Assembly (NCBI GenBank): GCA_016206155.1
Contig: JACQSC010000002.1
Coordinates: forward strand, 143,473 to 207,472
DNA length: 64,000 nucleotides
DNA from: Candidatus Uhrbacteria bacterium
GTDB taxonomy: Bacteria; Patescibacteriota; Patescibacteriia; JACQRZ01
Direction: 5' to 3'
How positions within the stretch are numbered: the first letter of the stretch is position 1; each line of letters opens with the position of its first letter. The translations under genes were made by a program, and so were the position numbers. The notes under the pieces were generated by a model that did no database searches, was not told where the DNA came from, and saw only the letters and a program-made list of their open reading frames with translations. This document shows, in pieces, positions 1-64,000 of this stretch.

Positions 1-194
1 TGCGGATAAAGAGCGTTCCAATTGGAAAAAGTTTTGATACTCTATGGAACAGCCGTGGCGTATTTTGGAGCGTGCTGAATATGTCGAAATCATATGAATA
101 GCGATGCCCCATTTGAAGCGAAAGGGCAGTACCCCCGACGAGGTAGCGATGTGGGGCAATCTGAAAAAGTGAAGAAAATATTTTTTTCTGCGCT

Positions 195-527
195 TCATCG
201 AGCAATTCGAGATGCAGGGCCAATTGTTTTGACATAGAGTGATTCTTGTGCTGATGGAGCATTGAGAAAAAATTTCGCAAAACTAAATGCGGGCGCTGAA
301 TAGAACCCACGGTAGGGTTTCAGAAATGAGGCTCTCATTGACCGTTTTCCATACACAGCCTCGAGTTGGCGTATATCTGCAATCGATCCATAGGCGAGGA
401 GCGTATGGATGACGATATAACGATCCTGAGTGAGGTCAATTTTTTCAGGATCACAAAACCAAAAAAAGGGACGCCAATTTTTAGGTATGTTCTTCATAAG
501 GGTAGTATAGCATATTTCTTCAGGCAT
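195..527 (-). CDS. hypothetical protein (110 aa)
   Basis: Intact minus-strand ORF sitting between the window edge and the divergent giant gene. No recognisable motif. Alternative start at MKNIP (497). Confidence 0.35.
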   Translation of the reverse strand: MPEEICYTTLMKNIPKNWRPFFWFCDPEKIDLTQDRYIVIHTLLAYGSIADIRQLEAVYGKRSMRASFLKPYRGFYSAPAFSFAKFFLNAPSAQESLYVKTIGPASRIAR

Positions 528-573
528 GTAAATCCTTGTTCTACGTTATCCCCTCCTATTTCCTTTCATGTCG

Positions 574-582
574 TGGTATACT
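574..582 (+). promoter_or_regulatory. extended -10 element (TGgTATACT) upstream of the giant repeat-protein gene
   Basis: Sequence tcgTGgTATACTaac lies about 25 nt upstream of the ATG at 608. The -35 is weak (tcctat). Confidence 0.3.
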
Positions 583-607
583 AACAGCAAGAGATATATT
601 TCTCCCC

Positions 608-3600
608 ATGAGTATGCTACATGAACCATATTCCTCATCACGAGGGAAGAGCGCGTATCTGTTGAGCGCGCTGTTTGTCGTCCTTGTCGGGACGGCTTTT
701 TTGATTGTGCCAAATGGCGCGTATGCCATAAGTGCGGCTCCAACCCTTCCCGCACCTGTTTCCGGCGCCCCCAAAGCCCTTCCAGCAGATCACCTTCTTG
801 ATGTATTGAATAAGCAGACGTCAACACGAGCCGCATCAGACGCCTCCGCGTTTTCCGGCACCGTCAAGATTGGCGGGGCGACACAAGCCGCTAAAGGCAT
901 ACTTGAAATTGGCGACGTTGGAGTTACGCACGATGCGTTTCTCCTCAGTGTCGCAAGTGGCATTGCATCTACGGGCGTGGGCGCTAACAATCGCAAGGCA
1001 TTGGTGCTCCAAGGTGGTCCGACGCCAAAAATATCGGCGTACGATTATGTCGCTCGAGCTGGAATGAAACTGACCATAAACCCCGACAACAGTGATGTTG
1101 TCATTGTTCCCGGTGGCGGCAGAGTAGGCATTGGGACCATACCAACCGCAAGCAGTGTCGGACTGCTTCAAATTGCGAAAACGAACGATCGTTATTCAGG
1201 CATTACATTTAATGATTCACGTTTGCGTTTGGGATCGGATCCGAATGGAAACGGTGCGATATTTGCTCAAGGTGGTGGTGCAATACTTGAAGTTGGCGCT
1301 CAAGGGTATATTTCGTTTACCACGGGAGCTATCGCTGGACACGCTACCGAAAAAATGCGTATTAATGAAGCCGGCAACGTCGGGATTGGGACGACAGAGC
1401 CAGGCGCCGCGTTAGAGGTTAAGCGCACCGTCGGCAATGGCAATGCTGAAATCTTTGCTAATTACAATGGAACAAATATTGGCAGGTTAAATGCAGCCTC
1501 AAATGGAAATGTTTATATGGGTGTATCTAGTGGGACTGGCGATTTAGCAATTGGCGTCAATGATAATGTTACCGCTTTGAATATTTTAGGCAAAGTCATC
1601 AAACGCGAAGATAACGTTGAAGTTGGCAGCATCGGCAACGTAGGCATCGGGATAGCGAAACCACTGGCAAAGCTTCATATTGAGGGACAGAGTACTTGGG
1701 GTGGGCTTACGATAAAAAATAAAAATAATTGGTACACCCATTTTAATTATCCTGACGACAAAAATTATATTCGCGGCACTACTATCATCGCCGATAACGA
1801 CGCCAACGTCAAAGTCGGCATCGGGACGTCAAGCCCTGGTTATAAACTGGAAGTAAATGGTGATATTCGTACTGGCGCTGGAGGTGACATTCGTTTAGGT
1901 CCCGCTAACTCTGGAACTGATGCGATATTATACTCCGACAACGGGGAATTAAGCTTTTACACCAATAAGGACAGGAGAATGGTCCTTGATACTTCAGGGA
2001 GACTTGGCATTGGGACGCCAGAACCAGAAAATAAGCTTGAAATTAGTGGAAATAATCAAGCCATTGCACTAACAACCGGTGGTGGAGAAAAGAATAATCT
2101 ATACGGAGGGAGATGGCGCGTACATGATACAGGTAATGGCGTGTATACAAGTTTTGATACAAAAAATGTCAATAGCTGGACAAATGATAGGCTTACCATT
2201 TTATCGAGCAATGGCAACGTCGGCATCGGGACTACCGCGCCCGTTGTCGCTGGAGGAGGTTTTACTGGAATAGATATACGTGGGACTAATGGTTCCAGTG
2301 TAGTACTCGGAAAATCAGGAGGATCACCCACTTTTCTTTACAGTGATAGTTCATATTTGAATTTTGAGACCCCGGGCGTTATTGCATTTCGTCCTGGAGG
2401 CTCAGAAAAGATGATAATAACAAGCGATGGCAAAGTCGGGATTGGGACGACAACGCCAGAATCAAAATTGCATATTCAAAATGTTCTTGAGGGAAATCCG
2501 GCAGACAAATCGCTCTTCTCAATCTATGATCTCCACAACCAGGGTAGAAACGGTCAATATTTCAGAATACTTGGAGGGACAAGGGGGATTAATCTTATAT
2601 CGAACTGGACTAGTTTGAGTTTCGGTGCGAGATATGATGCGGGAGGTGAATTTAAGCAGGATCTTACGATCGACACGAATGGCAAAGTCGGGATTGGGAC
2701 AACGAGTCCGAGAGTAAAACTTGAGGTTGCTGGCAGTGTTTCGACAGGACTGCTGGCTCCTAGAAATACGTACCTTGCGGATACATATCCGACATTTAGT
2801 GGATGGTCAAACACTCAAACTTCAACATGTGGGACATGGGAGATGCTTGGAGGATTTGAAATTCTTGGAGGAAGAGACTATGTAAGAAAAACAATACCAA
2901 ATTTGCCTGCCGGAGATTATATTGTTGAGTTTGATTTTTATAAAATTGATAGCTGGGATGGTGAACTGGCGATTTTTATGTGGAATGATGATCGTAAATG
3001 GAGCAGGAAGTATTATTCATCAGAGGGAACACAAATCTGTGGCCAGCAACATAACAATTGGAATGAGGATAAAGCTCATGTAGCAGTGGAAGTAAATCAA
3101 ACAGAGACTGGAAATGCTACATTACACTTTGGCGCAACGCTTGACAGTCATGCTGGGGATGAGTCATGGGGAGTGAATAATATAGTGGTGTATAAGAAAG
3201 GAAGCACGACAACTCTAGCCGCGATAGGAGATTTGAAAGTCAACGGCAACGTCGGGATTGGGACGAGTGATCCTTGGGCAAAGCTCCACATCGAGGGACG
3301 GGATAAGTGGGGTGGGCTTGCGATTGTGAATGCGAATACTCATGTCACCCATTTTAATTATCCTGACGGCAAAAATTATATTCGCGGCACTACTATCATC
3401 GCCGATGACGGCGGCAACGTCGGGATCGGCACTACGAGCCCGCATTCCGAACGAAAACTCCATGTCATGGGAACTGAAAGGATAGAAACGGCAGCCGATG
3501 CATGGAATTGGCTCGAAATTGCGCGAGGTGACGACACGATCTATTTTGGAAGCGACGTTACTAATCGCGGAATTTGGTCAAACGGTAGACGTGGCGTTGG

Positions 3601-5323
3601 TATTTATACTAATAGCTACAATAGACTTTATGTAAGGGGTGATACTGGCAACGTCGGCATCGGGACGACAGTTCCGAACCAAAAATTGGAAGTAAAAGCC
3701 GGCGATGGTACGAACAGTTTGATTTATGGTCTGAAATTGGAAAATGTTGGTGCCCAAGATGACGGTAATGGAGTTGCAACCGGCATACTGTTTGGAGTAA
3801 GTAGTAGCGCTGACTCTAACCGCGGGAAAGGCGGTTTGGTCTATGCTTATCCACCTAGCGGAGGGACATGGAATAGGGGCGACTTTTATTTCTTACAGAA
3901 CACTGATGAAACTTCTGCTGTTGCAGGCTTGTCAGACGCAGTCATGACCATAAAAAACAACGGCAACGTCGGGATTGGGACAGACCCATCAAGTCCTTTC
4001 CATATACTGAACTCATCTGGTGACATGATGAGGATTCAGAATTCTGGAGGGGGTGAAGCCGACATTCGATATCTTACGGGCAGTAGTAGTTGGGAGGTGG
4101 GCACGAACAATGTTGGCAACGGGACAGACAAAAATCAATTTTATATCTATGATGCAAGCGGCGTTCCTAATCCCTATGCATTTACCGTGCAGCGTGGAAC
4201 TGGCAACGTCGGCATTGGGATGACCCCCCTAACAGAAAAATTGGAGGTCGCAGGTTCGATCAAAGCAAACGATCACATTGAATCGCGCTGGACTAGTGTT
4301 GTAGATACCGCCTATAACGCAAACCCACGTACCTATTATACAAGCAGAAATATGACAATGCGGACGGGCCTTAATGAGCAATACGAACTTGGTGAAATTG
4401 CTGTAACGTCACAACATCCTCTTGCATTTTATGCCAATGGTTATGAGCATATGCGCATCACCGTGGATGGCAAAGTCGGGATTGGGACGGCAGATCCGAA
4501 AGAAGGTCTTGATGTTTATGGTAAACGCACTGTCCTTCGAGGAGGATTATATGTCGGCGGAAATGACAATTTTAATTGGATTTCTGGATTTTTTAGTAAG
4601 CCGCTTGCATTCTTTGTCCGCGATAATAGTGGAGCATTTTCAGAAAAAATGAGAATTTTGCAGAACGGTTACGTCGGGATTGGAACGGATGAACCAAAAA
4701 CAAAACTTGATGTTCAGGGTGGGGATATCAACGTTGGGTATCTCGGAGAAAAAAAGAAATTCGCTGATTTGTCAAAACATGAAAAATTGGCGTTTGAAAC
4801 CGATCGTGTCGGGCTCGATGTTGCAGAGCTTTTTGAATCAGAAGAAACCGTTGAGGTCGGAGATTTGTTAGTGGTATCAGCGACAAACGAACGTAAACTC
4901 AAAAAATCATCCCATTCCTACCAAGACACGATTGTCGGCGTTGTGTCCGGTTCGCCCGCGCTTCTTTTTGAGGGCAGTGAGTTAAAGCTTGGGGCAAAAC
5001 CGAATAGATTTGAAAAAGGCGAAAAGCCCCCTGTTGCGCTTGCCGGCCGCATTCCGGTAAAAGTGTCTCTTGAAAACGGTACGATCAAGCCCGGTGATTA
5101 TCTTACCACGTCCAGCAAACCGGGCGTTGCCATGAAGGCAACCGAACCCGGCATGACAATAGGCGTTGCGCTTGAGAGTTATGACGGCGAGGGCGATGGG
5201 AAAATTTTGGTTTTTCTCAATCTTGGTGAAAAGAACACAAGCAGTGTTATCAAAGAGCTTCAAGGGCTTCTCAAATCCCTTGAACGCCGCATCCGGATGA
5301 TGGAATACAAACCCCGATGGTAA
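608..5323 (+). CDS. giant secreted repeat protein, tail-fibre-like (about 1570 aa), with 13 or more G-N-V-G-I-G-T-x-x-P-x-x-K-L-x-V repeats
   Basis: The track ORF 536..5323 is used, with the start moved to M25 (608, MSMLHEPY...). The next 40 aa look like a signal peptide (SAYLLSALFVVLVGTAFLIVPNGAYA). The repeated 'NGNVGIGTTSPxxKLEV' motif is the one I recognise from proteins annotated tail-fibre-domain-containing in phages and bacteria. The C-terminal ~150 aa form a separate beta-rich domain (IVGVVSGSPALL...IKPGDYLTTSSKPGVAMKA...GVALE). A jelly-roll or lectin-like insert sits at about aa 730-900. Confidence 0.8.
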   Translation: MSMLHEPYSSSRGKSAYLLSALFVVLVGTAFLIVPNGAYAISAAPTLPAPVSGAPKALPADHLLDVLNKQTSTRAASDASAFSGTVKIGGATQAAKGILEIGDVGVTHDAFLLSVASGIASTGVGANNRKALVLQGGPTPKISAYDYVARAGMKLTINPDNSDVVIVPGGGRVGIGTIPTASSVGLLQIAKTNDRYSGITFNDSRLRLGSDPNGNGAIFAQGGGAILEVGAQGYISFTTGAIAGHATEKMRINEAGNVGIGTTEPGAALEVKRTVGNGNAEIFANYNGTNIGRLNAASNGNVYMGVSSGTGDLAIGVNDNVTALNILGKVIKREDNVEVGSIGNVGIGIAKPLAKLHIEGQSTWGGLTIKNKNNWYTHFNYPDDKNYIRGTTIIADNDANVKVGIGTSSPGYKLEVNGDIRTGAGGDIRLGPANSGTDAILYSDNGELSFYTNKDRRMVLDTSGRLGIGTPEPENKLEISGNNQAIALTTGGGEKNNLYGGRWRVHDTGNGVYTSFDTKNVNSWTNDRLTILSSNGNVGIGTTAPVVAGGGFTGIDIRGTNGSSVVLGKSGGSPTFLYSDSSYLNFETPGVIAFRPGGSEKMIITSDGKVGIGTTTPESKLHIQNVLEGNPADKSLFSIYDLHNQGRNGQYFRILGGTRGINLISNWTSLSFGARYDAGGEFKQDLTIDTNGKVGIGTTSPRVKLEVAGSVSTGLLAPRNTYLADTYPTFSGWSNTQTSTCGTWEMLGGFEILGGRDYVRKTIPNLPAGDYIVEFDFYKIDSWDGELAIFMWNDDRKWSRKYYSSEGTQICGQQHNNWNEDKAHVAVEVNQTETGNATLHFGATLDSHAGDESWGVNNIVVYKKGSTTTLAAIGDLKVNGNVGIGTSDPWAKLHIEGRDKWGGLAIVNANTHVTHFNYPDGKNYIRGTTIIADDGGNVGIGTTSPHSERKLHVMGTERIETAADAWNWLEIARGDDTIYFGSDVTNRGIWSNGRRGVGIYTNSYNRLYVRGDTGNVGIGTTVPNQKLEVKAGDGTNSLIYGLKLENVGAQDDGNGVATGILFGVSSSADSNRGKGGLVYAYPPSGGTWNRGDFYFLQNTDETSAVAGLSDAVMTIKNNGNVGIGTDPSSPFHILNSSGDMMRIQNSGGGEADIRYLTGSSSWEVGTNNVGNGTDKNQFYIYDASGVPNPYAFTVQRGTGNVGIGMTPLTEKLEVAGSIKANDHIESRWTSVVDTAYNANPRTYYTSRNMTMRTGLNEQYELGEIAVTSQHPLAFYANGYEHMRITVDGKVGIGTADPKEGLDVYGKRTVLRGGLYVGGNDNFNWISGFFSKPLAFFVRDNSGAFSEKMRILQNGYVGIGTDEPKTKLDVQGGDINVGYLGEKKKFADLSKHEKLAFETDRVGLDVAELFESEETVEVGDLLVVSATNERKLKKSSHSYQDTIVGVVSGSPALLFEGSELKLGAKPNRFEKGEKPPVALAGRIPVKVSLENGTIKPGDYLTTSSKPGVAMKATEPGMTIGVALESYDGEGDGKILVFLNLGEKNTSSVIKELQGLLKSLERRIRMMEYKPRW

Positions 5324-5343
5324 TGAGTATATGAATTTGGCGT

Positions 5344-7362
5344 ATGAATATAAAGGTAAAATCAGGGGCTGTTTTTTTGGTTGCGGTTATTTTTGGACTG
5401 TTTGCATTTGGAACTCACGATGCAAATGCGGCATCCTATTGCATTTCGAATGACTGCAGACCCATTCCGCCGCCAAGTCAAAAAAAATATGTTGCACCAT
5501 ATAATGTTTTTGATACAGAAAACAAATACTGCGCTAATAAGGGAAAAAACTGCACCCCTGTTTGGCCGATTAGTTCATATAGGAAGTCGATTGATAGTGT
5601 AGGATATTGTACGAAATATAAATGTGTTTCTCCATGGCTGACAACTATAGAATTAGCGAACATTCAGAAGCAGACAGACGGATACAGCGCATGGCTTGAA
5701 GCAGTTTTTTTTACGCAAGGGGAAGTAACGAACATATCATGGGGTGTGGAGAAGGCGGGAGAGTCCGAAAAAAAGTGCGAGGAACGTCGCGTAAGTTTTA
5801 TCCGATCAAAAGATGTGCCATGCGGCTGGAGAAATTCTTCTACGAGTGTAGAAAGATTGGATAAAGATTCTCAAATGTATAGCGCCAAATTCAGAAATTA
5901 TTATTCGAAAGATCCCAAAAAATGTGATTTCCGCGTAACCGGACCACAAGGATTTCCATCTGAATTTGGCTTTTGTCTAACACAAACACTTCCGCCGCCG
6001 CCCGTAATAAATTATTTTACGATCAACGGTTTGCCGGATATTGCATTTGTGCCAAGAGGGAAACGATTTACAGTAGCATGGAATATTTTTGGGGCAACAT
6101 CAATATCTATCGAACCATTAACACTGGAGGGTTTAGCACAACAAGTTGATAATGCTGGAAATTTAGATGCAGGACATTGGATGAACAAGGCGCTACGCCA
6201 AAATTGGTTAGTTTCAACGAGCTGGAAAAATGATATTGCAAAACTTACAGGAGGAGGCGAATTCGGCTTATCGGCCCAAGCTCATACGAGGTATCGTTTG
6301 ACAGCCTCTAATCCTGGCGGTAAAACAGTAAAAGACGTTATTATTAATGTGCCAAGAAATAGTTATGGTAAATGGTTTCGAGCACTACCTCCGCAGGGGA
6401 TAAAATATGTACTTCCTGACGGCACAATTGACTATGCAGTTAAGTATCTGGAGGAGTATTACGTAACGGACACTAAGCGTTCGTATGGTGTTACAAATTA
6501 TGTTCCCCCTAATGCAAAGGATATTGGCCGCTTTGATTTTATGGATTCAAAAGAGTACGTTAAGGCACGTGACTCTGTCATACGCGGCGATAAAATCAAT
6601 GCTAGCGGCACTCGTATTAGTTCACAAGAAGAATTTGAAAAAATATTCGGACCACCACCATGTCTTGGCGGAAAAACATATGATATATCAGATACTGAAA
6701 CCAGCGGTTTGTTCGGTCCTCGTTATTTAACACCCACGTTCTGGTGTTCAAATGAAAATGATGGTATGTGTGTAGACTATGGACCCGATTGCGATGGAGT
6801 TGACTTACAAGCAGAATGGGATAAAGCTCCAAACGGTATAACTTTCAGGTGCACGTTGGCTGGATTAAAAGCACGGATAGCTACGTGTGTCGGTGAGCAT
6901 GAACGTAAGATTACCTATCTTACACAAGGAAGATATCATAGTAAAGCAGGAATATCGGTAATACAACAATTCTTTACTACACTTTTATTGGCACAATTAT
7001 TTGGAAGTAATGCCAGTAACGCTAGCGTACAGTCATCAAACCTTCCAGCTTCAATGTTAAATTTGCGGTGCCCAACCTGTGATATTGTTAAAAAAGAAGG
7101 TTTTAGTCCTCAGGGAAGCCTTATTCTTGGGCAGGGTGGCGTGCACCAAGATGCAAACGAATTAATGAAACGTATTGGAGAAAAGGAGGCGCGAGATGTA
7201 GGAGTACATTCAGTGAGAGGTTTAAATTTCAACGCAGTTGCTCTTAATAAGGAACCTTTGTCATATAATACGTCTGATTGGATTATGAGTGCGTGCGGAG
7301 CTGATACAGCATGCCAAGATTTTGCAGCGGCAAATGCATATAGGCCAAGGACTTCATGGTGA
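5344..7362 (+). CDS. secreted cysteine-rich protein (672 aa)
   Basis: N-terminal signal peptide MNIKVKSGAVFLVAVIFGLFAFGTHDANA followed by CISNDC. About 30 Cys in total, a poly-Pro linker, and an Ig-like middle section. Lies 21 nt after the preceding gene. Confidence 0.75.
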   Translation: MNIKVKSGAVFLVAVIFGLFAFGTHDANAASYCISNDCRPIPPPSQKKYVAPYNVFDTENKYCANKGKNCTPVWPISSYRKSIDSVGYCTKYKCVSPWLTTIELANIQKQTDGYSAWLEAVFFTQGEVTNISWGVEKAGESEKKCEERRVSFIRSKDVPCGWRNSSTSVERLDKDSQMYSAKFRNYYSKDPKKCDFRVTGPQGFPSEFGFCLTQTLPPPPVINYFTINGLPDIAFVPRGKRFTVAWNIFGATSISIEPLTLEGLAQQVDNAGNLDAGHWMNKALRQNWLVSTSWKNDIAKLTGGGEFGLSAQAHTRYRLTASNPGGKTVKDVIINVPRNSYGKWFRALPPQGIKYVLPDGTIDYAVKYLEEYYVTDTKRSYGVTNYVPPNAKDIGRFDFMDSKEYVKARDSVIRGDKINASGTRISSQEEFEKIFGPPPCLGGKTYDISDTETSGLFGPRYLTPTFWCSNENDGMCVDYGPDCDGVDLQAEWDKAPNGITFRCTLAGLKARIATCVGEHERKITYLTQGRYHSKAGISVIQQFFTTLLLAQLFGSNASNASVQSSNLPASMLNLRCPTCDIVKKEGFSPQGSLILGQGGVHQDANELMKRIGEKEARDVGVHSVRGLNFNAVALNKEPLSYNTSDWIMSACGADTACQDFAAANAYRPRTSW

Positions 7363-7392
7363 TAGTACAATAATATATTTATTTATTCATGT

Positions 7393-7890
7393 ATGATTCT
7401 ATCAGCTAGCGGTTTTATAAAAAAATTATTTAGAATACTCGTTTTACTTGGAATTTTTTGTATCGGATTTATTGGCGGGTATTATTATAATGCTAATGAT
7501 ACGAAGCGGATCGTTTCGGATATGCAAGAAAGAATTATAGACGGATCAGAGATCGCGAAAGTTCAAGGATATCAAGTGGAAGATTTTTATGGAAAAATAA
7601 AAGAATTAAATGGCAGTATTTTATGGGTAAGAAAGATCGTTGGACCAGACGCAGAAACGCAAGATATTATTGAAGTTGGCATTTCCCCTCGCACAGAGCT
7701 TATTGCAATGAAGTATCAAAATGTAAAAGATATTTCTAAACAATTCCTCAAAAGCGATGGGAACATTGGTGAACTAAAAGAGAACATATACGTACGGGTT
7801 TATTACCGCGTAACGGATGCGAATAGTACTGAAAAAGTCGAAGCCCAAACGATATATTATTCAGATAAAAATCCCTTTCTTTTCCAGTAA
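7393..7890 (+). CDS. small membrane-anchored protein (165 aa)
   Basis: N-terminal TM helix (ILVLLGIFCIGFIGGYYY). Tightly packed between neighbouring genes. Confidence 0.55.
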   Translation: MILSASGFIKKLFRILVLLGIFCIGFIGGYYYNANDTKRIVSDMQERIIDGSEIAKVQGYQVEDFYGKIKELNGSILWVRKIVGPDAETQDIIEVGISPRTELIAMKYQNVKDISKQFLKSDGNIGELKENIYVRVYYRVTDANSTEKVEAQTIYYSDKNPFLFQ

Positions 7891-7910
7891 AGCATTGTTT
7901 GCCGTTGTAT

Positions 7911-9683
7911 ATGACACGAGAACAAGAGGACGCGCGTGAAAAATATGCAAATCGTGGAGAATATAATACAGGGTATGTGCGTCAGAGACTGCGCGCGTAC
8001 ATAGCCTCACTTATTGTTTTTTTTTCTCAAGCGCAAGAAGTATCAGCTAAAATAGAATATCAGTTTGATAAACAACAAGGTTCATACGAACTTATTTATC
8101 AAGAAAATGAATCTGAGCGGCCTGTTCATTTTTTGCCAGTTCCAATTGCAGCGATCGGCGAACATGAAAACGGAGAGCGCATACGCCTTCCGTTTTTTGA
8201 TCGATTAAGAAAAATAGACATTACAGAAGGAGGGGTAAATTACTCAATAAAAGATCCGATTGCATTTCGTAATTTTATTGAAAATGAGCTTGACCGCTAT
8301 GTGCGAGCGCTTAACATACATGGAGATATTAAGCCGCAAGATCTTATACAGATAACGGCATTGATAACTAAAAATAATATGCTTCCAACGTCTGATGAGC
8401 GTCTTTTAGATAGCATTAATCATACTCCGTTGGATGAATTACTGATGGGCGTAAAACGCGGTGTTTGCCGTCATTACGCCGCCGCTTTTGAAACGGTGGC
8501 AGAAACTATCATTGAAATCACTCAATCAAAATATCTGCAGAACATTATTGTTGATGAAGTAGGTATGGCCGATGTAAATCATGCATGGAACGTTGTTTAC
8601 CATTTGACTCAAAATAACGGGGCGCATTTTATCAATATGGGATTTATTGATACGACAATCAAGCCACACGGGACATTTTCCGATCTGGGCGAAATCGAAA
8701 AAAGACAAGGCGATGTAAAAAATTTTAGAACCATCTATCTTAATCAATTATATTATGCAGTAAACCCTGAAGATAGAATTGCTGTTGTTCGAGATTCAGT
8801 GCTCTTGGCGGAAAACGAAAAAGAAAAGCTGCAGTACGTGACAGAGCTTGCCTTTACTTTTTTATCGCAAGTTAAAGAACTGTATCAACGGAAAGAAAAT
8901 GGCAAAGCGAGACAAGTATTTGAGGAGGCGGATAAGTATTTTAACAAATGGTACGAACAGTATTCAAAAGACGACACAGCGCTTCAGCATGTGCAGTTTA
9001 TTCGGACAATAATGATATCCATCTATTCTGTTGTGGCAGATAATACGCCTGATGCAGAAGGCAAGGTATCTGTTTACAAACGCGCATTGTTATGGAGCGA
9101 TATATTTAATTATGCTTTGGCGGATGCATATCTAAAAAGCGGCAATCAAGATGAGGCGCGGGCTATTTACGTTGGGATGCTTGAAAACATAAACGACAGC
9201 AGAGTGTTTGAAAAGGTATTTGGATTTTTCAATAAACTCAATGAAAGTGAAAATGTTGAAAAAACATTGAGCGCATACAAAAAATATCTTGAAAAAAGAC
9301 CAGTATCAGAGCAAGCATTCGGTTTTACTATACTTGCCGACGCATATGAGGTATTGGGAAATATTGAACAAAAACTATTATATTTAAAAAAAGCATTTTT
9401 CTGCGACGATGAACGAGCCGAAAGGAGGATGGAGAGAGGGGAACGATACGCTGATTCTGTTCTCGCGCAGGGAGATGCGATAACTGCCAGGAAAATATAT
9501 GATGAAATGTTTAAAATCTATAAAAAAGCAAAAAAGGACGGAAAGATAACCATTCCTTTCAAGCGTCAGATGCCCGGTAAAGGTTTTGTGGAAGTTTTTG
9601 CCGAGGAAGATGTATATAAAGAATATCTAAAGGAGAAACTGGGACAGCCACCGTTTTTACACATTAACGAAGCGGAGAACTAA
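7911..9683 (+). CDS. transglutaminase-like cysteine peptidase superfamily protein with alpha-helical (TPR-like) C-terminal region (paralog A)
   Basis: The track ORF starts at TTG 7899, and the first ATG is at 7911. The motif G-V-C-R-H-Y-A-A-A-F...H-A-W-N-V-V fits the transglutaminase-like core Cys...His arrangement. A signal-like segment (LRAYIASLIVFFSQAQEVSA) follows the start. The last 11 codons lie inside the 190-bp direct repeat described below. Confidence 0.65.
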   Translation: MTREQEDAREKYANRGEYNTGYVRQRLRAYIASLIVFFSQAQEVSAKIEYQFDKQQGSYELIYQENESERPVHFLPVPIAAIGEHENGERIRLPFFDRLRKIDITEGGVNYSIKDPIAFRNFIENELDRYVRALNIHGDIKPQDLIQITALITKNNMLPTSDERLLDSINHTPLDELLMGVKRGVCRHYAAAFETVAETIIEITQSKYLQNIIVDEVGMADVNHAWNVVYHLTQNNGAHFINMGFIDTTIKPHGTFSDLGEIEKRQGDVKNFRTIYLNQLYYAVNPEDRIAVVRDSVLLAENEKEKLQYVTELAFTFLSQVKELYQRKENGKARQVFEEADKYFNKWYEQYSKDDTALQHVQFIRTIMISIYSVVADNTPDAEGKVSVYKRALLWSDIFNYALADAYLKSGNQDEARAIYVGMLENINDSRVFEKVFGFFNKLNESENVEKTLSAYKKYLEKRPVSEQAFGFTILADAYEVLGNIEQKLLYLKKAFFCDDERAERRMERGERYADSVLAQGDAITARKIYDEMFKIYKKAKKDGKITIPFKRQMPGKGFVEVFAEEDVYKEYLKEKLGQPPFLHINEAEN

Positions 9684-9838
9684 TTCATATTATACACAGA
9701 GTTTTTGGGACATAACCGCATATTTTATTTTATCGCGCAAGAGATCTTATGAAGATCCGTATTTATATTTTCATTCCCATTTTTTTCCTGATTATAGTAA
9801 ATAGTGTAGAGGCAACAATCTGTATTAACGGTGATTGT
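9649..9838 (+). repeat. 190-bp direct repeat, copy 1 (about 99% identical to 17797..17986)
   Basis: Compared directly: caccgtttttacacattaacgaagcggagaactaattcat...atctgtattaacggtgattgt. Only 2 mismatches. Confidence 0.9.
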
Positions 9839-9868
9839 ATTAACGGTGTCAGGAATAGTTTTTATTGA
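9749..9868 (+). pseudogene. truncated 5' fragment (39 codons) of the PA14 secreted-protein gene
   Basis: MKIRIYIFIPIFFLIIVNSVEATICINGDC is identical to the N-terminus of the gene at 17897. It is then broken at an attaacggtg microhomology and stops at 9868. Confidence 0.75.
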
Positions 9869-9891
9869 ACGCAGATTGAGGTGGTAATTTT

Positions 9892-12800
9892 ATGTCATTC
9901 CGCTCAAAGCGAGGAATCCCTCGTTTCACCATATTACGAATAACGCCAAAGACCACGTTTGGTTTCCTGGCGTTGTTTTTTATTGGTATTGTCATCCTAT
10001 CTTTTTTTGTTATCGGCACGGCTGCGTCCGCGGCATCGTTTTGTTTTAATAGCAAAACTCCACAAGAGCAATGTTACCCCAACCTTAAATTCATTGGTAC
10101 GGTCGGGACACGACCGGTAAAGAACACGTATCTCAAAAAGCTAGAGCCGCCAAAAAGTGATTATTGGGGGGACACACAAAGGCATTGGCCAACCTCAAAC
10201 CTTGGGGACGCAACTAAAGATCGTTACTGCAATAACAGTAAATGGGGCGGGGGAACTACAAATCAAACGTGCATTTCCCGCGCCGGCTTGGAAACTGCAA
10301 TGCCGCGACTCGAGATTGTCAATCGTGGGGCAGATAGCTCCTTGGAAAATTTTCCGATGACCCTGCGCGTCCGAGGCCAGACGAAGAAGTACTGGTATTT
10401 TCCCGCCTATTACAGTATTCTTCCTTTTAAAAACCCATATACAGGTGAAGATAAGATATACCAGTATGATGTTCGCCCCGATCTCAGCTATAATTTTAAA
10501 GACCTGAAAGGACGCAAATGTCCCTGCGCTCCAGCGACACCACCAATACTTGATGATCAATGGGGACAAGGAGATGGTTATTATACTTACCACGGCGCTC
10601 CCTTTTTTAAAGAGGAAAAAAACGGTTTCCGGAAGTGCAATTTTTTGTCAGACAAACGCGACTACTATCCTGTAGATGTGTCCGGATGGAGTCACCGCAC
10701 ATGGGAGGAGACAGAAGATCCAAACGATTGTTATTTTGAAATTGCGAGTTCATCAAACGTACCCGGTGCAAATAAAAAATTTTATTATCGTGTCAAAAAA
10801 ATTCCCGTTATTCATCTTGAAGAAATTTTCCATAATGATACGAACGCTTTTCGTAATTATGAATATTCGGTAAAACAAGAGTCAGTGGCACGAAACGAGT
10901 ATGAAAGAGTAAAGACCGAAGAAATTGAAACGCCAAAACTGATAAACAAATGGCGTATTTATTATCGATATGACTATGGAAAGGAACGGATAGATTTAGA
11001 AACAGATAATTTTGGGAAGATCGTCGCGGCACGTTATGGCAATCAAACACCTGCTGAATGCCCTTGTTCTAAAAACGGAAAAATATGTATTGTTGGAGAT
11101 GTAGTTCCATGGGATGTCTATTCTTGTTATGAAAAATATAAAGATTGGAATAAACCATGGTCACAGTTAGCGGAAGAAGATAAAAGAAAAGATCGTAGAG
11201 TGCAATCAGCAAGGAAGAGCTACTTTAAAGCCTTCGGAGAATTGCAGAAAGATTCTGGAGAATTGTTAGAACAAAATAGAGTCGCAAATATCGCGAGAGA
11301 GAAGGGGGAATACTATCCATACAAAGTATATGAACCAGGGGTCGATCCGCCAGTAAATTCCTTTGATTTTATATCCACGTATGATGGTCAATTGCTACCA
11401 ACGGCAAAACAAGCATATAAGGTAAAAAATGAACAGGAGATCTGGAATAGAAATGCGTTGAACTTTGGCTACGGTGCCATAGTAGACTTAAGGTATACGC
11501 CTACGAATTGCAATATTAACGGCCATTTCGATAACATCGAAATTGGTTGGGACAATAAAGGCAGATATACGGATTATACGCTCACGATGCACGGAAATCC
11601 CAGAAATAAGATTAGTGATATAAAGAAGAGTGCAGAAGCTAGACGTATTCAGGCAGTCGCGGTCCCGACGCAGTTAAGTCTTAGTGGCGCAGAATGTAGA
11701 CTGCAAATGACCCCTCATCTTTTTGACTTTCCTGTGACATACTATTTTTCAACAGGGGACGTGGACATGCCACCGATAAGGATTCAATCATTTAAGGTTT
11801 CCGTCGAAGGAAAAACATCCAATCCGTTAGGGGAATGCAGCGCAGACAATTACACAAAATGTCTCCCGAAAGAAAAACTGCCAAGCGGCATGGAAAGTAG
11901 TGAGGCGTTTTTTACCGATGGTCGTACTCCTTTACGTTCGAAAAGAAGCGCACCAGCCAATACAACACTTGAGATTGAAACAAAAGAGAAAGAAACATTT
12001 GCCAATGTAAACTGGAATGTCACCGGAATGGATGATGTAAATGGAATTGTGGTTACGGTGGTGAAACATACACAAGACATAAATCATAGAGTTTACGATA
12101 TCGCCAACGTTGTTCAGGGGGGGACAGGAAGTTATACATCTCAACTTAAACCTGGAGACTGTAAAACAGAAAATAATAAACAAACATGTTCATGGAATAC
12201 CTATTCATTTTTTCTTACTGCGGTCAACGACCGCGCAGTAACAGATTCCGATAGATTAAAATATAATGAAGATAACATACAATACGTTTGGGCCGCTTCG
12301 CAAAAGATTGATGTAAAAGTAAAAAAAGAGGAATTGGCTATTCCTAAGTTTAGCGTTAAGAAATCCACTGGGAAGAAAGATTCCGCGGACTTAGAATGGA
12401 AAACAACAGGCGCGGAATTTATTAGGATAGAGATGCAGTATTCGTGGGGCAGGAAGAAGTCATATCCTCAGGGTGATAAGTGGGAAGACGGAACATGGAG
12501 CAAAGATACGAACGGCTCTGTGACGATTAATGGCATCGATACAAGAGATACGGTGTTTACCCTGTTCGCCCAAGACAACGAGGGCAATACCATCACATCA
12601 AACACAGAAAAGCTTGGTGATCCAAAGGAAGTGAACATCATCGATGTTGTTATTAATGGTCTGGGACTTCGAAATAGGCTTCTGAATAGATCACTCTATG
12701 AAATTATTACTGATTCTGATTGTCCCGACATTCCCATTGTCGGAGATATTTGTAGAGCGTTATCATTCAACAATATTTGGAGAACAGTTGGAGGTCTTGT

Positions 12801-14223
12801 AACAAAGGTTATCCCAGGTCTTGGTGATTTAGTGGGAATGTTCCTTAATTTCTTGAAGGAACCGGTGGTCGCAATTTTTGGGGTTATTATGGAGATTGTT
12901 GACAATTTTGTGATTCAAAAGAATACCGTGAAGGGTGCGGCAGAAAGCATCAATGAATTCATTGGCGGCTTCTTGAGAGAGTTTATTCCAAATTTTATCG
13001 CTGGCGCCGCCGAAGGGGTATTTAATAAGTTGATGGGTGATTGTGTTGGTTCAAAAATGGGTGGATGGATCAACATTGGAGTGCAAGCGCTGTATTCAGG
13101 AGTTGGGGGATTATTGCAGTTGATTGGAAAAATTCCGCTTCTTGGTGGTGTGGGTAAGATTGGTGAAAGTATGACGTCAGCATGTCCTGTCGAAAACTCC
13201 GGATGTACGATTGGGATTTGCGCGGGACAAGACACAGGTAAAGAAATAGGAAAAACCGTGCTTGAGGATGTTATCTCCGGGCTCCTTCCGTTTGTGCCTG
13301 TTACAGGAGCGCTTGATAGCGCCAAGAAGTTTATCGAACCTATGGCGACAACAATTTTCCCTGAGTGTAAAAATACCGTTCCCAAAGAACGTCAAGATAC
13401 AGATGCGTACGCCTGTATAAGTGGTTCTTGTCAGAAAGCTGAGAGAAAAGTTGAAATTTGCGGACTTGAAGGTGGAGGTGGTGGAGCGTATCCAAACAAG
13501 GCAGCCTGTCTAGCGTCGTGTGGCATACCACCGGTTACGACAGAAGTGAAGTATTATTATAAATGCAACGATCCAAGCACGCTTACATGTGATAAACAGG
13601 AAGAGAAAACAGAGTATGAGGGAGACGCTGGACTGTATGCATGTAATTTGACATGTAAGGAAAAGAAATTTGATGAGCCGACTAAAGACTATTTTAAATG
13701 CATAAATAAGAACGAAGGTCAATGTAGAAAAGTGGAAGAAAGTACCACTTATGTGGGTCTTATAGGAAAAGCAGCGTGTGACATTACGTGTAAGAAAACA
13801 GGAGTTGGTTGTGGATGTCCTAAACATCCCGAGTATCTTACCACATCTGAAATTGGCAAGAATCCTTTAAATAGAAAGAGAGCGATTGCAAATGTTTTGA
13901 TGACAACCGTCTACGTTTCGACCGGTGGTGTATTTTGTGTACGACGGGATGCCGCATATAATTGCGCGGAAATACTAGATAAGGCAGGCAAAGCTGACGA
14001 CCTTATAAAACTGGGGCGAGACAATAATTGGGATGTGTCCCAGAAGAAAGAAAGCATTGATCGTAGTGTATTTACCGGACTGTACGAAAAAGCAAAGCTA
14101 GTTCCTGGATGCGCTGCCTTTATAGCTATTGATAGCATTAAAAATTTTAAATTGCCTCTTTGCGAACAGGAAATAACTAATGCACGGTGCGAGGCAATTA
14201 CCTCTGAAGATGACTGCAGATAG
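9892..14223 (+). CDS. giant secreted or membrane-anchored cysteine-rich protein (1443 aa) with a glycine-zipper hydrophobic segment and three tandem about 40-aa Cys-rich repeats
   Basis: N-terminal TM/signal segment (FGFLALFFIGIVILSFFVIGTAASAASF). About 70 Cys in total. Residues around 930-1110 are Gly/Ala/Ile-rich with GxxxG runs (GVGGLLQLIGKIPLLGGVGKIG). Three 'K-Y-[YF]-K-C...C...E-x-T-x-Y-x-G...A-C...C' repeats sit near the C-terminus. Confidence 0.8.
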   Translation: MSFRSKRGIPRFTILRITPKTTFGFLALFFIGIVILSFFVIGTAASAASFCFNSKTPQEQCYPNLKFIGTVGTRPVKNTYLKKLEPPKSDYWGDTQRHWPTSNLGDATKDRYCNNSKWGGGTTNQTCISRAGLETAMPRLEIVNRGADSSLENFPMTLRVRGQTKKYWYFPAYYSILPFKNPYTGEDKIYQYDVRPDLSYNFKDLKGRKCPCAPATPPILDDQWGQGDGYYTYHGAPFFKEEKNGFRKCNFLSDKRDYYPVDVSGWSHRTWEETEDPNDCYFEIASSSNVPGANKKFYYRVKKIPVIHLEEIFHNDTNAFRNYEYSVKQESVARNEYERVKTEEIETPKLINKWRIYYRYDYGKERIDLETDNFGKIVAARYGNQTPAECPCSKNGKICIVGDVVPWDVYSCYEKYKDWNKPWSQLAEEDKRKDRRVQSARKSYFKAFGELQKDSGELLEQNRVANIAREKGEYYPYKVYEPGVDPPVNSFDFISTYDGQLLPTAKQAYKVKNEQEIWNRNALNFGYGAIVDLRYTPTNCNINGHFDNIEIGWDNKGRYTDYTLTMHGNPRNKISDIKKSAEARRIQAVAVPTQLSLSGAECRLQMTPHLFDFPVTYYFSTGDVDMPPIRIQSFKVSVEGKTSNPLGECSADNYTKCLPKEKLPSGMESSEAFFTDGRTPLRSKRSAPANTTLEIETKEKETFANVNWNVTGMDDVNGIVVTVVKHTQDINHRVYDIANVVQGGTGSYTSQLKPGDCKTENNKQTCSWNTYSFFLTAVNDRAVTDSDRLKYNEDNIQYVWAASQKIDVKVKKEELAIPKFSVKKSTGKKDSADLEWKTTGAEFIRIEMQYSWGRKKSYPQGDKWEDGTWSKDTNGSVTINGIDTRDTVFTLFAQDNEGNTITSNTEKLGDPKEVNIIDVVINGLGLRNRLLNRSLYEIITDSDCPDIPIVGDICRALSFNNIWRTVGGLVTKVIPGLGDLVGMFLNFLKEPVVAIFGVIMEIVDNFVIQKNTVKGAAESINEFIGGFLREFIPNFIAGAAEGVFNKLMGDCVGSKMGGWINIGVQALYSGVGGLLQLIGKIPLLGGVGKIGESMTSACPVENSGCTIGICAGQDTGKEIGKTVLEDVISGLLPFVPVTGALDSAKKFIEPMATTIFPECKNTVPKERQDTDAYACISGSCQKAERKVEICGLEGGGGGAYPNKAACLASCGIPPVTTEVKYYYKCNDPSTLTCDKQEEKTEYEGDAGLYACNLTCKEKKFDEPTKDYFKCINKNEGQCRKVEESTTYVGLIGKAACDITCKKTGVGCGCPKHPEYLTTSEIGKNPLNRKRAIANVLMTTVYVSTGGVFCVRRDAAYNCAEILDKAGKADDLIKLGRDNNWDVSQKKESIDRSVFTGLYEKAKLVPGCAAFIAIDSIKNFKLPLCEQEITNARCEAITSEDDCR

Positions 14224-14240
14224 ACAGAAAGGTTTTTATT

Positions 14241-15392
14241 ATGTTAAACGAACGCGCACATAAAGAGTTGCTACCGGCAGAGCGGTATGAAAAATTTATC
14301 CTCCCCCTTGCGTTTGTATGCGGTATGTCTCTGCCTCCTGAAGCTCGCGCTGCAGAGCCGCACGCACGCGAATCGTTGCAGCCGCTTACCGCAGAACAGC
14401 TTAAAGAAGTCCGTGAATTAGAAAAAACATCTCCGCTTGCAAAAGCAATTGATGCTGTGCCCGATTCCTTAATGAGAGAAGAAGGATATGATGGGGATAT
14501 TTTGTCACGCAAAGAGCGGGCGAAGTCCCAAATCCCGATCTTGTACGATGTAAGATGGAAGGTTGGTCCGGGTGAAAAGCCGTTGTCACAACGATATCCG
14601 CTTATTAATGTAGAGATATTTACTAACGGCGCTTTTATCTATTTCAATATTCCTGATGATGCGCGATTGCACAAGTTGGGCATCACGCGAGAGGAGATGG
14701 AAGTTGTTGCATCAGAAATTAAAGAGTCAACAACGATCCTGACCGATATGCCCGCGCACCGAGTTAGTCAGCCGAAAGATTCTAACCTTATTGTTTTTTT
14801 TAGTGACAATCCTCAAGAATCCTCAAGCATTAGAGACGGAAGGGCTGTTGGTCATACTCTGTATACAGTAGGTGTGCCAATCTCGTTTTTTCCATTGGGA
14901 ACTGTATACCCAATAGAATTTATTGAGCCTGGCAGTAATGGAGGTGTTTATATTCCACTGGAATCTTATAATGATAAAATTGAAAAAATGTTATCAGGTA
15001 AGAATCTTCATGAAAAAACTCGTGAATTAATATATGATATTACGCGGCACGCATACTTCAAGGAGTTGATTTATACAGCAGAGCATGAAATATGCCATTT
15101 TCTCGGTTACGGTCATAGCAACAATAAGAAGCATATTACTTATGGCGGGCCGGGCGTGGTGAGCTCGGGTACCGTCGTATCTCTCGGAAAAAGATCTGGA
15201 AAAAAACCAGTAATTCCCGAAGGCGCTTCTCTATATACTGATAAAATGGGAAATGATTATTATTTTTTATCTGCATGGGGTGACATTCGAAAATCTCCAG
15301 TCGTTGATCTGAATTTTTTTCTACGGATATTTGCGAAACAGAATAAGGAGCGAAAACTTATGGAAGAGCGCAATCAGCAGCATATGGAGTAA
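14241..15392 (+). CDS. putative zinc metallopeptidase with metzincin-type HEICHFLGYGH motif (383 aa)
   Basis: Matches the HExxHxxGxxH consensus exactly. RBS gaaagg lies 8 nt upstream. The gene starts 18 nt after the giant gene. The N-terminal region is hydrophobic. Confidence 0.6.
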   Translation: MLNERAHKELLPAERYEKFILPLAFVCGMSLPPEARAAEPHARESLQPLTAEQLKEVRELEKTSPLAKAIDAVPDSLMREEGYDGDILSRKERAKSQIPILYDVRWKVGPGEKPLSQRYPLINVEIFTNGAFIYFNIPDDARLHKLGITREEMEVVASEIKESTTILTDMPAHRVSQPKDSNLIVFFSDNPQESSSIRDGRAVGHTLYTVGVPISFFPLGTVYPIEFIEPGSNGGVYIPLESYNDKIEKMLSGKNLHEKTRELIYDITRHAYFKELIYTAEHEICHFLGYGHSNNKKHITYGGPGVVSSGTVVSLGKRSGKKPVIPEGASLYTDKMGNDYYFLSAWGDIRKSPVVDLNFFLRIFAKQNKERKLMEERNQQHME

Positions 15393-15697
15393 TAACGCAC
15401 GAGAAAAAGGATGCGGGAAAGCTGTGCAAAAAACGGTGTCAGGAATGGTTTATTGCAAAAACTCCTACTTATAGGCATAGATAGGAGCATGGGTAGGGGG
15501 ATAGGAATCATTTTATGTGTGGTATGATTTTCGTATGCTTCGACCACACAGAACAGATGTCGGAGATGTCGTGTATCACTTATCAATCTTGCGAACGCTC
15601 GATTGGGCAAAAACGTGACCATGGGCCGTTTTTGAAATCAAATGTCTTGACAACGATACCGTATACCTGTATTGTATAGTTACATACAATTATCACT

Positions 15698-16021
15698 ATG
15701 AAGCTTGGATTTAGCGCTATATCAATTGAGGGGTTTGATTGGGATACGGGGAACAGTGAAAAGAATTGGATAAAGCATCACGTCAGAAAGAATGAATGCG
15801 AGGAGGTTTTTTTCAATAAGCCGTTAAGAATTTTTGATGATCAGGTATATTCCAAGACTGAGAAACGTTTTGGGGCCCTCGGAAGAACGGATAGAGGAAG
15901 ACGGCTCACTATTATATTCACTATACGAAAAAAAATGATTCGGGTCATTTCTGCACGAGAACAAGGTCGGCACGATCGAAAAATTTATGAAGCAGTCGAG
16001 CAAAACTATTACCAATCATAA
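15698..16021 (+). CDS. brnT: BrnT-family (DUF497) toxin
   Basis: FDWDTGNSEKNWIKHHV...EVFF...RTDRGRRLTIIFTIRKKMIRVISAREQGRHDRKIY matches the BrnT pattern (FEWD..K...N..KHGV, R.ISAR). It lies immediately upstream of a small RHH gene. Confidence 0.7.
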   Translation: MKLGFSAISIEGFDWDTGNSEKNWIKHHVRKNECEEVFFNKPLRIFDDQVYSKTEKRFGALGRTDRGRRLTIIFTIRKKMIRVISAREQGRHDRKIYEAVEQNYYQS

Positions 16022-16036
16022 TCAGGACGCACCTTT

Positions 16037-16327
16037 ATGAAAGAAGGGACAAGGAGAAAAATCAAAATGCTTCCATCGTTCCGCAGTGAGGATGAGGAGC
16101 GGGAGTATTGGGATAGCCATGAATTGAGCGATGTGTTCGACGTAACACATGGCACTGATATGACATTTCCCAACCTCAGGCCATCAACGAAAAACATTAC
16201 GATCCGCGTGCCCGAATCCATGCTTTTTGCCCTGAAGGGTATTGCACGAAAAAAAGATGTGCCATATCAGTCACTTGCAAAAGTGTATCTTGACGAAAAA
16301 ATTCATGAGGAGTATTTCGTGAAATGA
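16037..16327 (+). CDS. brnA: BrnA-family antitoxin (ribbon-helix-helix)
   Basis: PNLRPSTKNITIRVPESMLFALKGIARKKDVPYQSLAKVYLDEKI matches the BrnA consensus (FPNLKPSTK.ISIRLP...DVPYQSLIK). Alternative start at M11 (16067). Confidence 0.65.
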   Translation: MKEGTRRKIKMLPSFRSEDEEREYWDSHELSDVFDVTHGTDMTFPNLRPSTKNITIRVPESMLFALKGIARKKDVPYQSLAKVYLDEKIHEEYFVK

Positions 16328-16513
16328 AATAACTTCGCTTAGTGTCACGGAAAATTGGGGAAAATTGGTGTCAGAAAATTGGTGTCAAGTCCGCATTTTC
16401 GCATTTGGAAAATGGATTCACTACGACAAGTTAAACCATATACTTTCCAGCCGCTTTTTACCGCGTCGAAGTAACGTTTTCTGCCCGCCACTTTTATCAT
16501 GAGGCAAAAAAGG

Positions 16514-16541
16514 TTGACACAATTTTTAACCATGGTAGAAT
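16514..16541 (+). promoter_or_regulatory. sigma70-like promoter (TTGACA-16 nt-TAGAAT) for the ATPase gene
   Basis: Sequence ttgacacaatttttaaccatggtagaat. The same element is present in the decayed copy at about 22266. Confidence 0.5.
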
Positions 16542-16569
16542 ATTGTAGTAATACATTTTTTGTCAACTT

Positions 16570-17751
16570 ATGCGTATTGACCGCTATATTCATGACGTCA
16601 TCCTTGCGGATCTTCATGAGCCAACCATGGTGTTTCTTGCAGGTCCCCGACAAGTCGGCAAGACGACACTCGCGCACATTCTCGGAGAGAAAGACTTCAC
16701 TGCTTATCAGTATTTGAACTGGGATGACAGCGACGACCAGAAGCGTATTCTCGCCCGTGATTTTGAAGCTGATGCGCGCTTACTTGTCTTTGATGAACTG
16801 CATAAATACCGCAACTGGAAAAATTATCTTAAGGGACTATACGATAAACAAAAAACTCGATTCGCCATCATCGCAACAGGCAGTGCGCGTCTTGATATGT
16901 ATCGTCGCGGCGGCGATTCGTTGATGGGGCGTTATCATCATCTTCGGCTTCATCCGTTTTCACTTGCGGAACTTGTTGGGCAGAGGTTTTCCAGCAGTCC
17001 ATTTTCAGAGCTGATGTTTCCCGTTGAAACGAGTACCATTGCCCAAGCGGCGCGCGACCTGCTCCGCTTTGGAGGTTTCCCAAAGCCATTTTTGCAAAAG
17101 AGCGATACTGCGTTGAGACGTTTTCACAACGAGCGCTTTGATCGCTTAATCAAAGAAGATATTCGTGATACCGAACGGGTGCACGACCTTTCGTTACTCC
17201 AAGAGCTCGCTGCGCTTCTTCCGGAACGGGCAAGCTGCCGCCTCTCATTAAACAATCTGCGAGAGGATCTTGGAGTTGCGCATAAGACCGTGAGCCATTG
17301 GATGGATGTGTTTGAGAGATTTTACTATCATTTTCGTATTACGCCATTCGCGATCAAAACAGCCGCCTCGCTTCGCAAGGAACCAAAACTCTATTTATGG
17401 GACTGGTCGGTGGTGGAGGATGCTGGAAATCGTTTTGAGAATATGATCGCGTCACATCTTCTTAAGTTTGTTCATTTTTTATGCGACACGCAAGGATACA
17501 AAGCGATGGTGCACTATATGCGGGATCGTGATGGACGCGAAGTTGATTTTTTGATAACGATTAATCAGAAGCCATGGTTTGCTGTTGAGGTAAAATATTC
17601 AGACACCACTATCTCGCCACATCTTTCCTATTATATGCAACGCGCTCGGATTCCATTCGGATATCAGGTTGTCGCAACGCCAGGGATTCATCGAATAAGA
17701 GATTCAATTCATGTGATAAGCGCCAGTCGTTTTCTTGCGGGGCTTGTGTAA
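16570..17751 (+). CDS. COG1373-type ATPase (AAA domain plus DUF4143-like C-terminal domain)
   Basis: Walker A GPRQVGKTT and Walker B LLVFDELH. Overall architecture of the widespread 'ATPase, AAA_14/DUF4143' family. Has its own promoter and terminator. Confidence 0.8.
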   Translation: MRIDRYIHDVILADLHEPTMVFLAGPRQVGKTTLAHILGEKDFTAYQYLNWDDSDDQKRILARDFEADARLLVFDELHKYRNWKNYLKGLYDKQKTRFAIIATGSARLDMYRRGGDSLMGRYHHLRLHPFSLAELVGQRFSSSPFSELMFPVETSTIAQAARDLLRFGGFPKPFLQKSDTALRRFHNERFDRLIKEDIRDTERVHDLSLLQELAALLPERASCRLSLNNLREDLGVAHKTVSHWMDVFERFYYHFRITPFAIKTAASLRKEPKLYLWDWSVVEDAGNRFENMIASHLLKFVHFLCDTQGYKAMVHYMRDRDGREVDFLITINQKPWFAVEVKYSDTTISPHLSYYMQRARIPFGYQVVATPGIHRIRDSIHVISASRFLAGLV

Positions 17752-17772
17752 GGAGGGAAAACGGTGAAGGAG

Positions 17773-17796
17773 AAACGGTGACTGTCACCGTTTTTA
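17773..17796 (+). terminator. rho-independent terminator (aaacggtgactgtcaccgttttt)
   Basis: Perfect 8-bp stem with loop ctgt followed by a T-run. Lies 22 nt after the ATPase stop. Confidence 0.65.
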
Positions 17797-17986
17797 CACC
17801 GTTTTTACACATTAACGAAGCGGAGAACTAATTCATATCATACACAGAGTTTCTGGGACATAACCGCATATTTTATTTTATCGCGCAAGAGATCTTATGA
17901 AGATCCGTATTTATATTTTCATTCCCATTTTTTTCCTGATTATAGTAAATAGTGTAGAGGCAACAATCTGTATTAACGGTGATTGT
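17797..17986 (+). repeat. 190-bp direct repeat, copy 2
   Basis: See 9649..9838. Here it spans the terminator-proximal spacer, the RBS and the first 30 codons of the PA14 gene. Confidence 0.9.
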
Positions 17987-20599
17987 CTTGATCAGCAACA
18001 ACTTCATGAGTTTGACAAGATTCAGAATTATTTAGATTCTTCCGCTATCAATCGTTATAGCCAAAATGGAGAACGATTTATAAGGTGGCCGAAGGGAAGT
18101 TACAGAGAGACCGGAAAGAGCGCTCTTTGCATAAATGGGAATTGTATTACCGAGTGGCCACCTCGTTTGAAAAATTTCGAATTAACTCTCGAAGGCGAGG
18201 ATTCAATGCAACGATATGTGGGCAGGTATTTTGTATTCGGACGAGTAGCAGCTCAGGATTATTATCGAGCTGGAGTTGTTTTGAAATACAATAACCAGTA
18301 CAAGCGATGGCTTGATCCTTCAACCGCTTCCCCGCCAGAAATTATTTATACAACGCCAGCATTTTCAGATACGGGGTATTCATTTGAGACATATTTAGGG
18401 CAATCCGTGGTTGGAAAAAGAAACTTTAATTATTTAAAATCGTCAAGGTATACCGATTTGAGCAATTTTGCTTGTAACAAGGTATCTACAAAGACAGAAT
18501 ATATTTACAATGATAAAGCACGATATATAAAATTTGAGGGCGGCAGAGACGAAGCAAGCTATCGCGGTTCGCTCACCTGTAAAATTCGTCACAAAAGTCC
18601 TATTGGCCTAGAGGCTGTTTATCCATTTGCTGTTGGAAAATTTGAATTGCCAGCTCCGAAAATACTTCAATTCAACGGAATACAGACTTCAGATGGAAAA
18701 CTTCAATTTTTTATCTTTGGTGACGGATACCAATTGACCGCTAAATATGTTGCAGAACTTGATTCGTCGGGACAGGAAAAGAAAGTCATTTTTGATTTGT
18801 TGAATGATCCGTTTGATTTGATGCATATCATTCCTTATCCCGCCGTAGAAACATCATATCGTTTTGTTATAAAAAATTCAGCTGGTGTCGTAACAGCGGA
18901 ATTTTCAAAGAGGCCAAATTATTACGGTCCATGGAGACCGGGCCCTCGATGGGCGACCGACACGCTTGATGATGGGCTAAGGGAGTGGTATAGTTCAGTT
19001 CGCTCATATCAAAGCGTTATAGATGAATTGGCTAATCCACCAAAAGAGAGGAAAGCAAGGGAGGATTCTTCGGAGCGCAACACAAGACAAAAAACAAAAA
19101 TTCAAAGCATTATCAGCAATGTAGGCAGTGGAATCACGTATTACGGACAAAATATTCAAGACATGTCGTATATTCATGATCCAGAGGTTGCTTTCGAGGA
19201 TACGTACACAGATCACCTTGTAGACTCCCTTCCTCCTTGCAGTCCAAAACCAAACCCGCTCTTAATTCAAGAGGCCTACCCAGATCTTTCAGAATTTTAT
19301 CCGGCATATCGCTGTTTTGGTAAAGCAAAACATTGTCTTGACGTGCTGCCGGATTGTCATATATCAGCTGTTAATATAACTGATATATTTAATTTAGATC
19401 AAATACATGCGAAAGATCTTCAAAATGAAGCGTTCATAGTAGAGTCTTGTGGTTTTTGGAGCTCCAATGAAAACAAATTAAAGCATCCTGATCTTGGACG
19501 ACGATGGTTATGGGACCCGAAGCGAAAATATCTTGTAAAAGATAATCCAGTTCAGACGAAAGTACGAGAAGTGCGTTGTGAAGATGGCGTGGTAGATACA
19601 CAGTATACGTATTCAAGCGTTCGCGGACCTAAAGTTAAATACGAATGCGGCCTTATGGATTCACGGTGCAGGGAGGGCGGGGTACGATCGCGCATGGAAA
19701 TCGCGAGAGAGTTAAAATCGCGTTCCATAGAAATTCCGACAGAATCGCCGACTTCGATTAAACAACAAGGAAAGCCAATCAATGCTGAGTCAACAGGCAG
19801 TGAGTGGGTTGATTGCTCGAAAACCCCTGAAGGGTGTAATAAATTTGTTCCAGATGATATAAATGACAATGCTGGCCATCTTTATCATTCTGAAGGGCAT
19901 TCAAATGATGGCATTCGTGATTTTCAGCGTCGCCTGAATGAGGCGCGCAGGGATGGTTCTGGAACCCATCCGATTGATCTTTATAATCCCCAAACACAAA
20001 AACAATATGTTGAATCAAATACAGGAGTTGTCACAAAGGAAGAGGCGGAATCTATCTATGGTAGTACAACTTCTGAGCAGCGTGAAGAAATCATTGACAA
20101 GGCAAAAGAGAAAAGAACCGATAGCGCGTTTAGTGTTGCGTCAATTATAGGCCAGAAGAAATGCAAGACTGACTTTCCATACGGCATCTTCCATGTGTGT
20201 TATTTTTCCGGGATAAACGCACCGATGACTGACGCGTCGGTCATTTTACAACAGCCTGAATGGAACGTGCCAGGTCCCATAAAAACAGGAGTGTTGATGG
20301 ATAATAGCTGGGGGACGGGGGTTATCAGTGCGACCAAGAGAACAGATGACATATCTGGCGTCTGGCGCGGACAATTTTTGTTTGAAAAGGGAACTTATTC
20401 ATTTTTCACGGTTGCAGATGATGGTGTTGAGGTTTGGTTTGACGATACCATGATTATTCAAAATTGGGCTGATCACGGAGAGACAGAAAACCGATCATCC
20501 CCTATTTTTCTTGATGGAGGATTTCATACCATTATGGTTCGATGGTACGAAAAAAACGGAGGGACTCGCTTGTTACTGCGAACCGAATTTATTCAGTAA
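17897..20599 (+). CDS. secreted protein with C-terminal PA14-like domain (900 aa)
   Basis: Signal peptide MKIRIYIFIPIFFLIIVNSVEA followed by a CINGDC / CINGNC motif. The C-terminal segment GVWRGQFLFEKGTYSFFTVADDGVEVWFDDTMIIQNWADHGETENRSSPIFLDGGFHTIMVRWYEKNGGTRLLL matches the PA14 pattern (Y.F...DDG..L.ID......NW.DHG.......L.AG.H.I.V.Y.E.GG.A.L.L). Confidence 0.8.
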   Translation: MKIRIYIFIPIFFLIIVNSVEATICINGDCLDQQQLHEFDKIQNYLDSSAINRYSQNGERFIRWPKGSYRETGKSALCINGNCITEWPPRLKNFELTLEGEDSMQRYVGRYFVFGRVAAQDYYRAGVVLKYNNQYKRWLDPSTASPPEIIYTTPAFSDTGYSFETYLGQSVVGKRNFNYLKSSRYTDLSNFACNKVSTKTEYIYNDKARYIKFEGGRDEASYRGSLTCKIRHKSPIGLEAVYPFAVGKFELPAPKILQFNGIQTSDGKLQFFIFGDGYQLTAKYVAELDSSGQEKKVIFDLLNDPFDLMHIIPYPAVETSYRFVIKNSAGVVTAEFSKRPNYYGPWRPGPRWATDTLDDGLREWYSSVRSYQSVIDELANPPKERKAREDSSERNTRQKTKIQSIISNVGSGITYYGQNIQDMSYIHDPEVAFEDTYTDHLVDSLPPCSPKPNPLLIQEAYPDLSEFYPAYRCFGKAKHCLDVLPDCHISAVNITDIFNLDQIHAKDLQNEAFIVESCGFWSSNENKLKHPDLGRRWLWDPKRKYLVKDNPVQTKVREVRCEDGVVDTQYTYSSVRGPKVKYECGLMDSRCREGGVRSRMEIARELKSRSIEIPTESPTSIKQQGKPINAESTGSEWVDCSKTPEGCNKFVPDDINDNAGHLYHSEGHSNDGIRDFQRRLNEARRDGSGTHPIDLYNPQTQKQYVESNTGVVTKEEAESIYGSTTSEQREEIIDKAKEKRTDSAFSVASIIGQKKCKTDFPYGIFHVCYFSGINAPMTDASVILQQPEWNVPGPIKTGVLMDNSWGTGVISATKRTDDISGVWRGQFLFEKGTYSFFTVADDGVEVWFDDTMIIQNWADHGETENRSSPIFLDGGFHTIMVRWYEKNGGTRLLLRTEFIQ

Positions 20600-20606
20600 G
20601 TCGTCT

Positions 20607-22163
20607 ATGAGCGAAAAAACCAGAAAGTTTGAAAAAGCTGTGGTAGCTCTTGGTGCGGTAGGAGCGCTTCAATTTATCCAGCAGGATGCTCGCGCGGAAA
20701 GCGTTCGCCATCCAGTATCACAACAATTTGAATTAACCTACCAAGAGCGCGAAGGCGGAGAGCCGATCATTATTCGATTCCAATCTCCGAAAAATTTCGG
20801 ACATGAACAAGCTGACGAAACAGTAGACGATCATCCACTAATAAGAAAAATGAAAGAGACTGATGTATTTATTCATCATGTGAACGGATCTATCCTAGAC
20901 AGGAAACAATTTAGAGCATCAATCATTGAACGCATTCCCTCGATAAAGCAGCGATTGCGCATACCGGAACAAAATATTTCCCCACGAGAAAGTATTAAGC
21001 TCGGGGAATATATCATAAAGCAAGACCTTAGGTATGATTATTCTAGTGTTTATCCGTCCGACAGTGACGCGAGGAAGCGATCGGAAATTATTGACATCAC
21101 GCCAGTAGATCAGCTTCGCGGGAAGGGAGTTGTATGTCGCCATGCCGCGGTATATTTTTCGAAAACGCTTGAAGAGATTATTCAATCTGAAGCTCAACAC
21201 TCTCCCCAGGTACGCGGAATGTCAGTTGATGAACTTAGTGGTGATGTTAGACACGCGCTGAATAGTGTTCATAGAATATATCGGAAGGATGGTAAAACAA
21301 TTTTTGAGATAACGCCAATAGATATAACTCCTTCTGAGCGTAAAGAATTTCGGGTTGATACAGAACAGACAGTAACGAAACCCGCGGAAAGGATTTTATC
21401 GTTTCTTCGTCTCCATATTTTTCCTTTCGTGTCGTCAGAGTATATCTTCGCTAGTTTACGTTCTTTTTTTTCCGAAGTCATGCCACATGATGAAAAACTG
21501 TATGCCGTCAATGAGGCATATGAAATCTACCGCGATTCAGTGGAAGCGTTGAAAAAAAACGCACATCATGAGATACCATCACTTTTTTCTTCGGCAGTTC
21601 TATTTTTTGATGATATTCACGCTGGAGCTGTTCAAAAAAAGGACTGGGGTATAGTGTTGGCGGTTCAGGACGTTCTATATCAAATATTTCGTTCGCATGC
21701 AAATGATTTTTCAGATGTCAATAAAGCTCTTGCAATATACAAGGATAGGATTGCGCAAACAGCATCATCGGAGAATATGCGACAGATTCACGCATACTCT
21801 TGCTATGGAGACGCGCTACGAAGGTATGGACGGCCTGGCGAAAGTCTTGATGCTATGGAACGCGCATATATAATTAGCAGAATGGTGGAGTATTGGAAAT
21901 ATCATGTTGAAATAGGTATGGCATACGCTGATTTTTTAGGTGATGCCGGAATGAGAAAAGAAGCCCTTGCAATTTTGCGTGAGCTTTTTGAGTATTTTCA
22001 AAAGCTCCCGAAAAATGGAGCACTTGCAATCGGTTATCATAATGAGATCTATGAGAACGGTGAATATAAGAAGATTGAACCATTTGCGTCGCGCGAGAAT
22101 TTTGAACGATATGTTGAGCACAAAAAGAGGGGGTGGGAATCCAAAGCAAAATCACGAGATTAA
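20607..22163 (+). CDS. transglutaminase-like cysteine peptidase superfamily protein (paralog B), secreted
   Basis: The track ORF 20511 overlaps the upstream gene by 89 nt. The start was moved to M33 (atg 20607), 8 nt after the upstream stop. Signal-like N-terminus KTRKFEKAVVALGAVGALQFIQQDARA. Core G-K-G-V-V-C-R-H-A-A-V-Y-F is a paralog of CRHYAAAF in 7911..9683. Helical C-terminal half. Confidence 0.65.
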   Translation: MSEKTRKFEKAVVALGAVGALQFIQQDARAESVRHPVSQQFELTYQEREGGEPIIIRFQSPKNFGHEQADETVDDHPLIRKMKETDVFIHHVNGSILDRKQFRASIIERIPSIKQRLRIPEQNISPRESIKLGEYIIKQDLRYDYSSVYPSDSDARKRSEIIDITPVDQLRGKGVVCRHAAVYFSKTLEEIIQSEAQHSPQVRGMSVDELSGDVRHALNSVHRIYRKDGKTIFEITPIDITPSERKEFRVDTEQTVTKPAERILSFLRLHIFPFVSSEYIFASLRSFFSEVMPHDEKLYAVNEAYEIYRDSVEALKKNAHHEIPSLFSSAVLFFDDIHAGAVQKKDWGIVLAVQDVLYQIFRSHANDFSDVNKALAIYKDRIAQTASSENMRQIHAYSCYGDALRRYGRPGESLDAMERAYIISRMVEYWKYHVEIGMAYADFLGDAGMRKEALAILRELFEYFQKLPKNGALAIGYHNEIYENGEYKKIEPFASRENFERYVEHKKRGWESKAKSRD

Positions 22164-22188
22164 TTGATTTGGAAAAAAATACGAACAA

Positions 22189-22494
22189 AACCATATACTT
22201 TCCAGCCGCTCTTGTTGCGTTGAAGTAACGTTTTCTGCCCGCCATTTTATAATGAGGCAAAAAAGGTTGACACAATTTTAAACTAAGGTCGAATATTGTA
22301 GTAATACATTCTGATCGCTTAATCAAAGAAGATATTAGTGATACCGAACGGGTGCACGACCTTTCGTTACTCCAAGAGCTCGCTGCGCTTCTTCCGGAAC
22401 GGGCAAGCTGCCGCCTCTCATTAAACAATCTGCGAGAGGATCTTGGAGTTGCGCATAAGTGTAAGGAGGGAAAACGGTGACTGTCACCGTTTTT
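22189..22494 (+). pseudogene. decayed copy of the ATPase gene: promoter/5'UTR + 137-bp internal fragment + stop/terminator
   Basis: Compared directly. 22189..22310 matches 16434..16560, 22312..22459 matches 17149..17289, and 22460..22494 matches 17747..17795 (with one internal repeat unit missing). Confidence 0.85.
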
Positions 22495-22588
22495 TTCCTG
22501 TCACCGTTTTTTTGCCGTTTTTTTGTGAACTAGCGTTGAAAATTCCGATGTGGTATAGTAATAATTGAATCAGGTTGATGCAATTATT

Positions 22589-24280
22589 ATGACACCTATT
22601 GAAAAGAAGGAGAGTGATCTTCTGGTCGAGCATGACATCGTTTCAAAGGACGATATAGCCGCAGCTAAGGAAGAGGGGGAAAAGCAAAACAAGCCCTTCT
22701 TCGACGCACTGCTTGCGCGCACAAAACTCACAGAGGAAAAAATCGGCACAGCGTTGTCCAAAGCGCTTGGAAGTTCGTTCTGCAATCTCAAAGCAGAACA
22801 TGTTGATGAGGGCGTATTCCATCTCATCCCGCAGGTTGTTGCCGCATCGCGCGGTATCATTGCGTTTGGACGTGAAAAAGAGGGAATCTCGGTGGGTATG
22901 ATCGATCCGCGCGATCTTGAAATGCGCCATTTTCTTGAGAAGCGTCTTAGCGAGCCAATCATCCCATGCGTGATTACTCTCGGCGGATTATCAAAAGCGC
23001 TCAAGGAGTACAAGGGCAGTTTAGCCGAGGCATTTAAGAACATCTATCAGCGCATCAAGGATACGACGCTCTCGCGCGAGCAGCGCGACAGCGCGACAGT
23101 GGAGCTTGTTGACGTGATTGTACGCCATGGGTATATAAATCGCGTATCAGATATCCACATTGAGCCATTTTCGCGAAAAATTCTTGTGCGTTTCCGCATC
23201 GATGGCGTCATGCACGATGTGCTTGAGATGCCAAAGGAGCTTTCCGACCTCATTGTCACGCGCATTAAAATTCTCTCGCGCATGCGCACTGACGAGCATC
23301 GCGCGGCGCAGGATGGCAAGTTTCGCTTTACCGCCGATGGCGAGCAAATAGATGTGCGCGTGTCGGTTGTTCCGGTAACATACGGAGAAAATATCGTCAT
23401 GCGTCTTCTTTCGACAAAGGCGCAGCAATTTAACTTGAGCGATCTTGGATTTGCGGAGCAAGATTTGAAAAAAGTTCAACGCGCGATCAAAAAACCCTAC
23501 GGCATGGTGCTTGTCACCGGACCGACCGGAAGCGGCAAAACTACAACCGTCTATGCGTTTCTTAAAATTTTGAACAAGCGTGATGTTCACATCATCACGA
23601 TTGAGGATCCCGTCGAGTACGACATAGAAGGCGTGACACAGATACAGGTTGATCCAAAGACAAATCTGACCTTTGCCAAGGGGCTGCGCGCGATTGTGCG
23701 CCAAGACCCCGACACGATCATGGTGGGCGAGATTCGCGATGCGGAGACGGCTGGTATTGCGGTAAATTCCGCCATGACCGGACACTTGGTCCTCTCAACT
23801 CTGCACGCAAATGATTCCGCAACGACATTGCCGCGCATGCTTGATATGGGTATAGAGCCTTTTCTTTTGGCGACAACAGTCAACATCGTTGTCGCCCAGA
23901 GGCTGGTCAGAAAAATTTGCGAGAAGTGCCGCGAGTCGTATACGATTACAACCGAGGAGAAGCGGCTGCTTGAGGAGGAGCCGATGTTAAAGGAAAAGAT
24001 CATCGCCCGCGGGACAAAAGCAATTGCGCAGGTGCGGTGGTATCACGGGAAGGGCTGTGGAGCGTGCAGCCACACGGGCTACCGAGGACGTCTTGGCATC
24101 TACGAAGTCATGGAGCTGTCTGAAAAAACGCGAGAGGCCATATTGCGCAGGGCTCCAAGCGAGGAGCTGATGGAACTAGCGGTTAAGGAAGGGATGACGA
24201 CGATGCTTGATGATGGGCTTGAGAAGATATTCCTTGGCACAACAACGCTGCACGAAGTAATCCGCGTAACGAGAACGTAA
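22589..24280 (+). CDS. pilB: type IV pilus assembly ATPase PilB (GspE family)
   Basis: Walker A GPTGSGKTT and Asp/His boxes (MVGEIRD). GspE N-terminal domain present. C4 zinc cluster CEKC...CGAC. The track ORF starts at TTG 22565, and the first ATG is at 22589. Confidence 0.9.
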   Translation: MTPIEKKESDLLVEHDIVSKDDIAAAKEEGEKQNKPFFDALLARTKLTEEKIGTALSKALGSSFCNLKAEHVDEGVFHLIPQVVAASRGIIAFGREKEGISVGMIDPRDLEMRHFLEKRLSEPIIPCVITLGGLSKALKEYKGSLAEAFKNIYQRIKDTTLSREQRDSATVELVDVIVRHGYINRVSDIHIEPFSRKILVRFRIDGVMHDVLEMPKELSDLIVTRIKILSRMRTDEHRAAQDGKFRFTADGEQIDVRVSVVPVTYGENIVMRLLSTKAQQFNLSDLGFAEQDLKKVQRAIKKPYGMVLVTGPTGSGKTTTVYAFLKILNKRDVHIITIEDPVEYDIEGVTQIQVDPKTNLTFAKGLRAIVRQDPDTIMVGEIRDAETAGIAVNSAMTGHLVLSTLHANDSATTLPRMLDMGIEPFLLATTVNIVVAQRLVRKICEKCRESYTITTEEKRLLEEEPMLKEKIIARGTKAIAQVRWYHGKGCGACSHTGYRGRLGIYEVMELSEKTREAILRRAPSEELMELAVKEGMTTMLDDGLEKIFLGTTTLHEVIRVTRT

Positions 24281-24339
24281 GACTTTAAACTTTCAATTTT
24301 ATACTTTCGAAAAGAACAAGAACAAAGAAGGAACAGGGA

Positions 24340-25398
24340 ATGCTTACCATGTCGATAGGGGGGGTTTCCTTGGGTCAGCGCGCGCTTCTTGCGCGCCACC
24401 TGGCAATTATGCTGAAAGCGGGGCTTTCTCTCACTGAGTCGCTTGCAATCGCAAAGGATTCGGTCAAGGGGATGCTCAAAAACATTCTTGAAGACGTGTC
24501 GCGTTCAGTGACATCGGGTCGTTCGTTTGCCGACTCGCTTCTTGATCATCAGAGGCATTTTTCAGGGATATTTATCAGTGCGGTCAGAGCCGGAGAGGTG
24601 TCTGGCACACTTGAGATCAATCTGGAGCACTTGGCGGTTCAGCTGGAAAAAGATCGCGCAATTGCCTCAAAAGTAAAGGGCGCCATGCTGTATCCCATTA
24701 TAGTGCTGGTTGCAACATTTGGACTCGGTCTTGTGATTGCGTTCTTTGTACTTCCTCAAATTGTACCGCTGTTTATTGGGATGAAGGCGGAGCTCCCGAT
24801 TACCACGCGCATGCTTATCGCGTTTTCCGCGCTTATTCAAAACCACGGCAAGGCGCTGCTTCTCGGCATTGTGCTGGCAATTATTTTTCTATTCTGGCTT
24901 TCTCGCCAGCCGTTTGTAAAACCACTGACGCACGGGCTCTTGCTGCGCCTTCCAATCATCAGGCCAATTACGCAGGCGACCAATCTCGCGCGCTTCTCAC
25001 GGACGCTTGGTATGCTCCTTAAAAGCGGTCTGCGCATTGATGAGGCTATCGAGATTATGAAGACGACCCTTGGCAATGTGTATTACAAGCGCGCAATGAA
25101 CGAACTGGGCATGCGCGTGACAAAAGGCAGCACGTTGCATGAGATCCTCGAGCATCATCCAAACATTTTCCCGATGGTGCTCGTGCATATGGTTCGAGTT
25201 GGCGAGGAGTCCGGTAAACTCGACGAAACGCTTCTCTATCTTGGCGATTACTATGAATCAGAAGTCGATAACGCGACAAAAGCGCTTTCAACAATCATTG
25301 AGCCGCTGCTCCTTATCTTTATTGGCCTTGCGGTAGGTTTTCTCGCGCTCTCCATCATTACGCCGATCTATAATATCACCGGGGGAGTGAGGAGATAA
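24340..25398 (+). CDS. pilC: type IV pilus inner-membrane platform protein PilC (GspF family)
   Basis: GspF-type repeats and 3 TM segments. Lies directly downstream of pilB. Confidence 0.85.
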   Translation: MLTMSIGGVSLGQRALLARHLAIMLKAGLSLTESLAIAKDSVKGMLKNILEDVSRSVTSGRSFADSLLDHQRHFSGIFISAVRAGEVSGTLEINLEHLAVQLEKDRAIASKVKGAMLYPIIVLVATFGLGLVIAFFVLPQIVPLFIGMKAELPITTRMLIAFSALIQNHGKALLLGIVLAIIFLFWLSRQPFVKPLTHGLLLRLPIIRPITQATNLARFSRTLGMLLKSGLRIDEAIEIMKTTLGNVYYKRAMNELGMRVTKGSTLHEILEHHPNIFPMVLVHMVRVGEESGKLDETLLYLGDYYESEVDNATKALSTIIEPLLLIFIGLAVGFLALSIITPIYNITGGVRR

Positions 25399-25432
25399 CG
25401 TAATCCGTAATCCGTAACTTGTAACTTGTTCT

Positions 25433-25993
25433 ATGGGAAGATTGCGAGGCGTTATAAGACAAGGATTGTTACATATGGTCACATTGCTTGGAGGTCCTTG
25501 TACTAGTTACAGATTACGAGTTACGAGTTACGGTCTCGGGTTTACGCTCATCGAACTCCTCATTGCAATGGCATTGATGATTGTGCTTATCGGCGCGGCG
25601 GCGCCACTCTACAGCAACCTCCAGACAAGCAGCCAGCTCAATGAAAGCGCTGTTACTGTTGCAAGTACGCTTCGACTTGCGCGCACCCGGAGTGTTGCGC
25701 GGCAGAATAATAGCAGCTATGGAGTATATATTGAGGCGAATGCTGGCGGCGCTGATCGTCTCATTCTCTTTGCCGGTATATCCTATGCCGCGAGGAATCC
25801 CGCCTATGACCGGATCACAACATTTGACAGCGCGCTTTCTGTGACGCCCATGCTTTCGGGCGGTGTGACGGAAATCGTATTTTCACGAGCAACAGGCGTC
25901 CCGTCGGCGACAGGAACGATCGGCATTTCGCATGCCACAACGGGAAGCCGTTCTGTTTCAATAAATGCGCTTGGCGCAGTTGATTATGATTGA
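25433..25993 (+). CDS. prepilin-type N-terminal cleavage/methylation domain protein (pseudopilin-like, 186 aa)
   Basis: G|FTLIELLIAMALMIVL class III signal motif. The leader is unusually long; an alternative ATG lies at 25475. The leader-coding region contains 7-mer tandem repeats and one arm of an inverted repeat. Confidence 0.7.
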   Translation: MGRLRGVIRQGLLHMVTLLGGPCTSYRLRVTSYGLGFTLIELLIAMALMIVLIGAAAPLYSNLQTSSQLNESAVTVASTLRLARTRSVARQNNSSYGVYIEANAGGADRLILFAGISYAARNPAYDRITTFDSALSVTPMLSGGVTEIVFSRATGVPSATGTIGISHATTGSRSVSINALGAVDYD

Positions 25994-27746
25994 ACAGCAG
26001 AGGGGACAGACCATTCTAGAAATTGTCATCGCGCTTGCGATTTTTATTTTTATATCAAGCGCGCTTGCTTCACTGATACTCGGCGGGTTGCATGGCGTCG
26101 CGCAGGGGTCACAGCATCTTGAGGCAGACGCGCTTGCGCAGGAGGGAATGGAAGCGCTCCGGTCGATTAAAAACGGCGCGTGGAATGAGTTGTCTCAATC
26201 ACCGGCGGGGGTGCGCGTATCCGGAGGTGAGTGGATTCTCTCCGGAGCAAGCGACAGCATGCCGCCATTTACCCGTACGATTACCCTTGACGCGGTATGC
26301 CGATCACAGGCCGGCGACATTGTTTCGTGTCCCGGTTCATATACAGATCCGCATACGCTGTACGGCGCAAGCGCGGTTACATGGACAACGCTTGAAGGAA
26401 CCCGGAATCAGGTGACTCGCAGCTCCTATCTCACTTCTTGGAATGAGTCGGCGTGGACGCAAACTGATTGGAGCGGTGGTACGGGACAGAGCATATGGTC
26501 GGTAGAGAATCGCTATGATGCGGACGATGGAAATATCGATTCGGCGGTTGCAGGGCAGGTTCAACTCGCGGCATCCGCAATAACTGGAACATGGTCTCTG
26601 CACTCGCAGATACCGGAGGGGGATGATCTTCACGATCTCTGGACCGTGGGCGGAAGCGATATATGGGCTGTCGGAGACGATGGGCTCATCATTCATTGGG
26701 ATGGAACAACGTGGACAACTGTTACATCTCCGCATGGCAGTCGGATCAATGGCATTTTTATGCTCTCTGCCAGTAGTGGGTGGGCTGTTGGCGATGGAGG
26801 AAAGATTATACGGTACGACGGTACATCCTGGACACAGGTAAGCTCGCCCGTTACCGATCACCTTAACAGTATATGGATGGTATCTGAAAGCGATGGCTGG
26901 GCAGTTGGTGAAGCGGGCAAGATTCTCCGCTTTGACGGTACTTCCTGGACGCAATTTACCGATACCGGAGGAAATACCTGGCATGATATTCAAATGATCT
27001 CGGCAGCCGATGGATGGGTTGTTGGAAACCAGGGCCTTATCTACCGCTGGAACGGATCTGCGTGGTCATTGCATACCGATAGCGGCGGTACGGTATGGCG
27101 ATCGCTCTATCTTCTGAGCGCAACGGATGGTTGGGTTGCAGGCGATCAAGGACTTATCTACCGCTGGAATGGTTCTGAGTGGTTGCTTTCAGCCGATACC
27201 GGCGGAACGAACTGGCGCTCTGTGTATCATGCATCATCATCAGACGGCTGGGTGACAGGAACAGGCGGTGAAATCTACCACTGGAATGGCGTTATGTGGA
27301 GCGCATACTCGTCGCCCACAACGGCAGATATTAATGAGGTGCGCATGCTCTCGTCAAGCCTCGGGTGGGCTGTTGCTGATGGCGGGCGACTCTTTCGCTA
27401 CCAAGCAAGCGCCTTTGAGACAAGCGGTGTCGTGACGTCATCCGCCTTCTCGCTTGGCGATGCCTCGCCGGTTACTGTTATCGAGTGGGATGAGGTGGTT
27501 CCCGCATGTACACCGGCGTGTGATGTCCGCCTTCAGATACGCACCGCTCCTGATAGTGGAGGTACACCCGGAGTCTTTGGTCCATGGTACGGAGCGACGG
27601 GTATCGATACGTTTTTTTTAACGCCTACCGGATCGTTGATTCCACAAGAAGCAAACGGCGGATCGTGGGTGCAGTATCGTGCCGTGCTTGACGGCGACGG
27701 CACAGCGACCCCGACGCTAAACGAGGCGCGCGTGTATTATAAATAA
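25986..27746 (+). CDS. prepilin-like protein fused to a multi-bladed beta-propeller domain (about 586 aa)
   Basis: N-terminus MIEQQRGQTILEIVIALAIFIF is a pilin-like hydrophobic helix. It is followed by 8 or more about 40-aa repeats of 'S..DGWAVGd.G.I..wdGt.W' (Ycf48/BNR-like propeller blades). Confidence 0.7.
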   Translation: MIEQQRGQTILEIVIALAIFIFISSALASLILGGLHGVAQGSQHLEADALAQEGMEALRSIKNGAWNELSQSPAGVRVSGGEWILSGASDSMPPFTRTITLDAVCRSQAGDIVSCPGSYTDPHTLYGASAVTWTTLEGTRNQVTRSSYLTSWNESAWTQTDWSGGTGQSIWSVENRYDADDGNIDSAVAGQVQLAASAITGTWSLHSQIPEGDDLHDLWTVGGSDIWAVGDDGLIIHWDGTTWTTVTSPHGSRINGIFMLSASSGWAVGDGGKIIRYDGTSWTQVSSPVTDHLNSIWMVSESDGWAVGEAGKILRFDGTSWTQFTDTGGNTWHDIQMISAADGWVVGNQGLIYRWNGSAWSLHTDSGGTVWRSLYLLSATDGWVAGDQGLIYRWNGSEWLLSADTGGTNWRSVYHASSSDGWVTGTGGEIYHWNGVMWSAYSSPTTADINEVRMLSSSLGWAVADGGRLFRYQASAFETSGVVTSSAFSLGDASPVTVIEWDEVVPACTPACDVRLQIRTAPDSGGTPGVFGPWYGATGIDTFFLTPTGSLIPQEANGGSWVQYRAVLDGDGTATPTLNEARVYYK

Positions 27747-27756
27747 TTTCAAATTT

Positions 27757-28320
27757 ATGATTTTAAATTTCAAATTGAAGAAAAATTTGCAATTTGAAAT
27801 TTGCAATTTGAAATTATGTATTGGGTTTACGTTGGTTGAAATTGTTATTTCTGTCGGAATTATGCTCATCATCGTTGGCAGTCTCGGCGGTTTTGTCGTA
27901 TCTCTGCAGTCGGCGCGACAACATATGGCAAGCGCGCAGGAAGTTGACGGTAATTTTCGCATAGCGCTCGATCTTCTTGGTTCGCGTATCCGCGGCGCGC
28001 GCGGGGTTAATGCCGGCGCATCGATATTTGATACGGATCCGGGGGTATTGTCGCTTGAGATGGCTAATCCCGCGCTCAATCCGACGGTATTTCGTCTTGA
28101 TCAGGATAATGGTATTCTGCAAATGCAAGAGGGAGCGGGAAGCCCCGTGTCAGTGACATCAAACGAAGTACGCGTGTCAGATCTCGTCTTTTCACTGCGC
28201 TCTCCTGCGGGAGAGCCCGAGAATGTTGGTATTGCGCTGACGATTGATTATTATTCGCAAACTGATTCCTATGCCGGCTTTTCCCATTCGCTCACAACCG
28301 CGGTTACCGCTCGAGAGTAG
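27757..28320 (+). CDS. prepilin-type protein (187 aa)
   Basis: G|FTLVEIVISVGIMLII follows a 23-aa leader whose coding sequence contains a perfect 14-nt tandem duplication. Confidence 0.7.
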   Translation: MILNFKLKKNLQFEICNLKLCIGFTLVEIVISVGIMLIIVGSLGGFVVSLQSARQHMASAQEVDGNFRIALDLLGSRIRGARGVNAGASIFDTDPGVLSLEMANPALNPTVFRLDQDNGILQMQEGAGSPVSVTSNEVRVSDLVFSLRSPAGEPENVGIALTIDYYSQTDSYAGFSHSLTTAVTARE

Positions 28321-28324
28321 CGGT

Positions 28325-28693
28325 GTGTCGCTCCTGATTGTTATTGTTATTCTGGGATCGGCTTTGCTTATAATATCCGCCGGCGCGCTTCTGGTTGGGC
28401 TTTCGGAGCGAGAGAGCGGCTTTGTCGCCGGTCTCGGAGGTGAGGCGCGCGCGTTGGCCGACGGATGCATGGATGAAGCATACTTGCGCATGGAGCGTGA
28501 TGCGTCCTGGGGACTCACGAGCGTGGTCCTCTTCACAGCGCCGAATGGTTCATGTAGTATTGAGGTCAGCGATCTTGGCGGGAATACCAGACGTATTGAT
28601 ATTGTCGCAACTCGCGATGCATATACATCACATATCCGTTCAACCTACGTGATTGGCGGCGGGATATCCGAGTGGGAAGAACGCACCGACTAA
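28325..28693 (+). CDS. putative pseudopilin-like protein (about 123 aa, GTG start)
   Basis: The track ORF 28244 overlaps the previous gene. An in-frame GTG at 28325 gives VSLLIVIVILGSALLIISAGALLVG, a pilin-like N-terminal helix. Confidence 0.4.
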   Translation: MSLLIVIVILGSALLIISAGALLVGLSERESGFVAGLGGEARALADGCMDEAYLRMERDASWGLTSVVLFTAPNGSCSIEVSDLGGNTRRIDIVATRDAYTSHIRSTYVIGGGISEWEERTD

Positions 28694-28695
28694 TT

Positions 28696-29757
28696 ATGAT
28701 TTTTACTCGTCGAGCCATTGGTCTAGACATTGCCGACCACAGCATTCAGATTGTCGAGATTGAACAACCCCTTTTTTCGCATACGCCAAAGGTCGTTTCA
28801 AAGGCGCGCCGCTCCCTTGAACGGGGGATTGTTGAAAAAGGCAAGGTTGTTTTAAAAAAGCAGCTTATCGAGGCGTTGTCTGAACTTGCGCGCCAAGCAC
28901 AGCCGAGAGAAATTGCGCCGGGTGACGTTATCTTTGGTGTGCCGGAGCCCCTGGTCTATACCCAAATTCTTATGCTTGAGACGGATCGCGCCACATCGCT
29001 TGATGAACAGATCGAGCGCATCGCCCATGAATCCATTCCGCTTGAATCTGCCGATCTTGTGTATGCGTACGGACTCATATCGCAGATTGAGGGAAAGCGA
29101 GAAGCGCTGCTCTATGGAACAAGCAAGGAAGCGCTTGCCGACTGGGATGATGTGCTTGCGGCGGCGGGCTTTGGCGTTCGCGCGTTTGATCATGAATTGC
29201 TTGCGATTGCGCGCGGCATGTTTGGCAGCACCATTCCATCGCCCGTCTGCATTGTTGATAGCGGAGCGGAACGTACCAAAATTGCCGTTTATTCGCGCCG
29301 CGGACTGCACTATGTGCATTCGATTGATAGGGCCGGTGATTATTTTACAGACGAAATTGCAAAGTCGCTCGATGTGCCAAAGGAAGTTGCCGAGCAGATG
29401 AAGAGAGATGAGGGAATCGTCAACCTGACGCTCCACGCGCTGTTTATAAAACTTTTGGATCCGATTATTGCAGAGATTGTGACGGCATGCGATTTTTTTG
29501 AAAAAACGCATCATCATCCGGTTGCAGAAATTGTGCTTGTCGGCGGATCGGCACAGCTAAAAGGTCTGACCACATATGTTCGGGATGGGGTTGGGCGGCC
29601 GTGCAGGCTTGGCGCTTCATTGCTTCCTTCGCTTCGCACAGAGTCAGACCATGACGCCCTTCACTACATCGAAGCCTTGGGACTCGCGCTCAAGGGTCTT
29701 CGCAAAACAGCGTGGGAGCGGGAACATCCCTCGTTCAAAATGCCGCGCGCGGCATAA
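28696..29757 (+). CDS. pilM: type IV pilus assembly protein PilM (actin-like ATPase fold)
   Basis: IGLDIADHSIQIVE...CIVDSGAERTKIAV...EIVLVGGSAQLKGL matches the PilM/FtsA-like pattern. ATG at 28696 is M9 of the track ORF. Confidence 0.75.
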   Translation: MIFTRRAIGLDIADHSIQIVEIEQPLFSHTPKVVSKARRSLERGIVEKGKVVLKKQLIEALSELARQAQPREIAPGDVIFGVPEPLVYTQILMLETDRATSLDEQIERIAHESIPLESADLVYAYGLISQIEGKREALLYGTSKEALADWDDVLAAAGFGVRAFDHELLAIARGMFGSTIPSPVCIVDSGAERTKIAVYSRRGLHYVHSIDRAGDYFTDEIAKSLDVPKEVAEQMKRDEGIVNLTLHALFIKLLDPIIAEIVTACDFFEKTHHHPVAEIVLVGGSAQLKGLTTYVRDGVGRPCRLGASLLPSLRTESDHDALHYIEALGLALKGLRKTAWEREHPSFKMPRAA

Positions 29758-29771
29758 TTATGGTTATCCAC

Positions 29772-29805
29772 TGCACAAGAAATCAAATATGTGCTATACT
29801 ATAAT
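29772..29805 (+). promoter_or_regulatory. promoter for major pilin gene (TGcTATACT/TATAAT)
   Basis: Sequence gtgctatactataat lies 36 nt upstream of the ATG at 29841. Confidence 0.4.
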
Positions 29806-29840
29806 AAAGTCTTCAGATGAGAAGACATAAGTTTATTATT

Positions 29841-30341
29841 ATGAGACACAATTCCCGACGAGGGTTTACGCTCATTGAACTGCTTATTGTGATTGCTGTG
29901 ATCGCGATTTTGGCGGCTGTTGCATTTGTCGCCCTTGATCCTTTGACACGATTCCGCGATACGCGAGATGCGCGGCGCTGGTCTGATATCTCCGCAATCA
30001 TGACTGCCATCAAGGCAGATCAGGTTGACAGCAGAGGAAACTATTTGACGGCGATTCAGAACATGACCGACGGTCAGGTATATATGGTTGGAACCGGCGC
30101 GGCCGGATGTGACGATCTCAACGCGAGTTGCGCTACGGCAGTTAGCTCAGATGCAAACTGTGTCAATCTTGCAGGATTGGTTACAGCCGGTAAATTGGGC
30201 GCCGTACCAACCAGTCCAAACGGAGCGGCGACATGGACCGCCGCGCGTGGCGGGTATACGTTGCAGCGCGACACGACTGGCATCATCACGGTGCGGGCGT
30301 GCGAACATGAGAATACGACCGAAATTTTCCTCTCACGATAA
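29841..30341 (+). CDS. type IV pilin (major pilin candidate, 166 aa)
   Basis: 8-aa leader MRHNSRRG|FTLIELLIVIAVIAILAAVAF is a canonical prepilin. Its own promoter and a strong terminator suggest high expression. The track ORF begins at the upstream ATG 29817. Confidence 0.8.
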   Translation: MRHNSRRGFTLIELLIVIAVIAILAAVAFVALDPLTRFRDTRDARRWSDISAIMTAIKADQVDSRGNYLTAIQNMTDGQVYMVGTGAAGCDDLNASCATAVSSDANCVNLAGLVTAGKLGAVPTSPNGAATWTAARGGYTLQRDTTGIITVRACEHENTTEIFLSR

Positions 30342-30352
30342 AGAGGTCACTT

Positions 30353-30380
30353 AAAAGCCCCCTCGCGGGGGCTTTTTTTA
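30353..30380 (+). terminator. rho-independent terminator (aaaagcccccTCGCgggggcttttttt)
   Basis: 9-bp GC stem followed by T7. Lies 12 nt after the pilin stop. Confidence 0.85.
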
Positions 30381-30444
30381 TTGCCCTATTTTTACATTTG
30401 TGATACTATATAGATGACAATATTAACTTATAAGCATCCTAACT

Positions 30445-30840
30445 ATGCCGTATTTTGATTTATCGATCTATGGTTCAGAGTGGGCATTGCTCATTATGAG
30501 GATTGCGCTTGCGGCTGTATTTTTGACCCATGGACTCTCAAAGCGCGGGATGTGGAAAGCTGCGCCAAGCGATTCGATGCCGCCATCACAGCTTTGGTTG
30601 ATGCGCATTCTCTCGGTCATTGAGCCTATTGCGGGTATTGGCGTGTTGTTTGGCATCTTTACCGCGTTGTCTGCATATGCGATTGCCATTGTGATGATTG
30701 GAGCAATGTATTACAAGATTGCGGTCTGGAAGAAAAAATTTAGCGAAACAGGCGGATGGGAATTTGACCTCGTGCTTTTTGCCGCCGCGCTTATCATCGC
30801 CGCGTTTGGTCCCGGTGTCTTTTCTCTCGCAATGTACTAA
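30445..30840 (+). CDS. DoxX-family membrane protein
   Basis: 131 aa with 4 TM segments. RIALAAVFLTHGLSK is DoxX-like. Confidence 0.55.
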   Translation: MPYFDLSIYGSEWALLIMRIALAAVFLTHGLSKRGMWKAAPSDSMPPSQLWLMRILSVIEPIAGIGVLFGIFTALSAYAIAIVMIGAMYYKIAVWKKKFSETGGWEFDLVLFAAALIIAAFGPGVFSLAMY

Positions 30841-30848
30841 CGATCAGC

Positions 30849-31715
30849 ATGAAACCCATTATTTTTTACCACGGGCAGTGCCTTGACGGGTTTGCCGGGG
30901 CATGGGCAGCATGGAAAAAATTCGGAAATGCCGCTGAGTATCGGGGGGTTTCTCATGATCTCAACCGCATTCCCACCGGCATCACCGGACGGACAGTTTA
31001 TTTTATCGATTATTGTCTATCGGAGGCGCTGATGCGACGAGCGCTTGCGCGGACGCGACGCTGTATTGTTATTGATCATCACGCAACTCATAGGACCATT
31101 GCGGGCATGGCGGACGAGTCAGTATTTTCGCTGTCGAAATCGGGCTGTGTGCTTGCGTGGAATTATTTTCATCCTAAAAAAAACCCCCCGCAATTGTTGC
31201 TTGCGATCCAGGACTATGATCTTTTTACCCTCAAGCGTAAACATACACTGGAAATCGCGACTGCGCTGACACTTGCGGAGCGAGAATTCGATGCATGGTC
31301 GAACCTTGTTCGCGACTTTGCAGATCCGCTGCTGAGGAAAACATTCGTGTTGCTCGGTTCGCTTCTCATGCGGTATAAGGATGAATGTATTGATCGCATT
31401 CTTGAGAGTGCGCAGCGCGTCGTCTTTCATGGGCATCGCGCCTATGCGGTAAATACGTCCGCGTTCTATTCGGAAGTCGGTACGCGAATGTATCAAACTC
31501 GTCCTGTGCACCTTGGCATTGTTTGGTATTACAGGAATGGGCGCATGAAGGTCTCTCTTCGCTCTGATGGGCGAATTGATTGTGGGGCGCTTGCCATCAG
31601 GTACGGTGGCGGCGGACATGTTGGCGCGGCGGCATTTTGGCTGCCGTTTAAGGGCGAGTTCCCATGGAGGACAATAGGAAATGGTGTCCCCATTTCCCTG
31701 CAAAGTAAATCATAA
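30849..31715 (+). CDS. DHH-family phosphoesterase (NrnA-like)
   Basis: N-terminal HGQCLDGFAGAWAAW and the IDHH motif. Confidence 0.65.
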   Translation: MKPIIFYHGQCLDGFAGAWAAWKKFGNAAEYRGVSHDLNRIPTGITGRTVYFIDYCLSEALMRRALARTRRCIVIDHHATHRTIAGMADESVFSLSKSGCVLAWNYFHPKKNPPQLLLAIQDYDLFTLKRKHTLEIATALTLAEREFDAWSNLVRDFADPLLRKTFVLLGSLLMRYKDECIDRILESAQRVVFHGHRAYAVNTSAFYSEVGTRMYQTRPVHLGIVWYYRNGRMKVSLRSDGRIDCGALAIRYGGGGHVGAAAFWLPFKGEFPWRTIGNGVPISLQSKS

Positions 31716-31729
31716 ATTTGAAATTCTCT

Positions 31730-32017
31730 ATGGGTATCTTCGACAAACTCAAGGATATCAACGAGCTTCGCAAGAACGCAAGCGAATTAAAAGCCCTGCA
31801 AGCGCAACTGGCAAAAGAGGAAATTGTCAGTACGTCAAAGGATGGACTGGTGACGATCGTTCTTGACGGAAACCAGAACGTCGTACGCGTGCAGGTTCAT
31901 GATTCTATTCTTGGAAACAAGAATCAGTTAGAGGCATCGATCAAAGATGCGCTTTTTCGCGCGCTTGACGGCCTGAAGAAAATGATGGCTTCAAAGTTCT
32001 CCTCATTTCTCAAATAG
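31730..32017 (+). CDS. YbaB/EbfC-family nucleoid-associated protein
   Basis: GIFDKLKDINELRKNASELKALQAQLAKEEIVSTSKDGLVTIVLDGNQNVVRVQVHDSIL matches the YbaB pattern. The track ORF starts at TTG 31718. Confidence 0.75.
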   Translation: MGIFDKLKDINELRKNASELKALQAQLAKEEIVSTSKDGLVTIVLDGNQNVVRVQVHDSILGNKNQLEASIKDALFRALDGLKKMMASKFSSFLK

Positions 32018-32037
32018 AATTGCGAAAGGTCAAGAGC

Positions 32038-32526
32038 ATGACGGTTATTCTTTTTATCGCGGTACTGTTTGCGCTTTGCGTGTTATGGATTGCAAGCCCG
32101 TTGCCGGGCGCTCCCTTATTCATGATCGCGCTTTTTTCTTTGTACGTTCTTCCATATCGCCAATCGCTTGCCGTCGTACTTGTGGCAGGCGTTCTCGCCG
32201 ATCTTTTTTCTCCGATAAAGGGACTCTCGACAGTGACTTATTTATTTGGATTTATTGCCGCGCGTTTTTTGTCCCGACATGTCGTTGACTACCGCACGTG
32301 TTTTGGCAGCATGATTCTTTTTGTCGGAATGAGCGCCGTTGTTGGATACGTTTCCATTTTCATCAGTTTCGGTCTTGATGTCATTCGCCTGGATGATCGA
32401 GCTGCTGCGGGAGCCTATGCACTTACCGCAAGCCTGCTCTTTATTCCGTGGCTTCTTATCAGCATTCCGGTCGCTTTGCTCCTCTATGGCCTTTCTCGCC
32501 TTATTGGTAATCGGACATCGGTATGA
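32038..32526 (+). CDS. rod-shape protein MreD-like membrane protein
   Basis: Polytopic, about 160 aa. Immediately upstream of PBP2 and overlapping it, which is the typical mreD-mrdA arrangement. No direct motif evidence. Confidence 0.45.
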   Translation: MTVILFIAVLFALCVLWIASPLPGAPLFMIALFSLYVLPYRQSLAVVLVAGVLADLFSPIKGLSTVTYLFGFIAARFLSRHVVDYRTCFGSMILFVGMSAVVGYVSIFISFGLDVIRLDDRAAAGAYALTASLLFIPWLLISIPVALLLYGLSRLIGNRTSV

Positions 32527-34475
32527 GTCGCGCGTCAGTTCCTTTTGTTCCCGACTTTGGCTCAACAATAGAACTGCACCGCACAGTGAGACATGAATGG
32601 GTGGAGTCTGTTGTTCCGGGGCAGGAAAGCGATCAGTCACGCCAATTCTTGGGGACAAGCATTTCGCGCCGAACAATTTCGCTCACCTATGGATTGATCA
32701 TATGCACGCTCGCGGTGTTTGCATTTCGCAGCGCTTATCTTCAACTTTTTGAGGGGCGCGGATTTGCCATGATTGCAGAATCGCAAAAGGACAAAGTTGA
32801 GATTAAGCCGGCACGAAGAGGGATTATATTTGATAGAAATGGCGCTGTGCTGGTAAACAACACTCCGCGATTTGTCCTTGAGGTATTGCCTGCGCAGATG
32901 GCGCGAAATCACGATGAGCGCGAGAAAAGCATCAAACAAGCAAGTGCGCTTGTCGGCATGAGCGCTGAGGAGCTTGGCGGTCTTATTGCGAATCACCATT
33001 TTCTCGAACCACTTGTCGTTGCTGACAATCTTGCATATCCGGATGCGTTGCGTGTCATGGTTGAGGCGGAGAATATTCCAGGTGTCGCCGTTGTGCCGAC
33101 GTTTTCCCGCGGTTATCAGTTCGGGGGAGCGTCGAGCCTTGCGCATGTCGTCGGTACGATGGGGCGCATTTCAGAGCAAGAATATACAAAAGCCGCCGGG
33201 ATCTATCGATTGTCAGACATCATCGGAAAGTCGGGGCTCGAATTTTACTATGAGTCCCAACTTCGCGGGCGCGATGGAAGGCGGGTGATCGAGGTTGATG
33301 CGCTTGGCCGCGAAAAGCGTATTCTTTCAGAGGATCGGCCGCAGGATGGTACGTCGCTGACGTTGAGCATCGATCGCGAGCTGCAAGCGAAGAGCGAAGA
33401 AGCGCTGCGCGCATGGATGGAAACGATTGGATCGTCCGGTGGGGTAGTCATTATATCTGATCCCAAAACCGGAGCAGTGCGCACACTTGTAAGTTTACCC
33501 GCATTTGACAGCGCCATCCTTGCAAAGGGCATTTCCGCAACTGCGTATGCCGATCTCATTCGCGACCCCTCGCGGCCACTGTTTAATCGTGCGCTACAAG
33601 GGGAATATCCATCCGGCTCAACAATCAAGCCGCTGGTTGCTGCGGCCGCGCTACAGGGGGGTATCATTACTCCACTGACGTCGTTCATGAGCACCGGAGG
33701 CATTCGCATATCGCAGTGGTTCTTTCCTGACTGGAAATCGGGCGGGCACGGGAGGACGAACGTAACGAAGGCGTTGGCAGAATCGGTAAATACATTTTTT
33801 TATATTGTAGGAGGTGGGTACGAGTCTGTTCCTGGGCTTGGTATAGCCCGAATGGCTGACACCTTTCGTAGTTTTGGCCTTGGGGACAGAGTGGGAATTG
33901 ATATTCCGGGAGAGGCTTTTGGATTTATCCCAAGTCCCGAATGGAAGCAAGAAAAAAAAGGAGAGCGATGGTATATCGGCGATACCTATCATGCGGCAAT
34001 CGGGCAAGGCGATATTCTTGTAACACCACTGCAGGTTCATGCATTCACCTCTTATTTTGCAAACAACGGTACATCGTACGCACCTTTTGTCGTGGAATCA
34101 ACAATGAATGCAGTAACCGGTTTGCGCCAAACAGAGCCGCGCGTGGCGCATCAAAATCTCATCGATGCGGCGCATGTTAAGACTATTCGCGAGGGGATGC
34201 GGCGCGCGGTGACGGATGGAAGCGCGCGCAAGTTGAGCTATTTGCCGGTGACTTCTGCGGGAAAGACTGGAACCGCGCAGTGGAGCAGTACAAAAAAACC
34301 GCATGCGTGGTATACGGGTTGGGCGCCGTTCGAGAATCCCGAGCTTGCTATTACGGTCCTCGTTGAGGAAGGGGAGGAGGGAAGTAGGACCGCGCTCGGT
34401 GTCACTAACGATATTTTGAAGTGGTATTTTTCGCCCCGTGCAGAGCCGACCAAACAACCATCAGTACAACCTTGA
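32523..34475 (+). CDS. mrdA: penicillin-binding protein 2 (transpeptidase)
   Basis: N-terminal TM segment, then SxxK (STIKP), SxN and KTG (KTGTA) motifs, and the PBP dimerisation domain. Confidence 0.9.
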   Translation: MSRASVPFVPDFGSTIELHRTVRHEWVESVVPGQESDQSRQFLGTSISRRTISLTYGLIICTLAVFAFRSAYLQLFEGRGFAMIAESQKDKVEIKPARRGIIFDRNGAVLVNNTPRFVLEVLPAQMARNHDEREKSIKQASALVGMSAEELGGLIANHHFLEPLVVADNLAYPDALRVMVEAENIPGVAVVPTFSRGYQFGGASSLAHVVGTMGRISEQEYTKAAGIYRLSDIIGKSGLEFYYESQLRGRDGRRVIEVDALGREKRILSEDRPQDGTSLTLSIDRELQAKSEEALRAWMETIGSSGGVVIISDPKTGAVRTLVSLPAFDSAILAKGISATAYADLIRDPSRPLFNRALQGEYPSGSTIKPLVAAAALQGGIITPLTSFMSTGGIRISQWFFPDWKSGGHGRTNVTKALAESVNTFFYIVGGGYESVPGLGIARMADTFRSFGLGDRVGIDIPGEAFGFIPSPEWKQEKKGERWYIGDTYHAAIGQGDILVTPLQVHAFTSYFANNGTSYAPFVVESTMNAVTGLRQTEPRVAHQNLIDAAHVKTIREGMRRAVTDGSARKLSYLPVTSAGKTGTAQWSSTKKPHAWYTGWAPFENPELAITVLVEEGEEGSRTALGVTNDILKWYFSPRAEPTKQPSVQP

Positions 34476-34529
34476 CAATAATTCGGGAGCGGTGTATTCT
34501 TCGCACCATCATTCGTGTCACAAAGCGCT

Positions 34530-34994
34530 ATGCAGCATTATCTCACTCAAGATGGATATTTGAAGCTAAAGAGTGAACTTGAACATCTCAAAACTTTTGG
34601 CCGCAAAGAAGTAAGTGAACGCATCGCTACCGCAAAGGAGCTTGGCGATCTCAAGGAAAATGCAGAATATGCAGAGGCAAAAGATGATCAAGGACTCATG
34701 GAGGCTAAAATTTCTGAACTTGAGGAAGTTATTAAAAATGCTGTCATTGTCGATGAGGAGAAAAAGCGCGGCAACACACAGACGGTTTCAATCGGTTCCG
34801 TAGTTTCTGTAAGCTGCAACGGGAATACCTGCGAATACATGATAGTGGGCAGCGAGGAGGCGGATCCATCTCATGCGAAGATATCCTATGAATCTCCTCT
34901 CGGACGAGCTTTCTTAAATCGGCGCATCGGAGATCGAGTTGCTGTAACGGCGCCTAAGGGTGAGTATACCTACGTAATACTCGAGATTAAGTAA
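34530..34994 (+). CDS. greA: transcription elongation factor GreA
   Basis: YLTQDGYLKLKSELEHLK...LKENAEYAEAKDDQ coiled coil plus an FKBP-like C-terminal domain. The track ORF starts at GTG 34515. Confidence 0.85.
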   Translation: MQHYLTQDGYLKLKSELEHLKTFGRKEVSERIATAKELGDLKENAEYAEAKDDQGLMEAKISELEEVIKNAVIVDEEKKRGNTQTVSIGSVVSVSCNGNTCEYMIVGSEEADPSHAKISYESPLGRAFLNRRIGDRVAVTAPKGEYTYVILEIK

Positions 34995-35023
34995 TACCCT
35001 TGAGCGGTGTTGGCAAACAGGGT

Positions 35024-35051
35024 GAACCGTTGACTGTAAACGGTTTTTTTT
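35024..35051 (+). terminator. rho-independent terminator (aaccgttgactgtaaacggttttttttt)
   Basis: 7-bp stem followed by T9, downstream of greA. Confidence 0.65.
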
Positions 35052-35066
35052 GTATATTGAGAACAT

Positions 35067-36542
35067 ATGGATCGTCCAGAAGAATACAACATCCGCATAA
35101 AGAAAGCGGAAGCGCTTGAAAAGACCGGAGTTTCGCTATACCCATCGGGATGTGGCCGCACGCATATGTGTGCCGCCGCACGCACCATTATTGAGCAGGA
35201 GGGCAGGTCAGTGCCAGTGACGGTTGCAGGCCGCATTCGACAGATTCGTAAGCACGGTGGATCGACATTTGCGCGCCTTGAAGATGAGAGCGGGGATATC
35301 CAACTCTATCTCAAGAAGGATGCCATTGGCGACGAGCGCTACGCGCGTTTCCTCGATGATGTTGACCTTGGCGATATTCTCGAAGCTGCTGGCGAGTTGT
35401 TTGTTACAAAGACCGGCGAGTCTAGCGTGCTTGTTTATTCCTATGCGATACTTGCAAAGGCGCTCCTTCCACTGCCGGATCAGTGGCATGGGCTCTGTGA
35501 TGTCGAACAGCGCTATCGTCACCGTGAACTTGACCTCATTGCAAATGAGGATGTGCGCAGACGCTTTGTCGTGCGATCAAAGCTTGTTTCCGCGTTGCGC
35601 CGCTTTCTTGATGATCGCGATTTTCTCGAGGTGGAAACGCCCATTCTCCAATCCATACCGGGAGGCGCAAGCGCGCGGCCCTTTATGACGCATCACAACG
35701 CGCTTGATGTTGACATGTATCTTCGCATCGCGCCCGAGCTATACCTTAAGCGTTTGATCATCGGTGGATTTGAACGACTGTATGAAATTGGCCGCACCTT
35801 TCGAAATGAGGGCATCGATTTCGCGCATAGTCCCGAATTCAGCATGATAGAACTCTATTGGGCATATGTGCCGGACAGAGACCTTTATATTCGATTTCTT
35901 GAGGAGCTGCTTCGCTACGGAATACGCGAAGCAATTGGTACACTCGTGGTTGTGGGTGAGGAACACACGATTGATTTTGGTTCACAGTGGCCGCAGATAA
36001 CCTTTCGTGATGCCGTTCATCAGGAGACCGGTATCGATATTGACGTGCTTAAAAACGCGCAGGATGTGCTTGATATCGTCAAAAAAGTTAAGCTTTCAAT
36101 AGATTTTTCCAATTGTGTCGGACTCGGGGAGCACATAGATCAGTTATTTAAAAAAACGGCGCGGCAGAGGATTGTACAACCAACGTGGATCCTTGATTAC
36201 CCGATTGAACTCAAGCCTCTCACGCGCGCATGCGATGACGATCCAACCAAGAGCGCATCCGCACAACTTATCGTAGAGGGGGTTGAAATTGTTAATGCCT
36301 ACTATCATGAATTGAATGATCCGCGCGAGCAGCGCACACGTTTTATGCAGCAGGAGGTGTTGCGCGCTCAAGGGAGCGAGAGCGCCCAATTCGTTGATGA
36401 GGATTTTCTCTTTGCGCTCGAGCATGGCATGCCGCCTACCAGTGGCATGGGCTTTGGGATCGATCGGCTGGTACTGTTTTTGACCGGGCAGAAGAATATT
36501 AAAGAAGTAATTTTATTTCCAACACTTCGTCCAAAAGAGTAG
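35067..36542 (+). CDS. lysS: lysine--tRNA ligase (class II)
   Basis: OB-fold anticodon-binding N-terminal domain and class II motifs (FRNEG, GGGIGIDRL-like GFGIDRL). Confidence 0.9.
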   Translation: MDRPEEYNIRIKKAEALEKTGVSLYPSGCGRTHMCAAARTIIEQEGRSVPVTVAGRIRQIRKHGGSTFARLEDESGDIQLYLKKDAIGDERYARFLDDVDLGDILEAAGELFVTKTGESSVLVYSYAILAKALLPLPDQWHGLCDVEQRYRHRELDLIANEDVRRRFVVRSKLVSALRRFLDDRDFLEVETPILQSIPGGASARPFMTHHNALDVDMYLRIAPELYLKRLIIGGFERLYEIGRTFRNEGIDFAHSPEFSMIELYWAYVPDRDLYIRFLEELLRYGIREAIGTLVVVGEEHTIDFGSQWPQITFRDAVHQETGIDIDVLKNAQDVLDIVKKVKLSIDFSNCVGLGEHIDQLFKKTARQRIVQPTWILDYPIELKPLTRACDDDPTKSASAQLIVEGVEIVNAYYHELNDPREQRTRFMQQEVLRAQGSESAQFVDEDFLFALEHGMPPTSGMGFGIDRLVLFLTGQKNIKEVILFPTLRPKE

Positions 36543-36565
36543 TCTGCTGTTTTGGCACGTTTGAC

Positions 36566-36952
36566 GTGATACATCCCGGGCATCTCGCGTATCTCAAGGC
36601 AGCAAAGCGATTGGGAGATGAACTGGTTGTTGTTGTGACACGCGATGAAACCGCCAAACGCCGAAAGGGCCGCAGGACAGCGTGTCACGAGAAAGATCGG
36701 ATGGCGCTTGTCAGAGGATTCCGCATTGTTGATAAAGTAGTGCTTGGGGATCGCGATGACTCATGGCGCATCATCATGAAGCTGCGTCCCAGGACAATAT
36801 GCTTTGGATACGATCAGCAAGCAGCGATCGATTCGCTAAAGCGAACGTTGCCCGCGATATTTCATAAAAACGTTTGCATTGTCATGGCAAAGCCGTTTCA
36901 CCCAAAAACATATCATTCCAGCTTTTTCAAACTCCTAACCCCTAAATCCTAA
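36566..36952 (+). CDS. cytidylyltransferase-like nucleotidyltransferase (HxGH family). True start is probably upstream, around 36503-36540.
   Basis: The in-frame upstream codons encode VVCCFGTFDVIHPGH, the canonical nucleotide-binding start of this family. No ATG, GTG or TTG lies between the stop at 36500 and GTG 36566. Confidence 0.55.
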   Translation: MIHPGHLAYLKAAKRLGDELVVVVTRDETAKRRKGRRTACHEKDRMALVRGFRIVDKVVLGDRDDSWRIIMKLRPRTICFGYDQQAAIDSLKRTLPAIFHKNVCIVMAKPFHPKTYHSSFFKLLTPKS

Positions 36953-37040
36953 ACTCTAAACTCTAACGCACAATTCAATGTATAAGCCGGTTTATACATT
37001 GAGTTTTACAAACCCTAACCCCTAACCCCTAACCCCTATT
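36931..37040. repeat. CCCTAA-type short tandem repeats flanking a 9-bp-stem hairpin
   Basis: ctcctaacccctaaatcctaaactctaaactctaac ... caatgtataAGCCGGTTtatacattg ... aaaccctaacccctaacccctaacccctatt. Confidence 0.8.
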
Positions 37041-37042
37041 AT

Positions 37043-38314
37043 ATGCTTGATATACATTTTGTTCGGGATAACACTGAACGAGTTCAGCAAGAGCTTGATA
37101 AACGGGGAATGCTATTTGATCTTGCGGCATTTATGGCGCTTGACCAGAAGCGACGAGCCGCTATTGCGCGGCTCGATGACCATCGCGCTGAGTTGAATGC
37201 TGCAAGCGAGGGATTTTCACAACTTGCAGATGAGGTAAAAGATGGTGAGAGAAAACGCCTCAAAGAACTCAAGGCAAAAATTGCGACGGGCGAGTATGAG
37301 TTGAAAGATATAGAAGAAGAGTGGACTCGCGGCCTATTGCAGCTCCCCAATATGAGTCATGAATCCGTGCCGGTTGGCCCTGATTCATCGGGAAATGTCG
37401 TGGTCAAAAAGGTTGGGAACGCGCCTGTTTTCTCATTTGCGCCGCTTGGGCATCAGGACGTTCCTGCCATAAAGCAGTGTATTGACTTGGATCGCGGCGC
37501 TAAGATTTCGGGGAGCCGCTTTTGGTACCTTAAGGGTCCGCTTGCGCGTCTCGCACTCGCATTGATGCACTACGCACTTGATTTTTATGCCTCAAAAGGG
37601 TTTGAGCCAATGATGGTACCAATGCTCGTGAAGGAGTCGGCAATGATTGGAACGGGTTTTTTTCCTGCCGACAAGAACGAAATATATACCGTCAATCCCG
37701 ATGAGGACAATCTTTTTCTGGTTGGTACGGCAGAGGTTGCGCTTGCGTCGTATCATATGGATGAATGCGTCGATTTGTCTCATGGGCCTATCCGTTATGC
37801 GGGTTTTTCGTCGTGCTTTCGGCGCGAAGCGGGAACATACGGTAAAGACTTGCACGGCATCATTCGCGGGCATCAGTTTAACAAAGTAGAGATGTTTATT
37901 TTTTGCCGTCCCGAGGATTCGTGGCGCGAGCATGAATTTCTATTACAGTGTTCTGAGGAGTTTCTTCAATCATTGGGGCTTCACTATCAGGTATTGAATA
38001 TGTGTACCGGAGATATTGGTGCGCCAAATGCTAAGAAGTATGATATCGAAACATGGATGCCCGGCTCACAAATGTATCGCGAGACGAATTCGTGCAGCAA
38101 TGATACTGATTTTCAGGCGCGGCGACTCCACTGCACCTATCGGGATGCTATCGGAAAGCAACAACACGCGCATACATTGAATAACACCGGTTGTGCGGAC
38201 TTGCGCACCATGATTGCGCTTATTGAAACCTACCAGCAAGAAGATGGAAGTGTCCTTATCCCGCCGGCGCTTCAGCCCTACTGCGGCTTTGATATGATCT
38301 CAGTGCAACGATGA
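37043..38314 (+). CDS. serS: serine--tRNA ligase
   Basis: N-terminal coiled coil followed by a class II core (motif 2 FRREAG..., motif 3). Confidence 0.9.
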   Translation: MLDIHFVRDNTERVQQELDKRGMLFDLAAFMALDQKRRAAIARLDDHRAELNAASEGFSQLADEVKDGERKRLKELKAKIATGEYELKDIEEEWTRGLLQLPNMSHESVPVGPDSSGNVVVKKVGNAPVFSFAPLGHQDVPAIKQCIDLDRGAKISGSRFWYLKGPLARLALALMHYALDFYASKGFEPMMVPMLVKESAMIGTGFFPADKNEIYTVNPDEDNLFLVGTAEVALASYHMDECVDLSHGPIRYAGFSSCFRREAGTYGKDLHGIIRGHQFNKVEMFIFCRPEDSWREHEFLLQCSEEFLQSLGLHYQVLNMCTGDIGAPNAKKYDIETWMPGSQMYRETNSCSNDTDFQARRLHCTYRDAIGKQQHAHTLNNTGCADLRTMIALIETYQQEDGSVLIPPALQPYCGFDMISVQR

Positions 38315-39168
38315 TGCGCAACAGACGGTATGCCAAAGATCGGGAACGCCACCGAACATTATTCCCCGGTACGCGCAAGTTGCTGAGTATCGGTTGCGGC
38401 GTCATTGCGGCAGTTGCGTTTGTGGGTGTGGTATTTTTTTCTCCCTTTTTTACAATTGAATTTGTCGATATCGAGGCGCAGGGGGGGATTGAAGAGGGCG
38501 CCGTGCGCGCTCACATGTTTGCCCAGATGGAGCAAAAGCGCTTTTGGCTTTTTTCCCAAAAGAATATTTTTTTCTTTTCATCAAAGCAGGCGCAAGAGGC
38601 ATTATCTCAGCGATTCGTGCTTGAGCGTTCAGCGATCTCTAAGCGCTATCCCCACACACTTCGCGTAAGCGCAACAGGCAAGCAATTCCGACTCCTCTTG
38701 ATCGGAAAAGGAACAGTGCTTGATCTTGCGTCTGATGGTACGCCAAGCGCGGATTTGTCGCAGGATCGCTCAGACACCAATCCCTCAGCGGTGTATGCGC
38801 GCACGCTTGCTATGTCTTATGGCGGCGGCACCCCGCCGATCCCGAAAGAGGAAATAGATGCGCCTCTTGTGCTGTCAGACAGCTTAGCGCTCGACCGGGA
38901 GACGGTTATGTTCATTCGTGCGGTATTTGCCCAAAGCAGAGATCGCGGATATCGGCCGTTGTTGTTTTATCATAAGCAGAACACCCCATCGATTCGACTG
39001 AAGACGAGCCAAGGCTGGGATATTCTGTTTTCTCTGATTGAGGATCCGGAAAGTCAGATTAAAAATGTCGGGACTATTCTCGATACATACTTCCAGAAAA
39101 AAGATAGGCGGTCTCTTGACTATATTGATGTTCGTTTTGACCGCAGAGTTTTTTATAAAGAGGATTAG
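38311..39168 (+). CDS. FtsQ-like cell-division membrane protein (POTRA)
   Basis: Single TM segment, then FVLERSAISKRYPHTLRVSATGKQFRLLL resembles the FtsQ POTRA pattern. ATGA overlap with serS. Confidence 0.45.
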   Translation: MMRNRRYAKDRERHRTLFPGTRKLLSIGCGVIAAVAFVGVVFFSPFFTIEFVDIEAQGGIEEGAVRAHMFAQMEQKRFWLFSQKNIFFFSSKQAQEALSQRFVLERSAISKRYPHTLRVSATGKQFRLLLIGKGTVLDLASDGTPSADLSQDRSDTNPSAVYARTLAMSYGGGTPPIPKEEIDAPLVLSDSLALDRETVMFIRAVFAQSRDRGYRPLLFYHKQNTPSIRLKTSQGWDILFSLIEDPESQIKNVGTILDTYFQKKDRRSLDYIDVRFDRRVFYKED

Positions 39169-39178
39169 TGGTGTCGGT

Positions 39179-40297
39179 ATGAGAATTGGTATTGATGTTC
39201 GCGCATTGCAATGGCAAGCCGGCGGCGTACAAGAGTATACGCGCCATGTTGTTCGTGCGCTTCTTGCGTCAGAGAAGCGTCATCAGTATGTACTCTTTGG
39301 CAATGCATGGCGCGGCACTCCTCCACTTGATTTCCCCGCGAAGGGACCGTTCCACAAGACATGTTATCTGCGCAATCCAAACAAGCTTCTGCACGCCTCA
39401 CTTGTGATGTTTGACAGGCCGCGCATCGACAATCTTATTCATCACCACACGGGGGTGCGGGTAGATTTGATGTTTTATCCGAACATTCATTTTATTGCCA
39501 ATTCCCCCAATTGCGCCAGCGTCGTGACAATGCATGACCTTTCCTATCATCATTGTCCTGATCTGTATTCACGAAAAAGCCGATTTTGGCACCGCATCGT
39601 GCGGCCGCGAACGATCACTGCGCGAGCCACTCACATCATCGCCGTATCCAACGCCACGCGCAATGATCTGATTGCAAGCTATGGAATAGACGGATCAACT
39701 ATAACGGTAACACCTCTTGACTGCGCCGAGGAATTTAAAGATCGCCGGCATGGAGGACCGCACCGTGTACGTGATGTTATTCTGCTTTTTGGAGCCGACC
39801 ACTTGAGGAAAAATGCAGAAGGGTTGCGCGAGGCCTTTCTGACTGCGCGCGCGCGATCCACTACGCTGCAAAAATATACGCTCGTACTTATAGGGCGAGG
39901 AATGACACGTGCGCGTTCGCACGCCGCTCTGCGCCATGAGGGTATTGTTCATAGGGAGCTGGTTTCTCGCCATGAACGCATCGACCTGTATCAACGAGCC
40001 GCCCTTATCGCGTTTCCGAGCTTTATGGAGGGTTTTGGTATTCCGCTTCTTGAGGCGGCACACATGCGTGTACCGATTGTATGCGCGAATCATTCAAGCA
40101 TCGGCGAGGTTATCGGAATGGGCGCCTATTATGTTAATCCCTATAACACGAGGGAGCTTGCAAAGGCGCTCATTGACATTCTCACCGATACGGCGCTTGC
40201 CACTTCTCTTACGAATGATGCATACGCCGCTGCGAGTTCGTATTCTTGGGATCGGACCGCATCGATTACACGTTCAGTCTTTGAAAAAGTCTTATGA
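39179..40297 (+). CDS. glycosyltransferase family 4 (GT-B, retaining)
   Basis: MRIGIDVRAL... with the EGFGIPLLEAAHMRVPIVCANHSSIGEV motif. ATG at 39179. The track ORF extends further upstream. Confidence 0.8.
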   Translation: MRIGIDVRALQWQAGGVQEYTRHVVRALLASEKRHQYVLFGNAWRGTPPLDFPAKGPFHKTCYLRNPNKLLHASLVMFDRPRIDNLIHHHTGVRVDLMFYPNIHFIANSPNCASVVTMHDLSYHHCPDLYSRKSRFWHRIVRPRTITARATHIIAVSNATRNDLIASYGIDGSTITVTPLDCAEEFKDRRHGGPHRVRDVILLFGADHLRKNAEGLREAFLTARARSTTLQKYTLVLIGRGMTRARSHAALRHEGIVHRELVSRHERIDLYQRAALIAFPSFMEGFGIPLLEAAHMRVPIVCANHSSIGEVIGMGAYYVNPYNTRELAKALIDILTDTALATSLTNDAYAAASSYSWDRTASITRSVFEKVL

Positions 40298-41436
40298 AGA
40301 TTGGTATTGACGCACGGCTCTATGGCCAAGGACTTGGGTTGGGGCGCTATGTCTCAAAGCTTATTGAGCACCTCGAGCTCCATGATGATACCAACACCTA
40401 TACTATTTTTTTGCGAAAGGCAAACTATGATCTCTATACGCCGCGCAATACTCGATTTAAAAAAGTTTGCGCCGATGTTCCGTGGTATTCACTGAAGGAG
40501 CAGTGGCTCTTGCCCTGGATTTTTTTCAAGGAGCGATGCGATCTCTTGCACGTGCCGCACTTCAATGTTCCGGTTCTCTATCCGGGGGCGCTGATCATTA
40601 CTATTCACGATGTCATTCTTCTCAAACATAGGTTGTCCGCTACTTCTGCCGCCTCGACGCGTCATCCAGTCAGTCATTGGTTAAAATATATGGGCTTTCG
40701 AGTGGTCGTGCGCATTGCCATTGCCCGAGCAAGTCGGATTATAGTAGTATCGCAATCGGTTGCTCACGATCTCTCCGCATTTTTTCCTTCATGCAAACGC
40801 AAGCTTCGTATTGTTCGTGAGGCTGCCGATGCAATTTCCCACTCCCAGCCGCTTGTCGATCCATCGTTCGATCCCGGAAAGCAATTTTTTTTCACGGCAG
40901 GAAACGCCTATCCGCATAAAAATATATCAACGCTTCTCGAGGCTGTACGGCTAGCTTCTAGGCAGATACCAGAAATCCGGCTTATTCTGTGCGGACAGGA
41001 GGATTTTTTCCAAAAGCGGCTGATACAGGAAATAAACGACCGTGGATATGCATCGATTGCGCATCATGTCGGATGTGTTTCTGATGCAGTGCTGCGATGG
41101 CTCTATGAGCACGCTGTTGCGATCGTACTTCCATCGCTTGAAGAAGGTTTTGGATTACAGATTGTTGAAGCGTTTGTCCACTCATGTCCAGTCATCGCTT
41201 CTCGGATTCCTCCCTATGAAGAAATAGGCGGCGATGCTGTTTGTTTTGTAGATGCAAGAAAGGCATTTGAGATTGCCGGCGCCATGCAGGAGCTTCTGCG
41301 TGACAATGAGCGTCGCTGTGCTATGATACAGCGCGGTACCGTACGAGCGGGCATGTTTTCCTGGAATGCCGCAGCACACGCAACGGTTCTTGTTTATGCG
41401 GAATCTATATATGAGGCCAAAGAAACTATTGTATAA
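40294..41436 (+). CDS. glycosyltransferase family 4 (second copy)
   Basis: MKIGIDARLYGQ... with EEGFGLQIVEAFVHSCPVIASRIPPYEEIGGDA. ATGA overlap with the previous GT. Confidence 0.8.
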   Translation: MKIGIDARLYGQGLGLGRYVSKLIEHLELHDDTNTYTIFLRKANYDLYTPRNTRFKKVCADVPWYSLKEQWLLPWIFFKERCDLLHVPHFNVPVLYPGALIITIHDVILLKHRLSATSAASTRHPVSHWLKYMGFRVVVRIAIARASRIIVVSQSVAHDLSAFFPSCKRKLRIVREAADAISHSQPLVDPSFDPGKQFFFTAGNAYPHKNISTLLEAVRLASRQIPEIRLILCGQEDFFQKRLIQEINDRGYASIAHHVGCVSDAVLRWLYEHAVAIVLPSLEEGFGLQIVEAFVHSCPVIASRIPPYEEIGGDAVCFVDARKAFEIAGAMQELLRDNERRCAMIQRGTVRAGMFSWNAAAHATVLVYAESIYEAKETIV

Positions 41437-42187
41437 TCACGGATGGTGGGCGACTGGCGTGATCGTTGGCGCTCTCTTTGCCCTCACAAACACGTGGGTC
41501 GTATGGTTTGCGCTCGCTTTGTTGATTGCGCTTATCATTGAGTCGGGAATTGTTTTTCTTTATCTTCGGGGCCGCGAACCGGGTGCAGTATGGGCTGCCA
41601 CGGGCATGATCATGATCACAATTTCAAGCGCAGGCGCTCTATTGCTCTTTCTGGAGCGTACCTTGTTTAAAATACCGCTTATAGGAGTCATTGTTTTTCT
41701 TTTGTTATTTGCGCACTACACACTCCGTTCCGCGTGGCTGCATCGCGATGTTGATGTCCGCATTATGGCCCGAGACAGTATGCGCCTGCTCGCATTCGGA
41801 TCAGTTTTTTTCTATGGAGCAGTATTTTTTGCAACCCTCTTTTATTTCGGTGTGGGCATTGCGCATCTTCTTCTGCCATTGCTTCTCGTTCCTTTTGGCG
41901 TGAGTATGATTCACGGATGGTTTGATCATCCCGCGATTCGGACGCGTATTGTGCATTCGGTCGGCGCCGAAATTCTTATGCTCGAGTCGCTCGTTGTTCT
42001 TCTCTTTCTTCCGGTATCATACGGATTTTCCGCGCTCGTGATTCTCCTGACCTATTTCCTCTACGACGAGTATGTTTCGCGTCCCAGCCAAGAGCATGGG
42101 GGTGCACATCAGAACGATCGAGCGATTTCTTTCGTTATCGCCGGAATTGTGATATCCTTGTTGTTAGCAGTTGCGCGTTGGCGGTAA
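41411..42187 (+). CDS. polytopic membrane protein (hypothetical)
   Basis: Seven or more hydrophobic segments. Start chosen at M16 of the track ORF. Confidence 0.5.
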   Translation: MRPKKLLYNHGWWATGVIVGALFALTNTWVVWFALALLIALIIESGIVFLYLRGREPGAVWAATGMIMITISSAGALLLFLERTLFKIPLIGVIVFLLLFAHYTLRSAWLHRDVDVRIMARDSMRLLAFGSVFFYGAVFFATLFYFGVGIAHLLLPLLLVPFGVSMIHGWFDHPAIRTRIVHSVGAEILMLESLVVLLFLPVSYGFSALVILLTYFLYDEYVSRPSQEHGGAHQNDRAISFVIAGIVISLLLAVARWR

Positions 42188-42198
42188 GGCTATAATGT

Positions 42199-43299
42199 AT
42201 GAACTATCTGCGGATCGAAAAGTCACCTATTTTTGATATGCTCCTGTTTTGGGTTTGTGTCGCGCTCGTCGCCGGCGGCGCAGGCTTTATTGGGGGCGGC
42301 ATGCGCATCAATGAACAGATTACGCTTGAGCCTGCCGCGCAGACTCAAACGGTCGTACTGGAGGATCGAACCAGGGGAGCCGACGAACAGAGCGGTACTA
42401 TTGACGGTATTCTCTCATCGATAGGAAGGAGCATGGTTTCACTGTATCGATGGCAGCTTCCGCAGGGAGGCGCGTTATCGTTATCATTTCCAGAAGAGTC
42501 GCAGTTCTTGGGTTTTGCGCTTGCTGTCACCAGCGATGGATGGCTGGTCACAACTGCGCCACTCAATGATCGACCAGACTCATTTACTGTGCTTACCGAT
42601 CAGAATACCTATTTCCCCATAACGCAGATTGTGCAGGACGCTGTTGCCGGCTACACGTTTTTTAAGATTGAAAATTCGGACCTACGGCCCATTGAATTTT
42701 CTTCATTTACAGACCCCTTCCGTTTCGAGGATGGCTATCTTATTCGTAATCGATCGGCGATTGAACGAATGATTGTCACGCCGCCACGAATACCTGACAG
42801 TGAAACAGGACCCGATGGTATGTTAAAAACATCACGTTTGAGCAAGGTGCTCAATCCATCCGCATCATTTAAAACAGCTTGCATGCCGGTTATACGTGAT
42901 GAACGTTATGTGTTTGGCTGTACGGCTGAGACCGGCGTGCGATCGTTCCGTTACTTGCAGCGATCCCTCTCTGCAATTTTAAAAAAGGGAGACCATGGAC
43001 GGTCCACGCTTGATATTCCCTATAGGAATCTTGCGTCAGTACCAGCTTCGGCGTCCGCACCACAACGAACAGGTGCATTGATCGTGCTTGATTCCAAAAA
43101 AACAATTCGCATTGCCGTTGCCGGCGGTGGAATTCTCGAGCTTCGCAACGGTGATAGTATCATGAGCGTTGGAGGGGAGGCGGTTGATCAGAACAGGGAT
43201 CTTGGCGAGTTGCTCGGCCAGTATGCCGTTGGGGAAACCGTTGCAATTCGCGTAATTTCCGGCGGTTTAGAAAAAGAGCATCGCATTATTCTTAACTAA
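42199..43299 (+). CDS. membrane-anchored PDZ-domain protein (HtrA-like, catalytic triad not evident)
   Basis: N-terminal TM segment. C-terminal PDZ-like segment ILELRNGDSIMSVGGEAVDQNRDLGELLGQYAVGETVAIRV. No GNSGG motif seen. Confidence 0.55.
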   Translation: MNYLRIEKSPIFDMLLFWVCVALVAGGAGFIGGGMRINEQITLEPAAQTQTVVLEDRTRGADEQSGTIDGILSSIGRSMVSLYRWQLPQGGALSLSFPEESQFLGFALAVTSDGWLVTTAPLNDRPDSFTVLTDQNTYFPITQIVQDAVAGYTFFKIENSDLRPIEFSSFTDPFRFEDGYLIRNRSAIERMIVTPPRIPDSETGPDGMLKTSRLSKVLNPSASFKTACMPVIRDERYVFGCTAETGVRSFRYLQRSLSAILKKGDHGRSTLDIPYRNLASVPASASAPQRTGALIVLDSKKTIRIAVAGGGILELRNGDSIMSVGGEAVDQNRDLGELLGQYAVGETVAIRVISGGLEKEHRIILN

Positions 43300-43306
43300 T
43301 ATCGCT

Positions 43307-43612
43307 ATGTCCAGCTACGATCTATTCCTTCTCGTCGCAACACTAGCGCTTGTTTTTATCGCCGCTTTTCTCTGTTGCGCGCTCTATTGGCTCATCAGAG
43401 TGCTGCGTATTTGGACGGCTCTGAGCGCGGAGTTCGAACGAAATGTCCATCAAGGTATTGACCGCTTTTATCAAGCGCTGCACGCGTTGTCATCATTTAA
43501 AGCCGTTGCCGATATCGGCATGCAAACTCTTCAGGCAGCGCTGTCGGTATACCAGCGAAAGAAGACATCCGCGCGCAGCAAACGCGCTCTGTCAAAGGAG
43601 TCCGATTCATAA
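43307..43612 (+). CDS. small membrane protein (hypothetical, 101 aa)
   Basis: N-terminal TM segment. Tightly packed upstream of dnaE. Confidence 0.4.
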   Translation: MSSYDLFLLVATLALVFIAAFLCCALYWLIRVLRIWTALSAEFERNVHQGIDRFYQALHALSSFKAVADIGMQTLQAALSVYQRKKTSARSKRALSKESDS

Positions 43613-43621
43613 TGGTTTGTG

Positions 43622-46600
43622 ATGGAGAAGGCTTTTGTTAATCTACACACCCATAGCCACTATAGCCTCCTTGATGGTCTTGCACGCATTGAGGGTCTTG
43701 TGCAACGCGCGTGCTCATTTCATATGCCAGCCGTAGCCCTGACCGATCATGGCGCGCTGTATGGCGCCATTGATTTTTATAAATCGTGTACCCGCTGTGG
43801 AATAAAGCCTATTATCGGCATTGAAACATATCTTACCCAAAAAAGCAGATTCGATCGAGGATCGCGGGAGGATGATCAGCGCAACCATCTGATTCTCCTT
43901 GCAAAAAACGAGCAGGGGTATCGGAATCTTATGAAGCTTGCGACGGCCGCTCATCTTGAGGGTTTTTACTATCGTCCGCGAATTGACTTTGATCTTCTCG
44001 GGCGCCATCACGAGGGGCTGATCGCAACATCGGCGTGTATCAATGGACCCTTGGGCGCAGCAATTCTGGAAGGAAGAGATGCGCGACCGCTGCTTCAGAG
44101 GTTCCTTGATGTATTCGAAGATGATTTTTATCTCGAATTACAGCACCACCCAAACATTCCTGAACAGGAGACGGTGAATCGGGGTTTGATTGCGCTTGCG
44201 CGTGGCGTCGGGGTTCCTCTTGTCGCAACGCTTGATTCGCATTATCTCACGCCAGATGACGCGGATGCGCATGATGTGTTGCTCTGCCTGCAGACAAAGA
44301 AAGAAAAGAGCGACAAGAATCGTATGTGCATGCTCGGCGAAGACTTTTCCTTTTCTGACGGTACGCGCTTGCGTGAAGCATTTGCCGATATTCCCGAATG
44401 CCTTGACAATACCCTTGCCATTGCTGACAAGTGCGATCTCATGATTAGCTTTGGAAAGACGATTTTGCCCCACTACGAACTTCCATGCGATGTGAGTCCC
44501 GAGTCTGCGCTGCACGGGCTTTGCGAGCGAGGATTGAAGAAGCGGTATGGCGATCATGTCACCGAACACATTCGTGAGCGCCTCGCCTACGAGCTTGAGA
44601 CCATCATTGCTGCGGGCTTTTCTTCATATATGCTTATTGTTCAGGATTTTGTAAACTGGGCAAAGGGGCGTGGCATTGTTGTCGGTCCAGGACGCGGGAG
44701 CGCGGCAGGCAGTATCGTTGCTTATGTACTTGGCATCACGAACGTTGATCCGCTCGTGTATAACCTCTATTTTGAGCGATTTTTAAATCCGGAGCGTGTA
44801 TCCATGCCGGATATTGATCTGGATTTTGCCGATTCCCGTCGCGACGAGGTGCTTGCGTATGCTGAAGAGAAGTACGGCAAGGATCATGTGGCGCAGATTA
44901 TTACCTTTGGAACAATGGCTGCGCGCGTTTCACTGCGCGATGTTGGCAGAGTGCTTGGCAAGCCCTATTCATTCTGTGACGCTCTTGCAAAAATGATTCC
45001 CCCGCATATGACGCTTGCCGAGAGCCAGGCTGCGGTTGCGGAATTGCGAAATTATGTTTCACAAAACAGTGACGCGCGGGAAGTGATGACCATCGCGCAA
45101 AAGTTGGAGGGTGTCGCACGCCACACATCAACGCATGCGTGCGCGGTAGTGATTACCCCCAAGCCCCTGACTGATTACATTCCATGCCAACACGCTTCCC
45201 CGGACGACAAACGGGTGGTGACACAGTACGAAATGCACGCCATCGATGAGTTGGGCCTTTTAAAAATCGATTTTCTCGGGCTTTCAAACCTTACCATCTT
45301 GGAGCACGCCAAAAAAATTGTTCATCGGACACGGAAAATTGACATTGATTATGATACACTTCCCCTTGATAACGATGCAACGTTTCGCCTGCTCCAGCAG
45401 GGAAGGACGACCGGTGTTTTTCAGCTTGAGAGCAGCGGCATGAAGCGTTACTTGAAGGCATTGCAGCCAACGGAGGTGGAGGATATCATTGCTATGGTTT
45501 CGCTGTACCGGCCCGGTCCCATGGATTTGATTCCTGAATACATTGCCGGAAAAAAAGGCATAAAGAAGCCAAAATATCTTCACCCGATACTTGAACCGAT
45601 TTTAGCAAAAACATATGGAATCGCGGTGTATCAGGAGCAAGTCATGCAGATGGCCCGAGACTGTGCCGGTTTTTCCTTGGGTGAAGCAGATGTATTGCGC
45701 AAAGCGGTCGCAAAAAAAATACCAAAATTACTCGCAGAACAAAAGGAGAAATTTATCGCAGGATGCATGCAGCGCGGCATGGCAAGGGAGCTCGGCCAGA
45801 AAATTTTTGAATTTATCGAACCATTTGCGGGGTATGGCTTCAATCGAAGCCATGGCACGTGTTACGCGCTCATTGCCTATCAGACGGCATACATGAAGGC
45901 GAATTTCCCCGCAGAATTTATGGCTGCCCTGCTTACGGCTGATCAGAACAATATGGATCGCATTGCCATTGAGATTGAGGAGTGCCGTCAAATGGGCATA
46001 ACAGTGTTACCGCCCGATATCAACGAGAGTTTCAAATCGTTTACGGTTGTCTATGATCCTTCCGGGAAGTCGGCTACAATTCGATTTGGCCTGTTGGCGA
46101 TTAAGAATGTCGGTGAGCATTGTGTGGACTCGCTTGGTGCGCAGCGGAAAGAAGGGGGGGGCTTTGCTTCGCTTCAGGATTTTCTCGAGCGTATGCCGTC
46201 AGGAGATATAAATCGCAAATCCCTGGAGAGTCTTATCCGGAGCGGTGCATTGGATCGATTTGGCGATCGCAATAGTATGATGTATAATATAGAGAGGTTG
46301 TTATCGTTTCATCGGGATGTGGTTGGCGCGCGAGTGAATCGTCAGGCGACGTTATTTGGGTTGCAGCCTCTTGCGGTTTCATTGACGCTTGAGGAAACTG
46401 AACCGCTTGACATGCACGTCAAGCTGACATGGGAGAAGGAACTGCTTGGACTCTATCTCAGCGCCCATCCGCTTCACGATATTCAACCGTTTTTTGCGAA
46501 TCATGTACGCACATGCGCAGATGTGAGAGCGCTTGCCGATGGAGAGGTTGTGAGGATCTGCGGCATTGTGTCGCAGACGAAAAAAATAGTTACGAAGAAG

Positions 46601-46837
46601 AATGAATCTATGCTTTTTGCCAGGCTGGAAGATCTCTCGGATTCGCTTGAGATTATTGTTTTTCCTTCTATCTGGAGAGAGAGTATGGCGGCATGGCAGA
46701 ATGAATCAATTCTTATCGTTGAGGGTCGTGTTTCATTGAAGGATGCGGAGACCAAGGTGATCTGTTCGCGCGCGCGCATTGTTGATTCGGCATTACTTGA
46801 TACGATGCGATCCCGCGAAGAGGTTGCAATAGTGTGA
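43622..46837 (+). CDS. dnaE: DNA polymerase III alpha subunit
   Basis: PHP domain (FVNLHTHSHYSLLDG), polymerase core (GRGSAAGS), and OB fold. The track ORF begins at GTG 43619. Confidence 0.9.
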   Translation: MEKAFVNLHTHSHYSLLDGLARIEGLVQRACSFHMPAVALTDHGALYGAIDFYKSCTRCGIKPIIGIETYLTQKSRFDRGSREDDQRNHLILLAKNEQGYRNLMKLATAAHLEGFYYRPRIDFDLLGRHHEGLIATSACINGPLGAAILEGRDARPLLQRFLDVFEDDFYLELQHHPNIPEQETVNRGLIALARGVGVPLVATLDSHYLTPDDADAHDVLLCLQTKKEKSDKNRMCMLGEDFSFSDGTRLREAFADIPECLDNTLAIADKCDLMISFGKTILPHYELPCDVSPESALHGLCERGLKKRYGDHVTEHIRERLAYELETIIAAGFSSYMLIVQDFVNWAKGRGIVVGPGRGSAAGSIVAYVLGITNVDPLVYNLYFERFLNPERVSMPDIDLDFADSRRDEVLAYAEEKYGKDHVAQIITFGTMAARVSLRDVGRVLGKPYSFCDALAKMIPPHMTLAESQAAVAELRNYVSQNSDAREVMTIAQKLEGVARHTSTHACAVVITPKPLTDYIPCQHASPDDKRVVTQYEMHAIDELGLLKIDFLGLSNLTILEHAKKIVHRTRKIDIDYDTLPLDNDATFRLLQQGRTTGVFQLESSGMKRYLKALQPTEVEDIIAMVSLYRPGPMDLIPEYIAGKKGIKKPKYLHPILEPILAKTYGIAVYQEQVMQMARDCAGFSLGEADVLRKAVAKKIPKLLAEQKEKFIAGCMQRGMARELGQKIFEFIEPFAGYGFNRSHGTCYALIAYQTAYMKANFPAEFMAALLTADQNNMDRIAIEIEECRQMGITVLPPDINESFKSFTVVYDPSGKSATIRFGLLAIKNVGEHCVDSLGAQRKEGGGFASLQDFLERMPSGDINRKSLESLIRSGALDRFGDRNSMMYNIERLLSFHRDVVGARVNRQATLFGLQPLAVSLTLEETEPLDMHVKLTWEKELLGLYLSAHPLHDIQPFFANHVRTCADVRALADGEVVRICGIVSQTKKIVTKKNESMLFARLEDLSDSLEIIVFPSIWRESMAAWQNESILIVEGRVSLKDAETKVICSRARIVDSALLDTMRSREEVAIV

Positions 46838-46939
46838 TATATACGACAGTCGTTCTATTTAGTCTGCGTAATTGTTAATCGGCAATATATGTTTTTTAAA
46901 CAATTTGTTCACAGGCGCCAGGCGGAAGGTCATCCGCGT

Positions 46940-48052
46940 ATGTACCGTTCGCTCGCGCTTTCTTTTTTTGGCGTTTCGGTCATTATTGCTATTATTGTTT
47001 TTTATGTTTCATTTTCATGGGCGACAATTCGGATATCGCCTCGAGTGAAGGCGTATCCCTACTCTGCCGTGCTTGTCGTGCAGGATGGAGCTGCGTCTGA
47101 GTCGGCGCTTTTTGGAAAAGTGCTCGAGCGGGAGCTCGAAGGATCGGGAACATTCACGCCCACCACAGCAGAGACGCGCGTAGGCCGCGCATCAGGCGTG
47201 ATCACTGTTGTCAATAAGACAAGCAGGACACAACCGCTTCGTGCCACGACACGGTTTTTGACCCCAGATCAAATACTCTTTCGCTCTGAGTCCGCGGTAA
47301 CGGTACCGGCCGGAGGTCAGATTGAGGTGCCTGTACAAGCTGACAAGGAAGGTGAACTTGGAAAGATTGACACATCGCGCTTTACGATACCTGGGCTTTG
47401 GGAGCAGACACAGTCGCTTATATACGGTGTCTCGTTTCGTGAAACAATCGGTGGCGCAACCGATGTTAAAAAAGTAACGAGTGCGGATCTTGAGCGCGCA
47501 GAGAAGGAGGTGCTCCGGAAGCTTGAAGAAAAATTTGCTCTCATGCTTGATGCTGAGAAGCCATCTTTTGTGGCGCCGAGTGTCGGATCAGTGTACCGCG
47601 CTGACGTTCTTACGCGAACCGCGAGTCATTCCGTTGGACAGGAAGCAGACGAGCTTTCTCTGCGCCTGAAGGTGCGATTTACCGCGGTACTCTTTGACGA
47701 GCAACAGATACTGCAGCGCCTCGCACAGCGCATGCGGGCGGAACTTTCGGCAGGATATGAGTTAATGCCAATTGGCGCCGATCGATATACAGGGACAATG
47801 AGCTCAGTCAATAAAGAGCAAAAAAGTGTTACGCTTCAGATGGACGTACAGGGATCAAAGCTGCGGACTGATGATATTCAACCCTATCATACGCGCGATC
47901 TTGCGGGCCTGAAAAAAGACGCCATCATTGAGTATTTTCGCGGATATGACGACATTAAGGATGTATCGGTTTCATTCTATCCCTTTTGGGTTACGCGCGC
48001 ACCCTTGCTGGTTGATCATATAAAGATCGTCGTCGATAAATCAGCGCAATAA
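46940..48052 (+). CDS. hypothetical membrane-anchored protein
   Basis: N-terminal TM segment (LALSFFGVSVIIAIIVFYVSF), then a soluble domain. M18 of the track ORF. Confidence 0.5.
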   Translation: MYRSLALSFFGVSVIIAIIVFYVSFSWATIRISPRVKAYPYSAVLVVQDGAASESALFGKVLERELEGSGTFTPTTAETRVGRASGVITVVNKTSRTQPLRATTRFLTPDQILFRSESAVTVPAGGQIEVPVQADKEGELGKIDTSRFTIPGLWEQTQSLIYGVSFRETIGGATDVKKVTSADLERAEKEVLRKLEEKFALMLDAEKPSFVAPSVGSVYRADVLTRTASHSVGQEADELSLRLKVRFTAVLFDEQQILQRLAQRMRAELSAGYELMPIGADRYTGTMSSVNKEQKSVTLQMDVQGSKLRTDDIQPYHTRDLAGLKKDAIIEYFRGYDDIKDVSVSFYPFWVTRAPLLVDHIKIVVDKSAQ

Positions 48053-48266
48053 ATCGACGCACGCAGTTGGCGCATTTCTTCGTTACCGCCTCCGTCTACT
48101 GGCCACCGTACCATCAAAGTACGCCTTACTCCGTTCCTCGGCGGTGCCTTGAACTGCATCCAACTGCCTGCGCCGTATGTTAATAACTGTACTATCATAG
48201 ATAGATGGGCCGTTGTTTTTTTTTATTGCCGCGCTATACTATGGCAATACTCTTAGAATATGTTTT

Positions 48267-50015
48267 ATGGAAGAATCTCTTGAAGGCATACGACATTCTC
48301 TTGCGCACTTGCTCGCCGCAGCCGTTCTCAAGCGCTACCCGGACGCAAAGCCGACTATCGGTCCCGCGATTGAAAACGGGTTTTATTATGATTTTGATTT
48401 CACAGAGAGTCCATCGGTCGATGATTTGCCAACTATTGAGGCGGAAATGAAAAAAATACTAAAGGGATGGCGGACGGTTGAATCGAGGAAGGTCTCTTCG
48501 GATGAGGCGCGGACGATATTTGCGGATAATAGGTACAAGCTTGAGTTGATCGATGACATTGTCAGCAGGGGCGAAGATATCACGCTCTATACATGGGGAG
48601 ACTTTCAGGATTTGTGTCGAGGGGGTCACGTTGTTGATGCGCAGAAGATTGATCCTGAATCGTTCAAGCTTGTGAAAGTGGCTGGCGCCTACTGGCGCGG
48701 TGATGAAAAGAATCCAATGCTCACGCGCATCTATGGTCTTGCATTTGCCACAAAGGAGGAGCTTGACGCGCATCTTATTATGCTTGAGGAGGCAGAAAAG
48801 CGCGATCACAGGAAGCTTGGTAAGGAGCTGGATTTGTTCACGTTTTCCGATCTTGTGGGACCGGGCCTACCGCTCTGGACTGCTCGAGGCACATTGCTCC
48901 GCAATCTTCTGGATGACTATATCTGGCAATTGCGAAAAAAGCGTGGATATGAGCAAGTCACGATTCCGCATATTACCAAGCGGGCACTCTATGAAACGAG
49001 CGGCCATTGGGAGAAGTTTCAAAACGATTTGTTCAAAGTAAGCACGCGCGAGGAGCACGAGTTTGCGATGAAGCCGATGAACTGTCCGCACCATACGCAG
49101 ATTTTTGCCAGAAAACCGCATAGTTATCGCGACATGCCCCAGCGGTATGCCGAGACAACCATGGTGTATCGTGATGAGCAGAGCGGGGAACTTCATGGTC
49201 TTTCTCGCGTGCTGTGCATTACCCAGGACGATGCCCACGTTTTTTGCCGTGGATCGCAGATAAAGGAAGAGGCGCTGAAAATTTGGGATATTATTGACAC
49301 ATTCTACACGACAGTAGGCTTTGGCGCGCTCCGTGCTCGGCTTTCACTCCACAACCCTGCCGAGATGGAAAAGTATCTTGGCTCCGAGGATATGTGGCTA
49401 ACAATTGAGGAGGAGTTACGCGCGCTTACTCGTGAGCGGGGCGCAACAGTAGTCGAAGCAATCGGTGAGGCGGCATTTTATGGACCAAAAATTGACTTTA
49501 TCGCAAAAGATTCCATTGGCCGTGAATGGCAAGTCGCCACGATCCAGCTTGACTTCAATATGCCGGAGCGCTTTGATCTTTGCTGCACCAATGAACAGGG
49601 TGAGCGCGAACGAATTTTTATGATTCATGCCGCGATCATGGGATCTATTGAACGCTTTCTTTCGATCTATATTGAACACTGCGCGGGCGTATTTCCACTG
49701 TGGCTTTCCCCGGTGCAGGTCGCAATTCTTTCCGTTGGGGAAGCCCACCATGAGGCGTCTGCAAAACTTGCCGGACAACTGAAAGAACAAGGAATTCGAG
49801 CAGAAGTTGACGAGTCAAGCGAGACTGTCGGTAAAAAAATCCGAAATGCCGAGAAGATGAAAATACCTTATATGCTCGTCATTGGCGACAAGGAGAATGA
49901 TCTCACGGTGCTTTCTGTAAGAAAACGGGGATCCAAAGATACGGTGGAGCACGCCACCAACGAATTTATTACAACAGTCAGGAACCTTATTCAAGAGCGT
50001 TCGCATGAGCTTTAG
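48267..50015 (+). CDS. thrS: threonine--tRNA ligase (N-terminally short form, about 582 aa)
   Basis: Starts directly in the N2/editing-like region (RHSLAHLLAAAV). Class II core and anticodon-binding domain present. No N-terminal TGS-like domain. Confidence 0.9.
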   Translation: MEESLEGIRHSLAHLLAAAVLKRYPDAKPTIGPAIENGFYYDFDFTESPSVDDLPTIEAEMKKILKGWRTVESRKVSSDEARTIFADNRYKLELIDDIVSRGEDITLYTWGDFQDLCRGGHVVDAQKIDPESFKLVKVAGAYWRGDEKNPMLTRIYGLAFATKEELDAHLIMLEEAEKRDHRKLGKELDLFTFSDLVGPGLPLWTARGTLLRNLLDDYIWQLRKKRGYEQVTIPHITKRALYETSGHWEKFQNDLFKVSTREEHEFAMKPMNCPHHTQIFARKPHSYRDMPQRYAETTMVYRDEQSGELHGLSRVLCITQDDAHVFCRGSQIKEEALKIWDIIDTFYTTVGFGALRARLSLHNPAEMEKYLGSEDMWLTIEEELRALTRERGATVVEAIGEAAFYGPKIDFIAKDSIGREWQVATIQLDFNMPERFDLCCTNEQGERERIFMIHAAIMGSIERFLSIYIEHCAGVFPLWLSPVQVAILSVGEAHHEASAKLAGQLKEQGIRAEVDESSETVGKKIRNAEKMKIPYMLVIGDKENDLTVLSVRKRGSKDTVEHATNEFITTVRNLIQERSHEL

Positions 50016-50017
50016 GC

Positions 50018-51361
50018 ATGGCTGGCTATTTTAAAATCACCACCTTTGGATGCCAAATGAACAAGTCGGATTCCGAGCGATTGAGTTCAATTTTGACACG
50101 AAGCGGTCTTGTATGCACGGATGATGATGAACGGGCAGATGTGTTGATCTATAACACCTGCGCCGTGCGCCAAAAAGCAGAGGATCGCGTATACGGTATT
50201 CATCGCACGTTACAGACACTAAAAGAAAATAATCCCAATCTCATCGTCGCAATCACCGGCTGTATGGCGGGACGCGACCACGATGGTAAGATTAGACAGC
50301 GTCTATCGGCAGTTGATCTGTTTTTTCCAACCGAGGAGATGATCCATCTTCCGCGAGCTTTGAGCGGTCTGAATCCATCACTGATTGATCCGTCCGGGGT
50401 GGGAGATGAGTATGATCATTATCTGAAAATTGCACCATCGTATTTGAATACATTTCAGGCGTATCTTGCGATTAGCAATGGGTGCAATAAATTTTGTACA
50501 TACTGTGTGGTGCCGTATGCCCGCGGTCGTCAAAAAGATCGGCCGCTTGTTGATGTGCTTGCAGAGGCGCGCAATCTTGCCAGTTCTGGTGTCTTTGAGA
50601 TAACGCTTCTCGGGCAGTGCGTTAATTTGTATAATCCGCCCGACAAGGAACATTTTTCAAAAGATAATTCCTTTGATAATTCAAAAAATGGCTTCGCGGC
50701 GCTCATGTGGGAGATAAATCAGATTGCAGGAATAGAGAGGATTCATTTTACCGCTCCGCACCCGCAGTATATGGATGAGCAGACCGTCGCGGCCCTTACC
50801 ATGCCAAAAAATATCAATTATCTTCATCTGCCCGTGCAGGCAGGAAGTAATGTGGTATTGAAGCGCATGAATCGTCATTATACGCGAGAGTATTACATTG
50901 ATAAAATTCAAGAGATCAGAGCGTCAAAGCCTGGCATCGCAATCGGCACCGATATTATTGTCGGTTTCTGTGGTGAAACTGAGGGAGATTTTGAACAGAC
51001 AATGGATTTGTATCGGGAGTGCGATTTTGACATCGCATACACCGCGCAATATTCAGTTCGTTCCGGTACCGCCGGTGCGCGAATGTATAAAGACGATGTT
51101 CCACGTCAGGAGAAGAAGCGGCGATGGAATGTGTTGCAGAAGTTGATGGAGGAAACTGCGCTTCGCAAGAATCAAGCATATGTCGGCCGTACAGTATCGG
51201 TTTTGGTTGAGTCGTGCGAAAAAGATCTCTGCAGTGGCAACTCACGTGAGATGAAACGCGTGCTCTTTCGAGGCGATGAATCGCTTGTCGGTACAATACA
51301 AAACGTCACCATTGACCGCGCTGTTGAATGGATATTATATGGAAGCAGAATCAAGAATTAA
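50018..51361 (+). CDS. miaB: tRNA methylthiotransferase (MiaB/RimO radical-SAM family)
   Basis: MTTase N-terminal domain (GCQMN), radical SAM CNKFCTYCVVP, and a TRAM domain. Confidence 0.85.
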   Translation: MAGYFKITTFGCQMNKSDSERLSSILTRSGLVCTDDDERADVLIYNTCAVRQKAEDRVYGIHRTLQTLKENNPNLIVAITGCMAGRDHDGKIRQRLSAVDLFFPTEEMIHLPRALSGLNPSLIDPSGVGDEYDHYLKIAPSYLNTFQAYLAISNGCNKFCTYCVVPYARGRQKDRPLVDVLAEARNLASSGVFEITLLGQCVNLYNPPDKEHFSKDNSFDNSKNGFAALMWEINQIAGIERIHFTAPHPQYMDEQTVAALTMPKNINYLHLPVQAGSNVVLKRMNRHYTREYYIDKIQEIRASKPGIAIGTDIIVGFCGETEGDFEQTMDLYRECDFDIAYTAQYSVRSGTAGARMYKDDVPRQEKKRRWNVLQKLMEETALRKNQAYVGRTVSVLVESCEKDLCSGNSREMKRVLFRGDESLVGTIQNVTIDRAVEWILYGSRIKN

Positions 51362-52361
51362 GAATCAAGAATTAAGAATTGAGACACCTGTGATAGCGAT
51401 CATTGGGCCGACGTCATCGGGGAAGTCGGATCTCGCTATTAAACTTGCAAAAAAGTTTAACGGCGTGATTATTTCTGCTGACTCACGCCAGATATACAGG
51501 GGGCTCGATATATGTACTGGAAAAATCACAAAGAAGGAGCAGAAAATGGTTAAACACCATTGCCTTGATATTGTCGCGCCGCCAAAGCGGTGGAGGGGCG
51601 GTGTACAGCCCTTTACGCTTGCAGATTATAGAACATGCGCTGATCGCGCGATTCAGGACATTCGCAGCAGGGGGCATGTGCCATTTATTGTCGGCGGCAC
51701 CCATCTGTATGTTCGGGCGGTTCTCTACGATTATGATATTCCGAGTGTACCACCCAACCATGAATACAGAATGAGGCTGGAGAAAAAGTCACTTGCCGCG
51801 CTCCAGCGACAATTATACAAAATTGATCCTGCGATGCGGGTATGGAAAGATCGCGATAATAAACGGCGTGTTTTGCGTGCGCTGGAAATTTATCGTGCAA
51901 CAAAGAGGAAGCCGTCGTTGGTGTATTCAAACCCTACGCTTCGTCCACGATACAACGCGCTTCAACTTTGCGTTGACGTTCCGCGAGAGACGCTTTATAA
52001 ACGAATTGACAAGCGGGTTGATGATCGGATAAAAGGGGGGATGATTCGTGAGGTGGAGCGACTGCGAGAAAGGGGTGTGTCCAAACAATGGCTCAGGAGC
52101 TTAGGTCTTGAGTGTCGATTTATTTCAAACTATCTTGATGGAAAAAAAACAAAAAAACGGAAGGATGATATGATCGAGCGGCTCAAATTTGCCATTCATC
52201 ACTATGCGCGTCGCCAACTCACCTGGTATCGAAAGCAAAATGACATTACATACGTAACGTCATATTCGTCTGCTCAAAACAATATTAAGCTGTTTCTCAC
52301 ATCAATAGGGACTGGATCCCCCAGGCCTAAAGGCCGGGCAAGCTACCCTTCGGCGGGATGA
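51339..52361 (+). CDS. miaA: tRNA dimethylallyltransferase
   Basis: P-loop IAIIGPTSSGKSDLAIKLA...ISADSRQIYRGLDICTGKI. Overlaps miaB by 23 nt. The overlap contains a 14-nt tandem repeat. Confidence 0.85.
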   Translation: MEAESRIKNQELRIETPVIAIIGPTSSGKSDLAIKLAKKFNGVIISADSRQIYRGLDICTGKITKKEQKMVKHHCLDIVAPPKRWRGGVQPFTLADYRTCADRAIQDIRSRGHVPFIVGGTHLYVRAVLYDYDIPSVPPNHEYRMRLEKKSLAALQRQLYKIDPAMRVWKDRDNKRRVLRALEIYRATKRKPSLVYSNPTLRPRYNALQLCVDVPRETLYKRIDKRVDDRIKGGMIREVERLRERGVSKQWLRSLGLECRFISNYLDGKKTKKRKDDMIERLKFAIHHYARRQLTWYRKQNDITYVTSYSSAQNNIKLFLTSIGTGSPRPKGRASYPSAG

Positions 52362-52368
52362 CAGCTGA

Positions 52369-54033
52369 TCAAATGACTTCCGCTTGATAGCACTCAACGC
52401 AATACACGATCTCCGGGCGGTTGGGTGCGAATGTCGTACGAATATCCTTAGAACACTTTACACACGAACGCTCAAAGAGCTTCATCGGTCCACGTCGCTT
52501 AATCCTATCAACATGTCGGCAGCTAAAGCATTGCCGAGGAATTGGAAGCGACATATTTTGATAAAATGCCAATTCTTTCGGTGTAATCTTATAATTTCGC
52601 TTGCAGTCAAGGCATGCAAGGACATCCTTCGTGATTGTACTGGTAACCTGCACGATGTGGTCGGGGATAGATTCGGGAGCAAGCGTTTCTGCACCCACTG
52701 TCATCGGTAGCTTATCCTGCCATCGATACCCTTGAGCAAGCGCTTCCTCCTTGGTCAGGGGCATGTAGTCCTGCGCCACGGCTTCATTGTAGGAAAAAGG
52801 TGCAATAACGGGCGGAAAAAACAATCCATACTCACCGTCACGTTTCAACTCATCAATGATTTTCTCGCGAAGTGCGTGATACTCTTTTTCACTGTACTCT
52901 CTGTTAAGAATACAGTATTTTCCCTTCTTTAGTCCGTCACAGCCAAAGCAGTATTCAGACGCATGGGTAAAAAAACAATACTCGCAATCATGGCCATTCT
53001 CTACCCAATACGATCCGATGACACGATTGGCATATCCGGTAGCTGCGCAGTCAAGAAGCAGTTCGCTTCCATATCCATAGCCAAGCGTATCGTAGGAATC
53101 CTTGATATTCTTGGACGCGAACATGTACTTGCAGTTCTCTCCTTCGGTAATCTCATAACAATCGCGCAGGGCCGTTGATGAGAAGAGGTAATCGCCGGTG
53201 CAGTCCTCTGACTTCATGTTGTTATTTTCTCGATGAGGAAATTGAAGGGCAAATTCCTCAAATTTTTTCCGCATTTCATTCAACTTCTGACAGCTTCCCT
53301 TAACTTCAGCAAGGCGCTTCTCATATTCATTCTTTGTCAGCTCCTCATTAAACCAGTGATAGCTCTTGTGGCGGAGGTTGACACAGCCAAAGCAGTTGAT
53401 GCAGTCAGTACAGCTTAACAAGAACCACGAATCAACGCAGTTGGTCACATTATGTCCAAATATAACGCCCGATGACTGATGAACATTCACTGCTTCATAG
53501 CAGCGCTCCATATCAATGCCAAAATATGCGTCAACCGTATCGCGACAGCGCATCAAGCCGCGAGAGTACATCGTATCCTCACAATAACTCGTATTGAAGA
53601 GGAGGTAACAATTTTTGTTATTCGCGGCGGTATTGGTGTAGTCGCTATTTATATTATTGCTGCCGCCGGTAATGCCCAACGCTTTTTTGGGGACACGTTT
53701 TAAGAGTTCGTCCATCTGTTCAAAGAATGGCCGATGAGAGTCATACGGGGTCCCATATTGAAAAGCATCCCAGTCGTCGGCATCAAAGCAGTCAAGACAG
53801 TAGACTGTATAGGGCGACTCCTCGTGGTAGACAGAGATAATGCTCTTCTTGCACTTATCGCATGGGCGGCTATAGAGAATCCGCTCATTACGAAACTGCG
53901 CCCTGCGCTTAAAGCGGCAGTCAGGACACAACCGCGGTACGGGAACGCTCATTTTTTCGTAAAACTCAAGGTCCTCCGGTTCAATTGAGTATAACCTGTT
54001 ACAATTTTTGCATGTCATTTGCTGAGCTGTCAT
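52369..54033 (-). CDS. cysteine-rich protein with paired zinc-ribbon modules at both termini and Cys-repeat core (554 aa)
   Basis: N-terminus CKNC-x23-CPDC and CDKC-x17-CLDC. C-terminus CLDC-x23-CFSC and CVKC-x17-CVEC. The core has repeated C..C..C..C blocks (SCTDCINCFGC, DCEYCFF...YCFGCDG). Roughly 55 Cys in total. Confidence 0.7.
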   Translation of the reverse strand: MTAQQMTCKNCNRLYSIEPEDLEFYEKMSVPVPRLCPDCRFKRRAQFRNERILYSRPCDKCKKSIISVYHEESPYTVYCLDCFDADDWDAFQYGTPYDSHRPFFEQMDELLKRVPKKALGITGGSNNINSDYTNTAANNKNCYLLFNTSYCEDTMYSRGLMRCRDTVDAYFGIDMERCYEAVNVHQSSGVIFGHNVTNCVDSWFLLSCTDCINCFGCVNLRHKSYHWFNEELTKNEYEKRLAEVKGSCQKLNEMRKKFEEFALQFPHRENNNMKSEDCTGDYLFSSTALRDCYEITEGENCKYMFASKNIKDSYDTLGYGYGSELLLDCAATGYANRVIGSYWVENGHDCEYCFFTHASEYCFGCDGLKKGKYCILNREYSEKEYHALREKIIDELKRDGEYGLFFPPVIAPFSYNEAVAQDYMPLTKEEALAQGYRWQDKLPMTVGAETLAPESIPDHIVQVTSTITKDVLACLDCKRNYKITPKELAFYQNMSLPIPRQCFSCRHVDRIKRRGPMKLFERSCVKCSKDIRTTFAPNRPEIVYCVECYQAEVI

Positions 54034-54107
54034 AGAGACTGGATCCCGTCCGGAGTTTACCCCGAGTACTCCCGAGGGGCCGGGATGACAAATAAGGGCG
54101 TTGAAAA

Positions 54108-55628
54108 CTAGCTAAGGATTTTTTTGAGCTCGTCCCTAATAAGCTCCGGCTGGCCCTTGCCTTTTAGCTCTTTCATCACCTGGCCGACGAGGAACATGAT
54201 TGCGTTTTCTTTGCCCGCTTTGTAGTTTGCGACAGCGTCGGGGTTGGCGTCTACAATCTTCTGCGCCGTCTGTCCAATCAGTCCGGAGTCAGAAACCTGC
54301 TCGAGGCCCTGCTCCTTAATCATCTGCGCAGGATCAATGGCAGTCTTTAGCGAGTGCTCAAGTATCTCCTGTGCAGTTGTACTATTGATTTTGTCCTCTG
54401 CAATATACGCAATCAGCTGAGCCATATTTTCTGGCGTGAGCTTAGACTGGTCAATATACTGACCGGTTGATGCGAGAAGGCCCTGCAGCTTATTCACGGT
54501 CCACGCGGAAAGAAGCTTGTATGATTTTTCCTTAAACGCGTCATCGCAGCCAGAGAGGGCACAGAGCCATGCATCAAGTTCCGAACAGGCATTTTCAAAA
54601 AAAGATGCGAGCGCTCGATCATCGACAAGAATGCGCGCGTCATCCAACGATATGCCATATGTGCTAATCAGCCGCTGGCGCTTCTGTTGCGGCAATTCCG
54701 GCAACTCCGCGCGAATTTCATCAATTGCCTCATGCGAAAAGCGTAGGGGCGGAAGATCGGGTTCCGGGAAATAGCGATAATCATGCGCCTCCTCCTTCCA
54801 TCGCTGAACAATGGTTTTTTGATTTTGCTCATCCCAGCCCACGGTAATCTTGTAATTTCGCGTACGCACCTCGCCTCCCGCAGTCCACTCCTCCCTCAAG
54901 CGATTCCTTTCATACTCCAGCGCCCGCTCGACCGCGCGGAATGAGTTGAGGTTCTTTATTTCCGAAATTGCGCTTGATACCTCGGCGCCATCTTCTGTAG
55001 TTTGGATAGAAATATTCGCATCACAGCGAAGATGACCCTTTTCCATGTCAGCAGACGATATATCAAGATAACGCGCAAGAAGGCGCAGTTCTTGCAAAAA
55101 TATTTTCGCCTCAAGCGGTGTTTTAAAGTCCGGTTCAGTGACAATCTCTGCAAGGGGGGTTCCCGCACGATTAAAATCAACAAGGCTTACATCCGAGCCC
55201 GGCGCGTGCAGAAGCTTTGCCGCATCTTCCTCAAGATGAAGACGCCGAATGCGAATACGCGCGGTCGAGCGGGGGACATCACCCGGAATAGCAATGTCAA
55301 CATACCCGTGAATGCCCAAGGGCTGATCATATTGTGAAATTTGATATCCCTTTGGGAGATCTGGATAAAAGTAATTTTTGCGGTCAAACTTGCTTTCCTC
55401 GTTGATGGTACAGTTGAGGGCTAGTGACGCCTTTGCGCCCATGCGTACTGCCGCAGCATTCATAACCGGGAGGGTACCCGGATGGCCCATGCAAACAGGA
55501 CAGACGGTTGTGTTTGGCGATTCATTTTCACCCGCATTGGAGCAGCGACAAAACATTTTGCTTGCCGTCTTCAGCTGAACATGAATTTCAAGTCCAATGG
55601 TATATTCAAATGGCAGATTGGATGCCAT
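54108..55628 (-). CDS. gatB: Asp-tRNA(Asn)/Glu-tRNA(Gln) amidotransferase subunit B
   Basis: MASNLPFEYTIGLEIHVQL...CRCSN matches the GatB N-terminus. GatB/YqeY C-terminal domain present. Start at M19 of the track ORF. Confidence 0.9.
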   Translation of the reverse strand: MASNLPFEYTIGLEIHVQLKTASKMFCRCSNAGENESPNTTVCPVCMGHPGTLPVMNAAAVRMGAKASLALNCTINEESKFDRKNYFYPDLPKGYQISQYDQPLGIHGYVDIAIPGDVPRSTARIRIRRLHLEEDAAKLLHAPGSDVSLVDFNRAGTPLAEIVTEPDFKTPLEAKIFLQELRLLARYLDISSADMEKGHLRCDANISIQTTEDGAEVSSAISEIKNLNSFRAVERALEYERNRLREEWTAGGEVRTRNYKITVGWDEQNQKTIVQRWKEEAHDYRYFPEPDLPPLRFSHEAIDEIRAELPELPQQKRQRLISTYGISLDDARILVDDRALASFFENACSELDAWLCALSGCDDAFKEKSYKLLSAWTVNKLQGLLASTGQYIDQSKLTPENMAQLIAYIAEDKINSTTAQEILEHSLKTAIDPAQMIKEQGLEQVSDSGLIGQTAQKIVDANPDAVANYKAGKENAIMFLVGQVMKELKGKGQPELIRDELKKILS

Positions 55629-55641
55629 AAAAAGCATGCGG

Positions 55642-56328
55642 TTAGACAGTAATGCGGATGCCGGGGCCCATGGTCGTAGCAATGGTGATACCCCTTATAT
55701 AGCTTCCTTTCACGGCTGCGGGCCTGCTCTTTCGAAGAGTCTCAATAAACGCAGTATAGTTTTCTAGCAATTTTTCGATATCGAACGAGCGTCTGCCAAT
55801 CACCTGGTGGACAATACCGGAATCATCGTTTTTGAATGTTACTTTTCCGGCTTTGACTGCCGCAATTGCATCCTTTATGTTTTGCGTGACAGTATCATTT
55901 TTCGGGGAGGGCATTAGTCCTTTTGGTCCAAGCACTTTTGCAACACCGGCAAGATTTTTCATAATGTCGGGGGTCGCAATTGCGATATCAAAATCACATC
56001 GACCAGTTGTTTTAATCTCCGCAATCAATTCCGGTCCGCCGACAATATCCGCACCCGCTTCACTGGCCTCGGTTGCCTTCTCTCCTTCGGCAAAAACAGC
56101 GACCCTCTTGGTTTTTCCGGTACCATGAGGAAGTGTCACGCTCGCACGAATAATTTGATCGCCCTTCTTGGGGTCAATACCCGTGCGAACATGAACCTCG
56201 ATCGACGCATCAAAATTTTCATACGAGAGCTTTTGGGCGAGTTCTAATGCCTCGCGAGGCTGGTACGCGGTGTTTTTTAAATCAAGCGATGCAAGCTTTG
56301 ATTGAAATGGTGCTGACTGCTTTCTCAT
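55642..56328 (-). CDS. rplA: 50S ribosomal protein L1
   Basis: GTGKTKRVAVFAEGEKA...GRCDFDIAIATPD...KAGKVTFKND matches L1. Start at M13 of the track ORF. Confidence 0.9.
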   Translation of the reverse strand: MRKQSAPFQSKLASLDLKNTAYQPREALELAQKLSYENFDASIEVHVRTGIDPKKGDQIIRASVTLPHGTGKTKRVAVFAEGEKATEASEAGADIVGGPELIAEIKTTGRCDFDIAIATPDIMKNLAGVAKVLGPKGLMPSPKNDTVTQNIKDAIAAVKAGKVTFKNDDSGIVHQVIGRRSFDIEKLLENYTAFIETLRKSRPAAVKGSYIRGITIATTMGPGIRITV

Positions 56329-56425
56329 AGTAGTGTGGTTTTTGCGAGAAATGCTCTCTCCCACATAATTTATGACTTACGATTTGTGATTTATACGTTA
56401 TTTGATAATCTGAAATTTGCAATCA

Positions 56426-56851
56426 TCAATCTGAAATCTCAACTCCCATTTGGCGGGCCGTGCCCGCAATGGTCCTCATCGCCGCCTCAATGCTGTTTGC
56501 TGAAAGGTCGGCGGCCTTTTTTTCTGCAATTTCTACAAGTTGCGCCTTTGTCAGCTTGCCGATTTTCTCCGTGAGCGCCTTACCCGAACCCTTTGGGATG
56601 CCCGCCGCCTTCTTGATCAGCGCTGAAGCGGGGGGCGTCTTGAGAATAAAGTCATAGGTTCTGTCCTCATAGACAGTAATGACAACCGGTGTAATATCAT
56701 CGCCCAATTTCTGTGTAGCCGCGTTAAACTTTTGACAAAATTCAGCAATGTTGAGTCCATGCTGTCCCAGCGCAGGTCCGACCGGCGGTGCGGGATTTGC
56801 TTTTCCTGCAGGAATCTGGAGTTTTATGAGTGCTTTTACTTTTTTTGCCAT
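56426..56851 (-). CDS. rplK: 50S ribosomal protein L11
   Basis: [35 protein letters not shown] matches L11. Confidence 0.92.
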
Positions 56852-56857
56852 ACGAAT

Positions 56858-56900
56858 AGGTTAGAAGGTTAGAAGGTTAGAAGGTTAGAAGGTGATCCTT
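56858..56900. repeat. 4 x tandem 8-mer (aggttaga) followed by a gaagg/ccttc hairpin, in the nusG-rplK spacer
   Basis: Read directly. Lies immediately 5' of the rplK start codon on the coding strand. Confidence 0.8.
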
Positions 56901-56918
56901 CGACTTGATGACGAACAT

Positions 56919-57464
56919 TTAGATTTTTTTAACCTGGAGAAAGTCAAGTTCAACCGGCGTTTCCCGTCCGAACATTGTCACCGACACCTTAACCTTTCCA
57001 CGATCGCTGTCAACGTCCGTAACCTTTCCTTCAAAGTTCTTAAAGGGTCCGTCGATGATTTGGACTGTGGTCTGGAGAGGGAGGTCGACATCATACTTTG
57101 GCTCCTCAACGCCCATGCGTTTCAGCAGATGCTCAACCTCGTCGTCGGTTACCGGAGATGGTGTTGTGCCGCTGCCGATGAAGCCGGTAACGTGAGGGGT
57201 GTTTCGTACGACATACCATGACTCATCGGTTACAATCATTTGAACAAGCACATAGCCCGGGAAAATTTTTTCCTTTACTGTTCGACGTTTTCCGTTTTTA
57301 ATTTTAATCTTCGTCTCGGTTGGAATGAGGACATTAAAGATTTTCTCTTCCATGTCCATTGATTCAATGCGTTGTTTGAGGTTGCGCACCACCGTCTCCT
57401 CATAGCCGGAATTTGTGTGAATTGCGTACCAACGAACGCCGTGATGTTCTATTTGTTTTGGCAT
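56919..57464 (-). CDS. nusG: transcription antiterminator NusG
   Basis: NGN domain (WYAIHTNSGYEETV) and a KOW motif. Conserved secE-nusG-rplK-rplA order. Confidence 0.9.
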   Translation of the reverse strand: MPKQIEHHGVRWYAIHTNSGYEETVVRNLKQRIESMDMEEKIFNVLIPTETKIKIKNGKRRTVKEKIFPGYVLVQMIVTDESWYVVRNTPHVTGFIGSGTTPSPVTDDEVEHLLKRMGVEEPKYDVDLPLQTTVQIIDGPFKNFEGKVTDVDSDRGKVKVSVTMFGRETPVELDFLQVKKI

Positions 57465-57492
57465 GGCCTACGAATTATCCGGCGGCGCCGGA

Positions 57493-57699
57493 CTAACGAA
57501 TAAGTACCTTTTCAAGAATAAAGGCAAAAATCATGTCAAGAACTCCAAGGAATAATGCAATCAGCACTGAAAAAACAATAACAAGGATTGTGTGCATGAT
57601 CACCTGGCGGCGATTTGGCCAGACTACATTTCGCATCTCGTTGTAGGAGTCTCTCAGGTACTTTGTTGCCGCCTGGGCGCCAGCTTTAACTGCAGACAT
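57493..57699 (-). CDS. secE: preprotein translocase subunit SecE
   Basis: 68 aa with a single C-terminal TM segment. Immediately upstream of nusG. Confidence 0.8.
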   Translation of the reverse strand: MSAVKAGAQAATKYLRDSYNEMRNVVWPNRRQVIMHTILVIVFSVLIALFLGVLDMIFAFILEKVLIR

Positions 57700-57893
57700 A
57701 GACGAAAGGGCGATGAATAGATGGAATTCCAGTAATTAAAAAAGACCCCGTGGCCTTTATATAGTAGTAAGATAGCACGCCCTTTATGGTTGTCAAGACA
57801 TCTATGAGACTGGTGAAAAATATCACGTATTAGTTTCTTCCGGCTCATTTCCAGCCAATTTCGCCCCAAAAATGCGCTGAACTCGTCTGAATA

Positions 57894-59918
<2,025 letters not shown>

Positions 59919-60066
59919 TCATTGAATTGCTAAAATAAAACAAGCACCTGTACACAGGCGAACCATTATATCAGTATAGCACAAATTTGTTTATTTGAAC
60001 AGGGGAAAAAGGCAAAAGGAAAGAACTGCGTACCGCATGGGCAAACGAACGTGAATATGTTATTTC

Positions 60067-60945
60067 ATGACAGCGACTAATCTGCTATACTGTTCCTGTA
60101 TGAACATAAACGATCAACACGCGCTCAGCGATAAAGAGCTAAAAAAAAGCTATTGGCTTGTAGTCCATGCGGGCGATATTCGCATGTGGTCAACGCGGGT
60201 TGGTGCCGGCGCAGTTATTATAATTGTGCTGATCGCCATAATATCGCTTGCCTCTGCGGTCATTGGCCAGTTTACTCGAGCCGAATATGTCGTTTCCCCA
60301 CTTCTCGCAAACGCGAATAGAGCGCTTCCGATGGTTGTGCTTGATGTGCCACGCATTGTCAGCAGCGGCGCGATTGATAGGGGCAGCGGCATATATGATT
60401 TGTATGCGGTTGTTGAGAATAGCCATGCGAGGTGGCGAGCAGACATTGAAGTAATTTTTACTGTCGGTGGAAGCGACCAGCTTCCGGTGCGAACGTTCGT
60501 CTTTCCTGGCGACAAGAAGTATGTGCTGCTCTATGGCATTGCAAGCGTTCCATCACAACTCACCGAAGCGCGTGTTGAGCACACGGCGTGGAAGCGCCTT
60601 ACGGATGATGAGCGCGCTCGAGCGAATGAACGCAAGAGCATACGCATATCGGGCTTTAATTATGAATCGGGGAGAACAGCAGGCGGAGAGATTCTTACGG
60701 GTTCGCGAGCGCGCTTTGTGCTTGAGAACACAGGCGTCTATGATTTTTTTGATTTTCCTCTTCAGGTTATTCTGATGCACGGATCATCACCAGTTGCCGC
60801 CGGGACGATTCCCGTATTTTCCCTCCGCAGAAATCAAAAACTTCCGCTCGAAGCGCGATGGGACTATATTTTTGCCGCAAACGAGTATGATATTATCCCT
60901 GACATAGATTTGTTTGAGGGTCGATCGATGCGCCCGGCGTTATAA
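60067..60945 (+). CDS. hypothetical membrane-anchored protein (292 aa)
   Basis: Single TM segment (GAVIIIVLIAIISLASAVIG). Confidence 0.5.
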   Translation: MTATNLLYCSCMNINDQHALSDKELKKSYWLVVHAGDIRMWSTRVGAGAVIIIVLIAIISLASAVIGQFTRAEYVVSPLLANANRALPMVVLDVPRIVSSGAIDRGSGIYDLYAVVENSHARWRADIEVIFTVGGSDQLPVRTFVFPGDKKYVLLYGIASVPSQLTEARVEHTAWKRLTDDERARANERKSIRISGFNYESGRTAGGEILTGSRARFVLENTGVYDFFDFPLQVILMHGSSPVAAGTIPVFSLRRNQKLPLEARWDYIFAANEYDIIPDIDLFEGRSMRPAL

Positions 60946-60950
60946 TAGCT

Positions 60951-62030
60951 ATGCTAGCCAAATTAAAATCGTTTGACTGGATGCTCGTTGTCGCGCTTGG
61001 CGGTATTGTTCTGTTCGGCCTTACGGCGCTATATAGTATCGGACTTGGACGGCCGGATGCAGGCTATCTTGAACGACAGGCGACAGCACTGTCCATAGGT
61101 CTCGTGTTGATGGTCATTGTTTCCCTTGTCAACTATCGTACGGTAAAAAATTTCACGATACCCTTGTATATCGCAACGGTCATTGTGTTGGCGGCGGTAC
61201 TTTTTTTTGGCGAAAAGGTTCGCGGAACTCGGGGTTGGTTTTTTGTTGGATCATTCGGCTTCCAGCCCGTTGAGCTTGCTAAACCCGTGTTGATTCTTGC
61301 GCTTGCGCGCTATTTTTCCGTGTGGACGCGCCAGGTTGGACGCATACGGACGTTTTTGGTGAGCGCAGCAATAATCGCGCTCCCCGTTGGTTTGATTTTG
61401 CTGCAGCCCGATTTTGGAAGCGCGGTCATTGTTTTTGCTATTTGGTTTTCCATGGTTATCGCGCGCGGGATTCCTAAACGGCTTCTTCTTTCGCTTGCGG
61501 TACTCTGTGCAGTCGGCATGATGGGGGCATGGCTTTTCCTTTTTCAAGATTATCAAAAGGAGCGAATTCAATCATTTCTATTTCCTCGAAGCGATACATC
61601 CGGCGCGGGATATAATGTTCGACAGGCGCTTATCGCAATTGGCGGGGGGCAGGTACTCGGCGCAGGGATAGGCGCAGGCTCTGGAAGTCAGCTTCGCTTT
61701 TTGCCGGAGGCCCAGACAGACTTTATCTTCGCTGTCATAGCCGAGGAGCTTGGTTTCGTTGGCGTGCTATCACTTCTTCTTTTGTGGACGCTTCTGTTTT
61801 ATCGGCTGGTGAGTATCCTTCGCAAAACAACGGACGACTTTGCCGCCTTTATTGTATTTGGATCTCTTATTATTTTTTTTATGCAATTCGTTATTACCGT
61901 TGGTGGAAACCTCGGCCTCATACCCATCACAGGATTGGTGCTGCCTTTTATCAGTTATGGGGGGAGCGCGCTTGTGGCTTCATTCACATTGGTTGGTCTC
62001 ATCCAAAGCATTCGCATCCATTCCGCATGA
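60951..62030 (+). CDS. SEDS-family peptidoglycan glycosyltransferase (RodA/FtsW)
   Basis: 10 TM segments. GWFFVGSFGFQPVELAKPVLILALARY and the IPITGLVLPFISYGGSA motif. Confidence 0.85.
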   Translation: MLAKLKSFDWMLVVALGGIVLFGLTALYSIGLGRPDAGYLERQATALSIGLVLMVIVSLVNYRTVKNFTIPLYIATVIVLAAVLFFGEKVRGTRGWFFVGSFGFQPVELAKPVLILALARYFSVWTRQVGRIRTFLVSAAIIALPVGLILLQPDFGSAVIVFAIWFSMVIARGIPKRLLLSLAVLCAVGMMGAWLFLFQDYQKERIQSFLFPRSDTSGAGYNVRQALIAIGGGQVLGAGIGAGSGSQLRFLPEAQTDFIFAVIAEELGFVGVLSLLLLWTLLFYRLVSILRKTTDDFAAFIVFGSLIIFFMQFVITVGGNLGLIPITGLVLPFISYGGSALVASFTLVGLIQSIRIHSA

Positions 62031-62100
62031 ACCCGCTGGCGCAGAGTTGACAAGAACGGAAACGTAAATTAGTATTGCTTCATATCTTATATCATAGTCT

Positions 62101-62766
62101 ATGCAAGAACACAGCTATATACTTCAAGCACAGGTGCGAGACCTCCTTGGAAAGAAGGCGCAATCACTACGTAGCAATGCGCAGATACCCGCTGTCGTAT
62201 ACGGACCCGGTGTCGACAATCAAAACCTGACACTTGATGCGCGTTCATTTGAAAAGGTTTACCGCGCTGCGGGAGAGAGCAGCCTTGTTCAGCTGGTCAT
62301 CGGAGCCGTGGATGCGACCACTGTTCTCATCCATGATGTCGCGCGCGAGCCGCTGACAGGTCGAGTCATTCATGTCGATCTGTATCGCGTTAATATGGCT
62401 GAAAAGCTGACGACACATATTCCGTTACATTTCACCAATGAATCGCGCGCCGTAAAGGAACTGGGAGGTATTCTGATTAAAAATATGTCAGAAATCGAAG
62501 TGCGCTGTCTTCCAAAAAATCTCGTTCCGGAAATCGATGTGAGTCTGGAGCCGCTGACGGAACTCGAATCGAGCATTAAAATTAAAGATGTTGTGTTGCC
62601 GGTTGGCATCGAAGCAAGCAGTCACCACGCTCCGGACGATATTATTGTGATTGTGACCCCGCCAGTCTCTGAGGATGAACTCCGCAAAATGGATGAACAG
62701 GGTGCGGTGAGCGCACCGGCAGAAATAGCAAAATCAGAGGAAAAAGGAAAAAAGACCGAGGAATAA
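62101..62766 (+). CDS. rplY: 50S ribosomal protein L25 / general stress protein Ctc
   Basis: L25 N-terminal beta-barrel (IPAVVYGPG...VIHVDLYRV) plus a Ctc-type C-terminal extension. Confidence 0.85.
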   Translation: MQEHSYILQAQVRDLLGKKAQSLRSNAQIPAVVYGPGVDNQNLTLDARSFEKVYRAAGESSLVQLVIGAVDATTVLIHDVAREPLTGRVIHVDLYRVNMAEKLTTHIPLHFTNESRAVKELGGILIKNMSEIEVRCLPKNLVPEIDVSLEPLTELESSIKIKDVVLPVGIEASSHHAPDDIIVIVTPPVSEDELRKMDEQGAVSAPAEIAKSEEKGKKTEE

Positions 62767-62780
62767 CGCGTAGCGCTAAT

Positions 62781-63356
62781 ATGTCAAAGAAGATCGTTGT
62801 TGGAATCGCGGGAAAACTTGCATCGGGAAAGGGAACGGTGACGGGATACATTCTGCGGCAGTACGCCGCCGAAAAGACACGATCCTCCGATTCGCTGCGC
62901 GCAGCGCTTGATATTTTTGATATTCCTCAATCGAGGGAGAACCTTGATTCACTATCGACATTTTTGCGCTCCACCTATGGTGAAGACACCATTGCGCGTG
63001 CGGTTGCCCGCGTGTTGAGACAGTCGGACGCATCCGTCGCCATCTTTGATGGTATGCGCCGGTTGGTTGACATTGAGACTATTCGCACATTTGAACACGC
63101 TCTGTTCATATACGTTGAAGCGGATCAAAAAATCCGCTATGAGCGGTGTCGCCAGCGCAATGAAAATGTTGGTGATGACACAATGTCATTCGAGGTATTC
63201 CAGCAAAAAGACAACGAAGAACCACAACAGCAAATCGAAGCGCTTCGCGAATATGCTGATATTGTGATAGACAACAATGGAACATGGGATGAACTCATGG
63301 CGAAGATCGTTGAGCGTGTCGATGCGGTTATTCAAAAAATGATCGCGCCTCAATAA
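62781..63356 (+). CDS. P-loop NTPase, putative nucleotide/nucleoside kinase (191 aa)
   Basis: Walker A GIAGKLASGKGT. Size and layout resemble CoaE or AAA_17-type kinases. Confidence 0.55.
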   Translation: MSKKIVVGIAGKLASGKGTVTGYILRQYAAEKTRSSDSLRAALDIFDIPQSRENLDSLSTFLRSTYGEDTIARAVARVLRQSDASVAIFDGMRRLVDIETIRTFEHALFIYVEADQKIRYERCRQRNENVGDDTMSFEVFQQKDNEEPQQQIEALREYADIVIDNNGTWDELMAKIVERVDAVIQKMIAPQ

Positions 63357-63381
63357 GCCGCTATGCTGCTGACATTCGCTT

Positions 63382-63948
63382 ATGTCAATTGAAATCATTG
63401 CGCTTGCCGGTCGCATTGCATCGGGCAAATCAAAGGCAGCGGAACTTCTTGCGGCGGAGTTTGATGCGGAGCATATTGAATACTCCTCATTTATCTATCG
63501 CGCAATGGATCTGTTTGACATTGAGCACACCCGACAAAATATCGAAAAAATGTCTTATCTCTTGCGCCACGCGCTCGCACCCGATATCTTGTGCCGCGCA
63601 GTCCTCAAGCGGCTGCGCGAAACACGCAAGCGGTGGGTTGTGTTGAGTACGATTCGCCGCGCGGCGGATCTTGACGGCATCAAGGAACGATATCCGGTCC
63701 ATCTTTGGTATGTTGATGCGGACCAGCATACTCGATACCGGCGCCATGTATCATCAGCCCGAAAGGTGGGGGATGTTGATATGACATTTACGGAGTTTCA
63801 AGAGATTGAAAACAATGAAGTTCAGCGCACCATCCCTTTGCTGAAAGGCAACGCTGAGGTGATTATTGAAAACAACAGCGATTACGAGATGTTTCTCAAT
63901 CTCATTCGATCTCACGCATCAAATCTCATCAAGGCATCTGAATCATGA
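63382..63948 (+). CDS. P-loop NTPase, tandem paralog of the previous gene (188 aa)
   Basis: Walker A ALAGRIASGKSKA. Collinear similarity to 62781..63356 (TIRTFEH/YVEADQKIRYER versus ERYPVHLWYVDADQHTRYRR). Confidence 0.55.
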   Translation: MSIEIIALAGRIASGKSKAAELLAAEFDAEHIEYSSFIYRAMDLFDIEHTRQNIEKMSYLLRHALAPDILCRAVLKRLRETRKRWVVLSTIRRAADLDGIKERYPVHLWYVDADQHTRYRRHVSSARKVGDVDMTFTEFQEIENNEVQRTIPLLKGNAEVIIENNSDYEMFLNLIRSHASNLIKASES

Positions 63949-64000
63949 TCACGCGGTCACGCGCGCAATCATCTTTCATAATGGTCACCTCCCCGGTTGG

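What the first reader, a model, noticed from the sequence alone, without database searches (positions are those of the whole stretch)
27746..27814. Perfect 14-nt tandem duplication inside the leader of a second minor pilin
ttgcaatttgaaat occurs twice back to back (27787..27814). It encodes part of the leader LQFEICNLKL before G|FTLVEIV. Upstream lie two aatttcaaatt copies (27746-56 and 27766-76), which are the reverse complement of the aatttgaaatt core. Fourteen is not a multiple of three, so slippage of one unit switches the gene off.
Basis: seen in the sequence. Interest (0 to 1): 0.55.

Follow-up and report, generated by a model that had tools for sequence, protein, structure and literature searches.

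The report
Heptamer-repeat hairpin inside a prepilin leader
The 14-base repeat is real, but it is one arm of a 75-base hairpin made of 7-base repeats, it recurs at gene junctions in related uncultured bacteria, and it looks stable rather than like a fast on/off switch.

Summary
AAATTTGCAATTTG occurs 2.4 times with no mismatch at 27783-27815, which is far more than chance gives.

It is not an isolated fresh duplication. It is the 3' arm of a 75-nt AT-rich hairpin (27743-27817). Both arms are arrays of about 4.6 heptamers. The hairpin runs from the stop codon of the upstream pilin-like gene to five codons before the G|FTLVE cleavage site of a minor prepilin, in a type IV pilus operon of a Candidatus Uhrbacteria (CPR) genome.

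Homologous hairpins, with compensatory arm changes and the same 14-nt alternation, sit at the 5' ends of other pilin-like genes in related genomes. One more lies between rplK and rplA in this window.

Ortholog comparison supports translation from ATG 27757. The ATG is conserved, indels are multiples of three, and 5 of 6 family members are in frame. The repeat therefore probably does encode leader residues.

The phase-switch idea is weak. Four assemblies are identical, and related arrays show no indels between contigs that are 99% identical. Array length is conserved across lineages. An in-frame TTG (27808, the NCBI start) survives any copy number of one or more.

The closest known kind is the cyanobacterial STRR 7-bp repeat hairpin found between cistrons, whose function is still unknown. 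I call this a new variant of a known kind, of moderate interest.

The parts
25965..27746 (+). Upstream 593-aa pilin-like gene. Its stop codon TAA (27744-27746) lies in the outer stem of the hairpin.
   Evidence: ORF list; weak N_methyl match; fold.
27743..27817 (+). Whole hairpin element: 30 base pairs in three helices. A 3x3 internal loop holds A and U of the AUG opposite UGC 27802-04.
   Evidence: RNA MFE -22.8 kcal/mol, z -4.33. DNA fold -17.2, z -3.57. Covariance model R1 scores 68 bits, E 3e-13.
27745..27776 (+). 5' arm: heptamer array ATTTCAA-type x4.6, including two AATTTCAAATT copies.
   Evidence: TRF; the repeat finder.
27757..27759 (+). ATG, the conserved start codon, which gives a 23-aa leader.
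   Evidence: Invariant in the alignment with L034, L035 and L036; 10 nt after the upstream stop codon.
27777..27783 (+). Apical loop GAAGAAA.
   Evidence: Fold.
27783..27815 (+). 3' arm: AAATTTG/CAATTTG heptamers x4.7, equal to a 14-nt unit x2.4. This is the reported tandem duplication.
   Evidence: TRF 100% matches; local shuffle 30/20000.
27802..27804 (+). In-frame TGC codon. If the heptamer began with A, as a perfect complement of the 5' arm would, this codon would be the stop TGA. It sits unpaired in the internal loop.
   Evidence: Sequence; fold; reading-frame model.
27808..27810 (+). In-frame TTG, the start chosen in the NCBI annotation (170-aa product, MKLCIG|F). It is preserved at any repeat number of one or more.
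   Evidence: P0001 / MBI4252823.1; copy-number model.
27823..27840 (+). Prepilin cleavage motif G|FTLVE (G-1, F+1, E+5).
   Evidence: Translation; alignment of 26 homologs.
27757..28320 (+). Minor prepilin gene (187 aa from the ATG).
   Evidence: ORF. The exact protein is found on three Logan contigs.
56366..56445 (-). Second member of the same hairpin family. It lies between the rplK stop codons and the rplA GTG start; both genes are on the minus strand.
   Evidence: R1 37.3 bits, E 9e-6; Pfam L11 and L1; translation.
25399..25546 (+). Analogous hairpin of 4+4 different heptamers, running from the pilC stop codon to the G|F site of the first minor pilin.
   Evidence: the repeat finder I2; MFE -56.1, z -4.69.

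Best explanation
The repeat is the 3' arm of an STRR-like heptamer-array hairpin. The element consists of about 4.6 ATTTCAA-type heptamers, a 7-nt loop and about 4.7 AAATTTG/CAATTTG heptamers. It occupies the junction between two co-transcribed pilin genes of a Candidatus Uhrbacteria type IV pilus operon.

Shown by the data:
- The element belongs to a family with the same architecture and related sequence. Members sit at the 5' ends of pilin-like genes in other CPR genomes and at the rplK-rplA junction of this window.
- Its arms co-vary between lineages.
- Its array lengths are conserved.
- Its reading frame is kept open.

Inferred from the comparisons:
- Translation starts at the conserved ATG 27757, 10 nt after the upstream stop codon.
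- Translation reads through the element, so the repeat encodes part of a 23-aa leader.
- Prepilin peptidase removes this leader at G|F, which is why such an insertion is tolerated here.

Inferred mechanism (about 40% likely given the identity above). The genome has almost no Shine-Dalgarno sites. The hairpin encloses both the upstream stop codon and the AUG. A ribosome terminating on the upstream gene melts the stem and exposes the AUG. Translation of the pilin is thereby coupled to, and limited by, translation of its upstream partner. The double-stranded stem may also affect mRNA stability or processing.

The arrays most likely arose and are kept uniform by slippage and intra-hairpin templated copying, starting from the ancestral leader sequence ATG ATT TCA AAT TTC AGA TTG. 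The element is not a fast phase-variation switch.
For: - Anatomy.
- Orthologs: the ATG is invariant. L035, L034 and the window differ by indels of 18 and 21 nt. L036 (79% aa identity) has only MSGKNKKGG|M.
- Family: covariance model R1 finds L041 pilin2 and the next gene in L041, L079 pilin1, the big pilin-like gene of L010, the next gene in L007, and window 56366-56445.
- Structure: RNAalifold predicts 21 pairs, 4 of them with compensatory G-C to A-U changes.
- The 14-nt period of the 3' arm is also present in L041 (94%) and L079 (94%).
- Frame: 5 of 6 family members have an in-frame ATG at the 5' end or in the loop. L079 has no start other than the 5' ATG. In both L041 copies every in-frame start lies 5' of the 3' arm, so the 3' arm must be translated.
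- The 3' arms of the translated copies avoid in-frame TGA. In the window this depends on TGC 27802-04.
- Almost no gene in the window has a Shine-Dalgarno site.
- Stability: four assemblies are identical. L007/L045 and L012/L054 are 99.2-99.9% identical and show no gaps across arrays of 4.6 to 11 heptamers.
- Generality: about half of the expanded junctions in orthologous loci fold with z of -2.3 or below. Period 7 is the commonest non-triplet tandem period in 61 CPR loci plus the window, and is absent from shuffles.
- Literature: cyanobacterial STRR 7-bp repeats form hairpins between hupS and hupL and have been proposed to confer transcript stability or translational coupling (PMC2670836).
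Against: - No expression, read-level or proteomic data were available. The start codon and the coupling mechanism are inferred.
- The closest ortholog lacks the element altogether, and L034 and L035 keep only the 5' arm. It is therefore dispensable.
- NCBI annotates the start at TTG 27808, downstream of most of the repeat.
- The compensatory changes could come from templated homogenisation of repeats rather than from selection for pairing.
- One family member (L010) has its ATGs out of frame.
- Only two family copies were seen in 64 kb.
Confidence: 0.45

Rival explanations
1. Neutral or selfish palindromic DNA. The heptamer arrays are a by-product of slippage and template switching at an unconstrained AT-rich junction. 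They persist only because the prepilin leader is cleaved off, and they have no regulatory role. This resembles the in-frame Rickettsia palindromic elements.
For: - Distribution is sporadic. The element is absent from the 79%-identical ortholog and decayed in L034 and L035.
- Different junctions carry unrelated heptamers: pilin1, serS, miaA and nusG-rplK.
- The arrays appear to grow from native coding sequence. The L11 C-terminus ...EISD* is GAG ATT TCA GAT TGA.
- Similar arrays occur in unrelated viral contigs.
Against: - Arm lengths are conserved at about 4 to 4.7 units.
- Sequence similarity is retained between hosts whose pilins are only 41% identical.
- The elements recur at the same kind of position in several operons.
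- There are no indels between near-identical genomes.
Confidence: 0.25
2. The element is an untranslated intercistronic hairpin. The real start is TTG 27808, as NCBI annotates, giving the ordinary 6-aa leader MKLCIG|F. The open frame from ATG 27757 would then be incidental.
For: - The PGAP call (P0001, 170 aa).
- Most orthologs have leaders of 3-9 aa.
- In the rplK-rplA copy the downstream GTG start sits at the 3' foot of the hairpin, so that element is non-coding there.
Against: - The ATG is invariant in four orthologs, and the indels are multiples of three.
- The L041 copies and L079 have no start codon in or after the 3' arm, and 5 of 6 members are in frame.
- The in-frame TGC at 27802-04 avoids a stop codon.
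- In a genome without Shine-Dalgarno sites, a TTG 62 nt beyond the upstream stop codon and buried in a stem is a poor re-initiation site.
Confidence: 0.2
3. One reading: a contingency locus. Slipped-strand gain or loss of a 14-nt (or 7-nt) unit takes the ATG out of frame and switches the minor pilin off and on within the population.
For: - The unit is not a multiple of three, and only n=2 keeps the ATG frame open.
- Heptamer arrays recur in the 5' coding ends of surface-filament genes.
- One family member (L010) has its ATGs out of frame, as expected of an OFF allele.
Against: - The sequence is identical in the window and three independent assemblies.
- No variant protein appears in the 90% cluster.
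- There are no indels across related arrays in contig pairs that are 99.2-99.9% identical.
- Array length is conserved among lineages.
- There are only 2.4 units.
- The in-frame TTG 27808 is retained in every copy-number state of one or more.
Confidence: 0.1

Closest known systems
[quoted passage not shown]
   Same: - The tandem units are 7 bp.
- Arrays can pair as a hairpin.
- They are located between co-transcribed genes.
- Function is unknown, with transcript stability or translational coupling proposed (PMC2670836).
- They can expand inside structured or functional sequence (RNase P RNA; Vioque 1997, as cited in PMC2858038).
   Different: - The host is a CPR bacterium (Ca. Uhrbacteria), not a heterocystous cyanobacterium.
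- The heptamers are AT-rich (ATTTCAR), not CCCCAGT, TTGGTCA or CAACAGT (my recollection of Mazel et al. 1990).
- Only 2 family copies were seen in 64 kb.
- The element lies inside an open reading frame and appears to be translated.
Simple-sequence-repeat contingency loci with repeats in signal-peptide coding regions (Neisseria opa CTCTT repeats, pilC poly-G)
   Same: A repeat whose unit is not a multiple of three lies in the 5' coding (leader) part of a surface-structure gene, and a one-unit change shifts the frame from the first ATG.
   Different: - Those tracts are long and differ between almost any two isolates (established knowledge).
- Here there are 2.4 units and no variation in four assemblies.
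- Array length is conserved across lineages.
- A downstream in-frame start exists.
Streptococcus gallolyticus pil1 leader-peptide GCAGA repeats with a terminator stem-loop (PMC3894217)
   Same: A short tandem repeat is combined with a hairpin just upstream of pilus subunit coding sequence, and translation through the repeat is proposed to melt the hairpin.
   Different: - That system has a separate leader ORF and an intrinsic terminator, and it controls sortase pili.
- Here the repeat lies in the pilin's own signal leader.
- The stem is AU-rich with no U-tract, and no variation was seen.
Rickettsia palindromic elements (RPE; Ogata et al. 2000, recalled from memory)
   Same: A palindromic element sits in frame inside a protein-coding gene and is translated with it.
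   Different: RPEs are 100-150 bp multi-copy families without heptamer periodicity. No evidence of mobility was found here: no transposase, and no convincing target-site duplication.
Borg tandem repeats (PMC9879509)
   Same: Perfect, locally generated tandem direct repeats occur at intergenic sites and gene starts in uncultivated genomes, arising independently at each site.
   Different: - Borg genic repeats have units divisible by three and create disordered regions.
- Here the period is 7.
- The arrays are paired as inverted arms.
- They are conserved rather than rapidly evolving.

Membership tests
SSR contingency locus (phase variation by slipped-strand mispairing) | A tandem repeat whose unit is not a multiple of 3 lies inside the ORF or promoter. 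| tested here: met
   The unit is 14 (or 7) nt at 27783-27815, inside the ORF from ATG 27757.
SSR contingency locus (phase variation by slipped-strand mispairing) | Gain or loss of one unit abolishes expression. | tested here: inconclusive
   The ATG frame is open only at n=2. TTG 27808 stays in frame with G|F at any n of one or more.
SSR contingency locus (phase variation by slipped-strand mispairing) | Repeat number is polymorphic among cells or strains. | tested here: not met
   The window and L001-L003 are identical. The 90% cluster holds no length variant. There are no gaps across related arrays in pairs that are 99.2-99.9% identical. This test is at consensus level only; no reads were available.
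SSR contingency locus (phase variation by slipped-strand mispairing) | A long tract of many identical units. | tested here: not met
   There are 2.4 perfect 14-mers, or 4.7 heptamers at 84% matches.
STRR-type heptanucleotide repeat hairpins | Tandem repeats with a 7-bp unit. | tested here: met
   TRF finds period 7 in both arms. Period 7 is the commonest non-triplet period in the window and in 61 CPR loci.
STRR-type heptanucleotide repeat hairpins | The arrays can form a hairpin located between co-transcribed genes. | tested here: met
   The 38-nt arms are 82% complementary. MFE is -22.8 with z -4.3. The element lies between the 593-aa gene and the pilin gene of one operon.
STRR-type heptanucleotide repeat hairpins | The same heptamer is dispersed in many copies in the genome. 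| tested here: inconclusive
   Two family copies were found in 64 kb (27744-27822 and 56366-56445). The rest of the genome was not available.
STRR-type heptanucleotide repeat hairpins | Non-coding location, in heterocystous cyanobacteria. | tested here: not met
   The element lies in an open frame that appears to be translated. The host is Ca. Uhrbacteria.
Type IV prepilin (class III signal peptide) | G-1, F+1 and E+5, followed by a hydrophobic helix. | tested here: met
   ...CIG|FTLVEIVISVGIMLIIVG. G, T, L and E are conserved in 26 homologs.
Type IV prepilin (class III signal peptide) | Match to Pfam N_methyl (PF07963) above the gathering score. | tested here: inconclusive
   The score is 17.5 bits against a cut-off of 21.2. 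Several homologs carry a precomputed PF07963 hit.
Type IV prepilin (class III signal peptide) | Encoded with the pilus assembly genes. | tested here: met
   T2SSE 427 bits and T2SSF 184 bits. PilM_2 88 bits.
Type IV prepilin (class III signal peptide) | The leader is removed by prepilin peptidase. | not testable with these tools
   This needs biochemistry or proteomics.
Leader-peptide plus terminator attenuation (S. gallolyticus pil1 type) | A separate leader ORF followed by an intrinsic terminator. | tested here: not met
   The repeat is in the pilin's own leader. No terminator-like site was found in 27740-27830.
In-frame palindromic elements (RPE-like) | A palindromic insert kept in frame and translated within a host gene. 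| tested here: met
   Five of 6 family members are in frame with an ATG at the 5' end or in the loop. In L079 and both L041 copies the 3' arm must be translated.
In-frame palindromic elements (RPE-like) | A dispersed multi-copy family with signs of mobility. | tested here: inconclusive
   There are two copies in the window and related copies in four other genomes. No transposase was seen. The flanking direct repeats TGTATT (27732-37 / 27817-22) and CTCCCA (second copy) are short and unverified.

The most novel reading that the evidence does not exclude
CPR bacteria, and some phages and other uncultivated lineages, carry a class of STRR-like heptamer-array hairpins. In operons that lack Shine-Dalgarno sites these hairpins would act as cistron-junction devices. 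The stem holds the upstream stop codon and the downstream start codon together, so the downstream gene is translated only by ribosomes that have just finished the upstream gene. In prepilin genes the device can sit in frame because the leader is cleaved off. If so, the long-unexplained heptamer repeats of cyanobacteria would gain a testable function.
Probability: 0.2. Interest if true: 0.65.

Novelty: new variant of a known kind. Interest (0 to 1): 0.4.

Why it matters
Heptanucleotide tandem repeats (STRR) have been known in cyanobacteria since 1990 without an established function. Three observations here give concrete, comparative material for testing what such hairpins do, whether translational coupling, mRNA processing or nothing.
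- The same architecture occurs in CPR bacteria.
- The arms co-vary.
- The elements are kept in frame inside cleavable prepilin leaders and sit at a ribosomal-protein junction.

The finding also bears on annotation. Start codons and leader lengths of CPR pilins are called inconsistently across these elements: 170 aa in the NCBI record against 187 aa in the Logan gene calls. CPR type IV pili are thought to mediate host attachment and DNA uptake, so how their minor pilins are dosed is of biological interest.

As a candidate phase-variation switch, the finding is weak.

Tried and rejected
- **Intrinsic terminator.** The consensus scan found none at 27740-27830. The stem is AU-only and has no U-tract.
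- **Sigma-70 promoter in the repeat.** The only weak hit starts at 27836, downstream of the element.
- **Known RNA family.** Rfam gave no hit at gathering score in the whole window, and only noise (E about 3-5) in 27650-27900.
- **Invertible DNA switch.** The arms are separated by only 7 nt, so there is no invertible segment.
- **-1 programmed frameshift.** The first AAATTTG is phased as A AAU UUG in the ATG frame. Z=G is a poor slippery site (my recollection, not tested here), the other units are in other phases, and no frameshift product is needed. I rejected this as coincidence.
- **Multi-copy mobile element in the window.** The exact 11-mer occurs elsewhere only at 31715. The covariance model found one further copy, at 56366-56445. 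No transposase or convincing target duplication was seen.
- **Is ATTTCAG a special heptamer?** (ATTTCAG)x3 occurs in 16 IMG/VR stretches. Two composition-matched control heptamers gave 5 and 45 stretches. The heptamer itself is therefore not unusual, though heptamer arrays in general are common.
- **Copy-number variants in public assemblies.** None were found. The one shorter cluster member (P0028) is an adapter-chimeric contig end.
- **Covariation as proof of selection.** Compensatory pairs exist, but concerted evolution of repeats could produce them, so I treat this as suggestive only.
Full report
**Observation.** The sequence at 27739-27826 is a 21% GC island in a region of about 55% GC. 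TRF reports AAATTTGCAATTTG x2.4 at 27783-27815 with 100% matches. The same tract reads as a 7-nt unit x4.7 at 84% matches. A second 7-nt array (AATTTCA x4.6, 72%) lies at 27745-27776. The two arrays are inverted copies of each other: arms 27739-27776 and 27784-27821 are 38 nt long, 82% complementary and 7 nt apart. The 11-mer AATTTSAAATT occurs at 27745, 27766, 27791 and 27805. A perfect tandem duplication with a 10-20 nt unit arose in only 30 of 20,000 dinucleotide shuffles of this AT-rich segment. As RNA the region folds into one hairpin (27743-27817, -22.8 kcal/mol, z -4.3).

**Context.** The window comes from a Candidatus Uhrbacteria (CPR) genome. The NCBI protein for this gene is MBI4252823.1, locus HY623_01425. 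The operon runs as follows:
- PilB (T2SSE)
- PilC (T2SSF)
- minor pilin 1
- a 593-aa pilin-like gene
- this minor pilin (27757-28320, ...CIG|FTLVE)
- a small pilin-like gene
- PilM
- the major pilin

The hairpin fills the space from the stop codon of the 593-aa gene (27744-46, in the outer stem) to five codons before the G-1 codon (27823-25).

**Where translation starts.** NCBI starts the gene at TTG 27808 (170 aa, MKLCIG|F). The Logan gene calls start at ATG 27757 (187 aa). Several lines favour the ATG.
- Alignment with three orthologous loci shows the ATG is invariant and sits 7-10 nt after the upstream stop codon.
- In L036 (79% aa identity, leader MSGKNKKGG) the ATG is the only possible start.
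- L035, L034 and the window differ by indels of 18 and 21 nt, both multiples of three.
- The genome has almost no Shine-Dalgarno sites. Internal cistrons probably rely on re-initiation close to the preceding stop codon.
- Among related hairpins elsewhere (next paragraph), L079 has no start other than its 5' ATG. In both L041 copies every in-frame start lies 5' of the 3' arm. Five of 6 members are in frame with an ATG at their 5' end or in the loop.
- The in-frame codon TGC 27802-04 would be TGA if the heptamer were the perfect complement of the 5' arm. It sits unpaired in an internal loop opposite the AUG.

I conclude, by inference, that the repeat is translated as part of a 23-aa leader. The TTG start remains a live alternative at about 20%.

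**It is a family, not a fresh duplication.**
- L041 is a JGI contig whose pilin is only 41% identical. It carries (ATTTCAG)x4.4, a loop and (CAATCTG/AAATCTA)x3.7 at the same gene. A second copy sits at the start of the next gene.
- L079, a related operon, has (GATTTCA)x3.7 ... (AAATCGA/AAATCTA)x4.6 in the leader of pilin 1, and a different heptamer (TCCATGT x5.1) in pilin 2.
- The 14-nt alternation of the 3' arm is present in L041 and L079 at 94% identity, so it is an inherited feature.
- MAFFT aligns these elements with the window. RNAalifold gives 21 pairs, of which 4 have compensatory changes. The seventh base of the heptamer is A in both arms of the window and G/C in the others.
- A covariance model built from four copies also finds L010 (5' end of the big pilin-like gene), L007 (next gene), and a second copy in the window at 56366-56445. 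That copy lies between the rplK stop codons and the rplA GTG start.
- The closest ortholog (L036) lacks the element, and L034 and L035 retain only the 5' arm. The element is old but dispensable.

**A wider pattern.**
- Pilin 1 of the window has an analogous 148-nt hairpin of 4+4 unrelated heptamers (25399-25546, -56 kcal/mol, z -4.7). Its close orthologs have leaders of 3-5 aa.
- Other heptamer or octamer arrays lie at the serS, miaA and nusG-rplK junctions.
- Nine of the ten short-period arrays I mapped fall in or at the edge of the roughly 8% of the window that is non-coding.
- In the window plus 61 CPR loci, period 7 is the commonest non-triplet tandem period: 26 arrays, against none in shuffles.
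- About half of the expanded stop-to-G|F junctions in orthologous loci fold with z of -2.3 or below.
- Heptamer-array hairpins also occur in unrelated IMG/VR contigs. In one of them they appear at all seven intergenic sites I inspected.
- This matches the published description of cyanobacterial STRR sequences. These are 7-bp repeats able to form hairpins between co-transcribed genes such as hupS-hupL. Their function is unknown, and transcript stability or translational coupling has been proposed (PMC2670836).

**The phase-variation idea.**
- In its favour: the unit is not a multiple of three. In silico, only two copies keep the ATG frame open; one, three, four or five copies give a stop after 22 codons. 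One family member (L010) has its ATGs out of frame.
- Against it: the window and three independent Logan assemblies are identical through the repeat, and the 90% protein cluster holds no length variant.
- Against it: contig pairs that are 99.2-99.9% identical from different assemblies show no gap across related arrays of 4.6 to 11 heptamers.
- Against it: array lengths are conserved at about 4 to 4.7 units across lineages, and the tract has only 2.4 units.
- Against it: TTG 27808 remains in frame with G|F at any copy number of one or more.
- I rate a fast switch at about 10%. Only read-level data can settle it.

**Most likely mechanism (inferred).** The stem encloses both the upstream stop codon and the AUG. 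In a genome without Shine-Dalgarno sites, a ribosome terminating at 27744-46 would open the outer stem and expose the AUG 10 nt downstream. It would then read through the 3' arm. Pilin translation would thus be tied to translation of the upstream pilin-like partner. The second 14-mer copy adds 7.8 kcal/mol, taking the fold from -15.0 to -22.8, by pairing with the outermost 5' heptamers. The roughly 30-bp stem is also a plausible RNase III substrate. A purely neutral or selfish origin, with slippage and templated inverted copying seeded by the ancestral ATG ATT TCA AAT TTC AGA TTG, remains a strong rival at about 25%.

**Verdict.** The repeat is real and is probably coding. It is best described as an STRR-like heptamer-array hairpin residing in frame in a cleavable prepilin leader. 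It is a new variant of a known but functionally unexplained kind of element, and not a demonstrated contingency switch. Interest is moderate (0.4).

Noticed in passing
window 25399-25546: The first minor pilin has its own 148-nt hairpin of 4+4 heptamers (CGTAATC/TGTAACT ... AGTTACG). It runs from the pilC stop codon to G|FTLIE (MFE -56 kcal/mol, z -4.7). The NCBI start at ATG 25475 gives a 22-aa leader, while the closest orthologs have MKSG|F.
   Followed up: partly
window 56366-56445: A second copy of the ATTTCAR-type hairpin family lies between rplK and rplA on the minus strand. The L11 C-terminus ...EISD** is encoded by the first heptamers, and the L1 GTG start sits at the 3' foot of the stem.
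   Followed up: partly
window 56858-56893: A perfect AGGTTAGA x4.5 array lies in the nusG-rplK intergenic region, directly upstream of the rplK ATG.
   Followed up: no
window 36929-36966 and 37013-37038: Telomere-like heptamer arrays (AAACTCT-type x5.3 and CCCTAAC x3.7), in direct orientation, flank a hairpin just upstream of serS.
   Followed up: no
window 51347-51384: AGAATCA/AGAATTA x5.4 (a perfect 14-mer x2.4) lies at the 5' end of miaA, upstream of the conserved P-loop start.
   Followed up: no
window 17746-17821 and 22459-22525: Two sites share GTGTAAGGAGGGAAAACGGTGACTGTCACCGTTTTT, a terminator-like palindrome. Its 3' half is tandemly duplicated (11-17 nt units). It contains a perfect AAGGAGG in an otherwise Shine-Dalgarno-poor genome. 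The second site is just upstream of pilB.
   Followed up: no
window, gene starts (e.g. 42199, 60951, 22565): Almost no gene has a Shine-Dalgarno motif. Several have a TATAAT-like box 2-6 nt before the start codon, which suggests leaderless mRNAs.
   Followed up: partly
L004 3370-4001; L017 1464-2166; L014: In three Magasanikbacteria loci a PD-(D/E)XK (PDDEXK_3, GxxExxY) ORF sits at the same junction. It is flanked by direct and inverted arrays of CCGAAT-containing units, and there is no stop codon before the pilin G|FTLIE. L004 has no start codon within 52 codons of the cleavage site.
   Followed up: partly
L117 (IMGVR_UViG_3300038416_000315): A 59% GC viral contig. All seven intergenic sites I inspected are heptamer-array hairpins, (CAGTGGT)n ... 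(TTACTGA)n, resembling cyanobacterial STRR units.
   Followed up: partly
L019 ~4966-5000 vs L057: Contigs that are 99.9% identical differ by a 30-nt in-frame tandem duplication in the N-terminus of pilM (GLDIADHTIS duplicated).
   Followed up: no
L010 181-258 (also L050): This family member sits at the big pilin-like gene (G|QSLLEVIV) and has a 14-nt tandem duplication that contains the ATG. Both ATGs are out of frame with the gene, which could be an OFF allele or a non-canonical start.
   Followed up: partly
L037 1-19: The Logan contig SRR12113401_2862940 begins with a Nextera adapter fused exactly at GGG 27823. This is an assembly artefact, not a variant.
   Followed up: yes
window 27732-27737 and 27817-27822: TGTATT occurs as a direct repeat on both sides of the hairpin. 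CTCCCA likewise flanks the rplK-rplA copy. These could be target-site duplications or chance.
   Followed up: no

Follow-up and report, generated by a model that had tools for sequence, protein, structure and literature searches.

A Patescibacteria family of multi-zinc proteins with duplicated ends and core, and its proposed partnership with VirD4/HerA-type ATPases

Here we describe a 554-residue multi-zinc protein encoded between gatB and miaA in a Candidatus Uhrbacteria genome, within a stretch of 64,000 nucleotides that is referred to below as the window. By sequence similarity it is one of a large, uncharacterised family of Patescibacteria proteins, and its gene is a vertically inherited chromosomal gene. 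The overall explanation that we favour, at somewhat better than even chances, is that of an inherited multi-zinc family protein serving as scaffold or adaptor for VirD4/HerA-type ATPases, with flanking repeats that are unrelated to it.

Patescibacteria account for much of the diversity of bacteria, yet the majority of their conserved genes are without an assigned function. The sequences of this family are already public, labelled "hypothetical protein"; the novelty lies in describing their architecture, the arrays in which they occur and their link to ATPases. For genomes as small as these, an array of eight genes at ~1.7 kb per gene is a considerable commitment. The tight same-strand linkage described below offers a concrete partner for ATPases that are abundant in this group but mostly unlinked to type IV secretion (bioRxiv 10.1101/2025.01.22.634366), and the question of orphan coupling proteins becomes experimentally approachable. 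A first-pass annotation of this DNA had described a cysteine-rich, internally mirrored protein flanked by an 11-bp repeat, had been unable to place it in a known family and had suggested a nucleic-acid-binding or redox protein, or an inserted gene. Its description was confirmed in part, with corrections to coordinates, strand and core cysteines, and its view on family placement held, whereas the inserted-gene reading did not.

Architecture of the multi-zinc protein

The coding sequence occupies 52369..54033 on the minus strand of the window, as given by the ORF list and by full-length homologues, which are 551-558 aa long and cover 99-100% of the query; 35 of its residues are cysteines. M1 is the likely start codon: C8 and C11 are invariant in 49 aligned orthologues, and the NCBI model, which begins at M28, loses the first CxxC. 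The gene does lie between miaA and gatB, but not on the opposite strand as first described, since it shares its strand with gatB and is convergent only with miaA.

The domain order is a double treble-clef zinc finger, two beta-solenoid-like repeats, an acidic linker and a second double treble-clef zinc finger; the two end modules arose from each other by internal duplication, and so did the two halves of the core. The full AlphaFold (AF2) model reached a pLDDT of 80.7 and a pTM of 0.80, with the fingers at pLDDT 85-95. The protein is soluble, with no membrane-like segment along its 554 residues (hydropathy maximum 1.16), and its charge is unevenly distributed: the core carries a net charge of -16 and the C-terminal module +8, against family means of -11.4 and +5.4, respectively.

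The N-terminal module spans residues 4-85 (53779..54024, minus strand) and has the predicted ligands C8/C11/C36/C39 and C58/C61/C79/C82, all eight invariant in the 49 orthologues. Its C-terminal counterpart, Arg-rich and basic, spans residues 470-551 (52381..52626, minus strand) with the predicted, likewise invariant ligands C474/C477/C502/C505 and C524/C527/C545/C548, so that sixteen conserved cysteines predict four Cys4 zinc sites. The mirroring of the N-terminal CxxC pairs at the C-terminus, noticed in the first-pass annotation, was recovered by tblastn of the protein on the window (36% identity, E 1.9e-16) and by profile-profile comparison of the two modules with hhalign (39% identity, probability 99.9%, E 2.1e-31). 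The cysteine pairs had been taken for zinc ribbons; in the AlphaFold model each such ribbon reads instead as a knuckle together with a helix N-terminus, as in a treble-clef finger, and the N-terminal module (pLDDT 85-91) shows the knuckle/hairpin/helix arrangement typical of such fingers.

The second finger of each end module (C58-x2-C61-x17-C79-x2-C82 and C524-x2-C527-x17-C545-x2-C548, invariant in the 49 orthologues) is an exact instance of CxxC-x17-CxxC, the "probable treble clef" domain of PF23477 (zf_Tbcl_2), PF13451 (zf_Tbcl) and TIGR04272. The window protein nevertheless scores below both relevant cutoffs, with 19.7 bits (E 6.7e-4, residues 519-551) against the Pfam PF23477 gathering cutoff of 27 bits and 16.9 bits (E 0.004) against the curated cutoff of 36 bits for NCBIfam TIGR04272 (cxxc_cxxc_Mbark), and these models, themselves of unknown function, span only ~35 of the 554 residues. 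As 47 of the 49 orthologues match PF23477 at E<=1 (best E 3.7e-9), the zinc-finger domain is very likely of the zf_Tbcl_2 kind.

LIM domains, which consist of two tandem zinc fingers and act as protein-protein docking modules, were considered as a second point of comparison. The end modules resemble them in having two tandem Cys4 fingers of similar ligand spacing, and a PDB sequence search with the family profile returned weak matches to the LIM domains of CRP and PINCH at noise level (E 0.06-0.4). The LIM pattern is, however, contiguous (C-x2-C-x16-23-H-x2-C-x2-C-x2-C-x16-21-C-x2-(C/H/D)), whereas the window fingers stand 18 residues apart, have no His ligands and include, in the first finger, a 24-residue spacer containing a helix; Pfam LIM (PF00412) was matched by 8 of 49 members with a best E of 0.019. 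LIM identity was rejected on account of the separation, the missing His ligand and the lack of a significant match.

Between the end modules lie two beta-solenoid-like core repeats on the minus strand, one at residues 127-244 (53302..53655), which ends in CxxCxxCFGC (C208/C211/C214/C217) followed by a helix, and the other at residues 275-392 (52858..53211), which ends in CFGC (C362/C365), again followed by a helix. The two halves align by hhalign with a probability of 99.9% and an E of 1.5e-33. The further four-Cys blocks previously pointed out in the core do exist in this sequence, but most of them are not conserved: among 387 family members only C142, C211, C214, C217, C365 and C374 are retained in at least 79%, with C211 at 82%, C214 at 97%, C217 at 85% and C365 at 97%, and G364 and N377 are conserved in at least 95%. 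Relatives put Ser, Gly or Ala at most core Cys positions, which fits small residues packed in a narrow solenoid interior, and the interior positions are short-period and Cys/Ser-rich. C211, C214, C217 and C365 could add one further metal site.

The core is modelled as a beta-solenoid at low confidence (pLDDT 53-70 in the full model, 65.8 when the core was modelled alone). All 124 weak Foldseek matches of the core model were beta-helix proteins, a class that comprises pentapeptide-repeat proteins, insect antifreeze beta-helices and pectate-lyase-like helices; the top match was a pentapeptide-repeat protein, and one paralogue has a faint Pfam AFP match; the matches are non-significant (best E 0.06, TM-scores <=0.19) and no Pfam repeat family was matched. 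Remote homology to known beta-helix families may underlie the likeness. The core is followed by an acidic conserved linker at residues 401-465 (52639..52833, minus strand; net charge -6, pI 4.25) with the motifs YGLFFPP...PF(S/A)YNE...G(Y/F)RW...IPD, in which G403, Y415, N416, E417, G435, W438, D458 and I460 are invariant.

Family distribution, paralogue arrays and ATPase neighbours

Searches returned 4,234 homologues at E<=1e-3 and 1,520 cluster representatives at E<=1e-30, and among the representatives listed nearly all were full-length at 530-600 aa. All named matches are from Patescibacteria, with 52-60% identity across classes. No curated family in Pfam, NCBIfam or PADLOC covers the protein, and the earlier statement that it cannot be placed was upheld: Pfam and NCBIfam gave only the sub-threshold zinc-finger matches, and Foldseek searches of PDB with the full and core models gave nothing significant. 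Neither a solved structure nor a fold relative of the family was found by these searches; Foldseek against viral structures returned nothing beyond generic small zinc-ribbon proteins (best E 0.003), and literature searches on sequence strings, zinc-ribbon, beta-helix and CPR found nothing relevant. A fusion to a GNAT domain (P0179) was seen in a single case and was set aside as a functional clue for that reason.

We surveyed 90 loci; the 80 metagenome loci had been selected for their resemblance to the query, and the range of samples behind them is limited. The 90 loci contain 222 family ORFs, usually as tandem arrays of diverged paralogues, with two or more in 59 of the 90 loci and in 35 of the 46 loci of at least 10 kb, up to a maximum of eight. 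Neighbouring copies in an array are 33-40% identical over their full length. The window protein falls in the most conserved orthogroup (group B), which is single-copy per locus.

The most frequent neighbour cluster is a soluble VirD4/HerA-type ATPase, found in 28 loci (the next cluster reaching 10) and in 27 of 89 loci after dereplication, an enrichment estimated at ~18-fold if CPR genomes are taken to measure about 1 Mb. Of 36 ATPase genes, 21 are adjacent to a family gene and eight lie two genes away (29 within two genes in all), 35 share the strand of the family gene, and the gaps between adjacent pairs measure 2-186 nt. The ATPases carry a Walker A motif and resemble VirD4/TrwB and HerA/FtsK proteins in passing the Pfam cutoffs for TrwB_AAD_bind (39.1 bits, cutoff 20.5), DUF87 (35.5, 23.2), T4SS-DNA_transf (27.5, 20.1) and TraG-D_C (24.4, 22). 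They differ from VirD4/TrwB in coming as a long/short pair and in being soluble, as 29 of 30 full-length ATPases had no N-terminal membrane anchor (no 19-residue window of hydropathy >=1.6). The long form bears zf_Tbcl_2 itself (49.6 bits), the same domain type as the ends of the window protein, and group B genes directly follow the long ATPase in L134, L136, L137, L139, L142, L146 and L165. No VirD4/HerA-like ATPase is encoded in the 64-kb window and none adjoins the gene in four Uhrbacteria-type loci, so that the partnership rests on other Patescibacteria.

Proposed function and alternative readings

VirD4/HerA-class ATPases use dedicated adaptor or partner proteins, although to our knowledge no known adaptor resembles the zinc-finger/solenoid family. 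We infer that the window protein functions as a zinc-stabilised scaffold or adaptor working with such ATPases, adjacency being no proof of physical interaction. In the proposed mechanism the partners would be soluble hexameric VirD4/HerA-type ATPases, and the order found elsewhere, in which orthologues come directly after the long zinc-finger ATPase and before the short one, would reflect this partnership. The basic zinc-finger ends might attach to the ATPase or to nucleic acid, with the acidic solenoid core as the working surface, and the paralogues could supply different specificities or form a mixed assembly. The basic ends and the ATPase partnership together lean towards a nucleic-acid or ATPase-docking role. 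The acidic core also recalls the DNA-mimic solenoids MfpA and Qnr; a DNA-mimic role would be speculation by analogy.

A tentative extension, which we regard as possible though doubtful, is that the family and the paired soluble ATPases constitute an undescribed, Patescibacteria-wide cytoplasmic machine, in which the B-type subunit would couple mixed acidic paralogous solenoids to ATPase rings and the solenoids might serve, for example, as DNA-like tracks or as adaptors handling scavenged nucleic acid. If true, this would explain what function is served by the orphan coupling-protein homologues, about two per CPR genome, that are unlinked to type IV secretion. A CPR survey counted 5,713 VirD4-like genes in 2,918 genomes, only 148 of them near virB4, and noted that their exaptation to some other role "cannot be ruled out" (bioRxiv 10.1101/2025.01.22.634366).

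Among the alternatives to an ATPase adaptor, the one that fares best, and which we still consider unlikely, is that the protein acts on its own in RNA binding or translation, for instance in tRNA or rRNA handling, in which case the ATPase adjacency would be secondary. The Uhrbacteria neighbours gatB, miaA, miaB and thrS would fit such a factor, as would the placement elsewhere beside pheST/metK, leuS, mnmA or aspS (ThrRS is a neighbour in seven loci and AspRS in six), the basic zinc-finger ends and the very high sequence conservation. Patescibacteria genomes are, however, small and dense in translation genes, which makes a translation neighbourhood weak evidence, and the ATPase is a far stronger neighbour than any other cluster. 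Furthermore, neither the protein nor its 49 orthologues showed an RNA-binding or enzyme domain in Pfam (NCBIfam was also searched with the protein), and arrays of up to eight paralogues would be unusual for a translation factor.

The operon-like linkage to VirD4-type ATPases could also mean that VirD4-like coupling proteins recognise the family members as cargo or effectors for export through Patescibacteria type IV secretion, a system that is widespread in this group and whose substrates are unknown (bioRxiv 10.1101/2025.01.22.634366); the Arg-rich, basic C-terminal module would suit a substrate. We hold this to be decidedly improbable: the neighbouring ATPases have no membrane anchor and VirD4-like genes rarely lie near virB4 (bioRxiv 10.1101/2025.01.22.634366), tightly zinc-folded domains would presumably be poor secretion substrates, and the family is strongly conserved whereas effectors are usually fast-evolving.

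A redox, Fe-S or metal-buffering protein with the core cysteines as its functional part carries a similarly small likelihood. The wealth of cysteines, the conserved CxxCxxCxxC at C208-C217 and the metal-tolerance protein CutA1 beside arrays in nine loci would be compatible with it, and a redox or Fe-S role for that motif is possible. The replacement of most core cysteines in relatives by residues that would pack into a narrow solenoid argues against this reading, and no ferredoxin, thioredoxin or radical-SAM model was matched in the same profile searches.

Membership in a HerA-type anti-phage defence system is very unlikely. The partner ATPases match PADLOC mad8 (E 3.4e-15) and HerA models, defence islands may contain multi-gene arrays and an AbiE pair adjoins the gene in L002, but the 554-aa protein itself has neither a PADLOC match nor a nuclease or other effector domain, and tblastn of phage genomes and a search of viral contigs found no homologue. 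The surroundings are of a housekeeping kind (rpoC-dnaG-rpoD, gatB, aminoacyl-tRNA synthetases), and the orthogroups are strongly conserved across classes.

The gatB/miaA junction and the flanking hairpin repeat

Orthologues occupy the gatB/miaA junction in three related contigs, L001 (87% identity), L003 (75%) and L004 (69%), which have in common the order gyrB-secE-nusG-rplK-rplA-gatB-gene-miaA-miaB-thrS. Presence or absence at this junction had been proposed beforehand as the check on the inserted-gene suggestion, and the gene is present in all three. The gaps beside it in L003 measure 22 and 8 nt and hold no repeat, L001 has a short repeat copy upstream of the gene only, at the gatB/gene junction, and L004 has a copy downstream only, between the gene (plus a 97-aa ORF) and miaA. 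The ORF list contains no recombinase or transposase adjoining the gene, and a tRNA scan found no tRNA.

The 11-mer GACTGGATCCC is indeed present twice, at 52310-52320 and 54037-54047 rather than at 52309-52319 and 54048-54058 as first annotated. On its own it is weak evidence, as at least two matches occurred in 12 of 100 shuffles with one mismatch allowed. The 11-mer forms an arm of a longer hairpin repeat of ~55 nt, TGTCATCCCG...GGGATCCAG, of the form ATAGrGACTGGATCCC, ~34 variable nt, sGGGATGACA. The copy in the gatB/gene gap (54032..54090, minus strand) reads TGTCATCCCG, 33 nt, GGGATCCAGTCTCTAT, and that in the gene/miaA gap (52305..52363, minus strand) reads TGTCATCCCG, 33 nt, GGGATCCAGTCCCTAT, overlapping the miaA ORF over its final ~19 codons and its stop codon. 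The two are in direct orientation and 72% identical overall with differing interiors, and looser patterns found no further copy in the window. A 20-nt inverted repeat, detected by repeat search with arms that are 90% complementary and absent from L001, connects 52358..52377 (ATGACAGCTGATCAAATGAC), which covers the stop codon of the gene together with the TGTCAT terminus of the left hairpin, with 54014..54033, the first 20 nt of the CDS.

By genome scan the motif occurs in many phyla, in at least 120 genome stretches, mostly intergenic and multicopy, with a tendency to cluster (2-4 copies per 8 kb in many loci). The flanking 11-mers are thus arms of a widespread hairpin that settles in intergenic gaps and are unrelated to the origin of the gene; the negative result counts, since a promiscuous hairpin element should not be mistaken for the border of a cassette. 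That the gene is an inserted cassette or a mobile gene bounded by the repeats (target-site duplication or recombination sites) can be given hardly any credence: the only two copies in the window do bracket exactly the gene and the inverted repeat does join its two ends, but the synteny refutes the reading, the copies differ inside, the motif is widespread and clustered, no recombinase or transposase lies alongside and the family is conserved and core-like in Patescibacteria. Insertion with target-site duplication was rejected specifically because the gene sits at the same junction with one repeat copy or none.

Over 147 instances the element ends are TGTCAT...CCAG, and the variable interior continues the stem, with an average of 1.81 additional pairs where shuffles give 0.41. 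Single-strand folding energies of the two window copies were no better than those of shuffles (z -0.5 to +0.3), so a strongly folding structured RNA is unsupported for these two long copies, and Rfam returned nothing over the whole window at the gathering threshold nor around the gene at E<=1. Literature on a link between GIY-YIG nucleases and the repeat yielded nothing relevant and an iterated search no additional members; inverted copies of the repeat bracket a small GIY-YIG nuclease in L001 (9156-9513) and L029 (3594-3954).

Integron attC sites are imperfect palindromes whose ends carry the core sites RYYYAAC and GTTRRRY. An attC cassette was rejected, as the element ends in TGTCATCCCG and GGGATCCAG with GTTRRRY in neither copy, and in view of the synteny. 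REP elements are similar, the window repeat being a short GC-rich hairpin with conserved arms that is multicopy, mostly intergenic and clustering; the REP superfamilies described in PMC3733652 are tagged terminally by GTAG or CGTC, and the 147 instances have no such terminal tag. No RAYT transposase was seen, and the spread of the motif over many phyla would be unusual for a REP family. Rickettsia palindromic elements are known to extend ORFs, as one window copy does for miaA, and the motif itself is present in the Rickettsia loci L014, L022 and L070.

Architecture of the multi-zinc protein and its family

The multi-zinc protein gene (52369..54033, minus strand; 554 aa, 35 Cys) lies directly downstream of gatB (54108..55682, minus strand) and is convergent with miaA, whose ORF ends at 52361; the first-pass annotation had placed it on the opposite strand between the two, which is correct with respect to miaA but not to gatB. 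Its public record (Candidatus Uhrbacteria 'hypothetical protein HY623_01545') is a 527-aa model that starts at M28 and loses the first zinc knuckle, C8/C11 (window 53953-54033). Since C8/C11 do not vary across 49 orthologues, whose alignments begin at residue 1, M1 appears to be the better start.

The mirrored zinc ribbons proposed earlier proved to be truly homologous: residues 4-85 match residues 470-551 with 36% identity in tblastn (E 1.9e-16) and with 39% identity when family sub-alignments are compared by hhalign (probability 99.9%, E 2.1e-31). Each end module carries two Cys4 sites, all 16 Cys being invariant among orthologues. In the AlphaFold model (pLDDT 80.7, pTM 0.80; ends 85-95) each site consists of a beta-hairpin knuckle and two ligands at a helix N-terminus; the sites are modelled as treble-clef fingers, and the protein is predicted to hold four Cys4 zinc sites, with perhaps a fifth metal site formed by core Cys. 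A second internal duplication makes up the core (residues 127-244 vs 275-392; hhalign probability 99.9%, E 1.5e-33), each half ending in a C(F/x)GC motif followed by an 'N..YS.EEY' helix. The core models as all-beta with low confidence (pLDDT 53-70 within the full model and 65.8 when modelled by itself), all 124 weak Foldseek matches to the core model are beta-helix or solenoid proteins (best E 0.06), and we infer that it is a solenoid. The core is acidic (net charge -16) and the C-terminal module basic (+8), a pattern repeated in the family means; hydropathy detected no membrane-like segment and indicates a soluble protein.

In line with the earlier failure to place the protein in a known family, its Pfam and NCBIfam matches are sub-threshold and to zinc fingers only; zf_Tbcl_2 (Pfam) was found in 47 of 49 orthologues, and no relative was detected in the PDB by sequence. 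Homologues at E<=1e-3 number 4,234, nearly all of 550-560 aa, with 52-60% identity across Patescibacteria classes, and an exhaustive HMMER search returned 3,789 representatives of 50%-identity clusters at E<=1e-3 and 1,520 at E<=1e-30. Wherever a source gives a name, it is 'hypothetical protein' from a Patescibacteria lineage. The family is large and already in databases but has never been described; as far as the libraries searched and the searchable literature show, this holds for the way the protein is built, for the tandem arrays and for the partnership with ATPases. In one family protein, P0179 (731 aa; three contigs), a GNAT acetyltransferase domain is fused to the N-terminus.

Paralogue arrays, neighbouring ATPases and possible function

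On the contigs of orthologues from other classes, adjoining genes of 545-596 aa that lack a Pfam match are full-length paralogues with 33-40% identity to the query. The neighbourhood sample comprised 80 loci taken from a metagenome scan and 10 more (90 loci, 983 kb in total), essentially non-redundant (89 groups at 90% identity), and contains 222 family ORFs, of which about 190 are complete; at least two copies occur in 59 of the 90 loci and in 35 of the 46 loci of at least 10 kb, with a maximum of eight in tandem. Clustering at 46% identity set the window orthogroup (B; 30 members, one per locus) apart from the other paralogues. Since each paralogue is strongly conserved, as against the 33-40% identity between paralogues, the sequences suggest that these may be non-redundant subunits or specificities.

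When all non-family ORFs of the 90 loci were clustered, an ATPase was the most frequent neighbour (28 loci), followed by phosphoglycerate kinase (10), CutA1 (9), ThrRS (7), DnaK (7) and PepA (6). CutA1 (9 loci) and M17 leucyl aminopeptidase (6 loci) stand beside or inside paralogue arrays (L130, L132, L159, L134 and other loci), and a 183-211-aa ORF lacking a Pfam match recurs in five loci, within the array in L127. ThrRS among these neighbours, and gatB and miaA beside the window gene, would suit a translation- or RNA-linked factor, a reading that we consider unlikely.

The ATPase exceeds the Pfam cutoffs for TrwB_AAD_bind, DUF87, T4SS-DNA_transf and TraG-D_C and is present in 27 of the 89 locus groups. 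Its linkage is operon-like: 21 of 36 ATPase genes adjoin a family gene and eight lie two genes off, 35 are on the same strand, and the gaps between adjacent pairs are 2-186 nt. Short (486-533 aa) and long (571-746 aa) classes occur, the latter with a CxxC-x17-CxxC finger past the ATPase domain (zf_Tbcl_2, 49.6 bits). The B member directly follows a long ATPase in seven loci (L134, L136, L137, L139, L142, L146 and L165), and a short ATPase is often found downstream of it, as in L136. A recent survey of 2,918 CPR genomes counted 5,713 VirD4-like genes, only 148 of them near virB4 (bioRxiv 10.1101/2025.01.22.634366), which gives about two per genome. Our 36 ATPase genes in 983 kb would then represent an ~18-fold enrichment, if ~1 Mb is taken as the typical size of CPR genomes.

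We tentatively propose that the family would act as a scaffold or adaptor for soluble VirD4/HerA-type ATPases. Long ATPases and family proteins carry the same type of zinc finger, which suggests a shared ligand or mutual docking, and 29 of 30 ATPases are free of a membrane-like segment. Our confidence in the scaffold or adaptor role is low, its main weakness being that no ATPase adjoins the gene in the window or in the Uhrbacteria-type loci (L001, L003, L004). That the proteins are instead secretion cargo seems improbable, and we give equally little weight to a redox or Fe-S protein: the protein is rich in Cys, those of the core are mostly Ser, Gly or Ala in relatives, and Cys reaches at least 79% of 387 family members only at C142, C211, C214, C217, C365 and C374. 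A defence component is less probable still, PADLOC giving no match to the window protein and no phage homologues being found.

The gatB/miaA junction and its hairpin repeat

The order gyrB-secE-nusG-rplK-rplA-gatB-gene-miaA-miaB-thrS is kept in three Uhrbacteria-type relatives, whose orthologues are 87% (L001), 75% (L003) and 69% (L004) identical to the window protein. A hairpin repeat is present as a long copy at both junctions of the gene in the window, as a short copy on the gatB side only in L001, at neither junction in L003 (gaps of 22 nt on the gatB side and 8 nt on the miaA side), and as one copy on the miaA side in L004, where the gatB gap is 8 nt. The gene is thus constant and the hairpins are variable, which, on the first-pass annotation's own terms, refutes its suggestion of an inserted gene.

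L001 and L004 each carry two further ORFs: a paralogue (33% identity) that separates rplA from gatB (593 aa in L001, 2647-4428; 582 aa in L004, 2587-4335), and one of 96 or 97 aa lying between the multi-zinc gene and miaA. The window has neither, and its listed rplA and gatB ORFs overlap (55642-55682). In the 87%-related L001 contig, gyrB (1-379) encodes a 1,109-aa protein that includes an intein domain (PF14890); window gyrB (57894-59915; 673 aa) is intein-free. In L002 (7776-8965) a 75%-identical relative follows pheS-pheT-metK and precedes an AbiEii/AbiEi pair, so the position of the gene is not fixed in all Uhrbacteria-like genomes.

The 11-mer GACTGGATCCC noted as bracketing the gene does occur exactly twice, at 52310-52320 and 54037-54047, the second site having first been placed 11 nt off; overall, the initial observation was partly confirmed. 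The 11-mer belongs to a longer element whose conserved ends enclose 33 variable nt (52305-52363 and 54032-54090; on the gene's strand TGTCATCCCG, N33, GGGATCCAGTCyCTAT). Scanning one genome per species with TGTCATCCCG-N5-35-GGGAWCCAG matched at least 120 genome stretches. Among the matches listed are Alphaproteobacteria, Rickettsia, Coxiellaceae, Saccharibacteria, Parcubacteria, Uhrbacteria, Omnitrophota, Zixibacteria and others; the commonest form, exemplified by TGTCATCCCGGGCTTGACCCGGGATCCAG, is a simple hairpin, and copies are frequently clustered within a few kb. Varied base pairs extend the stem into the unconstrained interior (mean 1.81 extra pairs vs 0.41 in shuffles; shuffle maximum 0.61). 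The two long window copies fold no better than shuffles, and Rfam holds no match to the repeat.

The miaA ORF runs into the left copy (52305-52361), which contributes its last ~19 codons (IGTGSPRPKGRASYPSAG) and the TGA stop within GGGATGACA; 3' similarity to L001 miaA ends shortly past the common 'NIK' residues. A repeat search of the window also found a 20-nt inverted repeat, 90% complementary (52358-52377 and 54014-54033), pairing the gene's first 20 nt with a stretch that covers its stop-codon region and the TGTCAT end of the left hairpin. Absent in L001, it has no evident role and by a rough estimate exceeds plain chance (~0.006 expected in the region).

Elsewhere in L001 (9156-9513), a 95-aa GIY-YIG nuclease gene, which we take to be YhbQ/COG2827-like, lies between inverted TGTCATCCCG...GGGAWCCAG hairpins, 10 and 18 nt from the domain ends. 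The arrangement recurs in a Rhodospirillaceae MAG (L029, 3594-3954) and may represent an autonomous form of the repeat; at two further loci (L091 near 5240, L012 near 7595) hairpins lie 43-72 nt from a GIY-YIG gene.
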